Sequence record: PQ100635.1
Reading direction: 5' to 3' (one strand)
Length of the DNA: 64,000 nucleotides
From: Escherichia phage PNJ-9
A model generated the notes under the pieces. That model did not search any database. It was not told the origin of the DNA and worked only from the letters and a program-made list of their open reading frames with translations. How positions within the stretch are numbered: position 1 is the stretch's first letter; each line of letters opens with the position of its first letter. Shown in pieces: positions 1 through 64,000 of this stretch. Both the position numbers and the translations under genes were made by a program.

Positions 1-389
1 AATTCATCCAACATCATTGATTTGATATTTGGACTAAATTTTGTGTTGTCTAAATTTATAGAAACGACTTCTGTATCATCTTCATACACGATAGCATCGG
101 AAACTATTTCAGAGACCGCGTTATCCACTTCATAGTTCGTCATCAAATTTCGATACGTATCGATTAATTCACGGGTTGATTTGAGCCCTGGTTCTTGACT
201 ACCGAACATTCTCTGAAACATAGCATTATATGTTTGCTGTGCTTCATTTTCAGATACTTCGTATTCTTTAGCACCATCGTCTAATTTTGGTGTAGTGATA
301 GATTCTAAATTTTCTTTTTCTTGGTCTTTGTAATCACGTTCGTCCATTTTTGCCCATGGAGCAAACAAACTTAAGATATTAAATTTCAT
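1..389 (-). CDS. 20: portal vertex protein gp20, N-terminal part (gene runs off the window start)
   Basis: Minus-strand ORF with ATG at 389-387; N-terminus [26 protein letters not shown] matches the T4 portal N-terminus as recalled; lies after 18-19 as in T4. Confidence 0.85.
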
Positions 390-417
390 TGTATTCTCCG
401 AATGGGAATTATAGTTA

Positions 418-425
418 TATTTATA
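418..425 (-). promoter_or_regulatory. T4-type late promoter (TATAAATA) for gene 20
   Basis: Plus strand reads TATTTATA, i.e. TATAAATA on the coding (minus) strand, about 30 nt upstream of the gene 20 start. Confidence 0.6.
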
Positions 426-473
426 TGGACTTCTCCGTCATCACGGGAAGCTGGGGATTTCTCCCCAACCAGA

Positions 474-965
474 TTATTCCCACCAATCAAGAGCAAGAGT
501 TACTTCGAACGTTTCAATCTCGTTATTGCTGTCCCAGTCAAGAGATACTTCGCCAACGTTAGTAGGCCACAAGCCGACAATTTCAACTTCTTTAGTGACC
601 GTTTTAGCATCACGAGCAAATTGACGAACGATAGCAGTCTTTTTATATTCAGCAGGTTTACCACCGGTAATTTCATTACCTTGTCCTGCTGCAATACCTT
701 GCCAATCAACAAATTTCTGACGAATGCTATGAGCATCATCGTTCATTACTGTAATAGTCCAATCATCGAATGTACGATCACCAGCCACGTTAATTTTACG
801 GTTCATATAAGAAACAGGAACCTTTTCAACGATCGCAGCAGGAAGAGCCGTAGCACGACACTGGAAGCTAAAGTTTTGCCCAAGATAAGAGATTTCTACT
901 TCGAACAGGTTAGGGCGAGCGAAATCACCAGATTCGAAGGCACGAGTTACGTCATCTACAAACAT
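474..965 (-). CDS. 19: tail tube protein gp19
   Basis: 163-aa ORF MFVDDVTRAFESGDFARPNLFEVEISYLGQNF; near-identical to T4 gp19 as recalled; same length. Confidence 0.95.
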   Translation of the reverse strand: MFVDDVTRAFESGDFARPNLFEVEISYLGQNFSFQCRATALPAAIVEKVPVSYMNRKINVAGDRTFDDWTITVMNDDAHSIRQKFVDWQGIAAGQGNEITGGKPAEYKKTAIVRQFARDAKTVTKEVEIVGLWPTNVGEVSLDWDSNNEIETFEVTLALDWWE

Positions 966-1038
966 ATTAGCCTCTGTAGTAATATGGGCTTAGGATTAAC
1001 CGGATGCCCATAGAATTAATTTTTAAAACGATATAGTA

Positions 1039-1046
1039 TATTTATA
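1039..1046 (-). promoter_or_regulatory. T4-type late promoter (TATAAATA) for gene 19
   Basis: TATTTATA on plus strand between the gene 18 stop and the gene 19 start. Confidence 0.6.
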
Positions 1047-1047
1047 T

Positions 1048-1065
1048 GGGCTACCGAAATAGCCC
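1048..1065 (-). promoter_or_regulatory. intercistronic RNA hairpin between genes 18 and 19
   Basis: GGGCTA-ccgaaa-TAGCCC perfect 6-bp stem directly after the gene 18 stop and adjacent to the late promoter. Confidence 0.5.
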
Positions 1066-1078
1066 ATCAGACGTCTTA

Positions 1079-3061
1079 TTAACCACCTACAGCACCAATC
1101 AGTTCGTCGAAATCGGCACCAGTTGCTGTTGCTACAAAGTTCAACGTAATATAATTTATCGAGCGGGCAGGTTGTAAGTAGAAAGTAGCTACAAATTCAT
1201 TACGGTCGATAACTGCTGGGGTGTTATTGGTAGTATCACAAACAACTTTAAAGTTATATACACCACCGAGAGCTTTAATACCCTGTAGATATTGAGAAGT
1301 CTCTGTACGGAAAGAAGAACGGGTGAATGCGTTGTTCAATTCAAACAGGCGATATTTGGATGCTGAACCAATGTTCGTTTTAACCATATTGAACAAACGA
1401 CGAACGTTAATACGGTCAAATGGTGAAGGAACAGAAGTGGCAGTTTTATCACCGTACAGAACATACCCATCACCACCGGTACCAGTAACAGGGTTAATAG
1501 CTTCTTGATACAAACGATCACGCTGTGGTTGGCGAGTTTCAATTGCAAGCTTAATAACGTTAAGAATTTGACCACGGTTATAACCAGCAGGAGACATCCA
1601 AGGCTGAGAAATATTGTCTGTGCGAGCACAAAGACCAGCAATATCAGCAGCTAACGGAACCCAACGATTCACATCATTATATTTGTCATATTGATATTTA
1701 TAGTTACCGTCAATAGCCGCGTAAGTAGAACTTACATTAAAGTTATTATCAGTGTAAGTTCCTGACGCAGTACGCCAATCAACCAGATTATCAACTGCAC
1801 GATTAACAGGAATACCGACTATAGTTGCACGTGGCGGCGAGCAAAGAACCAAGCAATCTTGGCGAGAATCACCAATTGCTACAACATGTTTCTGAACTGT
1901 AGAAGCAACTTCTAAAGATTCACCTGCACAAGAACCGGCAATAAACAACTGCGCATTAACAGATTCGCGGTCAGCAAACAAATCCCAAGCTTCCATTAAA
2001 TCACCGGCGTCAACCGTTTCATTAGATGATAAGCCGCCACCCAGTTTGATTACGCCAGAGAAACCTTTTGGCCAACCTTGTGCAGTAGCGAAAATATAAT
2101 TGCTTGCGCCTTTAGCAAAGAAATCATCAATAAAGATATTACTACCATAAATATCGCGTTCACCACGTTTAGTAGAAAGAATTACGCTCTGAACTACAGC
2201 ATCGTTACGACGAACGATAATTGCATATTGGTCATCAGTTTGTGGGCCATACCCAAAGATTGCTTTAGCAGTAGATGCACGAGTACCACCATCAGGATAA
2301 ATTTTTAACTGGGCTGAAGCACCTTTGTCATAGTCTGCTTTAGATACGATTTCAATTTCGAGCTGGTCGCCAAGTTCACCAGGATAAAGAGCAACTACGC
2401 CTGGGACACCATATTTTTTAATAGATTCTTGGAAAGTTAGAGAAGTAATAGCTTCTTCAGAAGTTTCAACTTCAGTTAACAGAATACCTGAATCGGTTAC
2501 GATAGAACCAATTGTAATAACGCCAGAGAGTCCAGAAGAAGAACTGGCAACTTCGGCGGTCCAGTTAGAACCCAATGCCGGATATTCATTAATTTCTTTT
2601 GCACGAGCAATAATTTTACCGGTTGGGATATAAATGTTAAGAATTTTACCATCGACATCAACTGAAGTGACATAACCATCTGCTTCAACAGTTTCGGTCA
2701 AATACTTAACGATAATTTTATCACCAACTGCATAGTTACTACCAGCAGCAGAGATTGTGAATTCAATATTGCCTGCTACAGGAGATGAGTTCTTAGCAGT
2801 ATCACGATCAACTGCGCGTACAACACGAAGGTCATTACCATATTGAAGGAAGTTCATAGCAGACATGAAATAATCTGCTGTATCTGTATTAGGAGTACCA
2901 AACATATCAACCAATGCAACTTCATCAGTGATTTGTTTAATCTGGAATGCAGGTCCCCATTGGAATTTTCCAGCCAGGGCAGCAGTACCAGTGGAGTTAT
3001 TAACTACAGTACTCTGTACGGTAGTTTCTTTGAGCTCAACGCCCGGAGAGAGAAGTGCCAT
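1079..3061 (-). CDS. 18: tail sheath protein gp18
   Basis: 660-aa ORF MALLSPGVELKETTVQSTVVNNSTGTAALAGKFQWGPAFQIK; matches T4 gp18 as recalled in sequence and length. Confidence 0.95.
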   Translation of the reverse strand: MALLSPGVELKETTVQSTVVNNSTGTAALAGKFQWGPAFQIKQITDEVALVDMFGTPNTDTADYFMSAMNFLQYGNDLRVVRAVDRDTAKNSSPVAGNIEFTISAAGSNYAVGDKIIVKYLTETVEADGYVTSVDVDGKILNIYIPTGKIIARAKEINEYPALGSNWTAEVASSSSGLSGVITIGSIVTDSGILLTEVETSEEAITSLTFQESIKKYGVPGVVALYPGELGDQLEIEIVSKADYDKGASAQLKIYPDGGTRASTAKAIFGYGPQTDDQYAIIVRRNDAVVQSVILSTKRGERDIYGSNIFIDDFFAKGASNYIFATAQGWPKGFSGVIKLGGGLSSNETVDAGDLMEAWDLFADRESVNAQLFIAGSCAGESLEVASTVQKHVVAIGDSRQDCLVLCSPPRATIVGIPVNRAVDNLVDWRTASGTYTDNNFNVSSTYAAIDGNYKYQYDKYNDVNRWVPLAADIAGLCARTDNISQPWMSPAGYNRGQILNVIKLAIETRQPQRDRLYQEAINPVTGTGGDGYVLYGDKTATSVPSPFDRINVRRLFNMVKTNIGSASKYRLFELNNAFTRSSFRTETSQYLQGIKALGGVYNFKVVCDTTNNTPAVIDRNEFVATFYLQPARSINYITLNFVATATGADFDELIGAVGG

Positions 3062-3088
3062 TTTAATTCCTCTTAATTTGCTTTATTT

Positions 3089-5414
<2,326 letters not shown>

Positions 5415-6239
5415 TTATTGTTTTCTAGGACCAGGAGTGGTTGGTGGAGTCGGGATTGGAATATCATGAGTATAAGTTTGTTCAACTTCACCATTCCAAT
5501 CTTGGGCTTCAACGTCTCTCGGTTTAATTTCTGTATCAACTGATTCAAAAACGCTGGCGGCTGTTTGAAGGTCTCGTTCATTAGCATGAAAATCAAGATA
5601 AGTCGTTTTAATAAGGCCTTCAGCTGCGCCTACCGGAGGATACATCCATCCATTTACTTCAAATGTTAATGACCACTCTAAACGTCGACGGGATAAATTA
5701 TCACCGTCTATTTGTTCATCCATTGCTGCTGCCATCCATACGACTTTAATATCCCTTTCAAATGGAATATCCTGCCCATATTGCTCAATCATAGTCGTAT
5801 TAAAATGCGGCTGAAAATATGGAATAATTTGCTCAACGATTTGGAACATATCATCTTCATAACGAGTAAAGATGCTCAGTTCAAAAATCATTTTAATTGG
5901 TGATGGGTTGTATTGGTCTACAATATCCTTAGTCGATTTACTCAAAAGAGAGTTATTCAATATATTCGTTTTAAACGTCGGGTTATAAACGAAATCTACC
6001 ATTTGGAGATTTATGCGTGGTAGAATAGTTTCGACTTTAGCCACATCTTCTTGTGAGTTTATAGAGGTCCATTTATTAAGTTTCATCATAAAGTGCTCTT
6101 TAGATGCATACGTAATAGGAACTCTAATTAATTTATTGCCTGTAGACAATTGACGGTTAACTTGGATATTTGAAAACAAATCGCCCATCATTGTGATATA
6201 TCGCCTGAACGACGAGTTGTAAAAATAGCCAAACATCAT
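5415..6239 (-). CDS. 15: tail sheath stabiliser / tail completion protein gp15
   Basis: 274-aa ORF in the T4 gp15 position between 16 and 14; length matches. Confidence 0.85.
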   Translation of the reverse strand: MMFGYFYNSSFRRYITMMGDLFSNIQVNRQLSTGNKLIRVPITYASKEHFMMKLNKWTSINSQEDVAKVETILPRINLQMVDFVYNPTFKTNILNNSLLSKSTKDIVDQYNPSPIKMIFELSIFTRYEDDMFQIVEQIIPYFQPHFNTTMIEQYGQDIPFERDIKVVWMAAAMDEQIDGDNLSRRRLEWSLTFEVNGWMYPPVGAAEGLIKTTYLDFHANERDLQTAASVFESVDTEIKPRDVEAQDWNGEVEQTYTHDIPIPTPPTTPGPRKQ

Positions 6240-6247
6240 TTCTCCTA

Positions 6248-6265
6248 ACCGGCCTTTCGACCGGT
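6248..6265 (-). promoter_or_regulatory. 5' UTR hairpin between genes 14 and 15
   Basis: ACCGG-cctttcga-CCGGT inverted repeat between a near-consensus AATAAATA (minus strand) and the gene 15 SD AGGAGA. Confidence 0.4.
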
Positions 6266-6288
6266 GTTTGCTTTATCTTATCTATTTA

Positions 6289-7053
6289 TTAATTCATAAA
6301 CCCATCGTCAAACGGTGAATTTTGTCTACCACGGTTGTTAACTACTACGTATGGTTCAACGTATTCACTTGCCTCTGAATTGATTTGCTCAACTTCAGAA
6401 TATTCATCGATATTAATGTCATGGATACCGTCAAGATTTCTAACAGGGTTAAGTTCCAAGTCACTAAATTCAGGTATATTGATACCTTCATTTTTCTGAA
6501 GCACCGGATTGATTTCTTCACCAGAGTAAATAAACTTGCCTGCAGTAATTTTACGAATTGCATTTTTACCTACTTGATAGAATGGGTCATATGGTTCAAC
6601 CCAGTTAATCTCAAACAAACTGTTGTCCATTGGGAAGTATATTAAATCACCTTCCTTAGGCTCCTGATTGTTGACCTGGTGTTTGAAAAGACCTGGGTTA
6701 ATAGATAATGTAACTTCATCTTGAACTTGCATTCCGAAGTTGCTGAAGAACGATTTCGCTCCTTCATAACCTTCAAATGAGTTCAGATATGCTGCAAATT
6801 TCCATGCTTTAGTAAATTTATTTTTAAGGTCCTCACCAAAGATAAGGTCCACGGCAACATATTCACGTGGAACATAAAAACATTCAATACCGCGCATCTG
6901 TATGCTTTCTGCCACTAGAACATCGGCTAATGTCTGACTATTCTCATAGTTATTAAAATTGACAAATGGATTGAGGATTTCGGTCTCATTTGTTTGAGAA
7001 TACCCACCACGATTTTCTAGTTTGGCGAAAAGATTTTTATCATAAGTTGCCAT
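6289..7053 (-). CDS. 14: neck protein gp14
   Basis: 254-aa ORF; position and length match T4 gp14. Confidence 0.85.
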
Positions 7054-7054
7054 A

Positions 7055-7981
7055 TTAACCTACCAAAATACCTGCAGGAGGGTCCAGTAAATATAACTCT
7101 TCTCGTAAAGCTTCTTTCTCTAAACGAGCTTCTTCAATTAATCGAACACCATCAACAGTGACGCCACCCGGTAACATCATACCTTGATGTTTAGCAAGAA
7201 TTTGTCCATTAAGCTCTTTAGCTAATGCAGTTGCATAATCTTTAACCCAGCGGTTGTTATATGCGCCTTGTTTAGTTGCAGGATCTTCACCAACTCGACG
7301 TCCGACCAAATTATGGTCTGGATTATCATAACGTTCAGAAATAGACCATGAATCACGAGGACCTACTTGGCCGTACCCTACTGTATTTCCTACCATCTTA
7401 TGGGTCTCGATATAAGAGCGAACATACGATTCAACGATAATGACATCTTTCTGTCTAAAGTTACCCATTACTTTTAATTGCTCGTTTGCAGAGTTAAACC
7501 AAAAATCTGGAAGAGGAGCAATCATATCTTGAAGCATACCCATATAAGATACTAATTGAGAATAATACCCGAGATCAGCGCCAAAAGCGTTCGGACCGTA
7601 GAATTTACCGCAATTACTACCCATACCACCTGAAACACCGGCCATTCCTAAAAGGAAATCAGTGAACCATGGATAAGTTGCATTACCATCCATTGAAGTA
7701 ATAGAGCCAACGTTTGTTCTTATAATTCTTGTTACAGCAAATACGTTAGAACCACGCATATCAAATACGCCGTGACGGTATTTTTCTTCGTCATCAACAA
7801 AAAATACATGGAAACCTTTATTCAACCCGTCAAAATGGTATTCGCCATAAAGTTCTAACGCTCGTGAAATACAATCATAAATTTGATCTGTAGTTAATTC
7901 AACATTTACAATAGGAGCGCCTAAACGACGTAATATTACATCCTTTAATTCTTTAGGGTTTTGTGCATTATAACCTGACAT
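7055..7981 (-). CDS. 13: neck protein gp13
   Basis: 308-aa ORF; position and length match T4 gp13. Confidence 0.85.
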
Positions 7982-7993
7982 ATAAATCCTTTA

Positions 7994-8007
7994 GGGCCCG
8001 AAGGCCC
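7994..8007 (-). promoter_or_regulatory. C(UUCG)G-type hairpin between wac and gene 13
   Basis: GGGCC-UUCG-GGCCC on the minus-strand transcript between the wac stop and the gene 13 SD; no U-tract, so more likely a stability element than a terminator. Confidence 0.5.
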
Positions 8008-8013
8008 TTTTCA

Positions 8014-9462
8014 TTAAGCTGTAGGAAGTTCAACCCATGCACCATCTTTGCGAACATAGAATTTACCGTCTGAAGGAGCATCTTCAATATATCCAGCTTC
8101 CTTAAGAGTTTGGATTTCAGCTTCTGCAGCGGCCAAATCAGTTTCAAGAGTAGCAATTCTAGAAGTTAAACCATTAATTGTCGTATCGTGACTTTTAACT
8201 GTAGGCAATATACCACGTTCTTCAACAGTCGAACCATTTGGGTTGGTGCCGTTTATAAGAGTATTTAATGTGTTTACAGAACCCTTAATCCCTGTGGTAT
8301 TAGTCCCAACATCGGTTTGAATGTTCTGAATGTCATTACTCATCTCACCGATAGATCCTTCAAGCGCTCGAGTACGATAAAGCAAAGAGCCGTCTGGTTC
8401 CGGTTTCCCACCTGAAGCGTCAACACCAACTACGTTATTTAACCATGACACATTAAAACGCAATCCTGACGAAGAATCAGAGCCGACAACAGTGTTCAAT
8501 GCTCCAATAGCATCAGTATTGAGTTTAATACGTCCTTGAATTGTAGTAGGCAAATCATCGGTTCCAATGGCAGTTTCTACTGTAGTCAAACGAGGTTTAA
8601 TACCACCTGATTGATTGAGCTCAAGATTAATGTCGTTTATTGCTGAACTATTCGCATTAGTTGTAGTAATAATAGAAGTCGTATTAGGATACCCAATAGA
8701 CTGTTTAATGCCATCTAAGTCAGCATTTTGACGCGACAAAGTTAAATCAATACCGGAAAGACGACTAAATACTGGAGTAGTGAAAGAAGTGCGAGGTCCC
8801 ATTTCTTCGCGTAAGTGTTCGACTTCATTAGTTAAAGAGCCGACGTCAGAATCAGCAAATTTAGTTTCTAAATCAGTTAATCGAACACCGTGGTCAACAA
8901 TCACAGAGCTATTAGTCATAATACGGCGTTTCATACCAGTGCTATCATTTCCTGGAGTAGGAACCCCATTAATATCTTGACCAGTATATTGTCCTAATTC
9001 ATTTTTAATCCAAAGCAGGTCGTTACGAACGGTTCTATAAACTGAATCTGTTTCCTGATTATAAACACCAATATCATCAGTATTCGCATCAATATGTTCA
9101 TTCAAATCATTCAATTCACTAGCATGGGTTTGAACTGTGACTTTAATGACATCAATATCTTGGGTGTTCTGACCAATCTGTGCAAGTGCTTCGACGTCCC
9201 CGGAAACATCTAAAATACCTTGAATAACTTTTATATCTTCATTGGCTGTATTCAAAGAAGATGCTATAGTTTTAATATTAGTATCTAACGCTTCTACGTT
9301 ACGTTGAACTTCAACAATAGGACGGTTCATTACACCTTCAGAACCGTATTTTGTATCAGCACCGGTAATTTCTTCGTCGTTTTTAATCCATTCAATACGA
9401 CTCTGACCCGCGTCTGGCGGGCCGTCAACATATGGTAAATCTACCAGAGTTATATCAGCCAT
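8014..9462 (-). CDS. wac: fibritin (whisker antigen control protein)
   Basis: 482-aa ORF with coiled-coil body and C-terminal foldon GYIEDAPSDGKFYVRKDGAWVELPTA; N-terminus matches T4 Wac as recalled. Confidence 0.9.
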   Translation of the reverse strand: MADITLVDLPYVDGPPDAGQSRIEWIKNDEEITGADTKYGSEGVMNRPIVEVQRNVEALDTNIKTIASSLNTANEDIKVIQGILDVSGDVEALAQIGQNTQDIDVIKVTVQTHASELNDLNEHIDANTDDIGVYNQETDSVYRTVRNDLLWIKNELGQYTGQDINGVPTPGNDSTGMKRRIMTNSSVIVDHGVRLTDLETKFADSDVGSLTNEVEHLREEMGPRTSFTTPVFSRLSGIDLTLSRQNADLDGIKQSIGYPNTTSIITTTNANSSAINDINLELNQSGGIKPRLTTVETAIGTDDLPTTIQGRIKLNTDAIGALNTVVGSDSSSGLRFNVSWLNNVVGVDASGGKPEPDGSLLYRTRALEGSIGEMSNDIQNIQTDVGTNTTGIKGSVNTLNTLINGTNPNGSTVEERGILPTVKSHDTTINGLTSRIATLETDLAAAEAEIQTLKEAGYIEDAPSDGKFYVRKDGAWVELPTA

Positions 9463-11045
9463 TATTTTACCTTAATAATATAGTTTAAAGAAATATTCCA
9501 TGGACGAGTTTCATTTCCAATTAATTCTGGACGATTCATGGTATATTTAGAGTTACGCTGAGACGCTGGATCAATTTCATATCCTTCGTTAGTAAAATAT
9601 GAACGGTTATCCCAGTCAAGTCCTTTACGAGTACCAACAAAGTTTGAACGACGAGTATTACCAAATGCACCGGAATCATCGTGTTCGCCAAAACCACCAG
9701 CATGTTTATGATATGACATCTGTTGTTTTTGCACTTCACCGACATATCCACCAGTACAACCAACTCCTAAACGAGGTTTACCAAATTGGTCATTACCATT
9801 AACATTAGGGTTAGTTAAATGTGTACCACGACCTGAGCCGCGAACAAATAATCCACGCATATCAGGCAAGCCCGGGTTAGAAGAGCTACCACCATATCGT
9901 GTCCCAATTCTGGAAGCATATACCGGACATTCTGAAGCAGAAACGGTCCCACCGTGACAGAAGCGCCAGTCAGAACTCGGTAAACTATCTGCAGCCCACA
10001 TTGTAATAGAGCCAACAGGAAGAATTCGGTCTAATTCATTTTGAGTCACAATACGATTGCCTTGAATATAACCACCAGTCATATTGACATTACCAGTTAT
10101 ATTAGCGCCACCGGAACCAACCGTCAACGTATTATTAATGCGAAGAGTGCCATTAATAGTTTGTCCGCCTCGTTGGTGGATAACATCAGCATTCCAAGCA
10201 AGGGCAGAAGAACCATCACCACCTGATTGGCTACCCGCTTGTGTAGTTAAACGAACAACTCCACGTAAAGAAGTTGTAGCCCCGCGGCCGTTTAATGTTG
10301 CGCCAGTCACTACAACTGAAGAGTTGTTACTATTTACTTCAGTCTGTGTCCCTAGTTTAACGACGCCTTTATTAGTTTCTGATGCTACTGAATTCATAAA
10401 GGTATAAGGTGAAATTGCATAGCCTTCACGCAGGGTGCCTTGTTGTGCTTGTGCAACTGTAGCTAAACGAACAACACCGGTAATAGATTCGGTGGCGTCA
10501 CTATTATTTGGAGCAATTTGCGAAATAAGTTTAATTGCTAATTGCTGTGTTTTTAACGGGGTCATTGCCGTTGTATCGTCAGAACCAGCTAATGCCGCAG
10601 CAGAAGTTGAAATTTTAATTACACCATTTGTTGCTTCTGTTGACACTTTTGTCTGAAATACATTGTCTATTTTTTGATTCAATTTAAGCGGAGTAATTGA
10701 TGCATCGTCAATAGCTCCGGTTACTGCTTCATCTTCAGTAGCATAACGAGTTAAACCATACTGAGTTTCGGTTGCATTAGGATATTGTAGACGAGCATTC
10801 AGTGTTGCCGGAGTAACAGCTTTACTATTATCTAATCCATCAATAACTTCTTGTGGAGTAGCTATTTGAATAATTCCTGGTGTAGTAGTTGTTGCTTCCG
10901 GTACGCCATTAACACCTGAAGGAGAAATAGCAGCTAATGCGGCTTGGACATTAGTGACTGTCTCTGGAAAATTCGACCCCGTAGGGTCGAATTCAACGTA
11001 AATAGATTCGTTTGAAACGTGTTGGTATGTATTGTTATTACTCAT
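9462..11045 (-). CDS. 12: short tail fibre protein gp12
   Basis: 527-aa [29 protein letters not shown]...; matches T4 gp12 as recalled in sequence and length. Confidence 0.9.
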
Positions 11046-11719
11046 GAGGCTCTCACAAAGTGGTAGAAAACGGTAGGAGTACTATGGTTATCAAGAGTAA
11101 CCGTTTGGGCACCCAATAAATTCCATGTTCCGTATCCGGATTTTGCTTCAGACAAAATTTCTTGCGAAATTGTTACACCAAACGAAGCATATGTTGGCAA
11201 CACATGTCGTTGGTTATCTAAATATGTCACCTGAAGTTTATTACCTTCGGTCGGATGGTCTTTATAAGAAGAAATAGCGATTTGATTAGAAATGGCTTCT
11301 TGTAAAGCTATACGAACTTGTGCCGTTAATTCGTTATCAGTCATACCGATTGTTGCTTTAACAGCAAGTCCAAATACGTTAATAACGACCGGCGTTCCAG
11401 GGGCCAAAGTATCGTCGAGAACATCACCAGAAAAAGTCCAATAATCAACTTGTGCTGTACCTTCAGGTGATATGCCTGAAGTGTTTGTGATAACAGTACC
11501 AATATCAGCTCGTGCCATATTATGGACATCATTTATTGCAGATTCTACGTTAGCATCATAAAAACCGCGAGCTAACTGAGAAATAGTCACGGAACCTACA
11601 GCTTGGTTGTTTAAAACATCAATTTGAGCTGGATTTTTTCTGTAATTTAAAAAATCAGCATGACGGGAAATAACTCCCGCCTTTGTATTAAGTACAGTCA
11701 TTATGCAATCCTTACCCAA
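11042..11719 (-). CDS. 11: baseplate wedge / tail pin protein gp11
   Basis: 225-aa ORF between gp12 and gp10, overlapping starts and stops as in T4. Confidence 0.8.
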
Positions 11720-13506
11720 CGGTATACAGTTATAGATGGCTGAATATTAGTTATAGAACGCGCTGGAACATGAGATCCGTTAGTCTTTGCATGGTCTTCA
11801 CGATATTTAGTGTAAATAGGACCTTCTTCATCCGGGTCATATTGGCAACCGCCTATAATTACTGTACCATTATCATCAGAAATAAGAACCTTTTCATCGG
11901 TTTGTGTAGCTGGTAAATCAGCATTTTCTAATGTGATGGTTGTTACACCAACGGTACCACCTGCGGTATGAGTAGGGTTACCATTGACGTCAAGGTCATT
12001 ATTATTTAATGCAAAATTAGGATCCGACGCGTCGTCATTCCAACCTGCTAATACTTTGCCTTGTCCCCAAATTTTCCACGAACCAAAACCTAAATAAGTT
12101 GCCGGATTATTAGGGTTAACCGCATTTTCGTAAATAGTCCCGACAGGATAAATTGTATCAAATATTGCTGAGATAGTCGAGAATTCACGTTCATACTTAG
12201 GAACAGGTTCTACATTAGGCCATCCAATTTTATCGAAATCGGTTAATGCAACGTCACCAGTAATTTCAATGTTAGACCCTTGAGAAACATATTTCTCATC
12301 AGCGACATCAAGGATTTCTTCCATTTCAAGAAGAGTTCCTAAATCGTTATTAAACCATGTGATGGTAATAATGTCTTGGTCTTCAAATTGACGGTCAAAC
12401 AGAATTGCGCTAGGGATATTATCAGTATATTCAATCGCATAATCTGTATACGATTGGGTCCATGTCCCGCCGAGGTTTGTGCATGACTCTTCAGAATCAG
12501 CATCCACACCTTCACAACGGAAAATAGGAGTACCAACAGTACCAGCTAATTCTTGGAGAATACCATTGAAGCGAACTTCTAATGAATTCGGGTTAGGTGG
12601 TTCTGTAGGATTAATACCAAATGCTGTAAATGGAATAGACCGGAACGTACTCAAATCAGTGACGTAAATACTTCCGTCAATAGACTTTTTAGCAGTCAAT
12701 TTACTATCTAAAATGCGAACTTGACGACGAGTATATGAACTACGCCACTGAGAAACACCATCTAGAAATGTCTCAATTTGTACGGTGTCGCCAACATTAC
12801 ATGGTTGGCGTAATCTAATATTAAATCCATCGAGTGCAACCAGTTCACCAGGATTAGCGCCTGGAGAACCAAAATCACTATTATCACTGAATACATCACC
12901 ATAATACAATTCGTTGCCACGATGTTTTACGCGAATGTTATTAACGTTATAAGAGGTCCCGTTAAAAACATCCATGAAATCGGTCTGACCTTGGGTTTCA
13001 ACCAGATATTCTCTACGAGCAACATTACTAATGTCAGAGCTAACTATTTTATCAATTTGTTTGTTCTTGATGTATTCCCAACGTCCAGGAGCACAATAAA
13101 CTAATTCTAAATCAGAGAACTGAACGTTAATTTCTACCGGAGATGAAGAACCTTTAATCGTGTCTCCGTTTGCCGGAATTAAAGTAACAGGGTTAATGTT
13201 CCAAGTTGCAAATACGTCACGAGCACGAATAACTTTATTATAGTCTGCAATTGTCCCTTTAGGAAGATTTACCGAAACTCGTCCAGAAGTAGTATTAATT
13301 GCATAAGATTTACCCCAAGCGGCATTAAGATTAAGACCATCAGCCGCATCATAAGTCTTCCATGCGCCAGCTGAATAAGGAACTTCACCATCACCTAATT
13401 CATAATAGATTTCGTCAAAGTTCTCATTTATTTTTTCACCACCTCGACGAAGGTAATCGCCTTGTCCGTCATCAACGACGTTACCAATTTTAATATTTTG
13501 TTTCAT
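11701..13506 (-). CDS. 10: baseplate wedge protein gp10
   Basis: 601-aa ORF; position and length match T4 gp10. Confidence 0.85.
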
Positions 13507-14378
13507 TATTGAGCGACCCCAATTTTCTGAGTTGAGATAATTTTAACTGCTGAACGTAATCCAATAATATCAGATGTAATCGTCATAGTAACAAAGTTGT
13601 TAATAATACTAAAGCTAATATTAGCAATCTCGTCGGTTTCATCTACATTACCAACTCGCATTACTGCAAATTCGGTAGAAAGAACTTCTGAGTTAATTGT
13701 ATCTATTAGAATATTTATTTCGCATGTTTTTATTTTTCTACCGTCGGCGGATTGGCATGTAACAAGCAATTTAGCCATGTTATAATCTGTGCGATAAAAC
13801 AGAGGAATAGAAACTGTGTTTCCTGTAAGACTCCAAGTCCCATCGACAGGAGATTCTTTCTGCCCAAACATGCTATCAGTAGAATAATTCCATACTGAAG
13901 TCGGCCCATTAAGTTCAATACAACGAAGAACAACATGGGTATAAGGGGTGGAAATAACAAGATTATTAAGAACGCCTTTAATTGAACCATCGGTTACTTG
14001 GATACTTAAAGGATTGTTAACAGAAATAGACCCATTAGAGTTTATGAATTCTACAGAGTCACCTAATTCAGGACGGTCAATAATAACAATCACACCGCCA
14101 TCAGAAGCATCAATATCATGCATGGTGCCGGGTTTAATAGGAGTTTGATAATCGACCGCCTTTCCTTTTTGATAATAACCTGTGGCATGAATAGTTTGAC
14201 CTGTAGGTCCGGTTCCATCTGCTACGGCCATTTTACGTTGATCGCCAAATGCATTGTAAATAGCGTTGATATCGTCATTTATTTTATTACCACCGTCGAA
14301 TAAGATATCACCTGTTGAGGCATTACCAATTTCGCCGGTATCGATTAATTGTTTAGGAGTTTGCTTAAAAAATGCCAT
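13506..14378 (-). CDS. 9: baseplate wedge protein gp9 (long tail fibre socket)
   Basis: 290-aa ORF; position and length match T4 gp9; own late promoter upstream. Confidence 0.8.
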   Translation of the reverse strand: MAFFKQTPKQLIDTGEIGNASTGDILFDGGNKINDDINAIYNAFGDQRKMAVADGTGPTGQTIHATGYYQKGKAVDYQTPIKPGTMHDIDASDGGVIVIIDRPELGDSVEFINSNGSISVNNPLSIQVTDGSIKGVLNNLVISTPYTHVVLRCIELNGPTSVWNYSTDSMFGQKESPVDGTWSLTGNTVSIPLFYRTDYNMAKLLVTCQSADGRKIKTCEINILIDTINSEVLSTEFAVMRVGNVDETDEIANISFSIINNFVTMTITSDIIGLRSAVKIISTQKIGVAQ

Positions 14379-14410
14379 AATTCTGCCTTTTGTTGTCCGA
14401 TATTATATTC

Positions 14411-14418
14411 TATTTATA
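14411..14418 (-). promoter_or_regulatory. T4-type late promoter (TATAAATA) for gene 9
   Basis: TATTTATA on plus strand about 33 nt upstream of the gene 9 ATG. Confidence 0.6.
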
Positions 14419-14423
14419 GATAC

Positions 14424-14447
14424 AAAAATGGGAGCCCGAAGGCTCCC
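14424..14447 (-). terminator. rho-independent terminator after gene 8
   Basis: Minus-strand transcript GGGAGCC-UUCG-GGCUCCC followed by AUUUUUG, directly after the gene 8 stop. Confidence 0.65.
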
Positions 14448-14450
14448 TAA

Positions 14451-15455
14451 TTAAAACATAAACAAAATGTTAATTTCTTCTGTTTGGTCCATTGCCATAA
14501 TAACAGGTGGTCGGTTTTCCATATAAATCATTTCACCAGAATGACGCTGCAGGTCTCTAGGGTCGTAATAATCCTTTTCTGCTTTAACATTAGGGTCATT
14601 TGGATTTTTCTTAGCTTCTAACGGGTTTGCGATAATTGATATCTGTCTAAAACCCTTGTTACCAGGCAAAGCTGCCTCAGGGAAATAAACAGAATCAAAA
14701 TATGCTTTAAACCGCATCGTATTGGCTTTAACACGGTAAATCAAGCCGTAGTCATCTTGTTGCCAAGTTAAGTTATTTTCATATCCCCAACGGGTTGGGT
14801 CTTCTTTAATTTCTTCCGGCCATGGAACTACAAGATATTCATTAGTGCAACGGTTAATTGACACATCGGCAGGAATCTCATAAAGGTATTCCCAAATATA
14901 CCCATCACCGGTTTCGATAACCCCATTAGCATCGCCTCTGCCTTCAGGAGGAGACATAGAACGAACAGACGGAGTCCATTTACCACCTAATTTAAGACAT
15001 TCATCTTTATTATCTAAAGATTCTATTGAACAGAGCCCTACGTCAGGGACATCTAAACAACGGTAAATTAACCAACCAGCTCCAACTTCTGTCGCGTTGT
15101 ACGGAGCAGTATTACATGCGACTATATCGTTAATTCTAAACGTGTAAGGGTCTGGATATCGCACATCTCCCCAATCACGTCTAGGAATAACAGAATCTAA
15201 CATTGAAGGTAAAACTTTAACGATACCCATCATATGGGTCCACATATCAGTAACACCAAGAACAGAATCTGTAGGATAAGGTGGGGCGAAGCCCACCTCA
15301 TTTTCATTTGACGCCCAAGGCTCTGAACGTCCAAACGTAATATAAATGGAGTTCTTATCATCTCCATCCCCAACTGAATTATAAAAATTCAGCATTTTCT
15401 CTGTTCTAAATTTTGATGTAACTATTGCACGATAGATAACACTTGAATCATTCAT
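14451..15455 (-). CDS. 8: baseplate wedge protein gp8
   Basis: 334-aa ORF; position and length match T4 gp8. Confidence 0.85.
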   Translation of the reverse strand: MNDSSVIYRAIVTSKFRTEKMLNFYNSVGDGDDKNSIYITFGRSEPWASNENEVGFAPPYPTDSVLGVTDMWTHMMGIVKVLPSMLDSVIPRRDWGDVRYPDPYTFRINDIVACNTAPYNATEVGAGWLIYRCLDVPDVGLCSIESLDNKDECLKLGGKWTPSVRSMSPPEGRGDANGVIETGDGYIWEYLYEIPADVSINRCTNEYLVVPWPEEIKEDPTRWGYENNLTWQQDDYGLIYRVKANTMRFKAYFDSVYFPEAALPGNKGFRQISIIANPLEAKKNPNDPNVKAEKDYYDPRDLQRHSGEMIYMENRPPVIMAMDQTEEINILFMF

Positions 15456-18400
15456 CTAATTTAACCTGTGGTGGATTCACGGGGTCTCTTGGATTTCCTA
15501 CATTATCGATTAACCGCTGTTCAACCAAATCTCTAAATCTAGAGAATGTTGTTCCGGACGCATCAAATAATGGGCTCATCAGTTTACGTCGTTCCGATGG
15601 AAGTTGACCTTGAAATATGGAGTTATTGTTTTCAGCGTTATAATCTTCAGGCAATGGATAATCTTGACCAGCCATAGGGCCTATTTCATATATCGCTTCA
15701 CCTGTAATAGGGTCAAACTCAACATTTCCTTGTGGGTCTAATTTAGCCACTCGGTCTGCATATTTAGTCGGTAATCCAGAATCCCACTTATAGTTTTTGT
15801 ATTTATTAATAATGGTTTCAACATGTTTAAGTGTTAATCCGGTGTTAATAAACATTGTGAGAAGGGTAATTGCGATAAATCCAAATCCAACCGGATGAAC
15901 AAAACGTAATACGTCTGATTTCCAACGAGATGATGGAAGTTTAGATTTAATCTTCATTACGTAGTATGCTCTACCACGATTTATGTAATCGATGTTGTTC
16001 TGAGAAAGCTCTTTACCTTTAATACCACGAACAATTTCACCTTCAAAACCAGGGAGTCTTTCAGCTTTAACTTCCTGTCCTTGGATTAAACGACCTAAGA
16101 GGTTGTGAATTGTTACAGCCCATTGTAATTTACCTTTAGAGTAACTTCTCTCGATATACGTCACATTACAACGTCCTGTAGCGGTGTATATGGTTTGTCC
16201 GACCAAATCTTCTGTCAACGAATCAGATTCAATGATGATATCATATTCGGTCCCGGAACTAGATTCAATTTCAATTTCAACATCTTCATTATAAAGCACT
16301 TTAAACAAGAATTTATATGATGCTTCAGTTCCTTTAGTTGAATAGAAGTCATAACTTCTTGATTCAAAGAAACGAGACACTAAATCGCGTTTTTCGGCGT
16401 TTAAGTAAATGTTTCGTTTATAAATCTCAGACCATAAATATTCCCACGCATGTTCTTCTCGCGGATATTGATTTTTAATAAGATTTAAAAGGTTGTTATA
16501 ATGGGTCCCATAGCCGTCAGAAAGATACTGAATATAAGCCTCGCAGAATGCTTCGAAGTTTGTATTATCTAAAAGATAAGACTCCGGCATCATTGTAGTG
16601 AGCAATGGTCGTAAATCTGGGTCCGCAATACCGTTCTCTTCCACAGGAGACCATGTGGTATCTTTTTCTTGGTTTTGTAACGATGCTGTTAAGAATACAT
16701 TAGTAGGCTTCCAAATTATAGAAACATTATCTCTAACACGATAACTAAAATCATAATAAGAAATAATCTCACCTGATGCTTTATAGAAAATCATGCCAGA
16801 TGCATATTTTTTAAATCCGGTGAAATCTACGTTAGGCATCACTATTGTACAGTCACCGTCATTCCAATATTCATGAACTTCACGGTCTGGAGAACTAAGT
16901 GGATGACTCTCAATAACCTTAGTGTAAAGTAAATCAGAATAAATTACAACGACCTTGTCTGAGTTATTAATCCAACAACGAGTACCAGACTTTCTAGAAT
17001 AACTAAAGAATGGCTCAGCATAGTATTCCATCGGTTGAGGAGTAAACGATTCCCATTGAGAGTCTTCGGTTGAAATAAATGACATCATATGATAATGTTT
17101 ATCAGCCAACCATTCGCGAGGATACTCGTATTTAACAGCACCGATTAAACCGTACTTGGCTTGTGTTTTTGGGTCATCAACAATATCTGATTCTAAAAAT
17201 TTAAAATTACTAGATGAAATAGATAACTCAACACCATCAGTAGACATACTGGTGTACCCAGGTTCAATACGACGGCGTTCTTCTTCAGTATTACCAAACA
17301 CACGTTTAAATGTGCCAGCATCATGGTCTAGAACGTAAACACCCTTATCAACAGAATCAACAATAGGAGTGGTCCTCGGGTCGTCATTAAGATTAACAAC
17401 TTCACCGATAATCAGTGCAAATATTTTACCACCAACAGAATCCATTTTATAGCAAACTGCCTTAGGGTTACCTGTGATGTTAAATGTTTCTTGTTCAAAC
17501 AAACGTTCGGAATATGTCGGAGATAATGGGTCCGAATCAATAGGGGCATTACTAGTTTTAATAAAACGAACTTTATCTCGAGCAGCAACGTATACATAAT
17601 CGTCATTGCAAACGATAGCTTCTGCAATACGCGATACGTTAGCAGGTAATGATGCGTAGTTACCAAATATTTCTACATCAAATCCTAAATTTAATTGGTC
17701 GCCAATTTTAGCAAATGTTATATCTTGAGAACTAAATCTCACATCATCAGCAGACCAACGAACGTCAGTTGATTTACGGCCGTAAAATAATTTATCATAC
17801 CCAAGAACATACGTGGTGTGATCTGTCTGGTAATACACTGTTCTTGATACAGGGTACCCTACACGGTCATTAAACAATTTAACCGATTTCCAGGTTTGTC
17901 CCTTATCATTAGAGACTTTAACCACAGGCTGGTACCGTTCAAACAAATAAAGAATTCCTTCGGATTCCATCAAATAAACGCGGTTTATATCATGACACAC
18001 CTGTTGAATCGAACCTTGAATTTCATGATACTCATTTTCGCCAATAATGAAATTTTTAATAGATGAAATATCCGCATAAGCAGGGCTAAATTGGAACGAT
18101 TCATTCATTAGAGCTGCCATTATAGTGTCGTTATTAAAATCGACATAAGCCGTGTTGTTATTTGTAAATTTTTCTCTAATAAAAGTGTTAGCCAATTGCA
18201 TTTCAATCATATGTTGAAATGTATACGCGTTGGTCTGAAATGATTCAAATATTTCGGTGTATACCCAATCAGATCTCTCGAAGCCTTCGGCGGCAGTTGA
18301 TACACGAATAATATAAGAAGTTAATGGGTCTAAGCTACTTTCGAACCAATTGCTATTAGGAGTATATCCTAAATTTATCCATCTGTAGTTGGCAGGGGGA

Positions 18401-18546
18401 ATTATTTCCCCGTCTGCCGTTTTAGTCTCAGCGATTTCTACGAAATAGTAGAAATTAGCACCAACGTCATCCCAGCGTATTTGAACTTGGTTAGCGGACA
18501 ACTTGGATATTCTGAGACTTGTGACTGCTGGCGCTTTTACTGTCAT
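15448..18546 (-). CDS. 7: baseplate wedge protein gp7
   Basis: 1032-aa ORF; exactly the T4 gp7 length; correct position. Confidence 0.9.
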   Translation of the reverse strand: MTVKAPAVTSLRISKLSANQVQIRWDDVGANFYYFVEIAETKTADGEIIPPANYRWINLGYTPNSNWFESSLDPLTSYIIRVSTAAEGFERSDWVYTEIFESFQTNAYTFQHMIEMQLANTFIREKFTNNNTAYVDFNNDTIMAALMNESFQFSPAYADISSIKNFIIGENEYHEIQGSIQQVCHDINRVYLMESEGILYLFERYQPVVKVSNDKGQTWKSVKLFNDRVGYPVSRTVYYQTDHTTYVLGYDKLFYGRKSTDVRWSADDVRFSSQDITFAKIGDQLNLGFDVEIFGNYASLPANVSRIAEAIVCNDDYVYVAARDKVRFIKTSNAPIDSDPLSPTYSERLFEQETFNITGNPKAVCYKMDSVGGKIFALIIGEVVNLNDDPRTTPIVDSVDKGVYVLDHDAGTFKRVFGNTEEERRRIEPGYTSMSTDGVELSISSSNFKFLESDIVDDPKTQAKYGLIGAVKYEYPREWLADKHYHMMSFISTEDSQWESFTPQPMEYYAEPFFSYSRKSGTRCWINNSDKVVVIYSDLLYTKVIESHPLSSPDREVHEYWNDGDCTIVMPNVDFTGFKKYASGMIFYKASGEIISYYDFSYRVRDNVSIIWKPTNVFLTASLQNQEKDTTWSPVEENGIADPDLRPLLTTMMPESYLLDNTNFEAFCEAYIQYLSDGYGTHYNNLLNLIKNQYPREEHAWEYLWSEIYKRNIYLNAEKRDLVSRFFESRSYDFYSTKGTEASYKFLFKVLYNEDVEIEIESSSGTEYDIIIESDSLTEDLVGQTIYTATGRCNVTYIERSYSKGKLQWAVTIHNLLGRLIQGQEVKAERLPGFEGEIVRGIKGKELSQNNIDYINRGRAYYVMKIKSKLPSSRWKSDVLRFVHPVGFGFIAITLLTMFINTGLTLKHVETIINKYKNYKWDSGLPTKYADRVAKLDPQGNVEFDPITGEAIYEIGPMAGQDYPLPEDYNAENNNSIFQGQLPSERRKLMSPLFDASGTTFSRFRDLVEQRLIDNVGNPRDPVNPPQVKLDE

Positions 18547-20516
18547 TGTGAAATAGGCTCCAAATCTATAGTTAAGTACTGAGGACGTAAGTCATTTTCG
18601 AATACGATTAAAGAACCATCCTTTGTAAAAATAATATCATCTGCAGGGTCGGAATAAAGTTCAATTGTTTGAACTTCAAAACGGTCTGAAGTGAGGTCAA
18701 TTTTAGCAATGTTCCAATAAATCGAATCGGCAGGATAATTCACTTCACCAATTGAATAGTATTTGTTTCGTCCGTCAGTAACAGTAAGTTTATTAAAATC
18801 ATTACCTGTATAAGGTTGTATATTTTCGTTTTCAACAACATCACCGTCTGCAAATGGACCAATAATAACTTGACCTATGCCACGATCATTACGGTCAGAA
18901 GATACTATGCGAACACCGTATTTAATAGTTTCGTTTGCATTTTCTGGATTAGGTCTGTGTGAATCAAACGAGAATATATTAGATTCCATCGATCTATCTT
19001 TAATCTGATTATTGTATTTAATACCGGCCTCAGGCGTTTTATAGAAGTTTTGTACTTCGCGAACCATTTGAATAGTAGCTGAAGAACCAATAATAGAAAT
19101 ATCTGCATCATCGACATAAGTTAGCATTTTAGATTTTGCAAACGATGAGTTAAAAATTTCTACATCTTCAATATAATAACGGTCTATTTTATTAATAATC
19201 TGCCCTTCAAGATATTGTTCTGATTCCTGGAGTTTATTCAAAGCGTACGTAACTTTGATATTCATTTTGATAAACAAATAATCAGGCGAAATAACAACAG
19301 GTGTAATAGTCCCTAAGTTATAATCATTTAAATAGTTTTTGATATCATCACGTTGAACAGAAGTCAAATACAACCCAGACTTAGGTTTAGCAGCAATAAA
19401 TGCGTACCCTGGTTTAGATGAATCTGTGAATGTTTGAACCGCTTGAATAATAGAACCAAACCGCTCAGAGACGAATGTGTCATAGTCGGAAGCTGTTACA
19501 CAACGTTGTTGAGTTTCGCGTTTAATTGTGCCTAATTCGCGGATACGTTCAATATCTTCAGGGTCACCACCACCATCGGCCCCGACAAAGTCCGGGTTGT
19601 TGCTAGGGTTCTCGTTAATACCGATTACCGTGATATTAGCTAATGTATCAGCATAAGAAAATCCTACAGCACCGTTAGCATCTGCGCCGTTAGTAGAAAT
19701 ATACTCAATTACGATTTTAGAACCCTGAACAGGTTTAAGGCCGCCAATGTAGTTAGATGTTAACGCACCTTCTGATGTGTTAATAGAGATTTCGCCTTCA
19801 CCAAAATAAAATTCGGTGTTCCCATCAACTGTTTCACGCATATAATAGATTGTTGACGTAGAACCAGCGTGAACCATCGACTTACGAGTCCAGTTAATCC
19901 ATTCTGCTCCGTCAACATACAACTTAACCAAATTACGGTCAATATTCTTATCACGAATAATGATAGGTTTTAATCTATCAAATGTTAATTCAGTGCGAAC
20001 AATACGTCCTTGAGCTAATCGAAGACGTGGAAAATATTGGTTATTTTTGTCTTTAACTACAATGACATCTTCAGTAGAAACAAAGTTATACGGGTTAACA
20101 GAAGTATCTTTAGCGTATGCTAAGAAACGAGTGCCACGTGGAATGGTGATATAGTTTCTATTTAATGCATCCGTACATGTGAGCATAATTTCTGTTTGTG
20201 CTGCTGATTTAGATGAAGGCAGATATCCGTTATCTTGAGCCGCTTGTACAACAGAACTACGCAAGTTTGCAGTACGCATAAAACTTTCATACACTGCACT
20301 ATTACTAAACTGTTGGATGTAAAGAGTGTTATATGCTAAAAGGTCACATAATACGTTTAAACGCGAACCTTCAAAATCATAATCAAGAAATTCATTCTGT
20401 CCATTGAGCCATTCGATAATGTTCTGTTTGATTTCGGCAAATGTGCCCCCGATAAAAATCTCGGGAATAGCATTCGCTGTTCGTGTTAATTGATAATTTA
20501 CAGGAGTGTTTGCCAT
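18543..20516 (-). CDS. 6: baseplate wedge protein gp6
   Basis: Start placed at the internal ATG giving MANTPVNYQLTRTANAIPEIF (matches T4 gp6 N-terminus as recalled), 657 aa; the ORF track extends 19 codons further upstream. Confidence 0.9.
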   Translation of the reverse strand: MANTPVNYQLTRTANAIPEIFIGGTFAEIKQNIIEWLNGQNEFLDYDFEGSRLNVLCDLLAYNTLYIQQFSNSAVYESFMRTANLRSSVVQAAQDNGYLPSSKSAAQTEIMLTCTDALNRNYITIPRGTRFLAYAKDTSVNPYNFVSTEDVIVVKDKNNQYFPRLRLAQGRIVRTELTFDRLKPIIIRDKNIDRNLVKLYVDGAEWINWTRKSMVHAGSTSTIYYMRETVDGNTEFYFGEGEISINTSEGALTSNYIGGLKPVQGSKIVIEYISTNGADANGAVGFSYADTLANITVIGINENPSNNPDFVGADGGGDPEDIERIRELGTIKRETQQRCVTASDYDTFVSERFGSIIQAVQTFTDSSKPGYAFIAAKPKSGLYLTSVQRDDIKNYLNDYNLGTITPVVISPDYLFIKMNIKVTYALNKLQESEQYLEGQIINKIDRYYIEDVEIFNSSFAKSKMLTYVDDADISIIGSSATIQMVREVQNFYKTPEAGIKYNNQIKDRSMESNIFSFDSHRPNPENANETIKYGVRIVSSDRNDRGIGQVIIGPFADGDVVENENIQPYTGNDFNKLTVTDGRNKYYSIGEVNYPADSIYWNIAKIDLTSDRFEVQTIELYSDPADDIIFTKDGSLIVFENDLRPQYLTIDLEPISQ

Positions 20517-20524
20517 TTTAATTC

Positions 20525-20818
20525 CTATTTTATAAAGACTTTTGACGAGGCCTGAGAAACAGTATCCCCGCATGAAATTGGGTCAGCCATTTGAACAGCC
20601 TTTTTACCGGTGACGTATACTTTAGATGTACGAGGTTCAGTAACACCTCCATGAGTCTCGTATGGTTTTTTAATTTCTGTATGAGGTGTTATTTGGTCTC
20701 CTGCCACAAGAACAGGAATACCGCCGGTGAATACTTTAGATTGGGAAGCATTTATTACAGTAGGAGGCCATGCTTCATGACCTGTTGTAACGCACTTGTC
20801 GTAACTTAAGCCAGACAT
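20525..20818 (-). CDS. 5.4: baseplate spike tip protein gp5.4 (PAAR-like)
   Basis: 97-aa product from the internal ATG: [21 protein letters not shown]...; matches T4 gp5.4 as recalled. Confidence 0.8.
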
Positions 20819-20820
20819 TT

Positions 20821-21336
20821 TCACGGCCTCACATAAACATAGTTTCGTAATTGTTGAGCCCATTTGCTCCAATTTCCTACTATAGTTTTTGTATAAACCT
20901 TAGTAAGAGTTTTTTGTACTGGAGCCGGTGGAGGTTCTGTACCAGAGGCACTTCTAGAATCGCCTGATGAACTTTCTTCTTGGTAGTTATAAATCATTTC
21001 AACCGTATAACTAAACACTTTACGAAGATTCTGAGGAGCTCTCCACAAATATAACTGTGTGGATTCATCTTTTGGTAAATCATCCCATGAAGATGCGGTT
21101 TCAAAATCATCATTTAAACGGTATTTCAATGCATCCGAAGAAAAGCTAAACACACTTTCATATGTTCCATATAAACGATTACCATCTACCGTAATGCCTT
21201 GTGTCGGTTCATAATCTGTTATATTTATTGACACTAAAGTTTCGGTTGTTTCTAACTGTGGAGTAAAAAGGACGTCAATAGACGCCCCTTCCATGTCTTC
21301 TCCTAAGTCGGTATTTAAAGGAAGTATTTGTGCCAT
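20821..21336 (-). CDS. conserved hypothetical protein in the gp5.1 position
   Basis: 171-aa ORF between gp5 and gp5.4; assigned by synteny only. Confidence 0.55.
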
Positions 21337-21339
21337 ATA

Positions 21340-23073
21340 TTACCCAATATCAATACGAGATCCGTCAACAGTGTATTGTCCTGAAGCTACTGAGCTCATT
21401 GTAGACATTGTTTCTGCCCAATCCCCGGCAACAGTCATATCAACATTACCATTAACAGTCCATTTAACGTTTCCGTTGACGGTGTAATCATGATTCCCTT
21501 CGACCTGAGTTTTAGCATCACCTTTAACAAGAATATCTGCATTTCCGTCAACAACTATTTTGATATTACCCTTAACGTAAAGAGTTCCATCGCCTTCAAC
21601 AGTTTTAGATTGGTTACCGCGAATAAAGATTGTGTCATTGCCATCTATTTGATGGAGGCGGTCTGCCATGTTATAATATATTTCGTTAGCACCAACGTTA
21701 ACAAGCTTATCGCCAGAAATCAAGAAGTTCCCGTCGCCATTAGTGATGTCAAAAAGGTCTTCTACAGTTTTACGAGTACGTCGCCCGGACGGAGAAACTT
21801 CCTCATATGACCCTGTTGGATGAACTAAGCGATAACGTTCATTACCTGGAGTATCGTCAAATTCTTGGATATGACCGCTTTCTGTTTCCATAGCATGAAC
21901 GTATGGATACTCACCACGATAACTTGATTCCGGTTCTTTAAAAAGGATGCGTGAATCTAACGGAACAGGAGGACCAGCTGGGTCTTCTGGATCGGTATTT
22001 CTAGTAACTAAATCAGCACCAACTCCTGGTGAAGGTGGTGTTTTAACAGGAACGCCATATGATTCCATGTTACCAGTTAAAATAATTGTTGTTACACGTG
22101 AAGCACGCCCTTTAGTCTGTTGGAACCATAACGAATCGCGTCCAGATTTGTATGCGGTTTTCCAATCACCTGTGGCCATTGCTTTAAGCATAGTATTGAA
22201 TTTTGCTACACCACCAACGCCCATCTGGAAGCACATGTTTTCTAATGCCATTTGGCGAGATCTGTTCATTTTAGCATAAACAGGACCTACTTTAGAATTA
22301 GAACGAATGTCTTTCTGCATCTTAGCAAGGTCCTTCTCAAATAATGCTGTTGCTTCTTCTAATGTAATAGTTCCCGGATTTCCTGTTACTTCACGCCCTA
22401 CTTGATCAGATAACAATTTATTAATTCGAGACATATCTCGGGTCTTTTCCATTACGATAAGGTGTCCAATACCTACTGTAGGATACCCGAGATGGTCCCA
22501 ATACACTTTATCACGAAGACCTTCGTCACGACGTAACATTTCTGTTATTGTAAAATTAGGGTCATCATCTTCTGGAATATTTGCTAAATCTGTATCATCT
22601 GGGTTTATACCATAATCCAAGTTGTTATCTTGAATTACGTTAGAGTTTGAATAATAACCAGCTTCGCCGCCTTGGTTTAATACGTTCGTATCATTACCTA
22701 AACGTCGCGGATACTGACCTGTCGGGTCTGAAAAACCTTCAAGTCTATTAGGCTTTTCACGTACTATTCCACCGTATGTACCAAGTACAATCCCGTTTGT
22801 TTTCCATTTGTCTAAGAAATGACCATATACTCGAGTTCCTTCAACAGGACCTGTAACAGAACCACCAATACCTGACATTGATGCAGACGTAATAGGTTGA
22901 ATAACAGTCATCCATGGAAGTTTTTCTGTAGGAATACCTTGTACATCACCTTGTGTTCTCTGTGCCGGATGAAGACCAACGACTCGAACTCGAACTCGCC
23001 CTTGTTTTAATGGGTCCATTCTGTCCTCGACAACGCCCACGAACCAATTAAGGCTACTGCTAATCATTTCCAT
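21340..23073 (-). CDS. 5: baseplate hub/spike protein gp5 with lysozyme domain
   Basis: 577-aa ORF MEMISSSLNWFVGVVEDRMDPLKQGRVRV...; lysozyme-like segment DEGLRDKVYWDHLGYPTVGIGHL; C-terminal V-x-G-x repeats of a beta-helix. Confidence 0.95.
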   Translation of the reverse strand: MEMISSSLNWFVGVVEDRMDPLKQGRVRVRVVGLHPAQRTQGDVQGIPTEKLPWMTVIQPITSASMSGIGGSVTGPVEGTRVYGHFLDKWKTNGIVLGTYGGIVREKPNRLEGFSDPTGQYPRRLGNDTNVLNQGGEAGYYSNSNVIQDNNLDYGINPDDTDLANIPEDDDPNFTITEMLRRDEGLRDKVYWDHLGYPTVGIGHLIVMEKTRDMSRINKLLSDQVGREVTGNPGTITLEEATALFEKDLAKMQKDIRSNSKVGPVYAKMNRSRQMALENMCFQMGVGGVAKFNTMLKAMATGDWKTAYKSGRDSLWFQQTKGRASRVTTIILTGNMESYGVPVKTPPSPGVGADLVTRNTDPEDPAGPPVPLDSRILFKEPESSYRGEYPYVHAMETESGHIQEFDDTPGNERYRLVHPTGSYEEVSPSGRRTRKTVEDLFDITNGDGNFLISGDKLVNVGANEIYYNMADRLHQIDGNDTIFIRGNQSKTVEGDGTLYVKGNIKIVVDGNADILVKGDAKTQVEGNHDYTVNGNVKWTVNGNVDMTVAGDWAETMSTMSSVASGQYTVDGSRIDIG

Positions 23074-23648
23074 TATGCAATCTCCATCTCACGAATCAAA
23101 TCTGTGATAAACGAGTTTATATCTTCTTTTGCAACAATTTTTATTTTACGAAGTTTTTCATTATCTAATACTGCAGCTTCATAAGTATCTACTGCAGCTA
23201 AAGGTCCTTTATATTGCGGATACTTACGAGCTTCATCACCTTTATCGTACCACACTAAAGGCTCGTCCGGATATGAAACCAAATTGTAAAATTTCTCATG
23301 ATTTTCATTAATATGATAAAGAACTTGGTCGCCGCCAGCATTAGCATATTTCTGAATAGAAGCTTGATACGCTGCTTCCTGAGATGTAATCCAACCATAA
23401 TACGGATCATAGTTGTCATTACACATCAAAAGGACCCAGTATAATTGAGGGTTGCCATAAATTATGTTTGCTAGTTCTTCAGGACGCGGAGAGCCTTTAA
23501 TATAATAAGAACGTAATCTATAATTGGCAGCAACACGCTTAAAGTACTCTTTATAGTTACGAAATATGTCTGTCATAGGAATAGTAGGTGCGTTCTTATT
23601 AACTGTTTTAGCACTATATCCTATTGGGTCGAAGAATGTAAATAACAA
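23073..23648 (-). CDS. 53: baseplate wedge protein gp53
   Basis: 191-aa ORF MLFTFFDPIGYSAKTVNKNAPTIPMTDIF; matches T4 gp53 as recalled; apparent TTG start 7 nt after a strong SD AAGGAG. Confidence 0.85.
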   Translation of the reverse strand: MLFTFFDPIGYSAKTVNKNAPTIPMTDIFRNYKEYFKRVAANYRLRSYYIKGSPRPEELANIIYGNPQLYWVLLMCNDNYDPYYGWITSQEAAYQASIQKYANAGGDQVLYHINENHEKFYNLVSYPDEPLVWYDKGDEARKYPQYKGPLAAVDTYEAAVLDNEKLRKIKIVAKEDINSFITDLIREMEIA

Positions 23649-23675
23649 GATAGTCTCCTTCCAATATGAAATTGG

Positions 23676-23683
23676 TATAAATA
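23676..23683 (+). promoter_or_regulatory. T4-type late promoter (TATAAATA) for gene 4
   Basis: Exact TATAAATA on plus strand 27 nt upstream of the gene 4 ATG; SD AAGGAGG follows. Confidence 0.65.
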
Positions 23684-23690
23684 ATAATAC

Positions 23691-23698
23691 TATTTATA
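23691..23698 (-). promoter_or_regulatory. T4-type late promoter (TATAAATA) for gene 53
   Basis: TATTTATA on plus strand, i.e. TATAAATA on minus; divergent from and 8 nt away from the gene 4 promoter. Confidence 0.65.
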
Positions 23699-23709
23699 AG
23701 GAGGACAAC

Positions 23710-24159
23710 ATGGCCTACTCTGGTAAATGGGTCCCAAAAAATTTAAAAAAATACCGTGGAGACCATACCAAAATAACGTATCGTTCAAACTGGGAAAAAT
23801 TCTTTTTCGAATGGTTAGATAAAAATCCAGAAATTATTGCATGGGGTAGTGAAACGGCAGTAATTCCATATTTCTGTAACGCAGAAGGTAAGAAACGTCG
23901 ATACTATATGGACATATGGATGAAAGATGCATCAGGTCAAGAGTTCTTTGTAGAAATAAAACCAAAGAAAGAAACTCAACCACCTATTAAGCCTGCAAAT
24001 CTTACTACCGCAGCAAAGAAACGTTATATGAACGAGCTCTACGTGTGGTCTGTGAACTGTGACAAATGGAAAGCTGCCTCAGCTGTTGCTGAAAAGAGAA
24101 ATATAAAATTCCGAGTTCTAACCGAGGATGGTCTTAGAAAACTCGGATACAAGGGGTAA
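23710..24159 (+). CDS. 4: head completion protein gp4
   Basis: 150-aa product [35 protein letters not shown]...; matches T4 gp4 as recalled; start at internal ATG after SD AAGGAGG. Confidence 0.9.
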
Positions 24160-24161
24160 TT

Positions 24162-24983
24162 ATGAGCATATTCCAAATTATATCTGAAGGCGTACAAGCC
24201 CCTAAGATTGCTCAGTCTATGAATGAAAGAAAATGGATTGAGATAGGATTAGAATACAAGAAAGCTAAAGAGAAAGGAATCACTGCAAAAGCATTTGCAG
24301 AATCAAAAGGAATAAAATACTCGTCGTTTACATCTGCAATGTCTAGATATGCATCATCTATTAAGACTGCACAGAAAATTGAAACGCTTGAATCTAAACC
24401 TAAAAATAAACTCAATAAGCAAGAACGTCAACTTCTGATGATAAACTCGTTTCGCAGTTCAATACGAGAAAAGATTAGAAATGAAGGCGCAGCAGTAAAC
24501 AACAAATCATCTAAGTGGTTTGTTGAAACAATTAAGAAAAGTGTAAAAGGTCATAAAGTAGTCAAGCCTACGCCAGGCAAAATTTATACTTACGTGTATG
24601 ATGCTAAACATAAAGATACTCTGCCGTACTGGGACCGATATCCTTTGATTATTTATTTAGGATTAGGTAAACATAATTTGATGTATGGGTTAAACTTGCA
24701 CTATATCCCACCTAAAGCACGTCAACAGTTTCTTGAAGAATTGCTGAAGCAATATGCTAGCACAACTACTATTACTAATAACACAAAGTTGAAGATAGAC
24801 TGGAGCAAGGTGAAAGGATTTCAAGGTGCTGACAAAATGATTAAAGCATACCTGCCAGGCCACATTAGAGGAACAATAACAGAAATAGCTCCTAAAGACT
24901 GGGCTAACATAATCATGTTACCTACTCAACAGTTTATGTCAAAAGGAAAACGTTTCTCTGCGAATACTGTTTGGAAATCTTAA
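24162..24983 (+). CDS. 2: DNA end protector protein gp2
   Basis: 273-aa ORF immediately after gp4; length and position match T4 gp2. Confidence 0.85.
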
Positions 24984-25085
24984 TTCTATTCTCTTCCGTT
25001 CTTCTGATATTCTGTTGAACCGGATTAATGGAAGAGACCTAAAACCATTATACTGCATTTTTATTAAAGCGTTTTTGAGGTGCTT

Positions 25086-25670
25086 ATGACTCGTCCAGCG
25101 AGACAGATTTTTAACCAAACAAATATAACAAACTTTGTTGTGGATATCCCAGATAGTACACGAACTTCAGGTTTTGTGCTCAATGCCCAAACGGCACCAT
25201 TGCCAGGTGTGAGAATTCCTGTTGTTGAAACTGTGACAGGCACAATGGGGTTAGGACGTGCAATGCGTGCAGGCACCACATTTGAATATGACCCTTTTGT
25301 TGTACGATTTATAGTTGACGAAGACATGACGTCCTGGATGAACATGTATAAATGGATGCTCAGCACTAATAACTATATAACCGGACATAATACGGCCCAC
25401 TCAGATGGTCCTGAGTTTGTTACTTTGCACATTTTAAACAACAATAAGACCGAAGTAGTTTTGACGGCAAATTTCTATAAACCATGGATTTCTGATTTGA
25501 GTGAAATTGAATTTAGTTACACCGAAGACTCTGACCCTGCCGTTACGTGCGTAGCAACTATTCACTACGCGTATATGACGATAGAAAAGGATGGCGAAGT
25601 CATTGTATCTCAACAGCCACGTCAAGCGGTCGAATCTAAATCCATTTCTAGACACCCTTCCTTGCGTTAA
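25086..25670 (+). CDS. 3: tail completion / sheath stabiliser protein gp3
   Basis: 194 aa from ATG 25086 (SD GAGG 5 nt upstream; ORF track begins at GTG 25080); assigned by the 4-2-3-1 synteny. Confidence 0.7.
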   Translation: MTRPARQIFNQTNITNFVVDIPDSTRTSGFVLNAQTAPLPGVRIPVVETVTGTMGLGRAMRAGTTFEYDPFVVRFIVDEDMTSWMNMYKWMLSTNNYITGHNTAHSDGPEFVTLHILNNNKTEVVLTANFYKPWISDLSEIEFSYTEDSDPAVTCVATIHYAYMTIEKDGEVIVSQQPRQAVESKSISRHPSLR

Positions 25671-25723
25671 TCGCTTCTAGCTCCGTATGTTATAATCATT
25701 CATAAATTATATGAGGAAAACCT

Positions 25724-26458
25724 ATGGAGCTAATCTTTTTAAGCGGCATCAAACGTAGTGGTAAAGACACTACTGCCGATTACATCAATTCAAACTTTAA
25801 ATCCGTAAAATACCAATTGGCATATCCGATTAAAGACGCTCTAGCAATAGCCTGGGGACGTAGGCATGCTGAAAATCCTGATGTATTCACAGAGTTGAAA
25901 TACGAATACTTTGAAGGCATTGGATACGACCGTGAAACACCATTAAATCTCAATAAGTTGGATGTTATTGAATTATTGGAAGAAGCGCTAATTTATTTGC
26001 AAAGTCAATATTTACCAATTAATAATGTTAAAGTATTATCATCGTTAGAAGGTGGATATTCATATCTAGATATTAAACCATATGAAGCCCTGCGTGAAGC
26101 TATAAATAATATCAACGACACATGGTCAATCCGCCGTCTTATGCAAGCCCTCGGTACGGATGTTGTCGTTAATTTATTTGACCGTATGTATTGGGTTAAA
26201 CTTTTTGCATTAAACTATATGGATTATATTGGAAGTGATTTCGATTACTATGTTGTAACCGATACACGCCAAGTCCATGAAATGGAAACCGCTAGAGCGA
26301 TGGGTGCTACAGTTATTCATGTGGTTCGCTCTGGTACGGAATCCACTGATAAACATATTACAGAAGCTGGGTTGCCTATTGAAGAAGGCGATTTAGTTAT
26401 TACAAACGACGGCTCTTTAGAAGAGCTTTATTCTAAAATTGAAACAATCTTAAGGTAA
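25724..26458 (+). CDS. 1: deoxynucleoside monophosphate kinase gp1
   Basis: 244-aa ORF MELIFLSGIKRSGKDTTADYI...; P-loop-like SGIKRSGKDT; matches T4 gp1 as recalled. Confidence 0.9.
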   Translation: MELIFLSGIKRSGKDTTADYINSNFKSVKYQLAYPIKDALAIAWGRRHAENPDVFTELKYEYFEGIGYDRETPLNLNKLDVIELLEEALIYLQSQYLPINNVKVLSSLEGGYSYLDIKPYEALREAINNINDTWSIRRLMQALGTDVVVNLFDRMYWVKLFALNYMDYIGSDFDYYVVTDTRQVHEMETARAMGATVIHVVRSGTESTDKHITEAGLPIEEGDLVITNDGSLEELYSKIETILR

Positions 26459-26462
26459 TAAA

Positions 26463-27148
<686 letters not shown>

Positions 27149-27160
27149 TTTAACAAAACA

Positions 27161-27190
27161 GTTTACATAAGGATGATGGTGTGTTACTAT
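27161..27190 (+). promoter_or_regulatory. T4-type early promoter (GTTTAC -35, TACTAT -10) with embedded inverted repeat
   Basis: GTTTAC at 27161-27166, 18-nt spacer, TACTAT at 27185-27190; inverted repeat AGGATGAT/ATCATCCT flanks the -10. Confidence 0.55.
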
Positions 27191-27224
27191 CATCCTATCA
27201 AATAAACGACCTCAAGGAAATAAA

Positions 27225-27512
27225 ATGAAAACCTATAAAGAATTTATATCACCTGTTGCTAACGTTTCTACTCTGACCGAAGCAACCCTTACTTCCGAAG
27301 TTATTAAAGCAAATAAAGGACGTGAGGGTAAACCAATGATTAGTCTGGTTGACGGCGAAGAAGTAAAAGGTACTGTTTACTTAGGGGATGGATGGTCTGC
27401 TAAGAAAGATGGCGCTACTATTGTTATCTCTCCGGCTGAAGAGACCGCACTGTTTAAAGCTAAGCATATTTCTGTAGCTCAGCTTAAAATTATTGCAAAA
27501 ACTCTTCTGTAA
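27225..27512 (+). CDS. ipI: internal protein I-like capsid-targeted protein
   Basis: 95-aa ORF with N-terminal capsid targeting sequence MKTYKEFIS; sits next to 57B as ipI does in T4. Confidence 0.65.
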   Translation: MKTYKEFISPVANVSTLTEATLTSEVIKANKGREGKPMISLVDGEEVKGTVYLGDGWSAKKDGATIVISPAEETALFKAKHISVAQLKIIAKTLL

Positions 27513-27515
27513 GTA

Positions 27516-27545
27516 GTTTACATGCTGATAGGACTATGTTATAGT
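27516..27545 (+). promoter_or_regulatory. T4-type early promoter with 10-bp inverted repeat
   Basis: GTTTAC 27516-27521, TATAGT 27540-27545; inverted repeat GATAGGACTA/TAGTCCTATC around the -10. Confidence 0.55.
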
Positions 27546-27580
27546 AGTCCTATCAGATCAACAACCAAACGGAAAAACAA

Positions 27581-27844
27581 ATGAAAACCTATAAAGAATT
27601 TATCGCTGAATCTCAATCTTCTACTCTGTCAGAGAACTACGAATCATTCTCTTACAACAACGACCATGCAATGTTCTACGACCGAAACATCGGTACTTAT
27701 GTCCATGTATGGGGTGTTAAAGATGGTAACGTAGTTGTTAAGAAAAACTCTAAAGAAGGCAATGGTCGTGGCCAGGTAAAAATTACCAGCAAGAAAGCTA
27801 TCCAAGCTTACGTCGATTATGTTAAACGCGAAGCTGGTATTTAA
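27581..27844 (+). CDS. internal-protein-like capsid-targeted protein
   Basis: 87-aa ORF beginning MKTYKEFIAE (capsid targeting sequence with the L/I-x-E protease motif). Confidence 0.55.
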   Translation: MKTYKEFIAESQSSTLSENYESFSYNNDHAMFYDRNIGTYVHVWGVKDGNVVVKKNSKEGNGRGQVKITSKKAIQAYVDYVKREAGI

Positions 27845-27846
27845 TA

Positions 27847-27876
27847 GTTTACATGATGATAGGACTATGTTATAGT
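27847..27876 (+). promoter_or_regulatory. T4-type early promoter (near-duplicate of the 27516 element)
   Basis: GTTTAC 27847-27852, TATAGT 27871-27876, same GATAGGACTATGTTATAGTAGTCCTATCA core. Confidence 0.55.
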
Positions 27877-27906
27877 AGTCCTATCAAAACATGAGAGGAT
27901 AATAAA

Positions 27907-28092
27907 ATGAAACGCGCTGAACTGATTCGTAATGTTGCTGTAGTAATTGCTTCAATGGCTTTTAGTTTTTCGATGTTTGTAGGATTCATTTGTGGACTAC
28001 TGACGACAACCGAAAACTCTATCTCATTGGTAGTGGCATTTCTAATCGGCTTAATCGCCATCGTTATGGATAAAATTGCAAAAGGTGAGTAA
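27907..28092 (+). CDS. small hydrophobic membrane protein
   Basis: 61-aa ORF with two predicted TM helices (VAVVIASMAFSFSMFVGFICGLL / LVVAFLIGLIAIVM). Confidence 0.45.
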   Translation: MKRAELIRNVAVVIASMAFSFSMFVGFICGLLTTTENSISLVVAFLIGLIAIVMDKIAKGE

Positions 28093-28093
28093 A

Positions 28094-28456
28094 ATGAAAT
28101 ATCATGTATATGCTGATTTTGAAGCTAATCCTTCTAAAGACCCTGATTGTCGTTTGTTACGTGAACCGTTTGATTCAGCCACAGAAGCATGGCACTGGAT
28201 TAAATCTAAATCACCCGGTTATATGTTCTTTGAAGTAGTCGATGACAATGGTACACTGCATCCAGCCCCTACGGAAACTATTAATTTCCTTCTGTTTGCT
28301 GGTTATGAATACTATCCTTATGGTGGTATCGACGACCTTTACGCTAAAGGTAAAACTGTCGAAGCTCTTCGTGAAATATATAAGAACGCTGAAGAAAATT
28401 TCGACTGGTACCATATTGTTAATGCCCATACCTTTGAAGTGGTGGAACATTCATGA
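28094..28456 (+). CDS. hypothetical early protein
   Basis: ATG at 28094 (MKYHVYADFEANPSK...) overlapping the previous stop; no recognisable motif. Confidence 0.5.
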   Translation: MKYHVYADFEANPSKDPDCRLLREPFDSATEAWHWIKSKSPGYMFFEVVDDNGTLHPAPTETINFLLFAGYEYYPYGGIDDLYAKGKTVEALREIYKNAEENFDWYHIVNAHTFEVVEHS

Positions 28457-28743
28457 TTCTTTATGCTAAAGTAAAATCTGTTGAGAATGGTTATGAAAGC
28501 GATCAGCAAGCAGCTAAAGCATTGGTCAATGATTACGGTATTTTGACTAACTTTGAAGTTGAAAAAGTTTACATCGACCGTTCATCTTCGCAGGTTAAAT
28601 TACTCTGGGAAGACGGTAAATTTAATAGCGTGAATTTTGATTTCTTTATTGAAACAGAAAAAGGTCCTCTTGAATATGATATTTTCAAGAATCCTTTGAA
28701 ATTACGTTGCATTGAATATAATTACATTAATATGGTACGGTGA
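28453..28743 (+). CDS. hypothetical early protein
   Basis: 96-aa ORF translationally coupled to its neighbours; no recognisable motif. Confidence 0.5.
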   Translation: MILYAKVKSVENGYESDQQAAKALVNDYGILTNFEVEKVYIDRSSSQVKLLWEDGKFNSVNFDFFIETEKGPLEYDIFKNPLKLRCIEYNYINMVR

Positions 28744-28747
28744 GTAA

Positions 28748-29263
28748 ATGAATATTCGTTTAGGCAGTACAATTCCTAAGGGCTACGTAATTGATGTCAC
28801 TACCTATGAAAATGATGGTGACAACTATAAAATCAAAACATTGTTTGAAGTGGAAGAGCATGAGCTCCAACAGTTTAAATATCTCTTGAAGAAATTTAAG
28901 AGCCGTCATTCTAGCACTAAAGCCGAACGTTATTGCGGTAATACACCATTCAGTGATTGTTCGCTTTTAATCTATGAATACTTGGTTGAAGGACTGTTCT
29001 CAGACCAGCTTTATCCAGAATTCATTAAAAAGGTCTTTGGTATCGAAGTTGACCTTGGTGACAAATCCGAAGAAGATGAAACACGTGTATTCGACCTATT
29101 CTTTGAGAGCGGAGATGAGATATCTCAAGGACTTATTGATATTCTTGGCTATGCTTCTGAATACTATGATTACGATTTCTTGCGTGTAGTTGAACGTGTC
29201 GAATTTGCTTATATTGAAAAAGAAATTGTTTTGCCAACCGTTAAAATGGTTGATTTGCTTTAA
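28748..29263 (+). CDS. hypothetical early protein
   Basis: 171-aa acidic ORF; no recognisable motif. Confidence 0.5.
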   Translation: MNIRLGSTIPKGYVIDVTTYENDGDNYKIKTLFEVEEHELQQFKYLLKKFKSRHSSTKAERYCGNTPFSDCSLLIYEYLVEGLFSDQLYPEFIKKVFGIEVDLGDKSEEDETRVFDLFFESGDEISQGLIDILGYASEYYDYDFLRVVERVEFAYIEKEIVLPTVKMVDLL

Positions 29264-29342
29264 GAATTATGTGTTATTATTAATTCATACCCTCTATTAC
29301 TAAAGGTGCTCTAAAGTGCCTTTCATAATAGAAAGTTATTAA

Positions 29343-29417
29343 GGCCCTGTAGCTCAATGGGAGAGCTGTCAGCTCATAACTGATAGGTAGCTGGATCGAA
29401 ACCAGCCAGGGTCACCA
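29343..29417 (+). tRNA. tRNA with CAT anticodon (Met, or lysidine-modified Ile)
   Basis: Hand-folded cloverleaf: acceptor GGCCCTG/CAGGGTC, D-arm GCTC-AATGGGA-GAGC, anticodon loop CTCATAA, T-arm GCTGG-ATCGAAA-CCAGC, 3' ACCA encoded. Confidence 0.75.
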
Positions 29418-29420
29418 ATC

Positions 29421-29497
<77 letters not shown>

Positions 29498-29515
29498 ACT
29501 TCAAGTGAGGAAAAT

Positions 29516-29860
29516 ATGAAAGGCAATATTTATTTGGTAGTTCATGATTTAACGTTTTATTTTAACGAACAGGATACAGTTATTTCCGACCGGTTGATTA
29601 ATTCGTTATATCAACACGCTGATTACGTTTATTTTCAAAATGAATTCGGACATTGGAAGTTTCTTAAAAACCGTTCCGGGTTAACTAGTTTTGAATACTT
29701 TGACCGTAAAGACCTTTTAAACGAAATTCCATTACAACATCGGTTCCAGAAACGCGAATCACTATACTATTGTCGCCATATACCAAATGCTGAATGTGTT
29801 TATGAAGCGATTAATCTATGGCGTCGGCGTCGAGAGCAAATTGATGATATGCCAAAATAA
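29516..29860 (+). CDS. hypothetical protein in the tRNA region
   Basis: 114 aa from ATG 29516 (SD GAGGA); the ORF track's upstream extension overlaps the tRNAs and is rejected. Confidence 0.4.
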   Translation: MKGNIYLVVHDLTFYFNEQDTVISDRLINSLYQHADYVYFQNEFGHWKFLKNRSGLTSFEYFDRKDLLNEIPLQHRFQKRESLYYCRHIPNAECVYEAINLWRRRREQIDDMPK

Positions 29861-29861
29861 G

Positions 29862-30171
29862 AAGCCGGGTCGCTACCGGCAAGACGTCGGACTGATGTTC
29901 CCTGAGTAAGGACTGGTCTTAATAAATCTTTACGATTTGTTAATACCCCCTTACATCACAGCAGAAACGGCGCACAGAATTATCGATTCGAGGAAATATC
30001 TTTGCCGTAAGCCGAGTAGCGTTTTTGACGGAACGTTCGGATATGGTCGAGATATGGCCTTTTAAAAATATTGAGTAGCGTCAACTGCTTAATAACCGGG
30101 TTCGAATCCCGGCGTTTCGTACAAACACTTGCCTTAGCAGGTGGGACCCCGACAAGGTTGCCGCAAGGCAT
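29862..30171 (+). ncRNA. candidate structured stable-RNA region
   Basis: About 310 nt with no credible ORF, between the tRNA pair and a strong terminator; contains a perfect tRNA-like T-arm CCGGG-TTCGAAT-CCCGG (30096-30112) and several stems; could correspond to T4 stable RNA species, but no cloverleaf could be folded. Confidence 0.3.
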
Positions 30172-30201
30172 AGCCCCTTCCGAAAGGTTGGGGCTTTTTT
30201 G
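30172..30201 (+). terminator. rho-independent terminator
   Basis: GCCCC-ttccgaaaggtt-GGGGC stem followed by TTTTTT. Confidence 0.7.
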
Positions 30202-30209
30202 TATAAATA
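30202..30209 (+). promoter_or_regulatory. T4-type late promoter (TATAAATA)
   Basis: Exact TATAAATA directly after the terminator, 36 nt upstream of the 30245 ATG. Confidence 0.6.
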
Positions 30210-30244
30210 TAGTAAACAATAAACCTACTTTCTAAGGACCATCA

Positions 30245-30871
30245 ATGTATACTTTTAATGAATTTTTAGCAGAAACGGAAGTAATCACCGAAGCCGGTGT
30301 ACGTATGACAAAAGAGAAATGGCAAGCTGCTTACGATGCTATTTCTGGTACAAAAACTAGTACAGAGTTTTTCAAAAACGTTCAAGCCATGTACGGTATC
30401 GACACTTCCAGCCAAAAAGAATATTACAGAGCTTCTAAAGCATTCAAAGATATTGTTAGTGGTGGTGTTTCTGCTAAATCGGGTTCGCCTAAAGTAAAAC
30501 CTGCTCCTACCATTCCTAAACCTGCGACCCCTAAAGCAGTAGCAAAACCTGAGCCTAAGCCGGAAGTAAAAGCAACTCCTAAAGCTCCTGCTCTTAAGTT
30601 TGATACTTCTAGCCTGGAAAAAAAATATAAACAACTATCTTCGCTTGTTCGTGATATTGAATCCGATACATCTTCACTCGTTCGTGAATTCAATATTCTT
30701 CGTAATGGCCAACATATCAACAACCTTGATACCCCAGACCTTTATCGTCTTTATTTGACTATCGAAGGTTTGAAGTATACTCAACCACTTCACGATGCGA
30801 TTAAAGAAAAACTTCGTCAGGCAGGTCGTTTGGCTGCTGACGCTGCTCAGTATGCAAAAACTCGTAAGTAA
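30245..30871 (+). CDS. late-expressed protein with a diverged capsid-targeting-like N-terminus and Pro/Lys-rich linker
   Basis: 208-aa ORF beginning MYTFNEFLAE (compare MKTYQEFIAE); low-complexity PKVKPAPTIPKPATPKAVAKPEPKPEVKATPKAP segment; bracketed by a late promoter and a hairpin terminator. Confidence 0.6.
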   Translation: MYTFNEFLAETEVITEAGVRMTKEKWQAAYDAISGTKTSTEFFKNVQAMYGIDTSSQKEYYRASKAFKDIVSGGVSAKSGSPKVKPAPTIPKPATPKAVAKPEPKPEVKATPKAPALKFDTSSLEKKYKQLSSLVRDIESDTSSLVREFNILRNGQHINNLDTPDLYRLYLTIEGLKYTQPLHDAIKEKLRQAGRLAADAAQYAKTRK

Positions 30872-30876
30872 AGAAT

Positions 30877-30895
30877 GGGGACTTCGGTCCCCTTT
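30877..30895 (+). terminator. C(UUCG)G hairpin / weak terminator
   Basis: GGGGAC-TTCG-GTCCCC followed by TTT and an overlapping CCCC-ttta-GGGG alternative stem. Confidence 0.5.
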
Positions 30896-30923
30896 AGGGG
30901 GTCTATAACTTACTGAAAAAGTT

Positions 30924-30952
30924 GTTTACTTCTTCCCTAGATGTGTTACTAT
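30924..30952 (+). promoter_or_regulatory. T4-type early promoter
   Basis: GTTTAC 30924-30929, 17-nt spacer, TACTAT 30947-30952, then CCTATTAAAACATGAGGAGAA leader. Confidence 0.55.
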
Positions 30953-30980
30953 AGTCCTATTAAAACATGAGGAGAATATT

Positions 30981-31484
30981 ATGAGTCTTTACACTGAACT
31001 GAATAAAAAATCTGAAGAATCTGCTGAAACTATTTTTAAAAACGTGCAAAAGCGTATTTTAGAAAAGATGTATAACACTGCAGCTAAAGGTGAAAAATCT
31101 TGCCGGTTTCCGATGAGGTGTTCTTCCGATTTATGCGCAAATACTATTGAATGGCTGGAAAGCGAAGGTCTTACGGTAGAGAAAAACCCGGCGACTTCTA
31201 TTGACAGTGAATCATATATTAGTATTTCTTGGGATAAATCAAGGGTAGAAGAGAAAGATGGTGATTGGGTTGTAGATGTTAAAACTTCTGATGGCGGACG
31301 TTCTGTTGAAGTTTCAGCTGTAGTTAAAGGTACCCACGAACAAAGGACTTGGGGTTGGGGTGGTGAAGAAAAAGAAATTGTTCTTAGTGTGATTGCCAGG
31401 TCAACTAGTAATAAAATTGCACAAAGCATCATTGACGCTGCAATTGCTGAAGCAGAAAAAATTTGCAAAATTAAAAATAAATGA
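30981..31484 (+). CDS. hypothetical early protein
   Basis: 167-aa ORF after an early promoter and SD GAGGAG; no recognisable motif. Confidence 0.5.
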   Translation: MSLYTELNKKSEESAETIFKNVQKRILEKMYNTAAKGEKSCRFPMRCSSDLCANTIEWLESEGLTVEKNPATSIDSESYISISWDKSRVEEKDGDWVVDVKTSDGGRSVEVSAVVKGTHEQRTWGWGGEEKEIVLSVIARSTSNKIAQSIIDAAIAEAEKICKIKNK

Positions 31485-31542
31485 TGTACAAACGCCAAGG
31501 ACGGTGTTACTATAGACCTATCAACTACAGAGGAGAAACAAA

Positions 31543-31770
31543 ATGGTTACAGTTAGTATTGATGTCGTTGATTATGAATACACCGAAGAAGTTATTCGCA
31601 ACCGTCACCCTGAAGTTCGTATCGATTCAGTCCAAGATTCCAAGTTTTGGACAACCGAGCTTAATCTGAGTGGTCCTTATGAAGCTGTTAAGAAGTTCAT
31701 GGTTGAAGAATACTGCGAAGGCATGCACCCCGAGAACGCCGAGTTTTATGTCAATTTGATTAAAAAATAA
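31543..31770 (+). CDS. hypothetical early protein
   Basis: 75-aa acidic ORF after a promoter-like element and SD GAGGAG. Confidence 0.5.
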   Translation: MVTVSIDVVDYEYTEEVIRNRHPEVRIDSVQDSKFWTTELNLSGPYEAVKKFMVEEYCEGMHPENAEFYVNLIKK

Positions 31771-31799
31771 TTTACAAACTCTTGAGAGCAGAGTATAAT
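31771..31799 (+). promoter_or_regulatory. sigma70-like early promoter with 8-bp inverted repeat flanking the -10
   Basis: TTTACA 31771-31776, 17-nt spacer, TATAAT 31794-31799; TGAGAGCA/TGCTCTCA arms; near-identical copy at 63321-63348. Confidence 0.55.
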
Positions 31800-31840
31800 G
31801 CTCTCATTGGATAATAAACCACCAATTGAAAGGTAATAAT

Positions 31841-32434
31841 ATGAACACACTGAAGAAACTTGTTGAATTCATCCGCACTAAACTGGGTACTGCTATGGCT
31901 AAAAATCTGACTGTCGAAGAACAGTATAACGCAGCTGCAGATAAGTTGATTACCCAAATCAAAGAACTAAAAACGGCTTCTGTTAAATCTATTAATGAAG
32001 AAAAACGTATTCGCGAACTTGTTATTGAAAAGAATAAGCAAGCCGCTTCTAAGGAACGTGAAATTCGTAAGCTCTTGGCTGAAGGACAAGATGTTACCAT
32101 GCATGCTAAGCTTGGTCTTCTGTATCGTCGAACTGCCGAACAACTTAATACAAAAGCCGACGGGTACGCTGCTATGCGAATTGAAATTGCTCGTAAGGTG
32201 GTTGAACTTGATGATGCTCGTCAGAACCTGGCAATCAAACTTGAATACATTCGTGAAACTCGAGCGGCCAATGCCCTTGGTATCTCTACGGCTGATGATG
32301 TAATTGAAATCGCTGCACTGACTAAGGTTGATATCGAAGACACTCTGACTCGTGTTGAAACGTTCAATGGCACTCCAGCTGGTGTCGAAACCACTTCTGC
32401 TGATGTACAAGAATATATTAACTCTTTGAAATAA
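31841..32434 (+). CDS. coiled-coil early protein
   Basis: 197 aa from ATG 31841 (SD AAAGG; ORF track starts at TTG 31826); predicted long helices. Confidence 0.5.
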
Positions 32435-32442
32435 AATAATAC

Positions 32443-32464
32443 GGAGGACTCCGGTCCTCCTTTT
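32443..32464 (+). terminator. rho-independent terminator
   Basis: GGAGGAC-tccg-GTCCTCC followed by TTTT. Confidence 0.65.
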
Positions 32465-32483
32465 GGATAATAAAGGAGTTAAC

Positions 32484-33080
32484 ATGCGAAACCAAAATAA
32501 TGATATTGACTCAATGTTCGAAGAGTTCCGAGATAAGGTAAATCCACCTACGTCTTTAGTTGATTCATTACGATATGTTGCAACTGGACGTAAATGGTAC
32601 TGGTCGTCTTCTTATGAGACAACTGAATATGCAAATAACCGAAAATCTTTATTAGCCCCAGGTATTATGATTCATGATATCGGAGCTATTGCTAAACTAG
32701 TTGCAGACCATGATATTAGATTCACTGATTTCGTTGCTCCTACGTGGTCTGTTTGTTGTTTAAACACTGAATGGGAATATATCAGCGAACGCTCTGAAGA
32801 TTATTATGGTTTTAGAGACAAGCTTTTAAGGTCTAACATGTTTTATATTGATACAGAAGTTCTGGTCAATAATAAAAAATATTACTTTACGTTAATCGTC
32901 GATTCTGAAACTATGTATGAAGGCAAGCCTTTGCTTAAAAGAGTTGATGCTTTAAGTGCTATTGATGCGCTTTATGAAACTATGGTTGTTAGTCCTAATT
33001 TCACTAACAATTTAATCCTTGAGCAATTTATTATGGAATGTAGAGAATATGTCAAAGCCAACCCTATACATGCCAAGTAA
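32484..33080 (+). CDS. hypothetical early protein
   Basis: 198 aa from ATG 32484 (SD AAAGGAG; ORF track starts at TTG 32463). Confidence 0.5.
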   Translation: MRNQNNDIDSMFEEFRDKVNPPTSLVDSLRYVATGRKWYWSSSYETTEYANNRKSLLAPGIMIHDIGAIAKLVADHDIRFTDFVAPTWSVCCLNTEWEYISERSEDYYGFRDKLLRSNMFYIDTEVLVNNKKYYFTLIVDSETMYEGKPLLKRVDALSAIDALYETMVVSPNFTNNLILEQFIMECREYVKANPIHAK

Positions 33081-33444
33081 GCCCTGGGCGTATGAATACA
33101 AGCGTAAATTAATCCCAAATGAAGTACTATTTGGCCCTATTTTAGCTTTAGCGTTTTTAATCTTTATGATTATAGGAGCTATTTTAGATTCCAATAAAGT
33201 TATATCGTCTGATGCAGTGTTTTTACTTATTATACCCGGGTCGTTTATTGTACCATTTTTATTAATGCCTATTAACTGGGCAGGATATTGGTACCAAGGC
33301 CGTCATCACAGAGCTCGAGTTCGTGAGTGGAAAGTTCAGTGCGCAAAAGCCCAAGCTCAATATGATGAAGCTGTTAAAAAGTATGAATATGAAGAAGCTA
33401 TAGAATTCGTTAAGGAAATAAGATGCAAAAGCCTCAACTCTTAA
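33049..33444 (+). CDS. 2-TM membrane protein, FIKECR-tail family member 1
   Basis: Two hydrophobic helices, then a helical tail ending EEAIEFVKEIRCK; start at internal ATG 33049 is uncertain. Confidence 0.5.
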   Translation: MSKPTLYMPSKPWAYEYKRKLIPNEVLFGPILALAFLIFMIIGAILDSNKVISSDAVFLLIIPGSFIVPFLLMPINWAGYWYQGRHHRARVREWKVQCAKAQAQYDEAVKKYEYEEAIEFVKEIRCKSLNS

Positions 33445-33782
33445 CCGTATGGCCGTCTCTTGGTGAGAACATTCTAATTTTTATTATGAGTATTGGCATG
33501 GGATTTGCCTTTGGATTAGTTGGATTTCTTATTGACGGAGTTGTGTTAGGATTTATAGGGAATACAGGTGGATTCACAGACCAATGGCAGGACCTAAGAT
33601 ACACCCAAGCTTTTGCATCTATCGCATCATTTTGTACCGTAGTCTATTTTTACTACGATTTTATAAACCATAACAAGAAAAATAAAAAGGTTTACGCTTC
33701 TCAAATGATTAGTTATAATGAACTCCTAGCTAGACGTGAAAATGAAACAATAGAAAACTTTATTAAGGAATGTAGAAAATGA
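33423..33782 (+). CDS. 2-TM membrane protein, FIKECR-tail family member 2
   Basis: 119-aa ORF with two TM helices and C-terminal ETIENFIKECRK; overlaps both neighbours. Confidence 0.55.
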   Translation: MQKPQLLTVWPSLGENILIFIMSIGMGFAFGLVGFLIDGVVLGFIGNTGGFTDQWQDLRYTQAFASIASFCTVVYFYYDFINHNKKNKKVYASQMISYNELLARRENETIENFIKECRK

Positions 33783-34084
33783 GTAAGATTATTGAAATTA
33801 AAGTACCAGAGTTTAATGATGCCAAATCCGCTTCAGATGCAATTTATAAACTTCTGAATCAAGCTGAACGCATCGAAGAAGAAGCAACAAAGATCGCAGA
33901 CCAATATGCTGTATCATTTTCTGTAGGTGATTATGGTAGCGGTCGTACTTATTATCCTAAGGGTGAAATTGTATCCCAGTGGATGAAAGATGAAATTGAA
34001 AATAATGGTGGTGATGTTAAACGTGAAGGTAATGGTTACGTTATTACTGAAGGTGCTTGGGTTTCTTCTTCTGCGATGTGCTAA
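33779..34084 (+). CDS. small protein, W-SSS-C tail family member 1
   Basis: 101-aa ORF ending GAWVSSSAMC; N-terminal amphipathic helix; overlapping ATGA start. Confidence 0.55.
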   Translation: MSKIIEIKVPEFNDAKSASDAIYKLLNQAERIEEEATKIADQYAVSFSVGDYGSGRTYYPKGEIVSQWMKDEIENNGGDVKREGNGYVITEGAWVSSSAMC

Positions 34085-34093
34085 GGAATCATT

Positions 34094-34366
34094 ATGTCTA
34101 AAGAACAAACCGAACTGGCTGAAGCCGTAGCAAAAATCTATGCAGCTATTGAGGCTGCCAAAGAAATTGCTGATAAACAAAACACAACATTCGACTTGTA
34201 TCCAGCTTATGGTATGGGTGGAACCTATCATTCACCCGGACAACTTAAAGCCGATCTTGAACGTTGTACAAAAAACGGCTATGCTGAATGGGCTGACGTT
34301 TACCAATACGACTACAACCTGAGCCTCGAAACTGGTGGTTGGATTGCATCTTCTCACACTTGCTAA
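34094..34366 (+). CDS. small protein, W-SSS-C tail family member 2
   Basis: 90-aa ORF ending GGWIASSHTC; shares the Y-G-x-G-x-T-Y-x-x-P-G core with member 1. Confidence 0.55.
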   Translation: MSKEQTELAEAVAKIYAAIEAAKEIADKQNTTFDLYPAYGMGGTYHSPGQLKADLERCTKNGYAEWADVYQYDYNLSLETGGWIASSHTC

Positions 34367-34375
34367 GGAAACCAT

Positions 34376-34573
34376 ATGTCTCGTGAATTAGATTGTGCTG
34401 TACGTACGGCAGTAGCTGCTCTGGAAAACCTGTTCCAAATTGCAACAGAAGAACGCGAAGAAGTTACATTGTGGATTGAAGATAACGCAGGTCTGAATCT
34501 CCAGGACGCGATCTCATTATCCAATAATAGCATTACTGTTCAAGGCTGGGTATCATCTAGTTATTCTTGCTAA
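34376..34573 (+). CDS. small protein, W-SSS-C tail family member 3
   Basis: 65-aa ORF ending QGWVSSSYSC. Confidence 0.5.
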   Translation: MSRELDCAVRTAVAALENLFQIATEEREEVTLWIEDNAGLNLQDAISLSNNSITVQGWVSSSYSC

Positions 34574-34577
34574 AACA

Positions 34578-34607
34578 GTTTACAACAAGATAGGGCTATG
34601 TTATAGT
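34578..34607 (+). promoter_or_regulatory. T4-type early promoter
   Basis: GTTTAC 34578-34583, 18-nt spacer, TATAGT 34602-34607; ATAGGGCTA/TAGTCCTAT imperfect inverted repeat. Confidence 0.55.
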
Positions 34608-34635
34608 AGTCCTATCAAATTAAATGGAGTCCACA

Positions 34636-34875
34636 ATGATTTATTACGAAAGTGTTGGAACTAAAGTGGTTGCTAAAACCATTACTCGTGAAAAGTTTGC
34701 AAAGATATTCGATATGCGTTATAAAAAATCTGAACACAAAGGCATCCGATTCGAAGATGCGCACTGTACAATTTGTCCTTATAATGAAGACATAAACGGT
34801 ACAATCGTTCCATTGGTAGAGGCTTCACATGACGACCTCTGGGATGAATATAATATCGCATGTCGCGAAATTTAA
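34636..34875 (+). CDS. hypothetical early protein with Cys/His cluster
   Basis: ATG 34636 (SD GGAG 6 nt upstream); contains HCTICPYNED; 79 aa. Confidence 0.45.
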   Translation: MIYYESVGTKVVAKTITREKFAKIFDMRYKKSEHKGIRFEDAHCTICPYNEDINGTIVPLVEASHDDLWDEYNIACREI

Positions 34876-34900
34876 GTAATCTAAATTCGAGGAAATTATT

Positions 34901-35857
34901 ATGATGTTAGTTATTGGTTCTCGTGCACTTCACTATCACAGTCTTATTGATTCTAACGCTATCAAAAATAGTGACTGGGACTTTATTGCAGACCAAGGTT
35001 CTTGGAATGCATTCAAAAATCAAATGATGGGTGTATATGTTCATCAAGATAACCCTGATGTCCAAGTTTTCAAATGCTTCCATAATGGACGCGAAACTCA
35101 TTTTGAAGCATATATTGTTCCGGCAATCACTAATGTCCGTGAATTAGTCGGTGAACTCACTCCTGAAGATTTCACGTCTTCTTATGACCTTTTAAAATAC
35201 GCCAAGAAAAATTTGACTAAAGACCGTTTGAACGGGTTTTACTGGGCAACTCCTGAGATATGTCTTGCAATTAAAATGTCTCATCGTTTCAAGAAAAATA
35301 ATCCATTCTTTTTAAAGACTATGAACCATATTCAGTATCTTCGTGGTAAAGGTGTTACACTGAACGATGAACTTACTGAAATTATGCTGAAACGCCAGAA
35401 AGAAACTTTGAACTATGCTCACCCAGTTCTTGACACTTCTAAAAGTGCGTTCTTTAAAGATGACATCTATACATATGACCATGATACTATTCACGAAGCC
35501 ATTGCACTAACAGACCGTCCGGCTTATACGTTTTACATGAAAGACGGTTCTGAAGTCATGACCTCACGCGAGAAGTTCGAATCGTTACCAGAAATGGTCA
35601 AATTGGCCGGCGTATATGAAGAATCATGTGTACTAGCGTTAGAACGTTCTCAGATTCCTAATAACTTTGAAATTAACCCTGAAGCCAGTTTCATGATGGC
35701 ATTAGAAAAAGTCTGCACAAGCATCACCTCCGGTTGGTTCCGTGAGTTCGCTTGGGAAAATTATAGCAAAGTAGTAAGTATGTATCAAAGCTTAGGACAC
35801 GACGATTACGTCAAGCGTTTCAAACAAAATTTTCATATGGTAAAACCTTTCAAATAA
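34901..35857 (+). CDS. hypothetical protein, weak nucleotidyltransferase-like N-terminal signature
   Basis: 318-aa ORF; N-terminus VIGSRALHYHSLIDSNAIKNSDWDFIAD (G-S ... D-x-D, but spacing longer than canonical). Confidence 0.55.
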   Translation: MMLVIGSRALHYHSLIDSNAIKNSDWDFIADQGSWNAFKNQMMGVYVHQDNPDVQVFKCFHNGRETHFEAYIVPAITNVRELVGELTPEDFTSSYDLLKYAKKNLTKDRLNGFYWATPEICLAIKMSHRFKKNNPFFLKTMNHIQYLRGKGVTLNDELTEIMLKRQKETLNYAHPVLDTSKSAFFKDDIYTYDHDTIHEAIALTDRPAYTFYMKDGSEVMTSREKFESLPEMVKLAGVYEESCVLALERSQIPNNFEINPEASFMMALEKVCTSITSGWFREFAWENYSKVVSMYQSLGHDDYVKRFKQNFHMVKPFK

Positions 35858-35869
35858 TTTCACCAAACT

Positions 35870-35899
35870 GTTTACAAGGTCTGTAGTTGTTGATACTAT
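35870..35899 (+). promoter_or_regulatory. T4-type early promoter
   Basis: GTTTAC 35870-35875, 18-nt spacer, TACTAT 35894-35899; GGTCT/AGACC arms. Confidence 0.55.
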
Positions 35900-35936
35900 A
35901 GACCTATCAAAACAAATGAGTGAATGGAGATACAAA

Positions 35937-36137
35937 ATGACTACTTTGAATAAACGTTTCGGTAAAGCTAAACCTGGCTGTGCAGCAGAACGTCGTTACA
36001 TTTTCGCTCAGTTAGAAGATGTAGAGTATCAGATTAATCAAGTTCACATTACTGGCATCGAGCCTATGTGTGGCCTTGAAGCTCTTCGTGAAGTTCGTGA
36101 CGGGTATCGTCGTGATATCGAAGAAATGTCAAAATAA
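35937..36137 (+). CDS. hypothetical early protein
   Basis: 66 aa from ATG 35937 (SD GGAG); basic N-terminus. Confidence 0.45.
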   Translation: MTTLNKRFGKAKPGCAAERRYIFAQLEDVEYQINQVHITGIEPMCGLEALREVRDGYRRDIEEMSK

Positions 36138-36195
36138 GTGTACAAACTGATAGGGCTATGTTATAGTAGTCCTATTAAAACATGAGGAGAATATT

Positions 36196-36501
36196 ATGAA
36201 ATTAACAGAAACCAACCGAATTGGTCTTTTAACAATACTTGCATCACCTTTTTACGCAGCCCTTTCTGTTGCAGTATTACAAAAGGCTTACGATATGGAT
36301 GGTGTTCCTGGTTTTATATTCTTATCGCCGTTTTTGCTATTCGTTGGAGCATTGTTATTATATGCCACGACTGGTTTCGACCATAATGTCTGGGTCAATT
36401 ATAAATGTAAATTGTCTGAAGAAGAACACGCAGAAGCTCGTAAAAAAGCTATTGAATCTACCAATCTAGAAAATTTCATTAAAGAATGTCGAGGAAAATA
36501 A
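36196..36501 (+). CDS. 2-TM membrane protein, FIKECR-tail family member 3
   Basis: 101-aa ORF with two TM helices and C-terminal ESTNLENFIKECRGK. Confidence 0.55.
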   Translation: MKLTETNRIGLLTILASPFYAALSVAVLQKAYDMDGVPGFIFLSPFLLFVGALLLYATTGFDHNVWVNYKCKLSEEEHAEARKKAIESTNLENFIKECRGK

Positions 36502-36502
36502 T

Positions 36503-37189
36503 ATGAATAGTTCTAAAGTGTTTAATAGTCAAGCTCGTGCAGTAGGTGGTTTTGCCGGCGGTATTTCTAATGATAAAATCAAGAACGAGCCTATGTTCTT
36601 CAACTGTAGTTTAGAATTTGCTTATAATAATGGCGGTCCTATTACTCGCTCTTTCATTATGAACTTGCCGGATGATTGGAACACCGACCAGGTTGTATTT
36701 GATTCACGAGTCCACATGCTGATGCCTGGTTGGTATCCTGCTATTCCTGGATATCACCATGATGACGTACCACGCCCAGATATTCCAACAGGACAACATT
36801 TTATTACTGCAGGACAACCTGATTATGACAACCCTCGTTACCATTCTGAACATATTCTTGGTCTTGTTAACGCTGATGTGTGTCCTACTCATTTTGCAAC
36901 AGGAACTGCAGAGTTCAGTCAGATTCCTGATGGCGAACTTATCTATCGCCAGTGGCACAAAGAAGTCCTCGAAAAAATCGAAAAAGGCGAACTAGAGAAA
37001 TGGGAAGCTCCGGACCGTACTCTTCTTCAGTTTGATTGGCAAACATGGCACACTGGTTCTCGTGCAATTAGTAATGGATGGCGGTGGTTCGGACGTGTAT
37101 CTCGTAATACAGACCGAGTTAAAAAGATTACCAATGAAATTCGTGTCAACGCCCAAGTTTATCTGGAATTCCCTATGGAAGGCTGGTAA
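36503..37189 (+). CDS. hypothetical early protein
   Basis: 228-aa ORF, Trp/His-rich (GWRWFGRVSR); no recognisable motif. Confidence 0.55.
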   Translation: MNSSKVFNSQARAVGGFAGGISNDKIKNEPMFFNCSLEFAYNNGGPITRSFIMNLPDDWNTDQVVFDSRVHMLMPGWYPAIPGYHHDDVPRPDIPTGQHFITAGQPDYDNPRYHSEHILGLVNADVCPTHFATGTAEFSQIPDGELIYRQWHKEVLEKIEKGELEKWEAPDRTLLQFDWQTWHTGSRAISNGWRWFGRVSRNTDRVKKITNEIRVNAQVYLEFPMEGW

Positions 37190-37668
37190 TGATTAACAAT
37201 AATATAGACGATGGCAATGAAGGTATTTCATACTATTCAGTAGATTGGACAGGATGTCCATCCTACTTAGTGAAACATATTTGCCAAGAATTTAAAATCG
37301 ACCAGCCAGCAGGTATTATCGTGAACAGATACATTAATGGATATCAACCTATCGATGAAGTAATACGAACAACTCAAGCTGAGCTTGAAAAGTTTTTCAA
37401 TAAGTGCCAATGGATAACAGGATGGATTATATTTGTACCGTCAGTGTGGTTTTTTAGTACTAAGGTGAGTTCTTTCGGTTTTGTTGATATTATTGCTATC
37501 TTATTAGCATCTAGTATCATAAGTGTTGTTGGTGGCATCATTGGCGGCGGTACCGCCGCCATCATTATTAATCTTGTTAAAAGTAGTTTACAGGAACGTA
37601 AAGACAAGATAAAGGCCAAGAATAATGAAGTTGAACGTTTTATTACCGAATGCAGGAATTTGAGATGA
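37189..37668 (+). CDS. 2-TM membrane protein, FIKECR-tail family member 4
   Basis: 159-aa ORF with hydrophobic helices (Gly-rich IISVVGGIIGGGTAAIIINLV) and C-terminal NNEVERFITECRNLR. Confidence 0.55.
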   Translation: MINNNIDDGNEGISYYSVDWTGCPSYLVKHICQEFKIDQPAGIIVNRYINGYQPIDEVIRTTQAELEKFFNKCQWITGWIIFVPSVWFFSTKVSSFGFVDIIAILLASSIISVVGGIIGGGTAAIIINLVKSSLQERKDKIKAKNNEVERFITECRNLR

Positions 37669-37901
37669 GTATAGCAATTTACATTAAATCGGAATCGTGT
37701 GATAGTTATCTGTACACATACGATAAAGATGTGTCAGAAGAAAAAATCAAAGACGACCTTAATATGGACCTTGATATGTTCCGTCCTATTGCAGATTACA
37801 AACTTGCGGTCTCTAATAGTGAAAGTCCATCTAAAGAAACGCGCATTGAAGAATTTATGTCCGAATTAATGGCCAAATCATGGGACCGAGATGATGAGTA
37901 A
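37665..37901 (+). CDS. hypothetical acidic early protein
   Basis: ATG 37665 (MSIAIYIKSES...), 78 aa, overlaps both neighbours. Confidence 0.45.
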   Translation: MSIAIYIKSESCDSYLYTYDKDVSEEKIKDDLNMDLDMFRPIADYKLAVSNSESPSKETRIEEFMSELMAKSWDRDDE

Positions 37902-38349
37902 GAAAAATAAAGTGAAAGAACTATCAGCAGGTATTATTTTCCTTACCGAAGATAAAGAATTATTCATGGGGCGTGTAACTGGTTCTCGTCCTAAAGGTGC
38001 ATTAGCTCATCGGTGGGATATTCCTAAAGGTCGTGTCGAGCCCGGTGAATCTCCTATCGAAGCCGCTATTCGTGAATGCGAAGAAGAAACTGGGTTTACA
38101 CAATATGACCCTGCCTTCCTGAAAGACCTAGGTGAACATCATTACTCAGACAATAAGAATATTCATCTGTTCCTATATACCATCCCTGTAGAGCACGAGC
38201 AATTCAGAAACAGTGTTTGTAATTCCTATCATACGTTCCCAGACGGACGACAGATTCCTGAATTTGATGCATTCGCTTTAATTAAACCTTCTCAGTGGGA
38301 ATATGTAATGGGCAAATCATTATATAAGGTGCTCACTACCATCCTATAA
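37891..38349 (+). CDS. nudE: Nudix hydrolase NudE
   Basis: 152-aa ORF with Nudix box GRVEPGESPIEAAIRECEEETG; immediately upstream of lysozyme e as in T4. Confidence 0.85.
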   Translation: MMSKKNKVKELSAGIIFLTEDKELFMGRVTGSRPKGALAHRWDIPKGRVEPGESPIEAAIRECEEETGFTQYDPAFLKDLGEHHYSDNKNIHLFLYTIPVEHEQFRNSVCNSYHTFPDGRQIPEFDAFALIKPSQWEYVMGKSLYKVLTTIL

Positions 38350-38351
38350 GT

Positions 38352-38383
38352 AATAAATACCTCCTATAAACGTGGGAGGTATT
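38352..38383 (+). promoter_or_regulatory. late-promoter-like element plus SD-sequestering hairpin upstream of e
   Basis: AATAAATA at 38352-38359 (7/8 of TATAAATA) and 9-bp stem AATACCTCC / GGAGGTATT (38356-38364 with 38375-38383) whose downstream arm is the e SD. Confidence 0.55.
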
Positions 38384-38872
38384 ATGAATATATTTGAAAT
38401 GCTTCGTAATGACGAAGGTCTTAGACTGACTTTATACAAAGACACTGAAGGCTTTTGGACAATTGGCATAGGTCATTTAGTAACAAAGAACCCGTCTTTA
38501 GCTGTAGCTAAAGCTGAACTTGACAGAATGATCGGGCGTAAATGCAACGGTACAATTACCCTTGATGAGGCTGAAAAGTTATTTAATGAAGACGTTGATA
38601 AAGCTGTTCGCGGAATCTTGGGTAATGCTAAACTTAAACCGGTATATGATTCTTTAGATGCGGTTCGTCGATGTGCATTGGTCAATATGGTCTTCCAAAT
38701 GGGTGTAGCAGGCGTCGCTGGTTTTACTAATTCTCTTCGTATGCTTCAACAGAAACGTTGGGATGAAGCGGCAGTAAATCTAGCACAATCTAAATGGTAT
38801 CGTCAGACACCTAATCGCGCGAAACGCGTAATCTCAACATTTAAAACAGGAACTTGGAAAGCGTATATATGA
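38384..38872 (+). CDS. e: endolysin (T4 lysozyme)
   Basis: [32 protein letters not shown]...; near-identical to T4 lysozyme as recalled; 162 aa from ATG 38384. Confidence 0.95.
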
Positions 38873-39150
38873 AAACATATAGCGAATTTTTATCAGAATC
38901 TATTCTTAACGAAGCTACTGACACATTTGCAACTAAGCTAGGTGCAGCTTTGGTTGAAGCTGAAAGTCTATTAGCACGTATTTCTGAACTTGCTAGTAAG
39001 ATAGATACTCGCAAATTTGAACGTACCAGCGATATCGTTAAGCTTGAAGCCTTGTTGCGTATGTGCGATAAACCGGAAGAAATCGCTAAGAACGGCTCGC
39101 TGATGAAACAACGTCTTGAAAAATATATTTCAGGCGCTTCAGAAAAATAG
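38869..39150 (+). CDS. internal-protein-like capsid-targeted protein
   Basis: 93 aa beginning [10 protein letters not shown] (capsid targeting sequence); ATG overlaps the e stop (ATGA). Confidence 0.6.
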
Positions 39151-39151
39151 T

Positions 39152-39205
39152 GTTTACTTCCTCCAAGGACTTTGATACTATACATTCATCAACTACTTGG
39201 AGGAA
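39152..39205 (+). promoter_or_regulatory. T4-type early promoter with 10-bp inverted repeat sequestering the denV SD
   Basis: GTTTAC 39152-39157, TACTAT 39176-39181; arms TTCCTCCAAG (39158-39167) and CTTGGAGGAA (39196-39205); SD GGAGGA lies in the downstream arm. Confidence 0.55.
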
Positions 39206-39208
39206 ATT

Positions 39209-39622
39209 ATGACCCGTATCAATTTAACACTTGTTTCTGAACTGACCGACCAACATCTTATGGCTGAGTATCGTGAATTACCACGCGTATTTGGTGCAGT
39301 CCGTAAACATGTTCAAAACGGTAAACGTGTAAAGGATTTTAAAATCTCTCCAACATTTATCTTAGGCACAGGTCATGTAACATTCTTTTACGACAAACTC
39401 GAATTTTTACGTTTACGTCAAATCGAGCTAATCGCCGAATGCTTGAAACGTGGTTTCAAAATCAAGGACACGACTGTCCAAGATATTTCCGACATCCCTG
39501 CCGAATTTCGTAATAATTATGTCCCGTCCGAAGCGTCCATTGCGATAAGTCAAGCACGCTTAGATGAAAAAATTGCTCAGCGCCCGACTTGGTACAAATA
39601 CTATGGTAAATCAATTTACTAA
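39209..39622 (+). CDS. denV: endonuclease V (pyrimidine-dimer DNA glycosylase)
   Basis: [34 protein letters not shown]...; near-identical to T4 DenV as recalled; 137 aa from ATG 39209. Confidence 0.95.
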
Positions 39623-39628
39623 GGAAAA

Positions 39629-39889
39629 ATGAAAATGTATCAAGAATTTATCGCTGAAGCAGATGCCAAAGGTCATAAATTTAAAGTTAAAGCTTTCATT
39701 GGTGATGCGGAAGACTTTGGCTCATTAAAACGTAATGGGTATTTTTTCTTAGGTGGCGATGGTAAAGAAATCAACACCTATGCAAAACGTAGTGAAATTG
39801 CTTATGTTGTAGCAAGCCCTAAAGTAGATGTTGACGATATTGGATACGATTTTAACAACTTCGGAATTATTTCTGGCGGTAAAGCTTAA
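39629..39889 (+). CDS. internal-protein-like capsid-targeted protein
   Basis: 86 aa beginning MKMYQEFIAE. Confidence 0.6.
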   Translation: MKMYQEFIAEADAKGHKFKVKAFIGDAEDFGSLKRNGYFFLGGDGKEINTYAKRSEIAYVVASPKVDVDDIGYDFNNFGIISGGKA

Positions 39890-39892
39890 ACG

Positions 39893-39922
39893 GTTTACGC
39901 TTAAGTATTAATATGGTATAAT
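39893..39922 (+). promoter_or_regulatory. T4-type early promoter
   Basis: GTTTAC 39893-39898, 18-nt spacer, TATAAT 39917-39922. Confidence 0.55.
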
Positions 39923-39952
39923 TACTCTATCAAAACAAACAAGGAAACAAAA

Positions 39953-40255
39953 ATGAAAACTTATCAAGAATTTATCACCGAAGCGCGAGTAAGTGCAGGT
40001 AAATTAGAAGCCGCTATAAATAAAAAGGCCCATTCATTTCATGATTTGTCCGATAAAGACCGTAAGAAACTTGTAAGCCTTTATATTGACAAAGAGCGTA
40101 TTCTCGCTCTTCCTGGCGCTAATGAAGGTAAACAGGCCAAGCCTTTGAATGCTGTCGAAAAGAAAATTGATAACTTTGCTTCTAAATTCGGTATGTCTAT
40201 GGATGACCTTCAGCAAGCGGCTATCGAAGCAGCTAAAGTAATTAAAGGTAAATAA
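39953..40255 (+). CDS. internal protein (IPII/IPIII-like)
   Basis: 100 aa beginning MKTYQEFITEARVSAGKLEAA; resembles T4 internal proteins as recalled. Confidence 0.6.
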   Translation: MKTYQEFITEARVSAGKLEAAINKKAHSFHDLSDKDRKKLVSLYIDKERILALPGANEGKQAKPLNAVEKKIDNFASKFGMSMDDLQQAAIEAAKVIKGK

Positions 40256-40368
40256 CAGTTTACTTTCTCCTAGAATTGTGATAGTATATTCATAATTACT
40301 TGGAGTGGTAAATACAGAAATGGACAATTCATAGGTCATTCCATAGCCCCAACCTTAAGAGAAACTAA

Positions 40369-40698
40369 ATGAAAACATATCAAGAGTTTATCACTGAAGT
40401 TACATTATCTGCGGAACAGAAAGCTGCTATCGAAGAAGCTAAAAATCCCAAAGTAACATATAAAGTAAATAGTAAAGGCGTTTTTGATGGCTTGGTTCAA
40501 GACCCTGAATTGAAAAAAGCTCTTTCTAAAACTAATGCGTACTTTGCTCCTAAATTTAACACAGCCGGCGTACTTATTGGATTGGATGTATTCAACTCTA
40601 AAGGTGTTCTATCTAATGCCTTTGGTTATGCCGCTAACAAAATTACCAAAGCCGCATGGGAATCCAATACCAAACAAGCTCAAAAGCCTAGAGTATAA
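40369..40698 (+). CDS. internal-protein-like capsid-targeted protein
   Basis: 109 aa beginning MKTYQEFITEVTLSAEQ. Confidence 0.6.
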   Translation: MKTYQEFITEVTLSAEQKAAIEEAKNPKVTYKVNSKGVFDGLVQDPELKKALSKTNAYFAPKFNTAGVLIGLDVFNSKGVLSNAFGYAANKITKAAWESNTKQAQKPRV

Positions 40699-40872
40699 TT
40701 CTTGCCTAATAAAGGGAAACGCAACCTCTCCTTATGAACGTCGAGTCCTCTGAGTGATGTACCTTTTCCAACCTGTAATAAGGTCGAGCCCAAGTGCGGT
40801 AATGGGTTTACATAGCGAGTCGAAGGACCTAACATGTGCCACGGAATGGCCCCAAACCTTAAGAGAAATAAT

Positions 40873-41412
40873 ATGAGAACATTTTTAACTGGACCTTATC
40901 TATCCCTGATGAATGCTTTTACACACCATTCTGATGCTAGAGTAGAAGAAATTTGTAAGAACGGTTATGTCCCACCATTTGAAGACGTACTCAAGCAGTA
41001 CTGTACACTTCGTTTAGACGGTGGCAGACAATCAGGTAAATCGACCGCAGTAACTAATTTTGCTGCTAATTGGCTGTATGACGGTGGAACAGTTATTGTT
41101 CTTTCTAATACTTCAGCTTATGCTAAAATTTCTGCTGGCAACATTGAAAAAGAATTTTCTCGTTATTCTAGCGACGATATTCGATTCCGTTTATTTACTG
41201 ATTCTGTCCGTAGTTTTATTGGCAATGAAGGTTCTAAATTCCGTGGATTAACGCTTTCTCGTATTCTGTATATAATTGACGAGCCTATTAAAGCTCCTGA
41301 TATGGATAAGATTTACAACATACATATTAAAACAGTCCAACACTGTTGCAAAAGCAAATATTGCATCGGCGGTATTGCTCGTCCTCAATTTTTTGTGATT
41401 GGAATGCAATGA
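40873..41412 (+). CDS. P-loop NTPase of unknown function
   Basis: 179 aa from ATG 40873; Walker A GGRQSGKST and Walker B-like ILYIIDEP. Confidence 0.55.
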   Translation: MRTFLTGPYLSLMNAFTHHSDARVEEICKNGYVPPFEDVLKQYCTLRLDGGRQSGKSTAVTNFAANWLYDGGTVIVLSNTSAYAKISAGNIEKEFSRYSSDDIRFRLFTDSVRSFIGNEGSKFRGLTLSRILYIIDEPIKAPDMDKIYNIHIKTVQHCCKSKYCIGGIARPQFFVIGMQ

Positions 41413-41717
41413 TGACCACTATTGAAGTTTTTGAGTATTGTTATAACAGCCCAGTATGCAATAAAAGGGCTCTTGTAGAAAATTACGAGATTTACCATTT
41501 TAAACCTAAACGATATCGTTTGACTAAAGGTCCGTTCGCAGGGCAGCAGGTTCTTTGTACTGCTCCTAATGCACGGTTGATGACTAGTATTCCGCATTTC
41601 AAAATGGAATTTACTGATGGGCCATTTAAGGGATTAATCACTCAAAGTTTAATGGCGTTTAATTCCGACCCATTTTTGATTAAAGAAAAATCTTGGATAA
41701 ATTTATTTTCTAATTGA
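41409..41717 (+). CDS. hypothetical protein
   Basis: 102 aa from ATGATG overlapping the P-loop gene stop (translational coupling). Confidence 0.5.
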   Translation: MMTTIEVFEYCYNSPVCNKRALVENYEIYHFKPKRYRLTKGPFAGQQVLCTAPNARLMTSIPHFKMEFTDGPFKGLITQSLMAFNSDPFLIKEKSWINLFSN

Positions 41718-41723
41718 GGTTAT

Positions 41724-42086
41724 ATGAAAGCATATCAAATTCTTGAAGGTGAACATAAAGGCACTATTTATTTTGAAGACGGTACTCAAGCCCGGATTAT
41801 TGTCTCTAAGACTTTTAAAGAAGACGCTATTGTAGATCCAGAAATTTTCTACGGTTTGAATGCTCGTGAAATTGAAATTGAACATCAACCTAAAGTTAAA
41901 ATTGAAGGTGGTCAGCACCTGAACGTTAACGTTCTGCGTCGTGAAACTCTGGAAGATGCAGTTAAGCATCCGGAAAAATATCCGCAGCTGACCATCCGTG
42001 TATCCGGATATGCAGTTCGCTTTAACTCTCTGACTCCGGAACAGCAGCGCGACGTTATCGCTCGTACCTTTACTGAGAGTCTATAA
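41724..42086 (+). CDS. autonomous glycyl-radical cofactor (GrcA/YfiD-like)
   Basis: 120-aa ORF whose C-terminal half [63 protein letters not shown] carries the RVSGY glycyl-radical motif and matches E. coli GrcA as recalled. Confidence 0.85.
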
Positions 42087-42310
42087 TGGCTAAATTGATT
42101 ATAGAAGGGTCTGAAGATGTTTTAAAATGTTTTGCCGCCTGGTTTAGTTGCTCAGGCGAGCAATCATTCATTGAAGCATTTAGAATGGGTGATATTACTG
42201 GAAACTATCCGGCAACTGATATCACTGTACGTGGATATGGTATTAATGAGCCTATCCAATTGGTCGAATATGACCTTGCCACCGATGAGGAAATTCCTTA
42301 TGTCGATTGA
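42086..42310 (+). CDS. hypothetical protein
   Basis: 74-aa ORF overlapping the GrcA stop (TAATG). Confidence 0.5.
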   Translation: MAKLIIEGSEDVLKCFAAWFSCSGEQSFIEAFRMGDITGNYPATDITVRGYGINEPIQLVEYDLATDEEIPYVD

Positions 42311-42545
42311 AGACATCAAAGGCTACAAGCCACATACCGATGATAAAATCAGTAAAGTGAACGCTATTAAAGACGCAGAAGTTCGTTTAGGACTTATTCT
42401 GGACGCCCTGGCAGAAGAAGCATTATCAGCAAATACTCCTGAAGCTCTGACGGCTTTGTCCCAATTGAACTGTGCTAAAGAACGCCTAAAGGAAGCTAGT
42501 ATGTGGGCTTGTCGTGCGGTATTTCGACCAGAGGAAAAATACTAA
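42300..42545 (+). CDS. hypothetical protein
   Basis: 81 aa from ATG 42300 overlapping the previous stop. Confidence 0.45.
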
Positions 42546-42844
42546 TGGCTCAAATCCTATCAGGCTTTGGAACTCATTATGAAGCATCTCGACGCATAAC
42601 TGAAAGCAATCCTTTTGGCCTTGTTCCGAAGCACAAGAAAATTCAAAGCCTTGATGACTTTGAGAATCGCCTATGGGCCCTCTTTAATGAGTACAAGGCA
42701 TATCTGAAAGAAGACGCTGACGATTGTCTTGAAGAAGATGAGATTGCGTATTACGAACAACGCCTTGAACAGCTCAAGAACTTCCACCAGGTTCGTGACG
42801 AAGTATCTAAAGCAGTTAAAAAGTTAATTCCTTTCAAAGAGTAG
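42545..42844 (+). CDS. hypothetical protein
   Basis: 99 aa from ATG 42545 ([21 protein letters not shown]...). Confidence 0.45.
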
Positions 42845-42893
42845 TTTACTTCTCCTCTAGTTGTGTTACTATAGACCTGTCAACTAGAGGAGA
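42844..42893 (+). promoter_or_regulatory. T4-type early promoter with 13-bp perfect inverted repeat sequestering the regB SD
   Basis: GTTTAC 42844-42849, 17-nt spacer, TACTAT 42867-42872; arms TCTCCTCTAGTTG (42851-42863) and CAACTAGAGGAGA (42881-42893); SD GAGGAG in the downstream arm. Confidence 0.6.
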
Positions 42894-42901
42894 AATCAAA
42901 A

Positions 42902-43360
42902 ATGACTATCAATTCTGACGTTTTTATCCGCCGTAATAAACTCCGTCGAATCTTTGAAACGGAGTTCCGCAAAATAAATGCCGGTATAAAAGATGCTGCA
43001 AAGTCTCTTGGACTACCAGGCTTTCATATCAAGTATTCTCAACATCTCTTAGATCGTGCTATCCAGAGAGAAATAGATGAGAACTACGTTTTTGAATTAT
43101 TTCGTAAAGTAAAAAATCATGTTAAAGAAGTTGCAGAATTTTTATCAATGCCGGCACGTCCAGATGTTGATGAAGATTTTGTCGAAGGTGTCGAATATCG
43201 CCCAGGCCGTTTAGAAATAACTGATGGAAATCTTTGGTTAGGACTTACAGTTTGTCGCGAAAATCCAGCATTCAAAATGAAGACTCTTCAATGCAGAATG
43301 GCTATTATTAACAATAAACGACTACCAGGAAAAGCTTCTAAAGCAGTGATTAAAATCTAG
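42902..43360 (+). CDS. regB: sequence-specific endoribonuclease RegB
   Basis: 152-aa ORF MTINSDVFIRRNKLRRIFETEFRKINAG...; matches T4 RegB as recalled in length and sequence. Confidence 0.8.
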   Translation: MTINSDVFIRRNKLRRIFETEFRKINAGIKDAAKSLGLPGFHIKYSQHLLDRAIQREIDENYVFELFRKVKNHVKEVAEFLSMPARPDVDEDFVEGVEYRPGRLEITDGNLWLGLTVCRENPAFKMKTLQCRMAIINNKRLPGKASKAVIKI

Positions 43361-43368
43361 AGGTAAAC

Positions 43369-43911
43369 ATGAGAAAAGCACTACTCGCTGGTCTATTTGC
43401 TCTTTCATTATCAGCACATAGCTCCGAGCATACTTTTAGTAATGTCCAACTCGATAACTTGAATTATGCTTATCAGTTTGGGGAACAGTTTTCTAAGGAT
43501 GGAAAATTTAAAACGCATGAAAATATGCATAAGAAAGGACTTGGATACATAATGGCCGCAATACTATGGCAGGAATCATCTGCCGGTATTAATCTTAAAG
43601 ATAAGAAAGGTCACCATGCGTATGGAATGTTCCAAAACTATCTACCAACAATGAGGGCAAGAATTAACCAGCTTGGTTATAATATGACTGATGCCCAAAT
43701 TAAGAAAATGCTATCTAAGCGGTCTAATTCAACCAGATGGGCTTATATCGAATTTTCTTATTGGTTAAATATACATAACGGGGATATAAGAAAAGCTATA
43801 TCCTCATATAATGCGGGATGGAAGACAAGTGCTGGAAGTAAATATGCTTCTGAAGTCCTAGAAAAGGCTAATTACCTTAAATCAAATAAACTACTGGAAA
43901 TAAAAGAATGA
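43369..43911 (+). CDS. secreted lytic-transglycosylase-like (SLT domain) protein
   Basis: 180-aa ORF with N-terminal signal peptide and SLT motifs WQESSAG, GMFQ, YNAGW. Confidence 0.65.
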   Translation: MRKALLAGLFALSLSAHSSEHTFSNVQLDNLNYAYQFGEQFSKDGKFKTHENMHKKGLGYIMAAILWQESSAGINLKDKKGHHAYGMFQNYLPTMRARINQLGYNMTDAQIKKMLSKRSNSTRWAYIEFSYWLNIHNGDIRKAISSYNAGWKTSAGSKYASEVLEKANYLKSNKLLEIKE

Positions 43912-44255
43912 CCAAAGTGTTGGCTTTAATAGTTGGCTTGGTTTCATTTAACGCTCTTGCTAATACTACATATACTGATGTAACGGAGTATACAAATAGA
44001 ACGGCGTCTGATTATTGTGGTAAAAGTCAAGAGTGTAAAGTAGATTTTTCACAAAAATTGTTATATGCGTATAAAGACGGAGAAAAAGATGGGGCGTCTA
44101 GTAGGTTCAAGGCGTCTACCTTAATTAAAAGATACTATAAAAAATGGCAAATATTAGAATGCTCGGTGGCGGAACCTAAAGATAAGGCAGCATGCAATTC
44201 TATGGTGGACCGTCTAGTTGACTCTTATAATAGAGGACTTGCAGCAAGTGATTAA
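43908..44255 (+). CDS. secreted Cys-containing protein
   Basis: 115-aa ORF with signal peptide MTKVLALIVGLVSFNALA and six Cys. Confidence 0.5.
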   Translation: MTKVLALIVGLVSFNALANTTYTDVTEYTNRTASDYCGKSQECKVDFSQKLLYAYKDGEKDGASSRFKASTLIKRYYKKWQILECSVAEPKDKAACNSMVDRLVDSYNRGLAASD

Positions 44256-44715
44256 AAACTATATCAAGGGCGATATTGTCGCCCTGTTTTCTAAAGGTAA
44301 TAATATTGCTCATGGGTGTAATTGTTTTCATACAATGGGCGCTGGTGTGGCAGGACAATTAGCAAAGGCTTATCCAAAAATTTTAGAAGCCGATAAACTT
44401 CAAACCGAATTCGGTGATGAGACTAAACTCGGGACTTATTCGGTTTATGAAAAATATTTTAAGACCCATAAAGCTTATTGCTTTAATCTTTATACACAGT
44501 TTGAGCCGGGACCTAATTTTGAGTACTCTGCTTTAATGAATTGTATAATAGAATTAAATGAATTCGGAAAGAATAAGATAACAAAGCCTGTAATTTATAT
44601 GCCAAGAATTGGTGCAGGTATCGGTGGTGGAAACTGGGATGTCATCGAAGAGATTTTAGATACGTATTCCACTAAACTAGAAATTGTGATTGTTGATTGG
44701 GAACCGTTATTATGA
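44248..44715 (+). CDS. macrodomain protein (TARG1/OARD1-like ADP-ribose hydrolase candidate)
   Basis: Motifs KGDIV...AHGCNCFHTMGAGVA and MPRIGAGIGGGNW resemble the TARG1-type macrodomain signature; no in-frame ATG, so the start is GTG 44248 or TTG 44239/44218. Confidence 0.65.
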   Translation: MIKNYIKGDIVALFSKGNNIAHGCNCFHTMGAGVAGQLAKAYPKILEADKLQTEFGDETKLGTYSVYEKYFKTHKAYCFNLYTQFEPGPNFEYSALMNCIIELNEFGKNKITKPVIYMPRIGAGIGGGNWDVIEEILDTYSTKLEIVIVDWEPLL

Positions 44716-44924
44716 ATATACATTATCCACATCCATATGACCCAAAGAATAAGGTAGTAATTATTCGTCAATGGGAACGCATTTGTCGTACCAAATGTCC
44801 AATTAATAGTCCACATGATGTAGATAAAGACTACATCGGAACATTCGTTGAATATACCTTTATTGATAAGAAAGGTCGTAAACAGCATGTAGAAGAATAC
44901 TGCTTAAAGGTGACATGGTTATGA
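44712..44924 (+). CDS. hypothetical protein
   Basis: 70 aa from ATG 44712 (MNIHYPHPYD...), overlapping the previous stop. Confidence 0.45.
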   Translation: MNIHYPHPYDPKNKVVIIRQWERICRTKCPINSPHDVDKDYIGTFVEYTFIDKKGRKQHVEEYCLKVTWL

Positions 44925-45106
44925 GTTTAAGTAAAGAACAAAAAGACAAACTCTTTTCTCTTATCCACGAAGTTATGGATAAAAATAGTGAATTGGAAAA
45001 AGTTTGTAATGAATGCGGTCCTTTTAGTGCAAACGAGTACGAAGAACTTTCTAAAGAATTCGATAATAAAGAACAAGAACTTATTAATTATATAAATTCC
45101 TTATGA
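44915..45106 (+). CDS. small acidic protein, REQ-family paralogue
   Basis: 63 aa MVMSLSKEQKDKLFSLIHEV... Confidence 0.45.
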   Translation: MVMSLSKEQKDKLFSLIHEVMDKNSELEKVCNECGPFSANEYEELSKEFDNKEQELINYINSL

Positions 45107-45291
45107 TTACTCGCGAACAAAAGAACGAAATATTATTTTTAGTTGGTGAAATTATTAGTTTAGAAAAGGATTTGTCTTTTGAAATATCTTCTGAATATGG
45201 AGATGCCGAAACATATTACGAATTAGTAAAATCTATCGATAAAGCTGAAAATGATTTAAAAACATATTTAGAAAATTTAACTAAGGATTAA
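45103..45291 (+). CDS. small acidic protein, REQ-family paralogue
   Basis: 62 aa MITREQKNEILFLVGEII...; tandem with the previous gene, same architecture. Confidence 0.45.
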   Translation: MITREQKNEILFLVGEIISLEKDLSFEISSEYGDAETYYELVKSIDKAENDLKTYLENLTKD

Positions 45292-45292
45292 A

Positions 45293-45874
45293 ATGGCTAG
45301 TTTAATTTTTACATATGCCGCTATGAACGCTGGTAAGTCTGCTTCATTACTTACAGCCGCACATAACTATAAAGAACGTGGCATGGGTGTATTAGTTCTT
45401 AAACCGGCTATTGATACTCGCGATTCAAAAGGTGAAATAGTCTCTCGTATTGGTATTCGTCAGGACGCCAATATAATTACAAAAGACATGGATATCTTTG
45501 AATTCTATAAATGGGCTGCAGCACAAAAGGATATTCATTGTGTATTTGTTGACGAAGCTCAATTCTTAACTACTGAAAAGGTGTATCAACTTAGTCGTAT
45601 TGTTGACGTATACAATGTGCCGGTAATGGCATATGGACTACGAACAGATTTTAAAGGTAATCTATTTGAAGGTTCTCAAGCATTAATGGCTATTGCCGAT
45701 AAGCTTGTTGAACTTAAAGGTGTCTGTCATTGCGGTAAAAAGGCCACAATGGTAGCTAGAGTCACGGAAGACGGACTTCCAATTACAGATGGCAGTCAAA
45801 TTGAAATTGGTGATACTGATAGATATGTGTCATTATGCCGGAAGCATTGGAATGATTTGACAGGGTTGTTATAA
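45293..45874 (+). CDS. tk: thymidine kinase
   Basis: 193-aa ORF with P-loop AMNAGKS and C-terminal Zn motif CHCGKK...CRKHW; matches T4 Tk as recalled. Confidence 0.9.
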   Translation: MASLIFTYAAMNAGKSASLLTAAHNYKERGMGVLVLKPAIDTRDSKGEIVSRIGIRQDANIITKDMDIFEFYKWAAAQKDIHCVFVDEAQFLTTEKVYQLSRIVDVYNVPVMAYGLRTDFKGNLFEGSQALMAIADKLVELKGVCHCGKKATMVARVTEDGLPITDGSQIEIGDTDRYVSLCRKHWNDLTGLL

Positions 45875-45901
45875 ATACTAATATCTAACCAAGAGGTATA
45901 T

Positions 45902-46114
45902 ATGCAGCAATTAAACGAAAGACAACTTCGTAATCTTACTGTAACCCAACTGGATGAAATCCGAAGAGAATTAGGACATTCTATTTCTCATTTAAACGAG
46001 GATATCCGTCAAACTGGTTCTAAAGCTGATTATACACGCAAGCGCAAGCTGGAAAAATACCTCACAGATGTTAAGGCCGTCCAAAGGCGAAAAATAAATA
46101 CTGGCCAAAATTAA
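45902..46114 (+). CDS. hypothetical basic protein
   Basis: 70-aa ORF immediately upstream of rI. Confidence 0.45.
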
Positions 46115-46126
46115 CAGGAGGCCTAT

Positions 46127-46429
46127 ATGGCCTTAAGAGCGATAGCTGTCATGGCGATGCTGGGGTTTTTTGCAGCAACAACTCCTATCGTTGGTACTGC
46201 GTACACTGACCCATATTTTGATAACTTTATGGAATCAGGGATTAAAAACGTATATACTTTGTTTGAAATTCAAAATGTCGAGAATTCTGAAAAATTCTAT
46301 AAGTATATGGTAAAGCATTACAAAAATAGCCCCTGTGATGATGCATTTGAATGTCATGAACAAGGCATAAAAACTGCCAGACAATTTGCCGAGTTCATGA
46401 AAATAAAATTAGAGCCTACATCTATCTAA
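46127..46429 (+). CDS. rI: lysis inhibition regulator RI (antiholin)
   Basis: 100-aa ORF MALRAIAVMAMLGFFAATTPIVG...DPYFDNFMESGI...SPCDDAFEC; matches T4 RI as recalled (signal-anchor plus periplasmic domain). Confidence 0.8.
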   Translation: MALRAIAVMAMLGFFAATTPIVGTAYTDPYFDNFMESGIKNVYTLFEIQNVENSEKFYKYMVKHYKNSPCDDAFECHEQGIKTARQFAEFMKIKLEPTSI

Positions 46430-46435
46430 TTTACT

Positions 46436-46464
46436 AGCCCCTTCCTTATGGTTGGGGCTTTTTG
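46436..46464 (+). terminator. rho-independent terminator after rI
   Basis: AGCCCC-ttccttatggtt-GGGGCT followed by TTTTT. Confidence 0.65.
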
Positions 46465-46474
46465 GCATCTATCA

Positions 46475-46526
46475 GTTTACTTCTCCTCAGGTTGTGTTAT
46501 AGTAGTCCTTACTTACTAGAGGAGAA
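46475..46526 (+). promoter_or_regulatory. T4-type early promoter with SD-containing inverted repeat
   Basis: GTTTAC 46475-46480, TATAGT 46498-46503; arms TTCTCCTC (46481-46488) and GAGGAGAA (46519-46526). Confidence 0.5.
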
Positions 46527-46530
46527 CGTT

Positions 46531-46710
46531 ATGTCACGTAAAGAAAAAATTTCTAAGTTAATGTTTTTGATTGAAGAGTACGCTAATGCGGTATCTGATT
46601 GGGAAAATGCTCATGGTTGCGAAGATGGAGACATCGACATTAACAGAGCTATGAAAAAGATGGCCGAAGCCCACTCCGAATTGCAAATGTATGTTAACGA
46701 GATTATGTGA
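46531..46710 (+). CDS. hypothetical small protein
   Basis: 59 aa from ATG 46531 (MSRKEKISKLMF...); the ORF track's upstream extension runs through the promoter and is rejected. Confidence 0.4.
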   Translation: MSRKEKISKLMFLIEEYANAVSDWENAHGCEDGDIDINRAMKKMAEAHSELQMYVNEIM

Positions 46711-46717
46711 GGATATT

Positions 46718-46927
46718 ATGCTTTACGATTATACTGGAAAATCTGAAGACGGTGTACTTGAACTTTTACCTGAAAGCGCTGAAGATGACGATATGACGAC
46801 GGTGATGTTTTGTAAAAATGGTCCTGGGGATAAGGGATGGATTTATCTTCGTCAAGAAAATGACCTAATTGTTTTGGACCCTAAACAAGTTGAAGAACTT
46901 TATCAACATTTAAAACACAATCGGTAG
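46718..46927 (+). CDS. hypothetical small acidic protein
   Basis: 69 aa from ATG 46718 (MLYDYTGKSEDG...). Confidence 0.4.
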   Translation: MLYDYTGKSEDGVLELLPESAEDDDMTTVMFCKNGPGDKGWIYLRQENDLIVLDPKQVEELYQHLKHNR

Positions 46928-47091
46928 TTTACATCTTGGTAGGACTATGTTATAGTAGTCCTATCAAAACAAACGGAGAACAAAATGAAACTTTTGCTTA
47001 TCGCTTATGTTGTAGTACAATACAATTATCCGATGTTTACTTATAACATGGTAAACGGCATAGTGAATCTTATTGAAACGAGTATGGTAAA

Positions 47092-47271
47092 ATGACCCGT
47101 GAACAAGCTAATAAATTGATGGACCTTATCCATGACTTACGTGAAGCTGATTCAGATTTAAATGATGTAGCTTATCATGCAGTAAATGACTGTGGAGACT
47201 TTTATGAAAAACAAGTTGATTCTCGTCAGAATGATTTGGTGAATTTTGTTGAAACTTTAATTGGTGAATAA
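47092..47271 (+). CDS. small acidic protein, REQ-family paralogue
   Basis: 59-aa ORF (below the ORF-track cutoff) MTREQANKLMDLIHDLREAD...; resembles the 44915/45103 pair. Confidence 0.35.
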   Translation: MTREQANKLMDLIHDLREADSDLNDVAYHAVNDCGDFYEKQVDSRQNDLVNFVETLIGE

Positions 47272-47272
47272 T

Positions 47273-47803
47273 ATGAAAACTGTAATTGAAACAACCGAAC
47301 TGTTCGGTGATTTGACTATCGAAAAACGTGGTAATGTATACGTTCTGACTCAGGAAGATGATGGTATTACTATTTGTCCTATGGAACTAGACGAGATTTT
47401 GAAACTCAATCCGCCTGGTCATGCATCGGCAATTAATATTGGTGGAGACCTTCAGGCTCGTTTTTATCATGGGCTTTATAACGGTGCTAATATCGAAACT
47501 GAAGACAAATGCCTTTCTATCGATAACTGGAAAACATTCGTTGCTAAGGTGAAAGAATTCTTGGAATCCGAACCACCTGAAAAGGCTAAACTTAAATGGG
47601 GTATCAGTCGTGGTGCTTACATTATTAATCCAATAGCTCCAAACTATACCACGACTTTGGCAGTCATGAATTCTTATGAAGATGGTGATGTCGTAACTAT
47701 TCGCCAAAATGATGATTTACGTTCACATGTTACTACATTTACCAAAGACGAAGCTGTAGCTCTTAAAGCTTATCTTGATTCTATTATCCCGACTTTGAAA
47801 TAA
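47273..47803 (+). CDS. hypothetical protein
   Basis: 176 aa from ATG 47273 (MKTVIETTELFGDL...). Confidence 0.5.
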   Translation: MKTVIETTELFGDLTIEKRGNVYVLTQEDDGITICPMELDEILKLNPPGHASAINIGGDLQARFYHGLYNGANIETEDKCLSIDNWKTFVAKVKEFLESEPPEKAKLKWGISRGAYIINPIAPNYTTTLAVMNSYEDGDVVTIRQNDDLRSHVTTFTKDEAVALKAYLDSIIPTLK

Positions 47804-47812
47804 GGAATTATT

Positions 47813-48286
47813 ATGATTATCAATGAAAACTCTTGGCACTTTAAAATTTATGCCGCGTTCAATAGTACATGGAATCGCCCTAAAACGTTGTGTGCTTATT
47901 TTTGGAAAACGTTAATCCCGGTATTGTCTGTTTCAATTATCGGATTTGCGATTTTAGCAGCAGTAACAATCATTGGCCAGGAAATTTTAACTAGATTCTT
48001 TGTTTTTAGCAGTCTATGGACATTAGTTCCAGCCTCAATTGGCGTAGGCATTTTAATGGTAGCAGTCATGGCTTTTATTTCTGCCGGGTTGGTAATTGGT
48101 CCGTCTTGGTTGTTAGACAAATATAACGACAGAAAATATTATAAAGAAATTGAGTTCATTGCACAAAACCAAGAACGAATTAAAAATGGACTTGAACCTA
48201 TTGAACGTAAGAAATCATTAATAGGTGAATACATTAAAGCTCGTAAAGAAAAAGTCTGTCCTACTCTTGAATATAAGGCTAAATGA
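47813..48286 (+). CDS. 2-TM membrane protein coupled to the nucleotidyltransferase-like gene
   Basis: 157-aa ORF with two long hydrophobic helices; its stop overlaps the next start (ATGATGA). Confidence 0.5.
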   Translation: MIINENSWHFKIYAAFNSTWNRPKTLCAYFWKTLIPVLSVSIIGFAILAAVTIIGQEILTRFFVFSSLWTLVPASIGVGILMVAVMAFISAGLVIGPSWLLDKYNDRKYYKEIEFIAQNQERIKNGLEPIERKKSLIGEYIKARKEKVCPTLEYKAK

Positions 48287-49272
48287 TGAAAACAATTATG
48301 AAAGGCTACTTTGGTAGCCACCTTTATGGAACGTCTACTCCTGAATCTGACGTCGATTTTAAAGAAATTTATGTCCCTCATGCTCGTGATATCTTGACCG
48401 GTAACGTTAAAGAACACATGAGCAAGAACACGAATAACACATCTTCTAAGAACACAAAAGACGACGTGGACCATGAGTTGTATAGTCTCAAATATTTCTT
48501 TAAACTAGCTGCGGACGGTGAAACAGTCGCATTAGATATGCTTCACACTCCACCAAGTTTAGTAGTTAAATCTGATTTGCCTGATGTATGGAAGTATATT
48601 CAAGATAACAGGTCTCGTTTCTATACCACTAACATGAAATCTTATTTAGGGTATGTCCGTAAGCAAGCTTCTAAATATGGTGTCAAGGGTTCTCGACTAG
48701 CTGTTCTTCGTCAAGCCCTTAAACGTTCTAATGAATGGGGACAATACTTTGATAATGGTGCAGTAATTCGTTTATCACATATGAAGAATGTTCTGCCTGT
48801 AGGTGAATTTGCTTCGTGGGTTGAAACTGAAAACGAGAAAACAGGTAAGCAAACATTCTATAATCTGTTAGACCGTAAATTCCAAGACACGTTAACCAAT
48901 AAAGAGTTCAATGCCATCCTTGTTAAACTGGAAGAGAACTATGGCGAACGTGCTCGTAAGGCAGAAGCTAACGAAGGTATTGACTGGAAAGCATTGAGTC
49001 ATGCATGTCGTGGTGGACTTCAATTATTGGAAATTTACAAAACAGGCGACCTGGTTTACCCACTTCAGGATGCTCCATTTATTCTCGATGTTAAGCTTGG
49101 TAAACATACGTTTAAAACTGTACAAGAATTCCTAGAAGATATCGTTGACCAAGTTGAACATGCGTCAGAACAAGCTGCCAAGAACGGTATGCAACAAAAA
49201 GTAGATATGAGTTTCTGGGATGATTTCCTTGAGCAAGTCTATCTCGAAAATCATAATTCTTACTATAAATAA
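48283..49272 (+). CDS. predicted Pol-beta-superfamily nucleotidyltransferase
   Basis: 329-aa ORF; N-terminal GSHLYGTSTPESDVDF fits the hG[GS]x9-13Dh[DE]h NTase signature. Confidence 0.6.
   Translation: MMKTIMKGYFGSHLYGTSTPESDVDFKEIYVPHARDILTGNVKEHMSKNTNNTSSKNTKDDVDHELYSLKYFFKLAADGETVALDMLHTPPSLVVKSDLPDVWKYIQDNRSRFYTTNMKSYLGYVRKQASKYGVKGSRLAVLRQALKRSNEWGQYFDNGAVIRLSHMKNVLPVGEFASWVETENEKTGKQTFYNLLDRKFQDTLTNKEFNAILVKLEENYGERARKAEANEGIDWKALSHACRGGLQLLEIYKTGDLVYPLQDAPFILDVKLGKHTFKTVQEFLEDIVDQVEHASEQAAKNGMQQKVDMSFWDDFLEQVYLENHNSYYK
49264..49271 (+). promoter_or_regulatory. T4-type late promoter (TATAAATA)
   Basis: Exact TATAAATA overlapping the NTase stop codon, 33 nt upstream of the 49304 ATG. 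Confidence 0.55.
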
Positions 49273-49303
49273 ATAGATAAATAACCATTCACTTGAGGTA
49301 AAT

Positions 49304-49573
49304 ATGAAAAAATTAGTAATTGGTTTATTCGCAGTAATGATTGCGTTCTCTGTTGGTGCAGCCAGCGGTAGTGCAGGAGCTGGTGGTAACCAAACTTCTG
49401 GGCCTTCTAATGGTTCGGTAAATGCATCACATTCTCAGGGTATTGAGAACATTAAATCAAGCTATATTAATAGCACGGCCGGACAAGCAACTGAAGCATG
49501 GTCAAAGGGACGAGTAGTTACTCGCTCCGTATTCTGTGATATGCCTAATTATGTTGCTAAGTGCGATAAGTAA
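49304..49573 (+). CDS. small secreted protein
   Basis: 89-aa ORF with signal peptide MKKLVIGLFAVMIAFSVGAASG and a Gly/Ser/Asn-rich mature region; late promoter upstream, hairpin downstream. Confidence 0.5.
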   Translation: MKKLVIGLFAVMIAFSVGAASGSAGAGGNQTSGPSNGSVNASHSQGIENIKSSYINSTAGQATEAWSKGRVVTRSVFCDMPNYVAKCDK

Positions 49574-49578
49574 ATGTG

Positions 49579-49597
49579 GGGACCTTCGGGTCCCTTT
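49579..49597 (+). terminator. C(UUCG)G hairpin / weak terminator
   Basis: GGGACC-TTCG-GGTCCC followed by TTT; near-copy of the 30877 element including the CCCTTTAGGGGG alternative stem. Confidence 0.5.
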
Positions 49598-49624
49598 AGG
49601 GGGTTAAAATATTTTTAAAAAGTA

Positions 49625-49653
49625 GTGTACATGCTTTTAGGATATGTTATTAT
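49625..49653 (+). promoter_or_regulatory. T4-type early promoter
   Basis: GTGTAC 49625-49630, 17-nt spacer, TATTAT 49648-49653, then TAGACCTATCAAAAC leader. Confidence 0.45.
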
Positions 49654-49691
49654 AGACCTATCAAAACGAAATGAGTAAATTGGAGAATAAA

Positions 49692-50672
49692 ATGTTCAAC
49701 GTTCAAATCAAAAAAGGTATCTATCGTAATAACGAAATCTCTGGTTCTTATGTTGCCACAAAGACCTGGTTCCCAGCAAAGCTTAATCCTGAATGTTCCC
49801 ACTTAGGTGATGGTAAAATTTTCGTTATGATTGATGGTTCTGAACGCGGAGTATGGGTCTTCAAATCAGACATCGTAATGGAAGGAGTTGAGACGTCACC
49901 AGTTGCAGTTGTTGAAAGCACTGAAGATATGAAAACTCGTATCAACAAACGTTTTAAAGTAATGAACATGATGACGAATGGCATTATCGATGGCAAAATT
50001 CGTTCACTCATTATTTCAGGTGCAGCTGGTATTGGTAAGACGTATTCTCTGGATAAAGCACTTAATAATGCTAATGATAACGGTTTCATCAAATACAAAA
50101 GCATTAATGGTAAAATCTCTGGTATTGGCCTTTACGAACAACTTTGGCTCAACCGTGATGCGGACAGCGTTCTCTTAATCGACGACGTTGACGTATTCTC
50201 AGATATGGACATCTTGAACCTTCTTAAAGCAGCATTAGATACTGGAGATAAACGCAAAGTTTGCTGGAGCACTGCGTCATCTTATCTCGATGATAAGGGT
50301 ATTGATAAAGAATTTGAGTTTGAAGGTACTATCGTTTTCATTACAAACGTTGATATCGATAAAGAGTTAGAACGCGGTTCGAAACTTGCCCCACACCTTC
50401 AAGCTTTAGTATCTCGTTCAGTGTATCTCGACCTTGGAGTACACTCTAATGAAGAGATTATGGTTCGAGTTGAAGATGTAATATTATCTACTGACATGAT
50501 GCAGAAACGTGGTCTGACAGATGCAGAAACGTATAAAGCCTTGTCCTGGATGAAGGCTAACGTATCTCGTCTTCGCAATGTATCATTACGTACGGCTCTT
50601 TACGTAGCAGATTTTATTTCAACTGATAAAGATGGTTGGGAAGAAATCTCGGAAGTTACTTTACTGAAATAA
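49692..50672 (+). CDS. AAA+ family ATPase
   Basis: 326 aa from ATG 49692 (SD GGAG); Walker A GAAGIGKT, Walker B VLLIDDVD. Confidence 0.65.
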   Translation: MFNVQIKKGIYRNNEISGSYVATKTWFPAKLNPECSHLGDGKIFVMIDGSERGVWVFKSDIVMEGVETSPVAVVESTEDMKTRINKRFKVMNMMTNGIIDGKIRSLIISGAAGIGKTYSLDKALNNANDNGFIKYKSINGKISGIGLYEQLWLNRDADSVLLIDDVDVFSDMDILNLLKAALDTGDKRKVCWSTASSYLDDKGIDKEFEFEGTIVFITNVDIDKELERGSKLAPHLQALVSRSVYLDLGVHSNEEIMVRVEDVILSTDMMQKRGLTDAETYKALSWMKANVSRLRNVSLRTALYVADFISTDKDGWEEISEVTLLK

Positions 50673-50810
50673 GCTTATAGGAAGTTCTGAGGTAACAAAA
50701 GCCATAAAGATGAATAATCATATGGCTTACCTCAAAGAAGGACACCAGGAACCTACTGAGGGCATAGAAATATTTAAAAATAATGATGTACAAATCAAAG
50801 AGGATATGTT

Positions 50811-51098
50811 ATGGATTTTATGCAAAAAATTAAAGCCGCAGTAGAACTCTATGCTCATCGTATGGTTAGTTCTACGATGCAATATAGCGAGGAGGTTCGC
50901 CAGGACTCTTCCTTGAAAGGAAAAACTAAAGCCTTAATTACCTTAGACCGTCTACAAAAGAATGCCCTAGAGTTGTTCCAGTACGACAAGGATGCATATA
51001 AGAAAGAACAGGAAGAGAAACTTAAATCCGAAAAATTACAGAAAATTCCGAAGTCGGTTTGGTTCAGTGGAAAAAATACCGAAAAAAGTTTCTTTTAG
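50811..51098 (+). CDS. hypothetical coiled-coil protein
   Basis: 95-aa ORF, Lys/Glu-rich helix. Confidence 0.45.
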   Translation: MDFMQKIKAAVELYAHRMVSSTMQYSEEVRQDSSLKGKTKALITLDRLQKNALELFQYDKDAYKKEQEEKLKSEKLQKIPKSVWFSGKNTEKSFF

Positions 51099-51100
51099 TT

Positions 51101-51129
51101 GTTTACAAGGTCTATGGTTGTGTTATTAT
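51101..51129 (+). promoter_or_regulatory. T4-type early promoter
   Basis: GTTTAC 51101-51106, 17-nt spacer, TATTAT 51124-51129; GGTCTA/TAGACC arms. Confidence 0.5.
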
Positions 51130-51156
51130 AGACCTATCAACTACTGGAGGTAAAAC

Positions 51157-51684
51157 ATGAACGCTAAAGATATTTTCAACCTGGTAAATTATAACGACGG
51201 TAAATTTAAATCTGAAGCACAAAGCAAGTTCTTTAATGACGTTGCTTATGGTAACGAGATTACCGTGGACGGAGGTCAGATTTTCAAATCTCGCTGGAAT
51301 TGGATTGCTATCATCGATTCAGTTGGAATTGTGGAAGTCTACAAAAACACTAACAAAAAACGTACATTATTCTGGTCTCGTGAAACTAACGAGCAGTACA
51401 AAAAGGATAAAGCATCTCGTTTATCTAAAGTAACCCAGGAAGATATCGAGTTTATCAAGAAAGATATCGAGATGTACGAAAATTTAATCGCTGAAGACCA
51501 GGCAGTACTCGATAAGTTTGATGAAATTAAAGCTTCTCGTGAAATCCCTGACTTCATGAAAGAAACAGTAAATGAACGATACGCTCTCACTTCAGAACGT
51601 ATTGCAAACTATACAAAACAGAAAGCAGAACGTATTAGTACTCTTCGGAAATTTGAAGAACGTTTAAAGACGGTTCACGCATAA
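51157..51684 (+). CDS. hypothetical protein with C-terminal coiled coil
   Basis: 175-aa ORF after an early promoter and SD GGAGG. Confidence 0.5.
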   Translation: MNAKDIFNLVNYNDGKFKSEAQSKFFNDVAYGNEITVDGGQIFKSRWNWIAIIDSVGIVEVYKNTNKKRTLFWSRETNEQYKKDKASRLSKVTQEDIEFIKKDIEMYENLIAEDQAVLDKFDEIKASREIPDFMKETVNERYALTSERIANYTKQKAERISTLRKFEERLKTVHA

Positions 51685-51746
51685 ACGCTTTACCCAAGGA
51701 CGGGTTATAATGGTTTTGAGTTCCAATTCAATCTGAGGAAATAGTT

Positions 51747-52742
51747 ATGAGCATTACATCTGATGCGGTAAAACATGAAATTAACGGTTTATGTGCTTCA
51801 CAGATTAAAGTGTGGTTTAAAGACCATAATGATCGCAGAGCACTTAATTATGAGCAAATTGCTATCCAAGTTCATCAATTACTGACTAGTAAATTTGATT
51901 TTCATATGCCGTCTGAAATCTATACTAATCTACCGCGAGCGCTTATTAAAGCGTGTAAAGGTTACGGAAAATCAATGGCCGATGGAATCTTCAGCGCGCT
52001 GAATAAACTTAACGTTCTGTCGATGATTAACTCTAACAACATCCTGCGTAATCTAGGACGTACTGATTTGTTCGGTCGGGAACAGTGTAAAATGCCTTTG
52101 AAATGGATTGTTGCTCATCTTAACGAGAACCAAACACGTTTTATGGCCGTATCAGCACGCTTACAAATGGGCCTAGATCGTCAGATGAACTTTAAAACTC
52201 ATCCACGTTATTCAGGTTCAACAGACTTTTATAAATGTGAGCTTCAAAAGGTTGCAGGTAAAACTGTCTTAGTAGTTCGTGTAACGTTTGAAGGACGACG
52301 ACAAGGATATTTTGACCTAATCGGCTCTGGTCTTAAACATTGCGGATTTATTGACGAAGTTGATATCAAGCGAGACAGCATTGGATACCGTATTGGATAT
52401 GTTTGTACTCTTAAAGAAGAGATTTCAGGACCAGTACCAGGACTAAAAGACGTTAGATATAAAGACGAGCTCGTTGAAGAAATAAAAGAAGTTGAATATG
52501 ATATCAACCAAGAAGATGCTCTTAAAGACCTTATTGATGAACTGAACCAAGACGTTATTCCGGTTCAGAAATTTGAATCAAAACATGCTGAGCAAATCAA
52601 ATACTTTGAAGCTTTGATTAACGAACTTAATGTAACTATTCAACAGACTGACGATGAAATCTCGCGATTAGCAGGCTTAAACGGTAAAAATAAAACAGAA
52701 CGAGCTAATCTTATTCAGGTAGTAAAACTTCTTAAGGAATGA
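51747..52742 (+). CDS. hypothetical protein with C-terminal coiled coil (first of three)
   Basis: 331-aa ORF; about 230-aa globular region, then heptad-like Glu/Lys-rich tail. Confidence 0.5.
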   Translation: MSITSDAVKHEINGLCASQIKVWFKDHNDRRALNYEQIAIQVHQLLTSKFDFHMPSEIYTNLPRALIKACKGYGKSMADGIFSALNKLNVLSMINSNNILRNLGRTDLFGREQCKMPLKWIVAHLNENQTRFMAVSARLQMGLDRQMNFKTHPRYSGSTDFYKCELQKVAGKTVLVVRVTFEGRRQGYFDLIGSGLKHCGFIDEVDIKRDSIGYRIGYVCTLKEEISGPVPGLKDVRYKDELVEEIKEVEYDINQEDALKDLIDELNQDVIPVQKFESKHAEQIKYFEALINELNVTIQQTDDEISRLAGLNGKNKTERANLIQVVKLLKE

Positions 52743-52771
52743 TGTACAACCAAGGATGGTTGGAGTATAAT
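52743..52771 (+). promoter_or_regulatory. T4-type early promoter (copy A)
   Basis: TGTACA 52743-52748, 17-nt spacer, TATAAT 52766-52771; 26 nt ACAACCAAGGATGGTTGGAGTATAAT identical to copy B. Confidence 0.55.
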
Positions 52772-52797
52772 AAATTTTTCAACATGAGGAATATAAA

Positions 52798-53757
52798 ATG
52801 GCTTCTATTACACGTAGAGAACTTATCAAAGAATTTACCTCGAACGCATATACCCCAGGACCTAATCCTATCCGTATGCCTGTAAAGACTCCTGAAGAGA
52901 TTGAGGAAATCTGTTCATATTATGGGATTAATTCTCGTAAGTTTACTCAATTTGAATGCGTTACTAACACACCCGTTAAAGAGTTCATTAAAAATGGTGA
53001 GTTCAGCCGTTTATTGGCCAAACAGAAACTTCGTAATTTTTGTATCGGCGGCAACGGACAATATTTTGCTAAACAGTTCAGAAATAACCTTAACAATCTG
53101 ATGGCCATTGCTTCTCGTATTCGTCCTCAAGCAATTAACATGAAACATTTGAAATATACTTACGATAAGTTAGAAATCATGGTTATCAGTGAGAACGAGT
53201 TCACTCTTACGTATAAACCTAAGAATGATAACGTTGCTCGTGTATTCCACCAAGCGTTGGAAGTTTTAGGTGATAATATCCACCAGATTAAAGCAATTTA
53301 TTCTCGTGAGCTTAATATTATCAACCCTATCAAGAATAAGGGCCATATCGCTATCCAGGCTCGTGTATCTGTTGGTAAAAAGGTTCCTGCGCCATGGTGG
53401 CACAAAGACTCTGAATACTATCAAAATCTTAAAAAGGAAAATGCAACGTTCGAAGCATCGCTTACTGGGACCCCAATTGAACAGGCCGAAGTCCTAAGTG
53501 CTTATTCTACTTCGGGTAAATCAATGTTTAAAGGTTTGCCAAATGTGTGCAAACTGTCTGCAGTAAAACTAAATGTTTCTAATGACCTTCTTCCGGCCGA
53601 AGATTACCATTACAATCAAATCAAGGCCACTATGGACCAACTGTCTGTTGAACTTGACAAAGCACAAGCTAAGCTTCGTGATGCTCAAAGTGTTGTAACG
53701 AATCTCCAGTTGCAGTATTCTAAACTTTTTAACGCAATGAATGCATTAAAATCATAA
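52798..53757 (+). CDS. hypothetical protein with C-terminal coiled coil (second of three)
   Basis: 319-aa ORF with the same architecture as its neighbours. Confidence 0.5.
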   Translation: MASITRRELIKEFTSNAYTPGPNPIRMPVKTPEEIEEICSYYGINSRKFTQFECVTNTPVKEFIKNGEFSRLLAKQKLRNFCIGGNGQYFAKQFRNNLNNLMAIASRIRPQAINMKHLKYTYDKLEIMVISENEFTLTYKPKNDNVARVFHQALEVLGDNIHQIKAIYSRELNIINPIKNKGHIAIQARVSVGKKVPAPWWHKDSEYYQNLKKENATFEASLTGTPIEQAEVLSAYSTSGKSMFKGLPNVCKLSAVKLNVSNDLLPAEDYHYNQIKATMDQLSVELDKAQAKLRDAQSVVTNLQLQYSKLFNAMNALKS

Positions 53758-53761
53758 ATCA

Positions 53762-53791
53762 GTTTACAACCAAGGATGGTTGGAGTATAAT
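53762..53791 (+). promoter_or_regulatory. T4-type early promoter (copy B)
   Basis: GTTTAC 53762-53767, TATAAT 53786-53791; duplicated core shared with copy A. Confidence 0.55.
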
Positions 53792-53819
53792 GAATCTATC
53801 TTAACGAGAGGAAAATATT

Positions 53820-54770
53820 ATGACACGTTCACATTACATTGATTATTTTGCAGGTCTTATCGCTAATGTTCATGCCCAACGTGCTTCTGGTTCATTAGGA
53901 TTTGATGTTCCACACCGAGATGTAGTAAGTGGTATTCTTCGCGATTTTGGTACATATACCGGCCAAGAAAATCATATCTGTAAAGATACTCAAAATGCGT
54001 ATTCTCATTCATTAGGGACACTGCTTCAATGGTTCAAACGTTCTCGTTTATTATCTTCTACTGTAGCTCGCGATAACATTAAAAACTTTATGAAGCCGAG
54101 CTTTATTAAATCTGTGACATCTAAAACCGATTTGGTTGAATTCACTATTGTTAATGATGTTAAAAAGACTCATTTGGCTGATTGGTTATCTACCATTCCT
54201 GAAACTAAATTTGCTGATAAATTTGCTTGTGAATTCAATAACCAAGTGAATATGCTTTTTAAACATTCTCGTAAATTATTCACAGGTGGCGATGATCGTA
54301 CAAATACAGTTCATGTTAAAGATTGGGTTACTGCAGTATTCAAACCAACCGGTAATGGTAACGCATCATTATCAATTGATATCCAGGTTCCTTATTACTA
54401 CTCACGTAATCTCGGTACCATGAAAGCCGAAGAAATTAATAAGCACAACAAAACCATTCGTTCGCTGTCTTATAAACTTCGCATGATGTTAAGAATCATG
54501 GACGTGGTAGAAATGTATGATGAAACCGAAGATAACGGTTCGATGTTATTCAGTTCTCGTATTCAAATTAAGCTGAAGAATCCTAACGAGTATAAGCCTA
54601 AGCCTATTAAAGAACCTAAAGCAGAAAAGGTTGATATCATGGCTGAAGAACGTGAGTACCTCAAATCTCGTCTGAAAGAAGTCGAAGCCCAGATTGCAGA
54701 ACAAACTAAATCGTTAAAAGCTCTGAATGCGAAAGCGGACGGTTTACGAAATGCCATTGAGGTTTTATAA
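53820..54770 (+). CDS. hypothetical protein with C-terminal coiled coil (third of three)
   Basis: 316-aa ORF; C-terminal EEREYLKSRLKEVEAQIAEQTKSLKALNAKADGLRNAIEVL helix. Confidence 0.5.
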   Translation: MTRSHYIDYFAGLIANVHAQRASGSLGFDVPHRDVVSGILRDFGTYTGQENHICKDTQNAYSHSLGTLLQWFKRSRLLSSTVARDNIKNFMKPSFIKSVTSKTDLVEFTIVNDVKKTHLADWLSTIPETKFADKFACEFNNQVNMLFKHSRKLFTGGDDRTNTVHVKDWVTAVFKPTGNGNASLSIDIQVPYYYSRNLGTMKAEEINKHNKTIRSLSYKLRMMLRIMDVVEMYDETEDNGSMLFSSRIQIKLKNPNEYKPKPIKEPKAEKVDIMAEEREYLKSRLKEVEAQIAEQTKSLKALNAKADGLRNAIEVL

Positions 54771-55075
54771 TGAAACTACGTCTTTTAGAGGATATTGATA
54801 TGAGCACTAATCACGGCTTGGTTAAGTTTATTGACGATAGTTCAAAGATTGAATTTGTTCAGCGAGATAAAATCCACGGTGAAGAAGAGTTCGTTCCTCC
54901 AGCATGGAACGAAATCATGAAAATGGTTGAACGACGTGAAAATGCTGCCAAATCGGCAGCAAAACATCCATGTCCGGAATGTGGAACTATCCAAGTCCAA
55001 CTGGTTAACTGGACCACTGATAACTTGAAATTGAAATGCCGTAAATGCTTCCACAAATTTGAGAGAACATTATAA
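54770..55075 (+). CDS. zinc-ribbon protein
   Basis: 101-aa ORF with CPECG...CRKC four-Cys motif. Confidence 0.5.
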   Translation: MKLRLLEDIDMSTNHGLVKFIDDSSKIEFVQRDKIHGEEEFVPPAWNEIMKMVERRENAAKSAAKHPCPECGTIQVQLVNWTTDNLKLKCRKCFHKFERTL

Positions 55076-55488
55076 TGAGATATAGCCTTCGTTGTTTTAT
55101 CGCAGCTTTAGTTTTTGCTATTATTCCATTCATTTGGAACAGCCAGAATACTTACATGGAAACTAAAGTAATTCCTGTGGAGGTAGTGGAATTAATCTCA
55201 GGCCAATCTACAGGAAAATATTCTAAATTGGAATTTATTGCAGTTTATAAAGATGAACAAGGTCGAGTTTTTGACAGGCATGTATCACCGTCGTTTTATA
55301 CGCTTCTGAATAAAGGTGATACGATAGCTATAGAAATTCGTGAGATGGATATCAAACAAACTACTAAAGATAACTTGATTTGGTTCTTTGGTACAGTGTT
55401 GTTGGTTTCTATCTGTATCACAGGTTTTATTACATGTATTGTATTTGGCATTGCATATTTAATCGATGAAAGGAAAAATAATGTTTAA
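55075..55488 (+). CDS. membrane protein
   Basis: 137-aa ORF with N- and C-terminal hydrophobic helices. Confidence 0.5.
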   Translation: MRYSLRCFIAALVFAIIPFIWNSQNTYMETKVIPVEVVELISGQSTGKYSKLEFIAVYKDEQGRVFDRHVSPSFYTLLNKGDTIAIEIREMDIKQTTKDNLIWFFGTVLLVSICITGFITCIVFGIAYLIDERKNNV

Positions 55489-55744
55489 AGTGTACGGGTA
55501 CGACTCTACTATTCATAAATGCATTTATTGCGATAATGCGAAACGATTGCTGACTGTTAAGAAACAGCCATTCGAATTCATTAATGTTATGCCAGAAAAA
55601 GGTGTTTTTGATGATGAGAAAATTGCTGAGCTTCTGGTTAAGCTTGGACGTGAATCACAAGTCGGATTGACTATGCCTCAAGTGTTTGCTCCTGATGGAA
55701 CTTCGATCGGTGGCTTTGACCAACTACGAGAATATTTTAAATGA
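55481..55744 (+). CDS. nrdC: thioredoxin/glutaredoxin NrdC
   Basis: 87 aa MFKVYGYDSTIHKCIYCDNAKRLL...; CIYC redox motif; matches T4 NrdC as recalled. Confidence 0.85.
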   Translation: MFKVYGYDSTIHKCIYCDNAKRLLTVKKQPFEFINVMPEKGVFDDEKIAELLVKLGRESQVGLTMPQVFAPDGTSIGGFDQLREYFK

Positions 55745-56097
55745 CATATTCATTAAATCTTAAAGATTTCCAAGATGTATACGAAGTTTGTGCCAATGAA
55801 CTTGGTCCTGATGCTCCAACTATTATTGAAGTTTTAAATGTGCTCCCTTCATCATTAGCTTACGAAGCCAAATCATGGGGTTGGAACGACACTGTCGTTC
55901 GTGATGACCTTTACGTCCTGATGAACGATATGATGCTTAAAAAGGCAGAACCGGTTGCACCAATGGTTACCATTACCGTTGAAGAATATAATCGCCTGCA
56001 AGCCATTGAAGAGCTTCTGTGGAACATTGAATGTGACCTGCCATCCGGACTAGAATCCTGGATTGATTATGAAGAGCTCAATAAACTCCGGGGTTAA
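55741..56097 (+). CDS. hypothetical acidic protein
   Basis: 118-aa ORF overlapping the nrdC stop. Confidence 0.5.
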   Translation: MTYSLNLKDFQDVYEVCANELGPDAPTIIEVLNVLPSSLAYEAKSWGWNDTVVRDDLYVLMNDMMLKKAEPVAPMVTITVEEYNRLQAIEELLWNIECDLPSGLESWIDYEELNKLRG

Positions 56098-56225
56098 ACC
56101 GTGGTATTCGGCTCGATGGGAGACAGTCGAGCCAGACGTCGAAACAGTTTACAATGACGAAGAAACGTGTTATGATGAACCTTCAATAAATGAATTAATT
56201 GATATGGAAATGGGAAGAGATTATT

Positions 56226-56396
56226 ATGCAAGTTAAATTATTGTACCGTTTATTAAAAAATGGCAAGCATGATTGGTATTTGCTTATTAAAACCGATCCG
56301 AATTTTTTCTCTGGACAACCATTTACAGTTCGTCCTACTAAACGTCAGCTTCGCAAAGCTAAACGTTCCCATCGTAACTTTTATAGAGAATATTGA
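56226..56396 (+). CDS. small basic protein (RPTKR tail paralogue 1)
   Basis: 56 aa from ATG 56226; C-terminus FTVRPTKRQLRKAKRSHRNFYREY. Confidence 0.4.
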   Translation: MQVKLLYRLLKNGKHDWYLLIKTDPNFFSGQPFTVRPTKRQLRKAKRSHRNFYREY

Positions 56397-56397
56397 T

Positions 56398-56811
56398 ATG
56401 AATATTTCTGAAACTCGCGGTAAATGGTTCAAGATTGTTAAAGAAGACGAAGAACTCCAAGATAAGTTTCCTGAATTAAAGAAAGATACGATCATCAAGG
56501 TAATTGGTACTACTACCGAAGATGGTTATGGCGACCATGGCATTATCGAAGTGATGTTGAACACAGGTGAGAAACTTTGCATCTATGACCGTGATACTTC
56601 TCTTTGGTGCTTCTGGGAATCCCATTCAATAGATGAACTCGAAGAAATTGACCAAGTAGTTTGTGATGGTGGACTTGGCGAATTCGAAGGTGAACGTATT
56701 TCTTATGCTTTAGCTAAATTAGCCGCCCAAGAAAATAATGACGGTTATGAAGGTAATCTGATGCAAGCCGCAGCGGAATACATTGAATATTTAGAAAGAC
56801 GTTTAAGTTAA
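56398..56811 (+). CDS. hypothetical acidic protein
   Basis: 137 aa from ATG 56398 (MNISETRGKWFKIV...). Confidence 0.5.
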   Translation: MNISETRGKWFKIVKEDEELQDKFPELKKDTIIKVIGTTTEDGYGDHGIIEVMLNTGEKLCIYDRDTSLWCFWESHSIDELEEIDQVVCDGGLGEFEGERISYALAKLAAQENNDGYEGNLMQAAAEYIEYLERRLS

Positions 56812-56820
56812 GGGCTTATT

Positions 56821-57000
56821 ATGAAAACTGCATTATTTTTTGGCGAAAGAACAAACGGTCAAAAATCTTGGAAATTTGTTATAATTGGTGCTCCAAACAA
56901 TCCGAACATGAGGACTTCAATCATTTCGGTAACACGTCCTACTAAAAGAATGATTCGCCAATACAAACGTTTCCATCGTGACTTTTATAACATTTATTAA
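56821..57000 (+). CDS. small basic protein (RPTKR tail paralogue 2)
   Basis: 59-aa ORF (below the ORF-track cutoff); C-terminus SVTRPTKRMIRQYKRFHRDFYNIY parallels the 56226 product. Confidence 0.4.
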   Translation: MKTALFFGERTNGQKSWKFVIIGAPNNPNMRTSIISVTRPTKRMIRQYKRFHRDFYNIY

Positions 57001-57002
57001 AT

Positions 57003-57032
57003 TATAAATACCCTTATCTAATATGGTAAGGG
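57003..57032 (+). promoter_or_regulatory. T4-type late promoter (TATAAATA) plus SD-containing hairpin upstream of gene 49
   Basis: Exact TATAAATA 57003-57010; inverted repeat CCCTTA (57011-57016) / TAAGGG (57027-57032) whose downstream arm overlaps the gene 49 SD. Confidence 0.55.
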
Positions 57033-57038
57033 TTTATT

Positions 57039-57512
57039 ATGTTATTATCTGGCAAATTATACAAAGAAGAAAAACAAAAATTTTATGATGCACAGAATGG
57101 TAAGTGTCCTATTTGCCACCGTGAATTAGACCCTGATGTTCAAGGTAACCATCTTGACCACGACCACGAATTAAACGGGCCAAAAGCAGGTAGAGTTCGT
57201 GGGTTACTCTGTAATCTGTGCAACGCAGCAGAAGGCCAAATGAAGCATAAGTTCAACCGTTCCGGTCTTAAAGGACGTGATGTCGACTACCTCGAATGGC
57301 TTGAAGCTCTTCTTGCTTATTTGAAACAAGATTATTCTGATAATAATATCCATCCTAATTTTGTTCCAGACAAAACTAAAGAGTTCTCAAGACTAGGTAA
57401 AGAGGAAATGATGGCTGAGATGCTTCAAAGAGGATTTGAATATAATGAATCTGATACCAAAACACAATTAATAGCTTCATTCAAAAAGCAGCTTAGAAAG
57501 AGTTTAAAATGA
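57039..57512 (+). CDS. 49: endonuclease VII (Holliday junction resolvase) gp49
   Basis: 157-aa ORF MLLSGKLYKEEKQKFYDAQNGKCPICHRELDPDVQGNHLDHDHE...; near-identical to T4 gp49 as recalled. Confidence 0.9.
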   Translation: MLLSGKLYKEEKQKFYDAQNGKCPICHRELDPDVQGNHLDHDHELNGPKAGRVRGLLCNLCNAAEGQMKHKFNRSGLKGRDVDYLEWLEALLAYLKQDYSDNNIHPNFVPDKTKEFSRLGKEEMMAEMLQRGFEYNESDTKTQLIASFKKQLRKSLK

Positions 57513-58046
57513 AAATTGAAAAAGAAATTGAAGGATTAATTCATAAAACTAATAAAGATCTTTTGAACGAGAATGCTAATAAAGATTCTCGTGTTTTTCC
57601 AACTCAACGGGACCTTATGGCTGGTATTGTGTCTAAGCACATTGCCAAAAATACGGTCCCGTCTTTTATTATGAAAGCACATGAAAGCGGAATTATCCAT
57701 TTCCATGATATTGATTATTCTCCTGCTCTTCCATTTACTAATTGCTGTTTAGTCGATTTAAAGGGGATGCTTGAGAATGGATTTAAATTAGGCAATGCTC
57801 AAATTGAAACGCCTAAATCGATTGGTGTTGCTACTGCAATTATGGCACAAATTACTGCGCAGGTTGCTTCCCATCAATACGGTGGAACTACATTTGCGAA
57901 TGTAGATAAAGTCCTTTCTCCTTATGTTAAACGCACCTACGCAAAACATATTGAAGATGCAGAAAAATGGCAAATCTCTGATGCGTTGAATTATGCCCAA
58001 TCTAAAACAGAAAAAGATGTCTATGACGCGTTCCAGGCGTATGAGT
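57509..58046 (+). CDS. nrdD: anaerobic ribonucleoside-triphosphate reductase NrdD, exon 1
   Basis: ORF from ATG 57509; predicted 5' splice site after T58046, where exon ATGAGT pairs with the intron guide GCTCAT ending in a U-G pair; the downstream stop is intron-encoded. Confidence 0.75.
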
Positions 58047-58257
58047 TAATTTAATTCAGGCTCATGTAAAACCGGTCTAAACGGGGAACCTCTCTAGTAG
58101 ACAATCCCGTGCTAAATGTTCTTTTGAACTAAATGCCTAACGACTAACCGTGATGAATGTAGCGGTGTAGAATAGAAGCTAATGCTATTCGAAACGGCCG
58201 GCATCGAAAGATGAAGATATAGTCTAATCTGCATGGCGACATGCAGCAGTCATCTTG

Positions 58258-58265
58258 TATAAATA
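58258..58265 (+). promoter_or_regulatory. T4-type late promoter (TATAAATA) inside the intron, upstream of the endonuclease ORF
   Basis: Exact TATAAATA 30 nt upstream of ATG 58295. Confidence 0.55.
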
Positions 58266-58294
58266 AGATTATCTTATGAATACGAGGTGAAACA

Positions 58295-59065
58295 ATGAAA
58301 TGGATAAAAAGACGTTGTACTAAAATAAAAGATAAAGACGCATTTACATACTTAGTTAAGTTTTCTAATGGTGACATTTATATCGGTTATAAAAAATTTA
58401 GAACAATTAAAAACAAGCCCACAAACTGGAAAACTTACACAACGTCATCTAAGTATATAAATGAACGCTTAAAAACTGATACACCTACTAAATGGATAAT
58501 TTTAAAAACATTTGATAGTTATAAAGATGCATTAAAACATGAAGAAGAGGTCATACGTAAATATTTTTATAGCAAAAAATGTTTAAATAAATCCATAGGC
58601 GGTAAAAAGTTTTATAAGCATCCGGATACTGAAGAACATATTCAAAAATTAAGAGATGCTCATAAGGGTAAAGTGTTATCCGAATCTCATAAAAACAATA
58701 TAAAATCTTCTGTAGCTGAATATTATGCTAAAAACGGAAGATCTAAGGAACATGTGCAAAATAATATCAATAGTCGAAAAAGTAAAAAACAAGTATCGAT
58801 AAAGCTTAAAAATAAAACTTTTAGAAGTTTTAAAAAAGCAGCGGAATATTTAAATTGCACTGAAAGTGAAGTCGAAACTCATCCTCTTGTTTTGAGTATT
58901 AAGACTACTATTCATAAAGTTCCTGAATATGTGGTTGTTGACGGTATTAAGTATACGTCTTATATAGAAGCAGCTAAAGCGCTAAATTTTCATCCTAGCA
59001 CTATAAAAGAACGTTGCATATCTATGGACTATCCAAATTTTGTTGTTTCATATAAACGGGCATGA
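58295..59065 (+). CDS. intron-encoded GIY-YIG homing endonuclease (I-TevII-like)
   Basis: 256-aa basic ORF inside the intron; GIY-YIG-like motif TYLVKFSNGDIYIGYKK; position matches the T4 nrdD intron endonuclease. Confidence 0.7.
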   Translation: MKWIKRRCTKIKDKDAFTYLVKFSNGDIYIGYKKFRTIKNKPTNWKTYTTSSKYINERLKTDTPTKWIILKTFDSYKDALKHEEEVIRKYFYSKKCLNKSIGGKKFYKHPDTEEHIQKLRDAHKGKVLSESHKNNIKSSVAEYYAKNGRSKEHVQNNINSRKSKKQVSIKLKNKTFRSFKKAAEYLNCTESEVETHPLVLSIKTTIHKVPEYVVVDGIKYTSYIEAAKALNFHPSTIKERCISMDYPNFVVSYKRA

Positions 59066-59091
59066 ATTTGCGACTCATGCTGAATATAATG

Positions 59092-60371
59092 ATGAAGTAA
59101 ATACACTTTTCAGCTCTAATGGACAAACGCCTTTTGTAACAATTACATTTGGCACGGGAACTGACTGGACTGAACGAATGATTCAGAAAGCAATTCTGAA
59201 AAATCGTATTAAAGGTCTTGGCCGTGACGGGATAACTCCTATTTTCCCTAAACTTGTTATGTTCGTTGAAGAGGGTGTCAATCTTTATAAAGACGACCCG
59301 AACTACGATATTAAGCAGCTTGCTTTAGAATGCGCAAGCAAAAGAATGTATCCTGATATTATTTCAGTTAAGAACAATAAAGCTATTACTGGTTCTTCAG
59401 TTCCTGTTTCTCCGATGGGCTGTCGTAGTTTCTTGAGCGTATGGAAAGATTCGACTGGTAATGAAATTCTTGATGGACGTAATAATCTTGGTGTTGTAAC
59501 ACTGAATCTTCCTCGTATTGCATTAGATTCTTATATTGGAACACAATTCAATGAACAGAAATTTGTTGAGCTATTTAATGAACGAATGGATCTGTGTTTT
59601 GAAGCTTTGATGTGTAGAATTAGTTCTTTAAAGGGTGTTAAAGCAACTGTAGCTCCTATTCTTTACCAAGAAGGTGCATTCGGGGTTCGTCTTAAACCTG
59701 ATGACGATATAATTGAGTTATTTAAAAATGGTAGAAGTTCAGTGTCCCTAGGATACATTGGTATTCACGAATTGAATATTCTTGTCGGACGTGATATTGG
59801 ACAGGAAATTTTAACTAAAATGAATGCTCGTCTTAAGCAGTGGACTGAAAGAACCGGTTTTGCTTTTAGTTTATATTCTACTCCTGCTGAAAACCTTTGT
59901 TATCGCTTCTGTAAACTTGATACAGAAAAATATGGAAGTGTAAAAGATGTCACCGATAAAGGCTGGTACACTAACAGTTTCCACGTTTCAGTAGAAGAAA
60001 ATATTACTCCATTTGAAAAGATTTCTCGTGAAGCCCCATATCATTTCATTGCAACAGGCGGTCACATTTCTTATGTTGAACTTCCAGATATGAAAAATAA
60101 CTTAAAAGGTCTTGAGGCTGTCTGGGATTATGCTGCACAACATTTAGATTATTTTGGTGTTAATATGCCAGTAGATAAATGTTTTACATGTGGAAGTACT
60201 CATGAAATGACTCCTACTGAAAACGGATTTGTTTGTTCAGTTTGTGGAGAAAGTGATCCTAAAAAGATGAACACCATAAGAAGAACATGTGGTTATTTGG
60301 GAAATCCGAACGAACGCGGATTTAATCTCGGTAAAAATAAAGAAATCATGCATAGGGTTAAACACCAATGA
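59092..60371 (+). CDS. nrdD: anaerobic ribonucleoside-triphosphate reductase NrdD, exon 2
   Basis: Splicing 58046 to 59092 restores ...FQAYE-Y-EVNTLFSSNGQTPF...; C-terminal Zn ribbon CFTCG...CSVCG and glycyl-radical motif RRTCGYLG. Confidence 0.85.
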
Positions 60372-60838
60372 ATTATGATAGATTTTATCCTTGCGATTTT
60401 GTGAATGGCCCTGGTTGCAGGGTCGTTCTTTTCGTTACAGGTTGTTTGCATAAATGCGAAGGGTGTTATAATAAATCAACATGGAACGCTAGAAATGGTA
60501 TTCCATTCACTGGTGAAACACTAGAACAATTGATTGAATGTTTGAATAATGATTATATAGAAGGATTAACTATAACCGGAGGAGATCCTCTCTATCCTGA
60601 TAACCGAGATGTTATTCATCGCATTGCTCAAACAGTAAAAAATCTTTATCCCAATAAAAGCATTTGGTTGTGGACAGGATATAAGTTTGAAGATATTAAA
60701 CAACTAGAAATGCTTAAATATGTTGATGTTATTATTGATGGGAAGTATGAGAAAAATCTTCCGACTAAAAAGATGTGGCGAGGATCAGATAATCAGCGAC
60801 TTTGGTCAAATACCGATGGGGTGTGGAAACATGATTAA
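60368..60838 (+). CDS. nrdG: anaerobic RNR activating enzyme NrdG (radical SAM)
   Basis: 156-aa ORF with radical-SAM CxxxCxxC (GCLHKCEGC); overlaps the nrdD stop. Confidence 0.9.
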   Translation: MNYDRFYPCDFVNGPGCRVVLFVTGCLHKCEGCYNKSTWNARNGIPFTGETLEQLIECLNNDYIEGLTITGGDPLYPDNRDVIHRIAQTVKNLYPNKSIWLWTGYKFEDIKQLEMLKYVDVIIDGKYEKNLPTKKMWRGSDNQRLWSNTDGVWKHD

Positions 60839-60948
60839 ATTGAATTACATTATGGATACTATAAATGATATGATTTTTCGTTTTGGTCCAGAATTTTATT
60901 CGCAGTATAGTTTGGTGTTTATCAATGCTTAGTTAATTAAGGGTAAAT

Positions 60949-61164
60949 ATGTATAAATTTCGTAAAGGTTTAGCTGATTTTCTTACAACTGTAACGTTCT
61001 TTTTGTTTATGGCAGTTGGAGCTATTTTTCTTATTCCTTTTACTGTTGTATTTTTCTTGATTAGTTTAATTTCTCCGGAAAAGGGTTTATCCTCCAGCGA
61101 ATTCAATGAACGTTTGGACAAAATTACTAATAAACTGAATTCTGTTCTTGATAAAAAGGCTTAA
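60949..61164 (+). CDS. small membrane protein
   Basis: 71-aa ORF with one long hydrophobic segment. Confidence 0.45.
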   Translation: MYKFRKGLADFLTTVTFFLFMAVGAIFLIPFTVVFFLISLISPEKGLSSSEFNERLDKITNKLNSVLDKKA

Positions 61165-61166
61165 TT

Positions 61167-61484
61167 ATGATTAGTTTTGAGCGGTATGTGGTAGAGAGTT
61201 GGAAAGGTTTTGATATGTTCGGTAATGACTATTATTTTTACGAATGTAATCTAAATCCTAGTTTTTGGGCTGGACGTGAACGAGATCTCGAAGAAATTAG
61301 TGTTCGCGCCGAATTGTTAGGTGAACTGCCTACGGTTTATTTTACCTTTGATGAATCTGGATTTGTTATCCAGGTTTATTTTCCTGAAGAAAACTCTGGT
61401 GAGGATTCTGTTAATCCTCCTTATTGGGCTTACCAAGGAATTATTTCTCGTGGAACAAAACTCGAACTTAAAGAACAAGATTGA
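61167..61484 (+). CDS. hypothetical protein
   Basis: 105-aa acidic ORF. Confidence 0.45.
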   Translation: MISFERYVVESWKGFDMFGNDYYFYECNLNPSFWAGRERDLEEISVRAELLGELPTVYFTFDESGFVIQVYFPEENSGEDSVNPPYWAYQGIISRGTKLELKEQD

Positions 61485-61773
61485 AATTTATGGCATCCCT
61501 GAAGAAGTAGGACGTTGTCCCGGATGTTATACTGTTACAAAACTTTTAAAGGAGCTCAATGCTCCTTATACATTTTATAAAGTCCTCACTAATAATGGTA
61601 AGATTGAATATGACCGTCCTTTAATCGTATCTCTTGCTAAACGTGCAGGATTCACTTCACTTAATATTCGTTATCCTGTCATATTTTTAAATGATAAGAA
61701 ACAAAGGAATATTGCAGAGTTTAAAAAGTCCTTGATTTCATTAGGATACGACTCTGATATCATAGAAGATTGA
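61450..61773 (+). CDS. thioredoxin-fold (NrdH/glutaredoxin-like) protein, start uncertain
   Basis: Reading frame encodes KIEIYGIPEEVGRCPGCYTVTKLL (CPGC redox motif) but has no in-frame ATG near the domain; GTG 61450 is the nearest plausible start; overlaps the previous ORF. Confidence 0.4.
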   Translation: MEQNSNLKNKIEIYGIPEEVGRCPGCYTVTKLLKELNAPYTFYKVLTNNGKIEYDRPLIVSLAKRAGFTSLNIRYPVIFLNDKKQRNIAEFKKSLISLGYDSDIIED

Positions 61774-61797
61774 CCAGGTGCCGCCTGGTCTTCTTTA
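61772..61797 (+). terminator. rho-independent terminator
   Basis: GACCAGG-tgccg-CCTGGTC followed by TTCTTT. Confidence 0.6.
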
Positions 61798-61938
61798 TCT
61801 CATTTCTAATATAATCCATTGGAATCTTCACTTCACTATCTCCTTGTGCCCCTCTCAAATCGAAAATATTTTCATAAAACAGTTTACATCCTCAATAGAT
61901 GTGTTAAGATTAAACCATCTACTATAGAGGAAAATAAA

Positions 61939-62121
61939 ATGACAATTGAAGATAAAGAAATTAAGGTCGACCAGTACTATTCTGTCAATGGTAATGCAAT
62001 ACAGATAACCAGAGTTTCAAGCCTGGATGTTTGGTACCGTTCAATCAAATATCCAGAAATTGGTGAAATGCTTTGTGACCGTGGTATCTTCTGTTCAATT
62101 GCGAAGGAAATTAAGCCATGA
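61939..62121 (+). CDS. hypothetical small protein
   Basis: 60 aa from ATG 61939 downstream of a GTTTAC promoter-like element (61882-61887). Confidence 0.4.
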   Translation: MTIEDKEIKVDQYYSVNGNAIQITRVSSLDVWYRSIKYPEIGEMLCDRGIFCSIAKEIKP

Positions 62122-62366
62122 TTAGTTTAGATTCAAAGAAAGTTGTTCTAACTCTTAATGTAAACAACGAACGTCCAGTATTCGTTACCATTTCCGATTT
62201 GCATGTTGAAATTGCTAATGGCGTCCGTACTTATCAAACGTCTAAAACACATTGGGACTATATCCCAATGTTGACGCTTACTCAGCGTTTAGAATCAATC
62301 GGTCTTAAAGACCTTTCAGTAAGTGAAATGAATTTTATCAAACGCATTGTATCAATCAACCTCTGA
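62118..62366 (+). CDS. hypothetical protein
   Basis: 82-aa ORF with overlapping start. Confidence 0.45.
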   Translation: MISLDSKKVVLTLNVNNERPVFVTISDLHVEIANGVRTYQTSKTHWDYIPMLTLTQRLESIGLKDLSVSEMNFIKRIVSINL

Positions 62367-62373
62367 GGTACTT

Positions 62374-62667
62374 ATGGGTAAAACGTATCGTCGTAAAGAT
62401 TTGAAAGTTCGTGATTACGACTATTTTGGTAAACGTAAAGCTCCTGACGGTGTTAGCCACAAAGACATGGTTGAAAACATTTTCCGCTCAGATAAATGGA
62501 AACGTATGAAAGGCGTTGATTCTGAAGTCAAGAACGAAATGAATCGACAACTCCGCAAAGAAGTTCGTAAGTTGAAAAAAGATGTTTACAGTAAAGAAGA
62601 TTATGATTATAATACTTCTCATACTGAAGCCAAACGTAAAGCTAATGAATGTTATCGTTACAGTTGA
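62374..62667 (+). CDS. hypothetical basic protein
   Basis: 97 aa from ATG 62374 (MGKTYRRKDLKVRDY...). Confidence 0.45.
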   Translation: MGKTYRRKDLKVRDYDYFGKRKAPDGVSHKDMVENIFRSDKWKRMKGVDSEVKNEMNRQLRKEVRKLKKDVYSKEDYDYNTSHTEAKRKANECYRYS

Positions 62668-62674
62668 GGAAATT

Positions 62675-62809
62675 ATGAATATCAAACGAATGCTTTTTAA
62701 GCAGGGATTATATACTTTAAATGCTAATCCAAAGGGTGATACAACTAAATGGTCTGTAAATGACTGGATTAAGTTCATCGATGAAAATGGGGCGTGGAAC
62801 ACAAAATGA
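62675..62809 (+). CDS. hypothetical small protein
   Basis: 44 aa from ATG 62675 (SD GAGGA); below the ORF-track cutoff. Confidence 0.35.
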   Translation: MNIKRMLFKQGLYTLNANPKGDTTKWSVNDWIKFIDENGAWNTK

Positions 62810-63006
62810 ATCCTGAAAATATTGTGTCATGGCAACTTCGTGAAGAACGTGCCGAATTCTTTGCCAATATGAAACTCAACGGCGTTGAGGATGAAGACTT
62901 TTTACGTTGGTTCTGGATTTACAAATACAAAGAATGTCAACATGCTGTGCTATTGACTTGCGCAACTATGTACGAAGGCTGGAAAGGCGCTAAAAAGTTC
63001 GGTTAA
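62806..63006 (+). CDS. hypothetical small protein
   Basis: 66 aa from ATG 62806 overlapping the previous stop (ORF track begins at GTG 62794). Confidence 0.4.
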   Translation: MNPENIVSWQLREERAEFFANMKLNGVEDEDFLRWFWIYKYKECQHAVLLTCATMYEGWKGAKKFG

Positions 63007-63071
63007 TAATATACAACGATAGGAAGACGAATGTTATTATCTTCCTATCGTCTTAAAATGAGGAAAATATC

Positions 63072-63311
63072 ATGGCCCAAGAATTAGATTTTATCAAATT
63101 CAAAAAACACCTCGACGTTAAAATTGGGGATTCAATTGTTAGGATTGAGTATGACATTTTAACAGATGCTATTACTGTTAGTTGTGATGGAAATAGTTTC
63201 AGCTTCGATACAACCGAAAATAAATACCCAATCTATAAAGGCATCTTTGATATGGGTGTTGATATTACTCCACGTGATACAAATTACTTACTTTTCATGC
63301 TTAAAAAATAG
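63072..63311 (+). CDS. hypothetical protein
   Basis: 79-aa ORF preceded by a 12-bp perfect inverted repeat (63016-63051) and SD GAGGAA. Confidence 0.45.
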   Translation: MAQELDFIKFKKHLDVKIGDSIVRIEYDILTDAITVSCDGNSFSFDTTENKYPIYKGIFDMGVDITPRDTNYLLFMLKK

Positions 63312-63377
63312 TATATAAACTCTTGAGAGCAGAGTATAATTCTCTCATTGGATAATAAAATAACCGAGGAAAATAAT

Positions 63378-63710
63378 ATGTCTACTAAAATCAAAAACGT
63401 AGTTAATTCTTTCGCTTTCGATAAAGTTGTTGCTCTTCTGGAATCCGGCAATATTGTTACTCCTCAAGTCCTTGACGCGTGGGAATTCCGTCTTTATGAA
63501 ATTATGCAAAAACACGACCAGAAAATTGGACGTAATTCTATTCGTGAAATTCTAGTACAATATATTCTTTCTGAATTTGACGTTGCTGCATTTGGTGTTG
63601 AATCTAAAGCTTATCAGAAACATGAAATCTCTGAAAAGACTATCCGTCGTATGAAAAATCAACGTAAGAAAAAATTCGTTGACCTGAAAATTGTTAAGGC
63701 GGTAAAATGA
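63378..63710 (+). CDS. hypothetical protein
   Basis: 110 aa from ATG 63378 downstream of the duplicated CTCTTGAGAGCAGAGTATAAT promoter element. Confidence 0.45.
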   Translation: MSTKIKNVVNSFAFDKVVALLESGNIVTPQVLDAWEFRLYEIMQKHDQKIGRNSIREILVQYILSEFDVAAFGVESKAYQKHEISEKTIRRMKNQRKKKFVDLKIVKAVK

Positions 63711-63934
63711 GCGTATTAACAGAAACTTTGATTAATGACCTGCGTCTAGCTGGTTATGAAGTTGGTACAAATAGTCTAGGTCTTTCTCAGATTGAAGGGC
63801 TTGGATTTATCCTAGAATATGAATTCAAACAATGGTGGCTATATACTACGGCTGACGATGCGTTGAATATCGATTTCGTTGACCAATTTGATTCGTTGGA
63901 TGATGCTCTTGAAGCAGCAAAGGAACTAGAATGA
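63707..63934 (+). CDS. hypothetical acidic protein
   Basis: 75-aa ORF with overlapping start. Confidence 0.45.
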   Translation: MSVLTETLINDLRLAGYEVGTNSLGLSQIEGLGFILEYEFKQWWLYTTADDALNIDFVDQFDSLDDALEAAKELE

Positions 63935-64000
63935 AATTAACTCGAATCAGTATAACTGAAGAAAAGCTGGGCGAATTTTATGTTGACGAATATATGAAAG
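63931..64000 (+). CDS. hypothetical protein, 5' part (runs off the window end)
   Basis: ATG 63931 overlapping the previous stop; truncated by the window. Confidence 0.35.
   Translation, partial: MKLTRISITEEKLGEFYVDEYMK

Follow-up and report, generated by a model that had tools for sequence, protein, structure and literature searches.

Candidate anti-defence paralogues of the NrdC.3 to NrdC.6 type and a shared early promoter cassette in an RB69-group coliphage

Three consecutive genes of about 320 codons lie on one strand of Escherichia phage PNJ-9 (record PQ100635.1), the second and third behind the same short promoter sequence, and this arrangement raises the question of whether the genes descend from a common ancestor, whether the repeated promoter bears witness to that descent, and what the proteins contribute to infection. 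An earlier note on this DNA had proposed a tandem duplication and, as a guess at function, diversifying anti-defence or host-range factors. The window analysed here, the whole stretch of 64,000 nucleotides, shows 100% identity to the Mosigvirus Escherichia phage PNJ-6, and the source phage is an RB69-group T4-like coliphage. The segment is collinear with T4 from nrdC.11 to gene 49, and lies in the hyperplastic region that runs from nrdC to nrdC.11 in T4-like phages. The open reading frame listing of the window gives exactly the three frames first described, here called A, B and C, and both the zinc-ribbon protein and the membrane protein said to follow them are present (Table 1).

Comparison with T4 assigned each frame to a counterpart. 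ORF A shares 29% identity with T4 NrdC.6 over 269 aa (BLASTP, E 1.6e-18) and matches phrog_2257 at E 3e-127; a profile search of 1.84 billion representative proteins returned only six relatives. ORF B aligns over residues 15-318 with positions 1-307 of the DUF7235 model PF23882 (E 9.3e-122; 406.7 bits, cut-off 30), which is also matched by T4 NrdC.5 (E 5.3e-126) and by a Dhakavirus homologue. Its identity to T4 NrdC.5 is 25% (BLASTP, E 2.5e-10), and it occupies the syntenic position between nrdC.6-type and nrdC.4/3-type genes. ORF C shares 58% identity with T4 NrdC.3 over 316 aa (BLASTP, E 4e-123; phrog_1435, E 5e-105) and retrieves T4 NrdC.4 as a weak paralogue (E 8e-5). The start of the zinc-ribbon gene overlaps the stop of ORF C, which places the two in the same operon, and the zinc-ribbon and membrane protein frames likewise overlap start to stop. 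The latter, an nrdC.7 homologue, has moved relative to T4: it lies downstream of nrdC.2 here and upstream of nrdC.6 there. Databases label A and C as thioredoxins; this was rejected as a carry-over of the locus name nrdC.x, and no thioredoxin or glutaredoxin match was found for A, B or C in Pfam or NCBIfam. The proteins are known ORFs of an already deposited phage and nothing here is new in kind; the insight is new but modest.

Table 1. Genes and promoter-associated elements of the locus (window coordinates)
Feature	Position	Strand	Description
Early-type sigma-70 promoter upstream of the NrdC.8 homologue	51102..51129	+	TTTACA, 16 nt, TATTAT with TG; from promoter scan
Hairpin element upstream of ORF A	51692..51711	+	ACCC-AAGGAC-GGGT, then TATAAT
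ORF A	51747..52742	+	331 aa; homologue of T4 NrdC.6; phrog_2257; PF26899 precomputed on homologues
Cassette before ORF B	52743..52771	+	-35 TGTACA 52743-52748; hairpin CAACCA-AGGA-TGGTTG 52747-52762; GGAG; -10 TATAAT 52766-52771
ORF B	52798..53757	+	319 aa; member of DUF7235 (PF23882), NrdC.5 family; phrog_2351
Cassette before ORF C	53763..53791	+	-35 TTTACA 53763-53768; identical hairpin 53767-53782; GGAG; -10 TATAAT 53786-53791
ORF C	53820..54770	+	316 aa; orthologue of T4 NrdC.3; phrog_1435; PF26897 precomputed on all homologues
Zinc-ribbon protein	54770..55075	+	two CxxC pairs; 51% identity to T4 NrdC.2
Small membrane protein	55075..55488	+	T4 NrdC.7 homologue, 41% identity, E 5e-26; phrog_2547

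The repeated 26-mer ACAACCAAGGATGGTTGGAGTATAAT was found without mismatch at 52746 and 53766, as reported earlier, and exactly twice in the window; no further copy with up to 3 mismatches was found there, shuffled sequences giving an expectation of 0. The identity of the two copies in fact extends to 27 nt (TACAACC...TATAAT), and they lie 1020 nt apart in different flanks. Both fit a sigma-70 promoter with a 17-nt spacer, as their description as promoter cores had implied, and score 10/12 before B and 11/12 before C, the latter being the best in the scanned region. The element before ORF A is not a canonical promoter, its TTTAC box lying 11 nt from the -10 box; because it lacks canonical -35/-10 spacing, ORF A is probably transcribed from the early-type promoter that precedes the NrdC.8 homologue, on the same transcript as that gene. 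This element corresponds to one upstream of T4 nrdC.7, and phage ESCO47 carries ACCCA-AGGA-TGGGT at the same position. Elsewhere in the genome a third identical copy of the 26-mer lies between dexA and an unrelated 164-aa gene, which is flanked by this copy and by another with 4 mismatches. Several further early promoters of this genome have related AAGGA-centred hairpins in their spacers, and an element of this type also precedes nrdC.4 and nrdC.3 in T4. The repeat is a subclass of T-even sigma-70 early promoter and not a private mark of duplication; in part, then, it is the generic promoter sequence that the earlier note had set against its own proposal, with the copy by dexA and the related hairpins in other early promoters.

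The spacer of these promoters holds a hairpin with an AGGA loop that appears to be under selection. Stem pairing is kept in 87.8% of cells, compared with 64.8% in shuffles (0 of 500 reached the observed value) and 19-42% in slid controls, and four of the six stem pairs have changed on both sides in a compensatory manner, with covariation across four genera, in a set of sequences chosen for a CCA-AGGA-YGG core, a choice that biases the result towards the two innermost pairs. A natural variant at the A-C junction of ESCO47 is chimeric within the hairpin. It is quite possible, although we lean slightly against it, that the hairpin acts not in promoter DNA but in read-through RNA, where it would serve 3'-end formation or processing between cistrons, or weak termination. 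The stem covaries with G-U pairs included (for example, at window position 31498 and in DK-13), and the hairpin persists before ORF A and T4 nrdC.7, two places with a non-functional -35/-10 spacing. In addition, the sequence GGAG stands 3' of the stem in the copies before B, C and T4 nrdC.3 and in those of Dhaka- and Gaprivervirus. The adjacent GGAGUAUAAU could serve as a RegB/S1 site: GGAGUAUAAUA, directly 3' of the hairpin before B, agrees at 9 of 11 positions with the RegB/S1 consensus GGAGAAUAAAA, a single-stranded 11-nt early intergenic element of GGAG plus an A-rich part (PMC1702504), and is a candidate site by its sequence alone. The stem-loops of the promoter-early stem-loop (PeSL) cassettes of T4-like phages (Arbiol 2010, PMC2839356; Comeau 2014, PMC4122927) have likewise been reported as terminators. 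However, no U-tract follows the stem directly, the predicted stability is modest and unremarkable (z-scores -0.4 to -2.9), a search of Rfam gave no match, and the hairpin invariably adjoins the -10 box, suggesting that it is tied to the promoter in function or origin.

The pattern of conservation in the block is uneven. The superfamily formed by the NrdC.3, NrdC.4, NrdC.5 and NrdC.6 families was found only in Tequatro-, Mosig-, Dhaka- and Gaprivervirus, with Mosigvirus lacking an NrdC.4-type gene and Dhaka- and Gaprivervirus lacking NrdC.3, and all three families represented here are retained in hundreds of phages. Divergence within the block is greatest in A and B, with 22-33% identity to T4 and other genera, compared with 78-90% for the neighbours NrdC.10, NrdC.11, NrdC and gp49; C is 96-97% identical within the genus and 58-77% across genera. 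Gene-wide dN/dS is 0.12-0.20, indicative of purifying selection, and the dS of A and B is 2-10 times that of the neighbours, a pattern better accounted for by the exchange of divergent alleles than by diversifying selection across the gene. Of the earlier description as diversifying paralogues, therefore, distant paralogy is borne out by profile comparisons (see below), but gene-wide diversifying selection is not. Natural losses are on record as well: ESCO47 has no B, Pinarejo carries a deletion of nrdC.6, and ACG-C40 one of nrdC.5 to nrdC.3. The fast divergence of A and B and these individual losses fit accessory anti-defence genes.

The sole experimentally tested function in the superfamily is that of T4 nrdC.5 against Dsr1, a sirtuin defence that depletes NAD (Srikant, Guegler and Laub, eLife 2022; PMC9391042). 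When supplied on a plasmid, T4 nrdC.5 restored plating of a deletion mutant on MG1655 carrying dsr1 of ECOR17 (PMC9391042). As ORF B belongs to the same DUF7235 family, the guess at anti-defence or host-range factors agrees with this restored infection of dsr1-carrying E. coli. The nearby gene 49.2 is an anti-defence factor against OLD (PMC13096335), and with both nrdC.5 and 49.2 acting against host defences the block appears rich in such genes. It is plausible that A, B and C are anti-defence genes of this known kind.

We consider it fairly probable that A, B and C are the Mosigvirus nrdC.6, nrdC.5 and nrdC.3, encoding ancient paralogous early anti-defence binders, and that the promoter repeat is a portable early cassette. 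NrdC.3,.4,.5 and.6 would then be one family of paralogues, ancient and quick to diverge, whose members are early, non-essential proteins confined to T-even-type phages of enterobacteria. A, B and C would be produced in the first minutes of infection from early promoters read by the host sigma-70, the portable cassette giving each gene its own early expression and also offering a short homology patch at which genes of the block could be swapped or deleted. The proteins may be stoichiometric, non-enzymatic binders of host proteins, self-associating through the C-terminal helix and selecting their targets through the variable body. ORF B is the counterpart of T4 NrdC.5, which neutralises Dsr1, but at about 25% identity its target may differ; A and C would be directed at other defence systems or variants.

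It is rather unlikely, yet not without support, that the three proteins are instead early modulators of host takeover or housekeeping, for example of nucleic-acid or nucleotide metabolism, the anti-Dsr1 effect being special or indirect. Genes of nucleotide metabolism and recombination (nrdC, nrdD, gene 49 and tk) are close by, C is well conserved, the three families persist in hundreds of phages, and dN/dS is low. Natural isolates, however, have lost single genes and kept viability, A and B diverge much faster than their neighbours, and the gene next door, 49.2, is itself directed against a defence system, OLD (PMC13096335). Moreover, conserved residues of a catalytic type were found nowhere in the superfamily, and A, B and C showed no similarity to metabolic proteins in Pfam or the PDB.

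A more elaborate proposal, which we regard as quite unlikely, makes NrdC.3 to NrdC.6 modular inhibitors of immune sensors, swapped between the genomes of T-even phages by way of a dual-purpose AGGA-loop hairpin that would be at once an intercistronic signal in RNA and a preferred crossover point. The conserved scaffold and an oligomerising C-terminal helix would carry a rapidly replaceable recognition surface, and each paralogue would have its own target among the defence systems of E. coli, the first known case being Dsr1.

As to the origin of the locus, it is improbable that the identical 27-nt promoters before B and C record a recent tandem duplication of a promoter-plus-gene unit. Two exact copies do stand before paralogues, and the same element precedes nrdC.4 and nrdC.3 in T4. 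However, the genes downstream have diverged beyond the reach of BLAST whereas the promoters are identical, so that the promoter identity must be far younger than the gene duplication; in addition, the flanks of the copies differ, and the identical and 4-mismatch copies around the gene adjoining dexA have no paralogue to accompany. Spread or homogenisation of a cassette, as in PeSLs (PMC2839356, PMC4122927), explains the identity better. What survives of the tandem duplication first proposed is that A, B and C appear as distant paralogues in enriched profiles; the promoter repeat is no evidence for it.

The evidence for common ancestry lies in these profiles. BLASTP among A, B and C gave a best E of 2.6, which bears out the statement that they have diverged beyond obvious alignment, and with shallow alignments from a standard tool (Neff about 1.6) the profile-profile link was not significant (probability 0.1-1.4%), so that paralogy depends on enriched profiles. 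Such profiles, built with sequences from four genera and compared by hhalign, joined NrdC.3 with NrdC.4 over the full length at 98-99% probability, NrdC.5 with NrdC.3+4 at 95-98% (E 2e-8 to 2e-11, full length), and NrdC.6 with NrdC.3+4+5 at 91-95% (E 1e-6 to 1e-8, full length), the match of NrdC.6 to any one other family being weak (E 0.016-0.1). The best local match of NrdC.6 to the combined profile falls in the globular region (columns 66-192 against 51-197) and not in the tail. As controls, unrelated neighbours and reversed profiles scored below 1% probability. Column and block shuffles, which preserve composition and local periodicity, scored 14-21 (SD 2-3.5, maximum 33), compared with observed scores of 52.9 and 65.2; none of the 40 shuffles reached the observed values, and both the NrdC.5 and the NrdC.6 matches are at least 10 SD above these nulls. 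Each protein carries an N-terminal helical motif, F-K-x-[SGN]-x-[LF]-S-x3-A-x3-[IL]-[KR]-N-[FL], that aligns across the four families and is followed downstream by a second-helix motif, F-x3-F-[RN]-x5-[LIF]-[LMF]-x2-[AS]-[SA]-[RK], again in all four; after this come a small region of beta structure, a variable linker and, at the C-terminus, an amphipathic helix of 45-55 residues ending in L-K-x, and the order of the two motifs and the L-K-x end is identical in NrdC.3,.4,.5 and.6. These comparisons support a single superfamily, in which A, B and C would be very distant paralogues. That the proteins are unrelated and alike only in size and C-terminal helix, the profile matches being artefacts of composition or coiled-coil periodicity, is highly improbable: blank BLASTP, non-significant shallow profiles, separate PHROGs and Pfam families and structure models too poor for comparison speak for it, but the strongest NrdC.6 match is globular, controls stay at or below 33 against 53-65, and the motifs are collinear in four families.

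Predicted structures are in keeping with this picture at low confidence. The AlphaFold models of A and C (pLDDT 48.5 and 58.0) have the same order of secondary structure, with a beta-hairpin at 162-179 in each, which lends low-confidence support to paralogy. In Foldseek, model C matches E5EYP1 and model A matches E5EYP0, consecutive accessions that suggest neighbouring genes of one phage; these low-confidence models found no structural analogue in the PDB. By a crude heptad score over the last 40-50 residues, the heptad pattern is strong in B (268-319) and C (about 275-307), and weaker in A, where Gly interrupts it (281-309). The model of C has one long helix at 275-315 (pLDDT 72-81), and that of A has helices at 256-330 at low confidence. 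The helical tail measures about 45-55 aa and is preceded by a low-confidence linker, so that it is not a coiled coil of 90 aa. The earlier description of Glu/Lys-rich helical tails holds for the C-terminal helices; as to composition, Glu and Lys make up 31% of the last 70 aa in C (16% overall), 21% in A, a mild enrichment, and 13% in B, which is not enriched.

The nrdC-nrdC.11 block is a classic 'dark' hyperplastic region of T4 in which two genes, nrdC.5 and 49.2, have lately been shown to be anti-defence genes. A single NrdC.3/.4/.5/.6 family would make counter-defence candidates of three or four uncharacterised genes, which more than 650 sequenced coliphages carry, and suggests that the targets of NrdC.3, NrdC.4 and NrdC.6 could be found by the same approach of deletions and host panels, which is of relevance to the choice and engineering of therapeutic T4-like phages. 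Among the regulatory features of this very well studied phage group, the covarying hairpin in the spacer of a sigma-70 promoter is small yet unexplained.

The closest known systems include genes of T4 itself. Its nrdC.3 and nrdC.6 have the same gene order as C (58%) and A (29%), whereas Mosigvirus differs in being without an NrdC.4-type gene and in the position of nrdC.7 downstream of nrdC.2. T4 NrdC.5 is like ORF B in its match to the full-length Pfam model, its position in the block, its early expression, its length and its C-terminal helix ending ...NALK/N; it differs at about 25% identity, and the Mosigvirus B is 20 residues shorter. A parallel in mode of action only is DSAD1, a small early phage protein that binds a SIR2-domain NADase defence directly and so blocks it, which is the kind of mechanism proposed here; it comes from another phage group, is directed at DSR2 and not Dsr1, and has no sequence or detectable fold relationship to A, B or C.

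The promoters have two precedents. With the T4 early 'uber' promoters (Hinton 2010, PMC2988021), which have extra conserved positions outside the canonical elements, the cassettes share a GTTTAC-type -35 box, a 17-nt spacer, TATAAT and an A-rich upstream region; the T4 early-promoter literature searched yielded no mention of an inverted repeat that covaries within the spacer. PeSLs, like the cassettes here, are short conserved units in which a strong sigma-70 early promoter is joined to a stem-loop, and they separate the variable ORFs of hyperplastic regions. The cassettes fit the PST/T4 promoter consensus TTTACW-N17-TAYWAT, the spacing of about 17 nt holding before B and C but not before A (11 nt). 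Multiple copies are common to both, with three identical and several related ones in this genome and indels of adjacent genes, as are signs of recombination inside the element, a crossover in the loop having been reported for RB49 and a chimeric hairpin being seen here in ESCO47. In the published cassettes the stem-loop precedes the -35 box and terminates transcription, whereas the present one is contained in the 17-nt spacer, next to the -10 box, and has a conserved AGGA loop and no U-tract. Judged by sequence, the cassettes described here resemble PeSLs in a variant arrangement.

The run of three consecutive ORFs of about 320 aa described in the earlier note is a real feature of this DNA: an ORF listing returned the same starts and lengths for A, B and C (Table), and the zinc-ribbon and membrane ORFs noted downstream of C are present, with overlapping stop and start codons. 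By sequence comparison, A, B and C are known T-even ORFs and their source is identical to a deposited phage; Escherichia phage PNJ-6 (Mosigvirus, RB69 group) is 100% identical over a 5-kb stretch around A-C, and many relatives are 97% identical to the same stretch. What is added here is a superfamily link, a natural pattern of presence and absence, and a hairpin with a covarying stem in the promoter spacer, including one recombinant case.

Table. Coordinates of the ORFs, promoter elements and comparison features. Plain coordinates refer to the window; L001, T4; L002 and L029, PNJ-6; L020, ESCO47; L024, moha; L025, ACG-C40; L026, Pinarejo; L022, L023 and L027, Dhaka-/Gaprivervirus.
Feature	Coordinates	Strand	Remarks
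ORF A	51747-52742	+	331 aa
ORF B	52798-53757	+	319 aa
ORF C	53820-54770	+	316 aa
89-aa ORF	49304-49573
NrdC.7-type membrane gene	55075-55488
Gene 49 (endonuclease VII)	57039-57512
Split nrdD	57509-58054 onward; L002 10510-13001		PNJ-6 annotation
26-mer, exact copies	52746; 53766		0 mismatches
26-mer, exact and 4-mismatch copies	L029 ~20710-20735 and ~20153-20178	+	found on - strand at 29266 and 29823
Spacer hairpin, AGGA loop	52747-52762; 53767-53782; 51692-51705		also in L001, L020, L022, L023, L027
GGAG overlapping -10 box	52762-52775; 53782-53795
Hairpin-like element in gene 49	57424-57446
Single cassette at ESCO47 A-C junction	L020 ~6979-7036		B absent
Two-pass membrane ORF	L024 3699-3899; L022 6669-6869; L023 6754-6969; L027 4671-4874		66-71 aa
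T4 nrdC.6	L001 9067-9894	-	annotated 275 aa
T4 'intergenic' stretch before nrdC.5	L001 8997-9066		70 nt
nrdC.6 deletion, Pinarejo	L026 4935-5150
nrdC.5-nrdC.3 fusion, ACG-C40	L025 4730-5141

The genes around A-C are collinear with those of the T4 nrdC.11-gene 49 block, which is known to be hyperplastic and is transcribed early. BLASTP matched A to T4 NrdC.6 (29% identity, E 1.6e-18), B to NrdC.5 (25%, E 2.5e-10) and C to NrdC.3 (58%), with a weak match to NrdC.4 (E 8e-5); against T4, the zinc ribbon downstream of C is NrdC.2 and the membrane protein after it NrdC.7. The NrdC.7-type gene lies downstream of nrdC.2 in the window and upstream of nrdC.6 in T4, a transposition within the block. Pfam DUF7235 matches B over its full length, as it does T4 NrdC.5 and the Dhakavirus homologue, while A and C belong to two different PHROGs, both of unknown function, with homologues assigned to the newer Pfam families PF26899 (A) and PF26897 (C); an NCBIfam search with the three proteins gave nothing informative. 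Many GenBank and UniRef entries name these proteins 'thioredoxin', a label we attribute to carry-over of the locus names nrdC.x, because no thioredoxin model matches them. Elsewhere in the block, the NrdC.11 and NrdC.10 homologues of the window are separated by an 89-aa ORF with a signal-peptide-like N-terminal segment. Mosigvirus relatives share this ORF, and the T4, Dhakavirus and Gaprivervirus loci lack a counterpart. The nrdD gene is split into a 181-aa N-terminal ORF, a homing-endonuclease gene and the rest of nrdD.

BLASTP of A, B and C against each other detected no similarity, and hhalign on shallow standard-tool alignments of their families gave no significant match. For profile-profile comparison, one alignment per family was built from the homologous loci of Tequatrovirus, Mosigvirus, Dhakavirus and Gaprivervirus genomes. 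The NrdC.3 and NrdC.4 profiles matched at a probability of 98-99%, and NrdC.5 matched NrdC.3 at 62-92% and the combined NrdC.3+4 profile at 95-98% (E 2e-8 to 2e-11). NrdC.6 was weak against any single other family (E 0.016-0.1) and reached 91-95% (E 1e-6 to 1e-8) against NrdC.3+4+5. Alignments among the four families were collinear throughout, over 250-290 columns; two helical motifs and a C-terminal L-K-x end align across all of them, and the NrdC.6 family finds its best local match in the globular part rather than in the tail. Reversed profiles and the unrelated neighbours NrdC.10 and NrdC.11, used as controls, stayed below 1% probability. When the query alignment was permuted by single columns or 15-column blocks, scores were 14-21 (SD 2-3.5, maximum 33) against the observed 52.9 and 65.2, which none of 40 shuffles reached. 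The distant paralogy proposed in the earlier note is thus backed by profile comparison above shuffle controls, and we regard A, B and C as very probably distant paralogues, a well-supported relationship if not a proven one.

The structural comparison suggested earlier largely failed. ORF A, predicted from its own 5-sequence alignment, gave an unusable model (pLDDT 48.5), and ORF C, predicted from a 48-row alignment of all three families, reached 58.0, with reasonable confidence confined to residues 1-80 and the C-terminal helix. Omitting the bridge sequences T4 NrdC.4 and NrdC.5 led MAFFT to misalign the N-terminal motif across families. Although of low confidence and from different alignments, the models of A and C show the same order of elements (5-6 N-terminal helices, two longer helices, a beta-hairpin at 162-179, more strands, a low-confidence linker and C-terminal helices), which lends weak support to paralogy. 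As for the tails, a heptad pattern in the last 40-50 residues is strong in B and C and weaker and interrupted by Gly in A; the Glu/Lys-rich composition attributed to all three is clear for C only and does not hold for B.

Neither Foldseek with these models (no match at E <0.04) nor the sequence profiles found a match in the PDB. Against the viral models of BFVD, Foldseek recovered the own family of each protein. It also returned 300-370-aa proteins of several T4-like phages (E 1e-4 to 2e-3), among them Acinetobacter, Serratia and Enterobacter phages; matches outside the own families (T4-like phages of Acinetobacter, Serratia, Enterobacter, Aeromonas and Salmonella) had TM scores of only 0.16-0.36. 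Model C matched E5EYP1 and model A matched E5EYP0, consecutive accession numbers from which we would guess that the two are neighbours in one genome. Acinetobacter phage 133 has syntenic ORFs of 240-300 aa, and an extension of the family to this phage is not claimed, since hhalign to these ORFs was not significant (E 0.008-0.05, probability <=5%).

By tblastn, 741 phage records contained the A family, 653 the C family and 132 close relatives of B, all of them from T-even-type phages of enterobacteria. An exhaustive HMM search with A against 1.84 billion representative proteins returned six relatives, a word-indexed protein search with A, B and C close relatives only, and IMG/VR about six distinct contigs with homologues; the PNJ-6 genome (164 of 170 kb searched) yielded no further superfamily members. 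Divergence within the block is greatest for A and B, with identities of 68-87% and 80%, respectively, within Mosigvirus (neighbours, 94-100%) and 22-33% across genera, against 78-90% for NrdC.10, NrdC.11, NrdC and gp49. For the diversifying paralogues suggested earlier, diversifying selection is unsupported, and gene-wide positive selection is rejected at a dN/dS of 0.12-0.20. In A and B, dS is 2-10 times as high as in the neighbours, which indicates instead that divergent alleles were imported.

Comparison across related genomes, another check proposed earlier, revealed natural isolates in which single members are missing. ORF B is absent from ESCO47, nrdC.6 is deleted in Pinarejo except for its start and last ~45 codons, and a deletion in ACG-C40 fuses nrdC.5, of which 71 codons are left at the start, to what remains of nrdC.3, its last ~65 codons. 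In moha, Dhakavirus and Gaprivervirus, a two-pass membrane ORF that is absent from the window separates the A-type gene from the B-type gene. The annotated T4 nrdC.6 ends early, relatives having an intact 295-aa ORF, and its conserved C-terminal tail (...RLSGLSSKAKSEREKLIKIVDLLKS) is found in another frame in the 'intergenic' stretch before nrdC.5; the cause is a frameshift in T4 or else a problem of annotation or sequencing.

The sole experiment found on any superfamily member concerns T4 nrdC.5. A T4 clone with compensatory deletions was unable to plate on ECOR17 and plated again when the host dsr1 was deleted; plasmid-borne dsr1 protected MG1655, and expression of nrdC.5 restored infection (Srikant, Guegler and Laub, eLife 2022; PMC9391042). 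In the same block, the neighbouring gene 49.2 inhibits OLD defence (PMC13096335). The literature searched held no functional mention of nrdC.3, nrdC.4 or nrdC.6, nor of the Pfam names, and no conserved polar, catalytic-type residues were found across the superfamily. Given early expression, dispensability, fast allele turnover, the absence of enzyme signatures and the precedent of NrdC.5, we infer that A, B and C may be stoichiometric inhibitors of host defence proteins, the directly shown part being homology and expression signals. B would be the likeliest of the three to act on a Dsr1-type sirtuin, and the C-terminal helix probably mediates self-association. As to function, the earlier note probably names the right class.

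The same 26-nt promoter core, ACAACCAAGGATGGTTGGAGTATAAT, does precede the second and third ORFs in exact copies, and no other match within three mismatches occurs in the whole window, none being expected by chance. Each of the two has the layout of a sigma-70 promoter (TGTACA or TTTACA, 17 nt, TATAAT), that before C being the top-scoring promoter-like site in 16 kb. The repeat had been read as a sign of tandem duplication, which it is not, nor is it restricted to these genes: outside the window, the PNJ-6 genome carries a third identical 26-mer, placed between dexA and an unrelated gene of 164 aa, and related spacers centred on AAGGA recur in several more of its early-type promoters. Beyond the 164-aa gene there is a 4-mismatch copy, ACATCCAAGGACGGATGGAGTATAGT, so that this gene has a cassette on each side, in the flanking style of the promoter-early stem-loop (PeSL) cassettes of T4-like phages. 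The element also occurs, with other stems, before T4 nrdC.7, nrdC.4 and nrdC.3 and the nrdC.4 genes of Dhakavirus and Gaprivervirus.

Within the promoter spacer, the cassette carries a hairpin whose AGGA loop is invariant and whose stem varies, with at least eight stems over four genera: CAACCA/TGGTTG, CATCCA/TGGATG, CCACA/TGTGG, AGCCA/TGGCT, ACCCA/TGGGT, TTATACCA/TGGTATAA, ACACCA/TGGTGT and TTCCA/TGGAG. In 15 distinct hairpin sequences, 87.8% of cells are paired, against 64.8% in shuffles (0/500 reaching the observed value) and 19-42% in slid controls, and four of six pairs show compensatory changes on both sides; a loose 'unbiased' promoter-context scan for AGGA returned mostly non-promoter sites and was excluded from these statistics. 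Because predicted stabilities are ordinary, the case for the hairpin rests on covariation and not on a stable structure, and an Rfam search of the region found no family. The closing A-U pair is frequently A.C, so the loop may comprise six bases. The hairpin is kept upstream of A and of T4 nrdC.7 even though the -35 box lies only 10-11 nt from the -10 box, a non-functional spacing, which argues for a role beyond promoter geometry. GGAG follows the stem in five lineages and overlaps the -10 box in the window; here GGAGUAUAAUA matches the RegB/S1 consensus GGAGAAUAAAA at 9 of 11 positions (PMC1702504), so that the -10 box may also serve as a RegB site in read-through transcripts. The architecture of the cassette hairpin recurs inside gene 49 just upstream of nrdD, as TTCAAA-GAGGA-TTTGAA followed directly by TATAAT. 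T4, ESCO47 and G8 also have this element, possibly an internal promoter or else a chance occurrence within coding sequence.

At the ESCO47 junction where B is missing, the hairpin of the single cassette, CAACCA-AGGA-CGGATG, is a chimera. Its left arm corresponds to the window type and its right arm to the Dhakavirus/AnYang type, with one internal mismatch, consistent with the product expected of a crossover in the loop. Crossovers of this kind have been reported for PeSL cassettes in RB49 (PMC2839356). The window-type element therefore behaves like a PeSL cassette, with the difference that its stem-loop lies inside the promoter spacer, whereas that of PeSL lies upstream of the -35 box (PMC4122927).

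Follow-up and report, generated by a model that had tools for sequence, protein, structure and literature searches.

The two small basic proteins whose genes bracket an acidic gene just upstream of gene 49 (ORF A and ORF B) are assigned by profile comparison to one catalogued family, of which both are full-length members: Pfam DUF7279 (PF23945), or PHROG 3272. The acidic gene between them is pin. The DNA segments coding for the basic carboxyl-terminal tails of A and B serve as recombination sites, and an obligate pair formed by the basic proteins and their acidic neighbor is not supported by genome comparison. The window, meaning here the whole stretch of 64,000 nucleotides that was analyzed, is assigned to a Mosigvirus of the RB69/JS09-like group of T-even phages. 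Its 2.2-kb locus around pin has 100% identity to Escherichia phage PNJ-6 and 99.5% identity to vB_EcoM_JS09.

Genes and control signals of the pin-gene 49 region

The order of genes on the plus strand is nrdC, a 118-aa ORF, gp49.1, ORF A, pin, ORF B, gene 49 and nrdD. The gp49.1 homologue (56069..56236, 55 aa, pI 4.05), so annotated in JS09 and RB69, matches phrog_2382 (E 1.5e-28). Its coding sequence overlaps by 11 nt that of ORF A (56226..56396, 56 aa), which is separated by a 1-nt gap from pin (56398..56811, 137 aa). A 9-nt gap spaces pin from ORF B (56821..57000, 59 aa). The complete string precedes the gene 49 late promoter, whose T4-type motif TATAAATA (57003..57010, plus strand), read from the sequence, begins 2 nt beyond the ORF B stop codon. 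Next come a hairpin (57010..57033, plus strand; terminator scan), in which the Shine-Dalgarno sequence of gene 49 is contained, and gene 49 itself (57039..57512), which codes for endonuclease VII according to the annotation of identical or near-identical records. The same layout of promoter and hairpin before gene 49 is also kept in T4 and PP01. Barth and co-workers reportedly described it in 1988 as a device restricting the translation of gene 49 on early transcripts. A dedicated promoter of the small genes is not indicated in the scanned region 55300-57700, because its 10 sigma-70-like sites compare with 7.9 +/- 2.9 expected. Small host-interaction genes are grouped in a block here: besides pin and gp49.1, it has an ORF with a PHROG 'antitoxin' module.

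The preliminary description of this DNA had identified ORFs A and B as small basic paralogues with a common tail, flanking an acidic gene and positioned just upstream of the gene 49 late promoter. All of these observations hold. Both ORFs are found at the coordinates given above, A ending in FTVRPTKRQLRKAKRSHRNFYREY and B in SVTRPTKRMIRQYKRFHRDFYNIY, and their full-length identity of 36% (E 4e-11, pairwise BLASTP) is far above chance. They are strongly basic (pI 10.8 and charge +10.7 at pH 7 for A; pI 11.4 and charge +9.6 for B), and the protein encoded between them is acidic (pI 4.3, net charge -17). Similarity to DUF7279 covers model positions 1-53 in A (54.5 bits) and 4-53 in B (53.8 bits), for a model length of 53 positions and a gathering threshold of 24.5 bits. 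Positions 1-59 of the 59 in the PHROG 3272 profile are covered as well (E 5.8e-27 for A and 1.8e-30 for B). The carboxyl-terminal motif of the family, (K/R)-P-T-K...R..K(K/R)..R.(F/Y), is present in A and B and is common to relatives, including the distant ones, in alignments with proteins of PP01, JS98, RB69, S16 (gp48.1 and gp48.2) and Merlin (gp79). Motif and profile scans in six frames detected no third copy in the 64-kb window. The exact A and B proteins are already in GenBank as hypothetical proteins. Their RB69 equivalents are RB69ORF089c and RB69ORF087c, respectively; in the RB69 reference, ORF A is frameshifted. A full-text literature search for DUF7279, PF23945, ORF087c and ORF089c retrieved no paper on any of them and matched only an unrelated Aeh1 ORF.

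The flanked gene codes for PinA, the inhibitor of the host Lon protease. It matches PF10465 (Inhibitor_I24) with 160.2 bits over model positions 2-136 of 136, the gathering threshold being 27 bits, and phrog_2167 with E 4e-51; it is annotated as Pin in JS09 and RB69. ORFs A and B have no match to Inhibitor_I24. A longer, 183-aa 'Pin' ORF (56260-56811) found in some GenBank records was rejected, since Pin homologues, including that of phage SF which lacks A, start at the methionine encoded at 56398. The acidity of the pin product needs no special explanation because the gene encodes a Lon inhibitor, nor is the flanked position alone in having an acidic product, gp49.1 upstream being strongly acidic too. 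According to PMC8835725, which cites Hilliard et al. 1998, the biochemistry of inhibition of Lon ATPase and proteolysis is that of T4 PinA only. The PinA literature searched contains no statement on the PinA carboxyl terminus.

Distribution, selection and predicted fold of DUF7279 proteins

By tblastn, 358 phage records contain a B-like sequence and 145 an A-type one with 80% identity or more; hundreds of genomes have an intact reading frame. All these records are of T-even phages, infecting Escherichia, Shigella, Salmonella and Yersinia, together with one Proteus phage record; further tblastn matches are found in Citrobacter and Enterobacter phages. ORF A is confined to a subset of Mosigvirus genomes. 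Of the two copies it is ORF B, lying between pin and gene 49, that is widely conserved, with orthologues at this position in Tequatrovirus PP01, Dhakavirus JS98, Mosigvirus SF and Moonvirus Merlin. This shared placement means that the order pin-DUF7279-49 is old. The S16 (Gelderlandvirus) proteins gp48.1 (42.4 bits) and gp48.2 (41.8 bits) are divergent yet above the DUF7279 threshold, and gp79 of Citrobacter phage Merlin (Moonvirus) is recognized as a family member by a profile built in this analysis (E 9e-13).

Wider searches added little to this set. When 1.84 billion cluster representatives were scanned in full with HMMER, only about 5 matches were obtained, among them three full-length clusters and two fragments, and neither distant cellular relatives nor informative domain fusions were revealed. 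The second-best match of the HMMER search was discarded as an ankyrin-repeat false positive. A word-indexed search of 5.8 billion proteins retrieved near-identical T-even sequences only, IMG/VR contains 3 loci only, NCBIfam has no match to A or B, and the sequence search of the PDB gave only chance matches to designed repeat proteins. DUF7279 is thus a very narrow family, restricted to T-even phages.

The B-type genes are under strong purifying selection. Their dN/dS ratio is 0.05-0.25 among orthologues from four Mosigvirus, two Tequatrovirus and one Dhakavirus genomes, with synonymous sites saturated between genera.

ORFs A and B are predicted to have the same topology, a three-stranded antiparallel sheet with a carboxyl-terminal amphipathic helix packed on it. 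The AlphaFold2 models, run with a small family alignment, place the strands of ORF B at residues 2-9, 15-22 and 31-36 and its helix at 42-58 (pLDDT 86.4); those of ORF A are at 2-9, 15-24 and 27-33, followed by a helix at 39-55 (pLDDT 80.7). Sequence periodicity delineates a hydrophobic helix face in ORF B (I45, Y48, F51, F55 and Y56; B numbering is used throughout), while K42, R43, R46, K49, R50 and R53 occupy the opposite face and R39 is found at the N-cap. The residues conserved across the family (K/R39, T41, K42, R46, K49, K/R50 and R53) form one continuous basic stripe, which persists in the S16 and Merlin members at ~20% identity. Foldseek comparison with the PDB gave nothing below E 1. 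High-probability matches in BFVD are only to uncharacterized small proteins of the T-even phages CBH8, S16 and Merlin.

T4 internal proteins are basic, packaged and late, and carry an amino-terminal capsid-targeting sequence, MKTYQEFIAE, with a (L/I)-x-E cleavage site. An identity of this kind was considered for ORF B, which starts with MKT, and rejected: the amino termini of the family vary (MQVKLLY in A, MNTKIIH in S16, MQIELKY in Merlin), residues 2-9 are strand 1 of the predicted fold, and the genes are upstream, not downstream, of the late promoter.

Recombination at the tail-coding repeats and rearrangement of pin

The tail-coding segments of ORF A (56331..56385, plus strand; RPTKR...HRNFY) and ORF B (56935..56989, plus strand; RPTKR...HRDFY) are homologous repeats with 80% DNA identity over 55 nt. 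The two tails use the identical codon at 12 of 13 shared degenerate residues, against 5.8 +/- 1.7 expected from the codon usage of the window (simulated P of at least 11 matches = 0.003); the comparison of ORF B with its PP01 orthologue gives the same codon at 8 of 15 residues versus 7.0 expected. The excess of shared codons indicates that the A and B tails are being homogenized at synonymous sites, a pattern that fits ongoing recombination between them.

Mosigvirus loci fall into four classes. The first has the order A-pin-B and is represented by this window, RB69, JS09 and WFK. Loci of the second retain A and pin, B having been deleted precisely in AlbertHofmann and with a 36-nt 3' remnant left in NHEP10. 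The third class, pin-B without A, is that of phage SF, which has no counterpart of window positions 56209-56379; a simple microhomology deletion was rejected as the origin of this absence, for it does not fit the junction. In the fourth class there is no pin at the locus and a single chimeric gene combines an A-type body with a B-type end. A junction-spanning query found this arrangement in 28 records from 24 distinct phages. The switch from A to B occurs within a shared CATCG in 348Ecol098PP and within a shared ACTTTTATA in phiE142. These are two different crossover points, both inside the 55-nt tail segments, so that pin was deleted at least twice. The tail segments behave as direct repeats that provide the crossover points for pin deletion. 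At least one DUF7279 copy is retained at every Mosigvirus locus examined, and since Mosigvirus genomes in nature may have either gene alone, both genes or one chimera, A and B are probably largely redundant.

The pin gene of T4 bears the trace of a related event. T4 PinA is 161 aa long, versus 137-152 aa for Pin in the other phages examined, and it ends in 15 residues, MIQQYKRLHQMFYNT, whose DNA matches that of the PP01 B-type gene end, MIRQYKRLHRMFYNT, at 45/48 nt. T4 has no body of the B-type gene. The fusion of Pin with this tail occurs in 365 records. Some Tequatrovirus genomes combine a fused Pin with an intact B-type gene downstream (in PYPS2T and EC101 this co-occurrence is deduced from match coordinates alone), and in one IMG/VR contig a duplicated pin 3' end precedes an intact B-type gene. 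Among six fused tails there are five non-synonymous changes (R/Q, M/K, Q/R, H/N and Y/F) versus one synonymous change; the family-invariant R53 is replaced by Q in 6/6, and the preceding 30 Pin residues are invariant. Because family-invariant residues are lost and variation is almost only non-synonymous, the T4 PinA tail looks like a decaying relic of a B-type gene tail and not like a maintained functional fusion. A 'Rosetta-stone' reading of the Pin-tail fusion was rejected because of this relaxed evolution.

Further rearrangements are found in other genera. In S16, the gp49.1 homologue is followed by an intact DUF7279 gene coding gp48.1 and then by the gene of gp48.3, a 116-aa protein that Pfam does not recognize as Pin. 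The gp48.2 gene comes after it. Residues 5-18 of S16 gp48.2 (annotated numbering; from the second methionine, MSLVNKVFEIIEDD) are identical to the amino terminus of Pin in the related phage CGG4-1, while its remainder corresponds to the carboxyl-terminal half of a Merlin-type DUF7279 protein. This composition identifies gp48.2 as an in-frame Pin-N::DUF7279-C deletion fusion. The gene order in CGG4-1 is gp48.3 homologue, pin and gene 49, with a short intergenic 3' remnant of the small gene. The JS98 Pin is split and permuted, orf78 matching model positions 88-136 and orf77 positions 3-74. The T4 Pin-tail fusion and the S16 fusion both result from deletions related to the Mosigvirus pin loss. 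Unequal recombination evidently has a hotspot at this locus.

These arrangements bear on the suggestion, made when the tails were first noticed, that the pairing of charges reflects nucleic-acid-binding proteins with an acidic partner or inhibitor. It is supported in part. The conserved basic tail, with its predicted amphipathic helix and Lys/Arg stripe, would fit binding of a polyanion such as nucleic acid. An obligate acidic partner is not supported: the acidic gene is that of PinA, which has its own known target, Lon, and the genes are uncoupled in nature. Pin is lost at the locus in the 28 records (24 distinct phages) described above, which keep an intact A/B chimera. Conversely, pin is found without DUF7279, directly before gene 49, in T4, T6, wV7, G2133, ECML-134, Karamvirus UFV01, Moonvirus KM16 and Marfa (Marfavirus). 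In S16, the gene enclosed by the intact DUF7279 gene and the Pin-N::DUF7279-C fusion is that of gp48.3, not detectably a Pin.

Possible functions and relation to known systems

The best explanation, proposed tentatively and at somewhat less than even confidence, is that DUF7279 proteins are small accessory factors of early infection that bind a polyanion. The basic stripe of the helix would be their working surface, through which A and B would contact some polyanion of the infected cell, RNA or DNA being the likeliest. They would act early and without dependence on PinA, and the two copies would be largely redundant. In the models, the simplest reading of a one-sided Lys/Arg stripe on so small and basic a domain is a surface for a polyanion; a stripe on a single face could equally dock onto an acidic protein. 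Any function of DUF7279 is dispensable in laboratory conditions, since T4, T6 and many other phages are without the gene.

Docking on protein is the basis of a rather less likely explanation, according to which DUF7279 proteins are inhibitors or anti-defense factors whose basic helix binds an acidic host protein of defense or housekeeping, their patchy presence reflecting host-specific selection. The restriction of basic residues to one helical face is compatible with such a role, as is the placement of the gene among the small host-interaction genes of the block noted above, and patchy occurrence with frequent gain and loss among close relatives is typical of accessory counter-defense genes. 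However, Pfam, PHROGs and NCBIfam give no match to defense or known anti-defense families, and so high a charge, about +10 in 56-59 residues, is seen more typically in nucleic-acid binders. That the ORFs are non-functional, either decaying remnants or DNA repeats kept by the regulatory neighborhood of gene 49, is hardly credible. Frequent deletions often leave a 3' remnant beside the late promoter, as in T4, NHEP10 and CGG4-1, and ORF A is frameshifted in the RB69 reference, but the low dN/dS ratios at saturated synonymous sites, the frame kept open in hundreds of genomes and the confident predicted fold all argue for functional proteins. The selection signal essentially excludes non-coding or decaying ORFs. 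The tail is not required in cis either, because AlbertHofmann has lost the whole B gene with its tail and has an intact promoter and hairpin.

A link to Pin and Lon has also to be weighed and is judged improbable. Lon degrons, for example the SulA carboxyl terminus, are aromatic-rich. The carboxyl terminus of DUF7279 proteins is aromatic-rich too, and they could be Lon pseudo-substrates or adaptors acting with PinA, or Lon-sensitive proteins that pin protects, which would account for their position around pin. Tight gene packing, the in-frame Pin-tail fusions in 365 records, the Pin-N::DUF-C fusion in S16, and the order pin-DUF7279-49 conserved in Tequatrovirus, Mosigvirus, Dhakavirus and Moonvirus are in line with this link. 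Adjacency to pin is nevertheless weak evidence because T-even gene order is conserved generally. The natural uncoupling, with 24 phages keeping DUF7279 after pin loss at the locus and many keeping pin alone, and the relaxed evolution of the fused tail (R53 to Q in 6/6, five non-synonymous versus one synonymous change) make a Pin/Lon role the weaker rival; in S16, no Pin is detected in the product of the gene that separates the intact DUF7279 gene from the fusion. A more elaborate form of this link is very unlikely: the aromatic-basic carboxyl-terminal helix would be a Lon-engaging element and 49.1-A-pin-B an anti-Lon module of several parts, the small proteins cooperating with PinA as pseudo-substrates or tethers. 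If it were true, T4 PinA would be a natural fusion with its own tether, all published PinA biochemistry would have been performed on a chimeric protein, and Pin of the PP01 or RB69 type would need the small protein for full Lon inhibition.

As new genetic elements, A and B are ordinary, their family being catalogued already. What is new concerns their predicted fold, the selection acting on them, where they occur and how their tails serve as recombination sites. As far as found in the literature searched, three observations of specialist interest have not been described: the relic tail of T4 PinA, the loss of pin through the repeats in 24 isolates, and the fusion in S16. That the PinA studied, the one of T4, probably ends in a relic of a neighbor gene lost by T4 is relevant to studies of the structure and mechanism of Lon inhibition. 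The sequenced Mosigvirus isolates that naturally lack pin at the locus, at least 24, offer isogenic-like material for asking what Lon inhibition is for. A tiny basic family of predicted beta3-alpha fold that is kept at every Mosigvirus locus examined is a reasonable candidate for an early function directed at nucleic acid or at the host, and the preferred explanation remains binding of nucleic acid.

Among known systems, the locus resembles type II toxin-antitoxin pairs in having the gene of a small basic protein beside that of an acidic one in a tightly packed operon. It differs from them in that co-occurrence is non-obligatory both ways, the acidic gene targets Lon, and no toxin or antitoxin family is matched. 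Lambda N, with its arginine-rich motif, and T4 DsbA are small basic nucleic-acid-binding proteins with a basic helix. A and B may be compared by analogy with arginine-rich-motif peptides such as lambda N and with DsbA for their small size, high positive charge and Lys/Arg-rich helix, but no relationship of sequence or fold is detected and the basic residues of A and B are predicted on one face of a helix packed on a sheet. The likeness to PinA lies in the last 15 residues of the T4-type protein, homologous to the DUF7279 tail; A and B are basic (pI ~11) whereas PinA is acidic (pI 4.3), and either gene occurs without the other. With the catalogued proteins of Pfam DUF7279 and PHROG 3272 (RB69ORF087c and RB69ORF089c), A and B share the family, the common tail R-P-T-K-(K/R)...R..KR.HR.FY and the same T-even locus.

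The pin reading frame and ORF A

The reading frame of pin, which codes for the PinA inhibitor of the host Lon protease, can be extended upstream across ORF A (56226-56396, +), the first of its two flanking DUF7279 paralogues, giving a long ORF of 183 aa (56260-56811, +). This long form is labelled Pin in some GenBank records (AlbertHofmann bas47_0186, NHEP10), ORF A being thereby left out. It is probably a misannotation, because the Met at 56398 is the start both in Pin homologues and in phage SF, which lacks ORF A. The counterpart of ORF A in the RB69 reference (NC_004928; 1443-1638 of locus L012), ORF089c, is broken at its NGK codons, where a frameshift makes it read ...LLKKWQT rather than ...LLKNGK..., and its annotated length is only 38 aa. 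Either the reference sequence is in error here or ORF089c is a genuine pseudogene.

Rearranged Pin and DUF7279 genes in related phages

The Pin allele of the window (~56650-56690) is distinguished from that of AlbertHofmann (L019, ~1165-1215) by a 12-nt indel together with a divergent patch, both located in the linker that joins the two conserved parts of Pin (QVVCDGG versus SADIADVLGSK). In JS98 (L005, 1029-1504) Pin is made up of two ORFs in permuted order, orf78 (Pin model positions 88-136) lying upstream of orf77 (positions 3-74). This split and permutation suggests that Pin was first duplicated in tandem and that deletions came later.

In S16 (L021, 40065-40758) the first 14 Pin residues are joined in frame to the carboxyl-terminal half of a DUF7279 protein, giving gp48.2, and in CGG4-1 (L026, 1930-2020) Pin is intact and the small DUF7279 gene is reduced to a ~25-nt remnant before gene 49. 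The IMG/VR contig IMGVR_UViG_2974787500 (L009, 2480-2600) carries a second copy of the pin 3' end, ~25 nt long (ACTCAAA(T/A)TTCTTTTTCTGAC), placed between a Pin-tail fusion and the intact DUF7279 gene downstream. The duplication indicates that a T4-type arrangement has undergone unequal crossing-over with a PP01-type one, and a CTTGAAA microhomology is found at the junction.

A composite ORF with a phrog_3402 module

The 118-aa ORF at 55741-56097 (+), upstream of gp49.1, is composite. Over its carboxyl-terminal 55 residues it is matched, at E 3e-32, by phrog_3402 ("antitoxin from a toxin-antitoxin system"), a module that forms a separate gene of 54-56 aa in each of PP01 (PP01_087), Klebsiella phage K65 and S16 (gp50.1). 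In Pfam the module has a weak, sub-threshold match (E 0.016) to T7 gp5.9, an inhibitor of RecBCD. The DNA of the 118-aa ORF is annotated in RB69 as two ORFs, 092c and 091c.

The nrdD region

In the pin-less phage 348Ecol098PP (L006, 2181-3002), gene 49 and nrdD are separated by an inserted gene for a 273-aa "putative endonuclease", which is not present at this site in the window. In the nrdD region of the window (57509-59065, +), the nrdD frame stops at 58054 and is followed by a 256-aa ORF (58295-59065, +). In T4 the homing endonuclease I-TevII is encoded inside the nrdD group I intron. The 256-aa ORF of the window occupies the position equivalent to that of I-TevII, and this part of the window looks like a T4-like intron/endonuclease arrangement.

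Follow-up and report, generated by a model that had tools for sequence, protein, structure and literature searches.

An nrdD intron with an I-TevII-like endonuclease gene in a Mosigvirus-like phage: a predicted group I element diverged from that of phage T4

We analyzed a window of 64,000 nucleotides of Escherichia phage PNJ-9 (sequence record PQ100635.1) at nrdD, which encodes the large subunit of the anaerobic ribonucleotide reductase. Among phages, the window comes closest to Mosigvirus and there to PNJ-6 (98.6% over 25 kb). Here nrdD is interrupted by an intron that contains a further open reading frame (Table 1). Exon 1 matches the Pfam NRDD profile at positions 1–141 (E=4.4e-40), and exon 2 takes up the same profile at positions 145–562 (E=5.8e-123) and also carries a Gly_radical match (E=1.4e-25). 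When joined, both exons form a frame of 1818 nt for 605 amino acids with one stop, which is terminal, and the protein reads DAFQAYE-Y-EVNTLF over a Tyr codon split as T/AT. In a focused E-value scan, the complete Rfam Intron_gpI model (positions 1–253 of 253) matched at 58015–58246 with 74.0 bits (gathering score 50, E=1.4e-18). A scan of the whole window at gathering thresholds returned two tRNAs only; it missed the intron because of its speed filters. Two snoRNA-like Rfam matches at 59082–59170 had E values of 3.7 and 5.6, far under gathering, and were discarded as chance.

Table 1. Features of the nrdD locus in the window (positions in the 64,000-nt stretch)
Feature	Position	Strand	Evidence
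nrdD exon 1 (179 codons and base 1 of Tyr180)	57509–58046	+	Pfam NRDD
nrdD exon 2 (Tyr180 bases 2–3, 425 codons, stop)	59092–60371	+	Pfam NRDD, Gly_radical
Group I intron, nrdD/sunY type, IA2-like fold	58047–59091 (1045 nt)	+	Rfam RF00028, intron-less alleles, covariation
P1 hairpin (exon ATGAGT 58041–58046, loop, guide GCTCAT 58060–58065)	58040–58066	+	Sequence, minimum-energy fold, covariation helix 1
Catalytic core P3–P9	58072–58246	+	RNAalifold and pair counts, five introns
P3	58072–77/58196–201	+	
P4	58081–86/58105–110	+	
P5	58091–93/58099–101	+	
P6	58111–12/58135–36	+	
P6a	58118–21/58126–29	+	
P7	58142–46/58220–24	+	Hand-placed; invariant
P7.1	58147–51/58162–66	+	
P7.2	58170–75/58185–90	+	
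P8	58202–05/58210–13	+	
P9	58229–35/58240–46	+	
Hairpin, predicted to sequester the endonuclease Shine-Dalgarno in read-through transcripts	58250–58290	+	Folding energy, T4 counterpart
TATAAATA, T4-type late promoter box, in hairpin 5' arm	58258–58265	+	Exact match
Operator-like sequence, putative autorepression site	58270–58289	+	Likeness to intron-less homing site
Homing endonuclease gene, I-TevII-like, 256 aa, ATG start	58295–59065	+	BLASTP, Pfam, PHROG
P9.2 hairpin, 3'-terminal intron domain (ORF stop 59063–59065 in 5' arm)	59059–59081	+	Folds, covariation
Conserved 3' terminus CTGAATATAATG, terminal G59091	59080–59091	+	Homologous termini in relatives

Exon 1 ends in TATGAGT with T58046 as its last base, the intron ends in CTGAATATAATG with G59091, and exon 2 begins with ATGAAGTAAAT; the predicted ligated junction reads GCGTATGAGT/ATGAAGTAAAT. 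The intron boundaries are exact. In 12 of 12 intron-less alleles, i.e., PP216085 and 11 IMG/VR contigs, the gene reads TATGAAT/ATGAAGT continuously across the site and is colinear with the window at the junction, with exactly these 1045 nt absent. The fused junction matches in one place in about 617 phage records. Moreover, the nrdD introns of T4 (1033 nt) and U5 (1031 nt) occupy the same insertion site, and across the junction all of these alleles encode one protein sequence. The sequence-only reading had called a group I intron in nrdD, placed its splice junctions after T58046 and G59091, expected joining to restore the frame through QAYE-Y-EVNTLF and proposed an alignment with intron-less nrdD as a check, and all of this was borne out. 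Judged from the sequence, a mobile, self-splicing group I intron very probably interrupts nrdD in this Mosigvirus-like T-even phage.

Database annotations present the locus differently. In all six GenBank or RefSeq annotations of this intron variant that we examined, nrdD appears as two genes with an endonuclease between them, and feature names in the match tables suggest that most of the about 44 records with the variant do likewise. KX130865, MT682709 and OQ076693 list a homing endonuclease besides a pair of unjoined 'large subunit' CDS, and a TTG-initiated ORF runs from 59040 to 60371. Taken literally, nrdD would hence be two separately translated genes around a free-standing endonuclease, with no RNA splicing. 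This is scarcely credible against a complete covarying group I core, whose P1 and terminal G lie exactly where the intron-less alleles run continuous, and a break that splits a Tyr codon of the NRDD domain. Also, the T4 homologue is annotated as a spliced nrdD, its CDS joined from two pieces, with a 'group 1A intron', and the T4 td, nrdB and nrdD introns are self-splicing (PMC2988022). A spliced nrdD in the window is correctly annotated as join(57509..58046,59092..60371), and 58047..59091 as an intron feature.

The fold of the intron is conserved and covaries. P1 consists of the pairs A58041-U58065, U58042-A58064, G58043-C58063, A58044-U58062, G58045-C58061 and U58046.G58060, i.e., exon ATGAGT and guide GCTCAT pair and end in a U.G pair read directly from the sequence, just as had been proposed. 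Over five related introns, 96.2% of the cells were paired, compared with 35–39% in slid controls, and both sides had changed in 35 of 70 pairs, a value that none of 500 shuffles reached. P7 is invariant and therefore uninformative for covariation. P7.1 and P7.2 were 100% paired with compensatory changes, and in P9.2 (helix 14) both sides had changed in five of seven pairs. When we deleted the ORF, the window intron folded to P1, P3–P6a, P7.1, P7.2, P8, P9 and P9.2; a stem at 58250–59051/59089–59095 in this fold was rejected as an artefact of the artificial join. The 3' termini of the T4 nrdD, T4 td, rV5-like and Felix-like introns are homologous to CTGAATATAATG. P7.1 and P7.2, extra helices between P7 and the 3' strand of P3, define subgroup IA2, and from their presence and the absence of P2 we judge the fold to be IA2-like.

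Other pairings in the 3' part of the intron are less firm. In P9.0, A59089-U59090 may pair with A58227-U58228; it is weakly supported because it was 70% paired with one compensatory change. P10 is likewise weakly supported in the window intron. At its base, P9.1 pairs less well in the window than in T4: put in the T4 register, the window sequence has about three Watson-Crick pairs and an A.G by manual reading, and helix 13 was 84% paired over the five introns. By eye, a tertiary contact between L7.2 and L9.2 is possible (GC/GC, which becomes GU/AC in td).

From this structure, splicing would proceed as follows. In the pre-mRNA, P1 would form between guide GCUCAU and the exon end AUGAGU, and its U.G would lie at the splice site. 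The P3–P9 core together with P7.1/P7.2 and the remote 3' domain (P9.1, P9.2 and G59091) would then catalyze two transesterifications, which would join T58046 to A59092 and yield the 605-residue NrdD.

Like its T4 counterpart, the ORF within the intron occupies a loop 3' of the core; it is homologous to I-TevII. BLASTP aligned both proteins collinearly over their full length with two gaps and 144 of 257 aligned columns identical (56%, E=1e-101). The product has a GIY-YIG N-terminal domain and a NUMOD1/HTH-type C-terminal region according to profile matches. PF19835 SegE_GIY-YIG scored 26.6 bits with the full protein and 31.2 bits with residues 1–112 (cutoff 25, profile positions 11–119 of 123), NUMOD1 scored 25.3 bits (cutoff 22.8) and PHROG 314 'homing endonuclease' matched with E=3.6e-29. 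The general GIY-YIG model PF01541 remained at 13.5 bits, under its cutoff of 22.6. The earlier description of a 256-residue GIY-YIG ORF stands, with the qualification that the GIY-YIG assignment is a prediction that hangs on one subfamily model just over its cutoff. Candidate motif residues, picked by eye, are FTY 17–19, YIG 29–31, E83–85 and N98. We did not use a MAFFT placement of I-TevI on the I-TevII-like proteins for catalytic residues, since it misaligned GIY and YIG. In the PDB, no sequence matched the ORF at E≤10, and NCBIfam had no match for either the window ORF or T4 I-TevII. A single-sequence AlphaFold2 model of the ORF (mean pLDDT 49.8, pTM 0.25) was too poor for a fold search. 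I-TevII itself is counted among the active GIY-YIG enzymes, and the T4 nrdD intron among the mobile introns (PMC2988022, PMC1865063).

Expression of the endonuclease is probably controlled at the hairpin that precedes it. The hairpin has a folding energy of −17.3 kcal/mol (z=−5.1, none of 200 shuffles as stable), and its T4 counterpart is similar (−15.3, z=−5.2). The Shine-Dalgarno sequence GAGGTG (58284–58289) lies in the 3' arm and within the operator-like segment, and the 5' arm spans 58250–58260. For I-TevII, sequestration of the ribosome-binding site in such a hairpin has been described (PMC2988022). An own late promoter with the box TATAAATA had been proposed for the ORF from the sequence. 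The exact box is present and aligns with TATAAATA upstream of T4 I-TevII; its number in the AT-rich window lies within chance, i.e., 14 occurrences compared with 8.35 expected, with 4 of 100 shuffles reaching 14. Positional homology with T4 and the hairpin around the box suggest that TATAAATA acts as a late promoter. In early read-through transcripts the ribosome-binding site of the endonuclease would be locked in the hairpin, and late transcripts, starting just 3' of TATAAATA, would be without the hairpin 5' arm and could be translated. Moreover, 16 of the 20 positions in the operator-like segment agree with the intron-less L004 junction, a match attained by 1 of 500 shuffles, and from this we propose a putative autorepression operator. 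An analogous similarity of operator and homing site has been proposed for I-TevII (PMC2988022).

The T4 nrdD (sunY) intron is the obvious reference for the window intron. Both interrupt Tyr180 of a 605-residue NrdD at the identical site TATGAGT/...G/ATGAAG, use guide GCTCAT, lack P2 and contain P7.1/P7.2. In both, the P9.1 loop, 3' of the core, holds an ORF whose final codons and stop overlap P9.1/P9.2 and which is preceded by a TATAAATA box and a ribosome-binding-site hairpin. Site, guide and architecture would hence also be expected if the element were the T4 intron with I-TevII itself and the window were T4. This is extremely improbable, and the alignments refute it. In a global alignment, the core was 75% identical, the ORF 63.5% (56% for the protein) and the 3' tail 61.5%, against 92% for exon 1 and 94.5% for exon 2, i.e., the introns have diverged far more than the exons. 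The introns differ in length (1045 vs 1033 nt), as do the ORFs (256 vs 258 residues), and a megablast match to T4 records covered just 42 nt, at the td-intron locus (about 142 kb) and not in the nrdD intron. Again, the nearest relative of the window is the Mosigvirus PNJ-6, not T4. P5, P6a, P7.2, P8 and P9.2 differ in sequence with pairing kept, P7.2 being longer and P8 shorter in the window, and the pre-ORF hairpin has an extra inner stem-loop. The window variant occurs in Mosigvirus and some Tequatrovirus, but not in T4, PST or RB59. Judged from these alignments, the window intron and the T4 nrdD intron are homologous but belong to separate, diverged sister lineages.

The view that this is expected T4 biology therefore holds for the kind of element and its site, but the phage is not T4 and the intron is not T4's own. 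The nrdD intron had been correctly called, yet it is essentially ordinary phage biology and leaves the established picture of how such elements act unchanged.

The core also resembles introns at other sites. The segment 58076–58117, from the P3 3' end to the P6 5' strand, is identical to the T4 td intron at 42 of 42 positions, in agreement with the sequence-only reading, which had recognized td in the core. The td intron shares the fold, as judged from P7.1/P7.2, a 3' terminus of the form CUGAAYAUAAUG and regulation by late promoter and hairpin. Unlike the window intron it sits in another host gene, uses another guide, has P2 and carries its ORF in the P6 loop; I-TevI, about 24% identical in the alignment, has a canonical PF01541 GIY-YIG domain besides a zinc finger and a DNA-binding domain of its own. 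Introns in nrdD of Felixounavirus and Vequintavirus (JohannRWettstein, navn) belong to the same host gene family, have guide GCUCAU and a homologous 3' domain, and contain core blocks of 40–42 nt (58130–58170) that are 97.6–100% identical to the window. They occupy another nrdD site (SPMG/CR, about 120 codons downstream, junctions read from the sequence) and carry their ORF in the P6 loop, an HNH homing endonuclease in several records and annotated as a hypothetical protein in navn. The ribozyme core might conceivably be a recombinant mosaic of blocks common to the td intron and to nrdD introns of unrelated phage families.

About 44 GenBank phage records of Mosigvirus and Tequatrovirus contain the window intron with 99.7–100% identity, so that 0–3 of its 1045 nt differ. 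The nrdD exons of phages that share it are 4–12% different from the window, and perfectly identical exon tracts are confined to 16–50 nt on the upstream side of the intron and to between 22 and about 100 nt on its downstream side. A near-identical intron in diverged exons with short identical exon tracts is a signature of recent homing. An IMG/VR scan for the intron 5' end, run with a degenerate pattern that fits both lineages, returned a single T4-type copy but no window variant, and a full-text literature search returned no paper describing the variant.

Degenerate copies of the intron occur in other phages, i.e., a frameshifted ORF in three records and a 479-nt intron with deleted ORF in phage 215Ecol030PP, so that endonuclease activity of the window ORF is not guaranteed. 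Such copies, together with a conserved GIY-YIG Arg position that is not clearly alignable, would fit a decaying relic that still splices, is immobile and has a dead endonuclease, like the T4 nrdB intron. For the window intron we consider this very unlikely: the ORF is intact, at least 18 other records share its exact amino-acid sequence, both the regulatory hairpin and the promoter box persist, and the distribution over two genera, with short co-converted tracts in diverged exons, points to recent spread driven by an endonuclease.

I-TevII cuts 13–15 nt downstream of its insertion site. By analogy, the window enzyme would cut intron-less nrdD near the insertion site in a mixed infection, and repair off the intron-bearing genome would copy the intron together with short exon flanks. 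It is conceivable, if on balance doubtful, that the variant represents a second, experimentally uncharacterized nrdD intron/I-TevII lineage that is far older than the split of its hosts and is now sweeping Mosigvirus and Tequatrovirus by homing. The endonuclease, 44% unlike I-TevII, could have an altered recognition or cleavage specificity; it might, for example, cut I-TevII-resistant alleles or compete with the T4-type intron for the site. Comparison of two I-TevII variants with 56% identity on a nearly identical target could reveal the basis of specificity in a little-studied GIY-YIG enzyme.

Two deeply diverged intron lineages at one nrdD site offer a clean natural case of old introns that moved recently, in which transfer leaves measurable co-conversion tracts. 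Exon position −2 was G in 10 of 10 intron-containing alleles and A in 12 of 12 intron-less alleles examined. In P1, this G supplies the exon side of a G-C pair, and the change from A to G travels with the intron.

Joining the nrdD exons across the predicted group I intron restored a single open reading frame of 1818 nt with one terminal stop, encoding 605 aa and reading ...DAFQAYEYEVNTLF... across the junction. The first nrdD half matches positions 1–141 and the second half positions 145–562 of the Pfam NRDD profile, i.e., the two halves abut inside the domain. Six P1 pairs can be read from the sequence between the exon end ATGAGT and the guide GCTCAT, the final one being U58046.G58060.

Features of the interrupted nrdD gene and of two introns at another nrdD site (slash, insertion point)
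Feature	Coordinates	Details
nrdD exon 1	57509–58046	ends ...GCGTATGAGT
Intron 5′ end	from 58047	starts TAATTTAATTCAG, then guide GCTCAT at 58060–58065
Late-promoter-type box TATAAATA	58258–58265	exact motif match
Endonuclease ORF	58295–59065	256 aa, I-TevII-like
Intron 3′ end	59091	ends ...CTGAATATAATG
nrdD exon 2	59092–60371	starts ATGAAGTAAAT
Felix O1-like intron	L007 1925–2665 (MZ501086)	nrdD site ...SPMG/CR...
rV5-like intron	L008 1925–2675 (MN850642)	nrdD site ...SPMG/CR...

A 400-nt query of the fused exons matched 685 phage records, about 617 of these in one place. The intron-less nrdD of vB_EcoM_HZ_ZJUN4 reads ...GCTTATGAAT/ATGAAGTAAAT..., with no bases at the junction, and 11 intron-less alleles from IMG/VR show the same uninterrupted junction. 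T4 has its nrdD intron at the identical position (1033 nt, CDS annotated as joined; 1031 nt in the version of phage U5), and the 39 amino acids spanning the junction are invariant across all nrdD alleles compared. Comparison with other phages fixes the predicted intron boundaries independently. The sequence-only reading had proposed this intron with its splice junctions, a P1 helix ending in a U-G pair, and a restored frame, together with an alignment to intron-less nrdD as a check; sequence, Rfam and intron-less alleles agree with it on all these points, and overall its coordinates and interpretation were both correct. Public annotations treat the locus differently. In all six records examined (KX130865, MT682709, MN580668, OP870146, OQ076693, MW883059) nrdD is given as two separate CDS, with exon 2 begun at an internal ATG or at a TTG inside the intron that corresponds to window position 59040 and overlaps the endonuclease gene, and none of the six contains an intron feature or a joined nrdD CDS.

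At gathering thresholds, Rfam found two tRNAs only in the whole window and did not detect the intron. A focused scan of 57900–59250 matched Intron_gpI over the full model with 74.0 bits (gathering score 50; E = 1.4e-18). For the fold, we aligned five introns with their ORF-bearing loops removed, i.e., those of the window, T4 nrdD, T4 td, Felixounavirus nrdD (L007) and Vequintavirus nrdD (L008). RNAalifold recovered P1, P3, P4, P5, P6, P6a, P7.1, P7.2, P8, P9, P9.1 and P9.2 from these five, and 34 of the 68 pairs showed compensatory changes. P7 was placed by hand afterwards, as was a tentative P9.0. With P7 and P9.0 included, 96.2% of cells held standard pairs and 35 of 70 pairs had changed on both sides, values attained by none of 500 shuffles. 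Sliding the 3′ partners by 1–3 columns brought pairing down to 35–39%, a somewhat flattering control because alignment and consensus structure were derived from the same five sequences; the both-side pair changes are stronger evidence for the fold. Between the window and T4 nrdD introns, P3, P6a, P7.1, P8 and P9.2 differ in sequence with pairing kept, and the window intron without its ORF, folded alone, yielded the same helices. The P9.1 base looks weaker in the window intron than in T4. P2 is absent and P7.1/P7.2 are present, as in the T-even IA2 pattern. Two further helices are highly tentative manual readings: P9.0, formed by A58227-U58228 and A59089-U59090, and a P10 of four pairs (58055–58058 with 59093–59096).

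The intron-borne protein aligns collinearly with T4 I-TevII from end to end (56% of positions identical and 72% positive; E = 1e-101). Pfam SegE_GIY-YIG (cutoff 25) matches its N-terminal part, scoring 31.2 bits on residues 1–112 and 26.6 bits when the full protein is used, and NUMOD1 matches residues 171–193 (25.3 bits, cutoff 22.8); T4 I-TevII falls slightly under the same cutoffs. The general GIY-YIG model stayed below threshold at 13.5 bits. PHROG 314, 'homing endonuclease', was hit with E = 3.6e-29, sequence searches against PDB and NCBIfam gave no match, and an AlphaFold model from the single sequence was of too low quality for use. I-TevII is classed as GIY-YIG in a review (PMC2988022), in agreement with the T4 annotation, and its family is evidently a divergent GIY-YIG branch. 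The I-TevII homology and the SegE_GIY-YIG score above cutoff thus bear out the embedded GIY-YIG ORF that the earlier reading had claimed. The specificity of the diverged endonuclease could differ from that of I-TevII.

Ahead of this ORF, a hairpin at 58250–58290 (−17.3 kcal/mol, z = −5.1) has the Shine-Dalgarno region as its 3′ arm, while its 5′ arm overlaps TATAAATA. The equivalent arrangement is found in the T4 nrdD intron (−15.3 kcal/mol, z = −5.2). For I-TevII, the ribosome-binding site is hidden in read-through transcripts and becomes accessible when late transcription begins within the hairpin (PMC2988022); by analogy, hairpin and late promoter would regulate the window ORF likewise. The box had been called the late promoter of the ORF. 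It is present, but TATAAATA alone is no rarer than chance across the window, and the late-promoter reading therefore rests on context. Nucleotides 58270–58289 share 16 of 20 positions with the intron-less junction (1 of 500 shuffles was as good), a hint of a putative operator resembling that proposed for I-TevII autorepression (PMC2988022). For the window intron and its endonuclease, we infer splicing, expression timing and cleavage.

The alignments rejected identity with T4's own nrdD intron and show a separate, diverged element. With megablast, T4 records matched the window intron through a 42-nt block only, which sits at the td-intron locus (~142 kb) and not in the T4 nrdD intron. Global alignment to the T4 locus gave identities of 92.0% for exon 1, 75.1% for the core, 63.5% for the ORF, 61.5% for the 3′ tail and 94.5% for exon 2. 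Judged by sequence, the window element and the T4 nrdD intron with I-TevII are sister lineages, and the kind of element is well known. The core of the window intron is identical to the T4 td intron at 58076–58117 (42/42), and a 40–42-nt block at 58130–58170 is 97.6–100% identical to the Felixounavirus/Vequintavirus nrdD introns; the T4 nrdD intron is unlike the window in both segments. This suggests a mosaic core, with segment exchange or recombination between phage introns. The Felix O1-like and rV5-like introns occupy a different nrdD site and carry their ORF in the P6 loop; they share the guide GCUCAU with the window intron but pair it with AUGGGU. At the equivalent site (~59408–59420) the window reads ATGGGC/TGT, without an intron. 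In phage navn the annotation divides nrdD into several pieces, and the gene may contain more than one intron.

A tblastn search with the ORF found 76 phage records, 40 at ≥99%, 4 at 95–99% and 32 below 60%. No match lay between 60% and 95%, so the lineages are two and discrete. Among the matches listed, the lowest class is mostly T4-type I-TevII (~56%) with a few distant seg-like genes (31–34%), and all three of the 95–99% class are frameshifted; frameshifted copies are MT682712, MZ170041 and PP434423. At least 80% of the intron is present in 43 records, with 99.3–100% identity among the matches listed, and the variant is already in about 44 public genomes, its carriers belonging to two genera, Mosigvirus and Tequatrovirus. 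The intron of vB_EcoM_SYGD1 equals that of the window at all 1045 positions. Five carrier phages differ from the window by 0–3 intron positions, with nrdD exon segments 87.5–97% identical; about 60 intron differences would be expected at the exon rate. Perfectly identical flanks extend over just 16–50 nt of exon 1 and 22 to ~100 nt of exon 2. This contrast is the pattern that endonuclease-driven homing with co-conversion would leave, a mechanism that has been established in T4 for its td and nrdD introns (PMC2988022, PMC1865063). Phage 215Ecol030PP (PP328843; L005 1701–2179) carries a natural deletion derivative of this same intron, 479 nt long, lacking 566 alignment columns (most of the endonuclease ORF) and 100% identical in the ribozyme parts; the 50 nt of exon on either side of it match the window at only 90%.

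Exon position −2 (58045) is G in 10/10 intron-plus alleles of both lineages and A in 12/12 intron-less alleles, a synonymous change (GAG or GAA, Glu). G pairs with C58061 in P1, whereas an A.C mismatch would result from A. It appears that the change was co-converted along with the intron, or selected for splicing.

The closest relative of the whole window is Mosigvirus phage PNJ-6 (98.6% over 25 kb). Gene 49 (endonuclease VII, 57039–57512), with a further TATAAATA box immediately upstream (57003–57010), is ~80–82% identical to T4 and other Tequatrovirus and 95–97% to Mosigvirus, whereas the adjoining nrdD exon 1 is 88–97% identical to both; relatedness thus changes sharply at the gene 49/nrdD border. 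At 60368–60371, nrdD and nrdG overlap directly by ATGA, so the window is without the free-standing endonuclease variably found between them, i.e., the HNH gene mobC in T4 and segH in SYGD1, F2 and others. Rfam and ARAGORN both place adjacent tRNA-Met (CAT) and tRNA-Arg (TCT) genes at 29343–29497; the tRNA cluster of T4 comprises eight.
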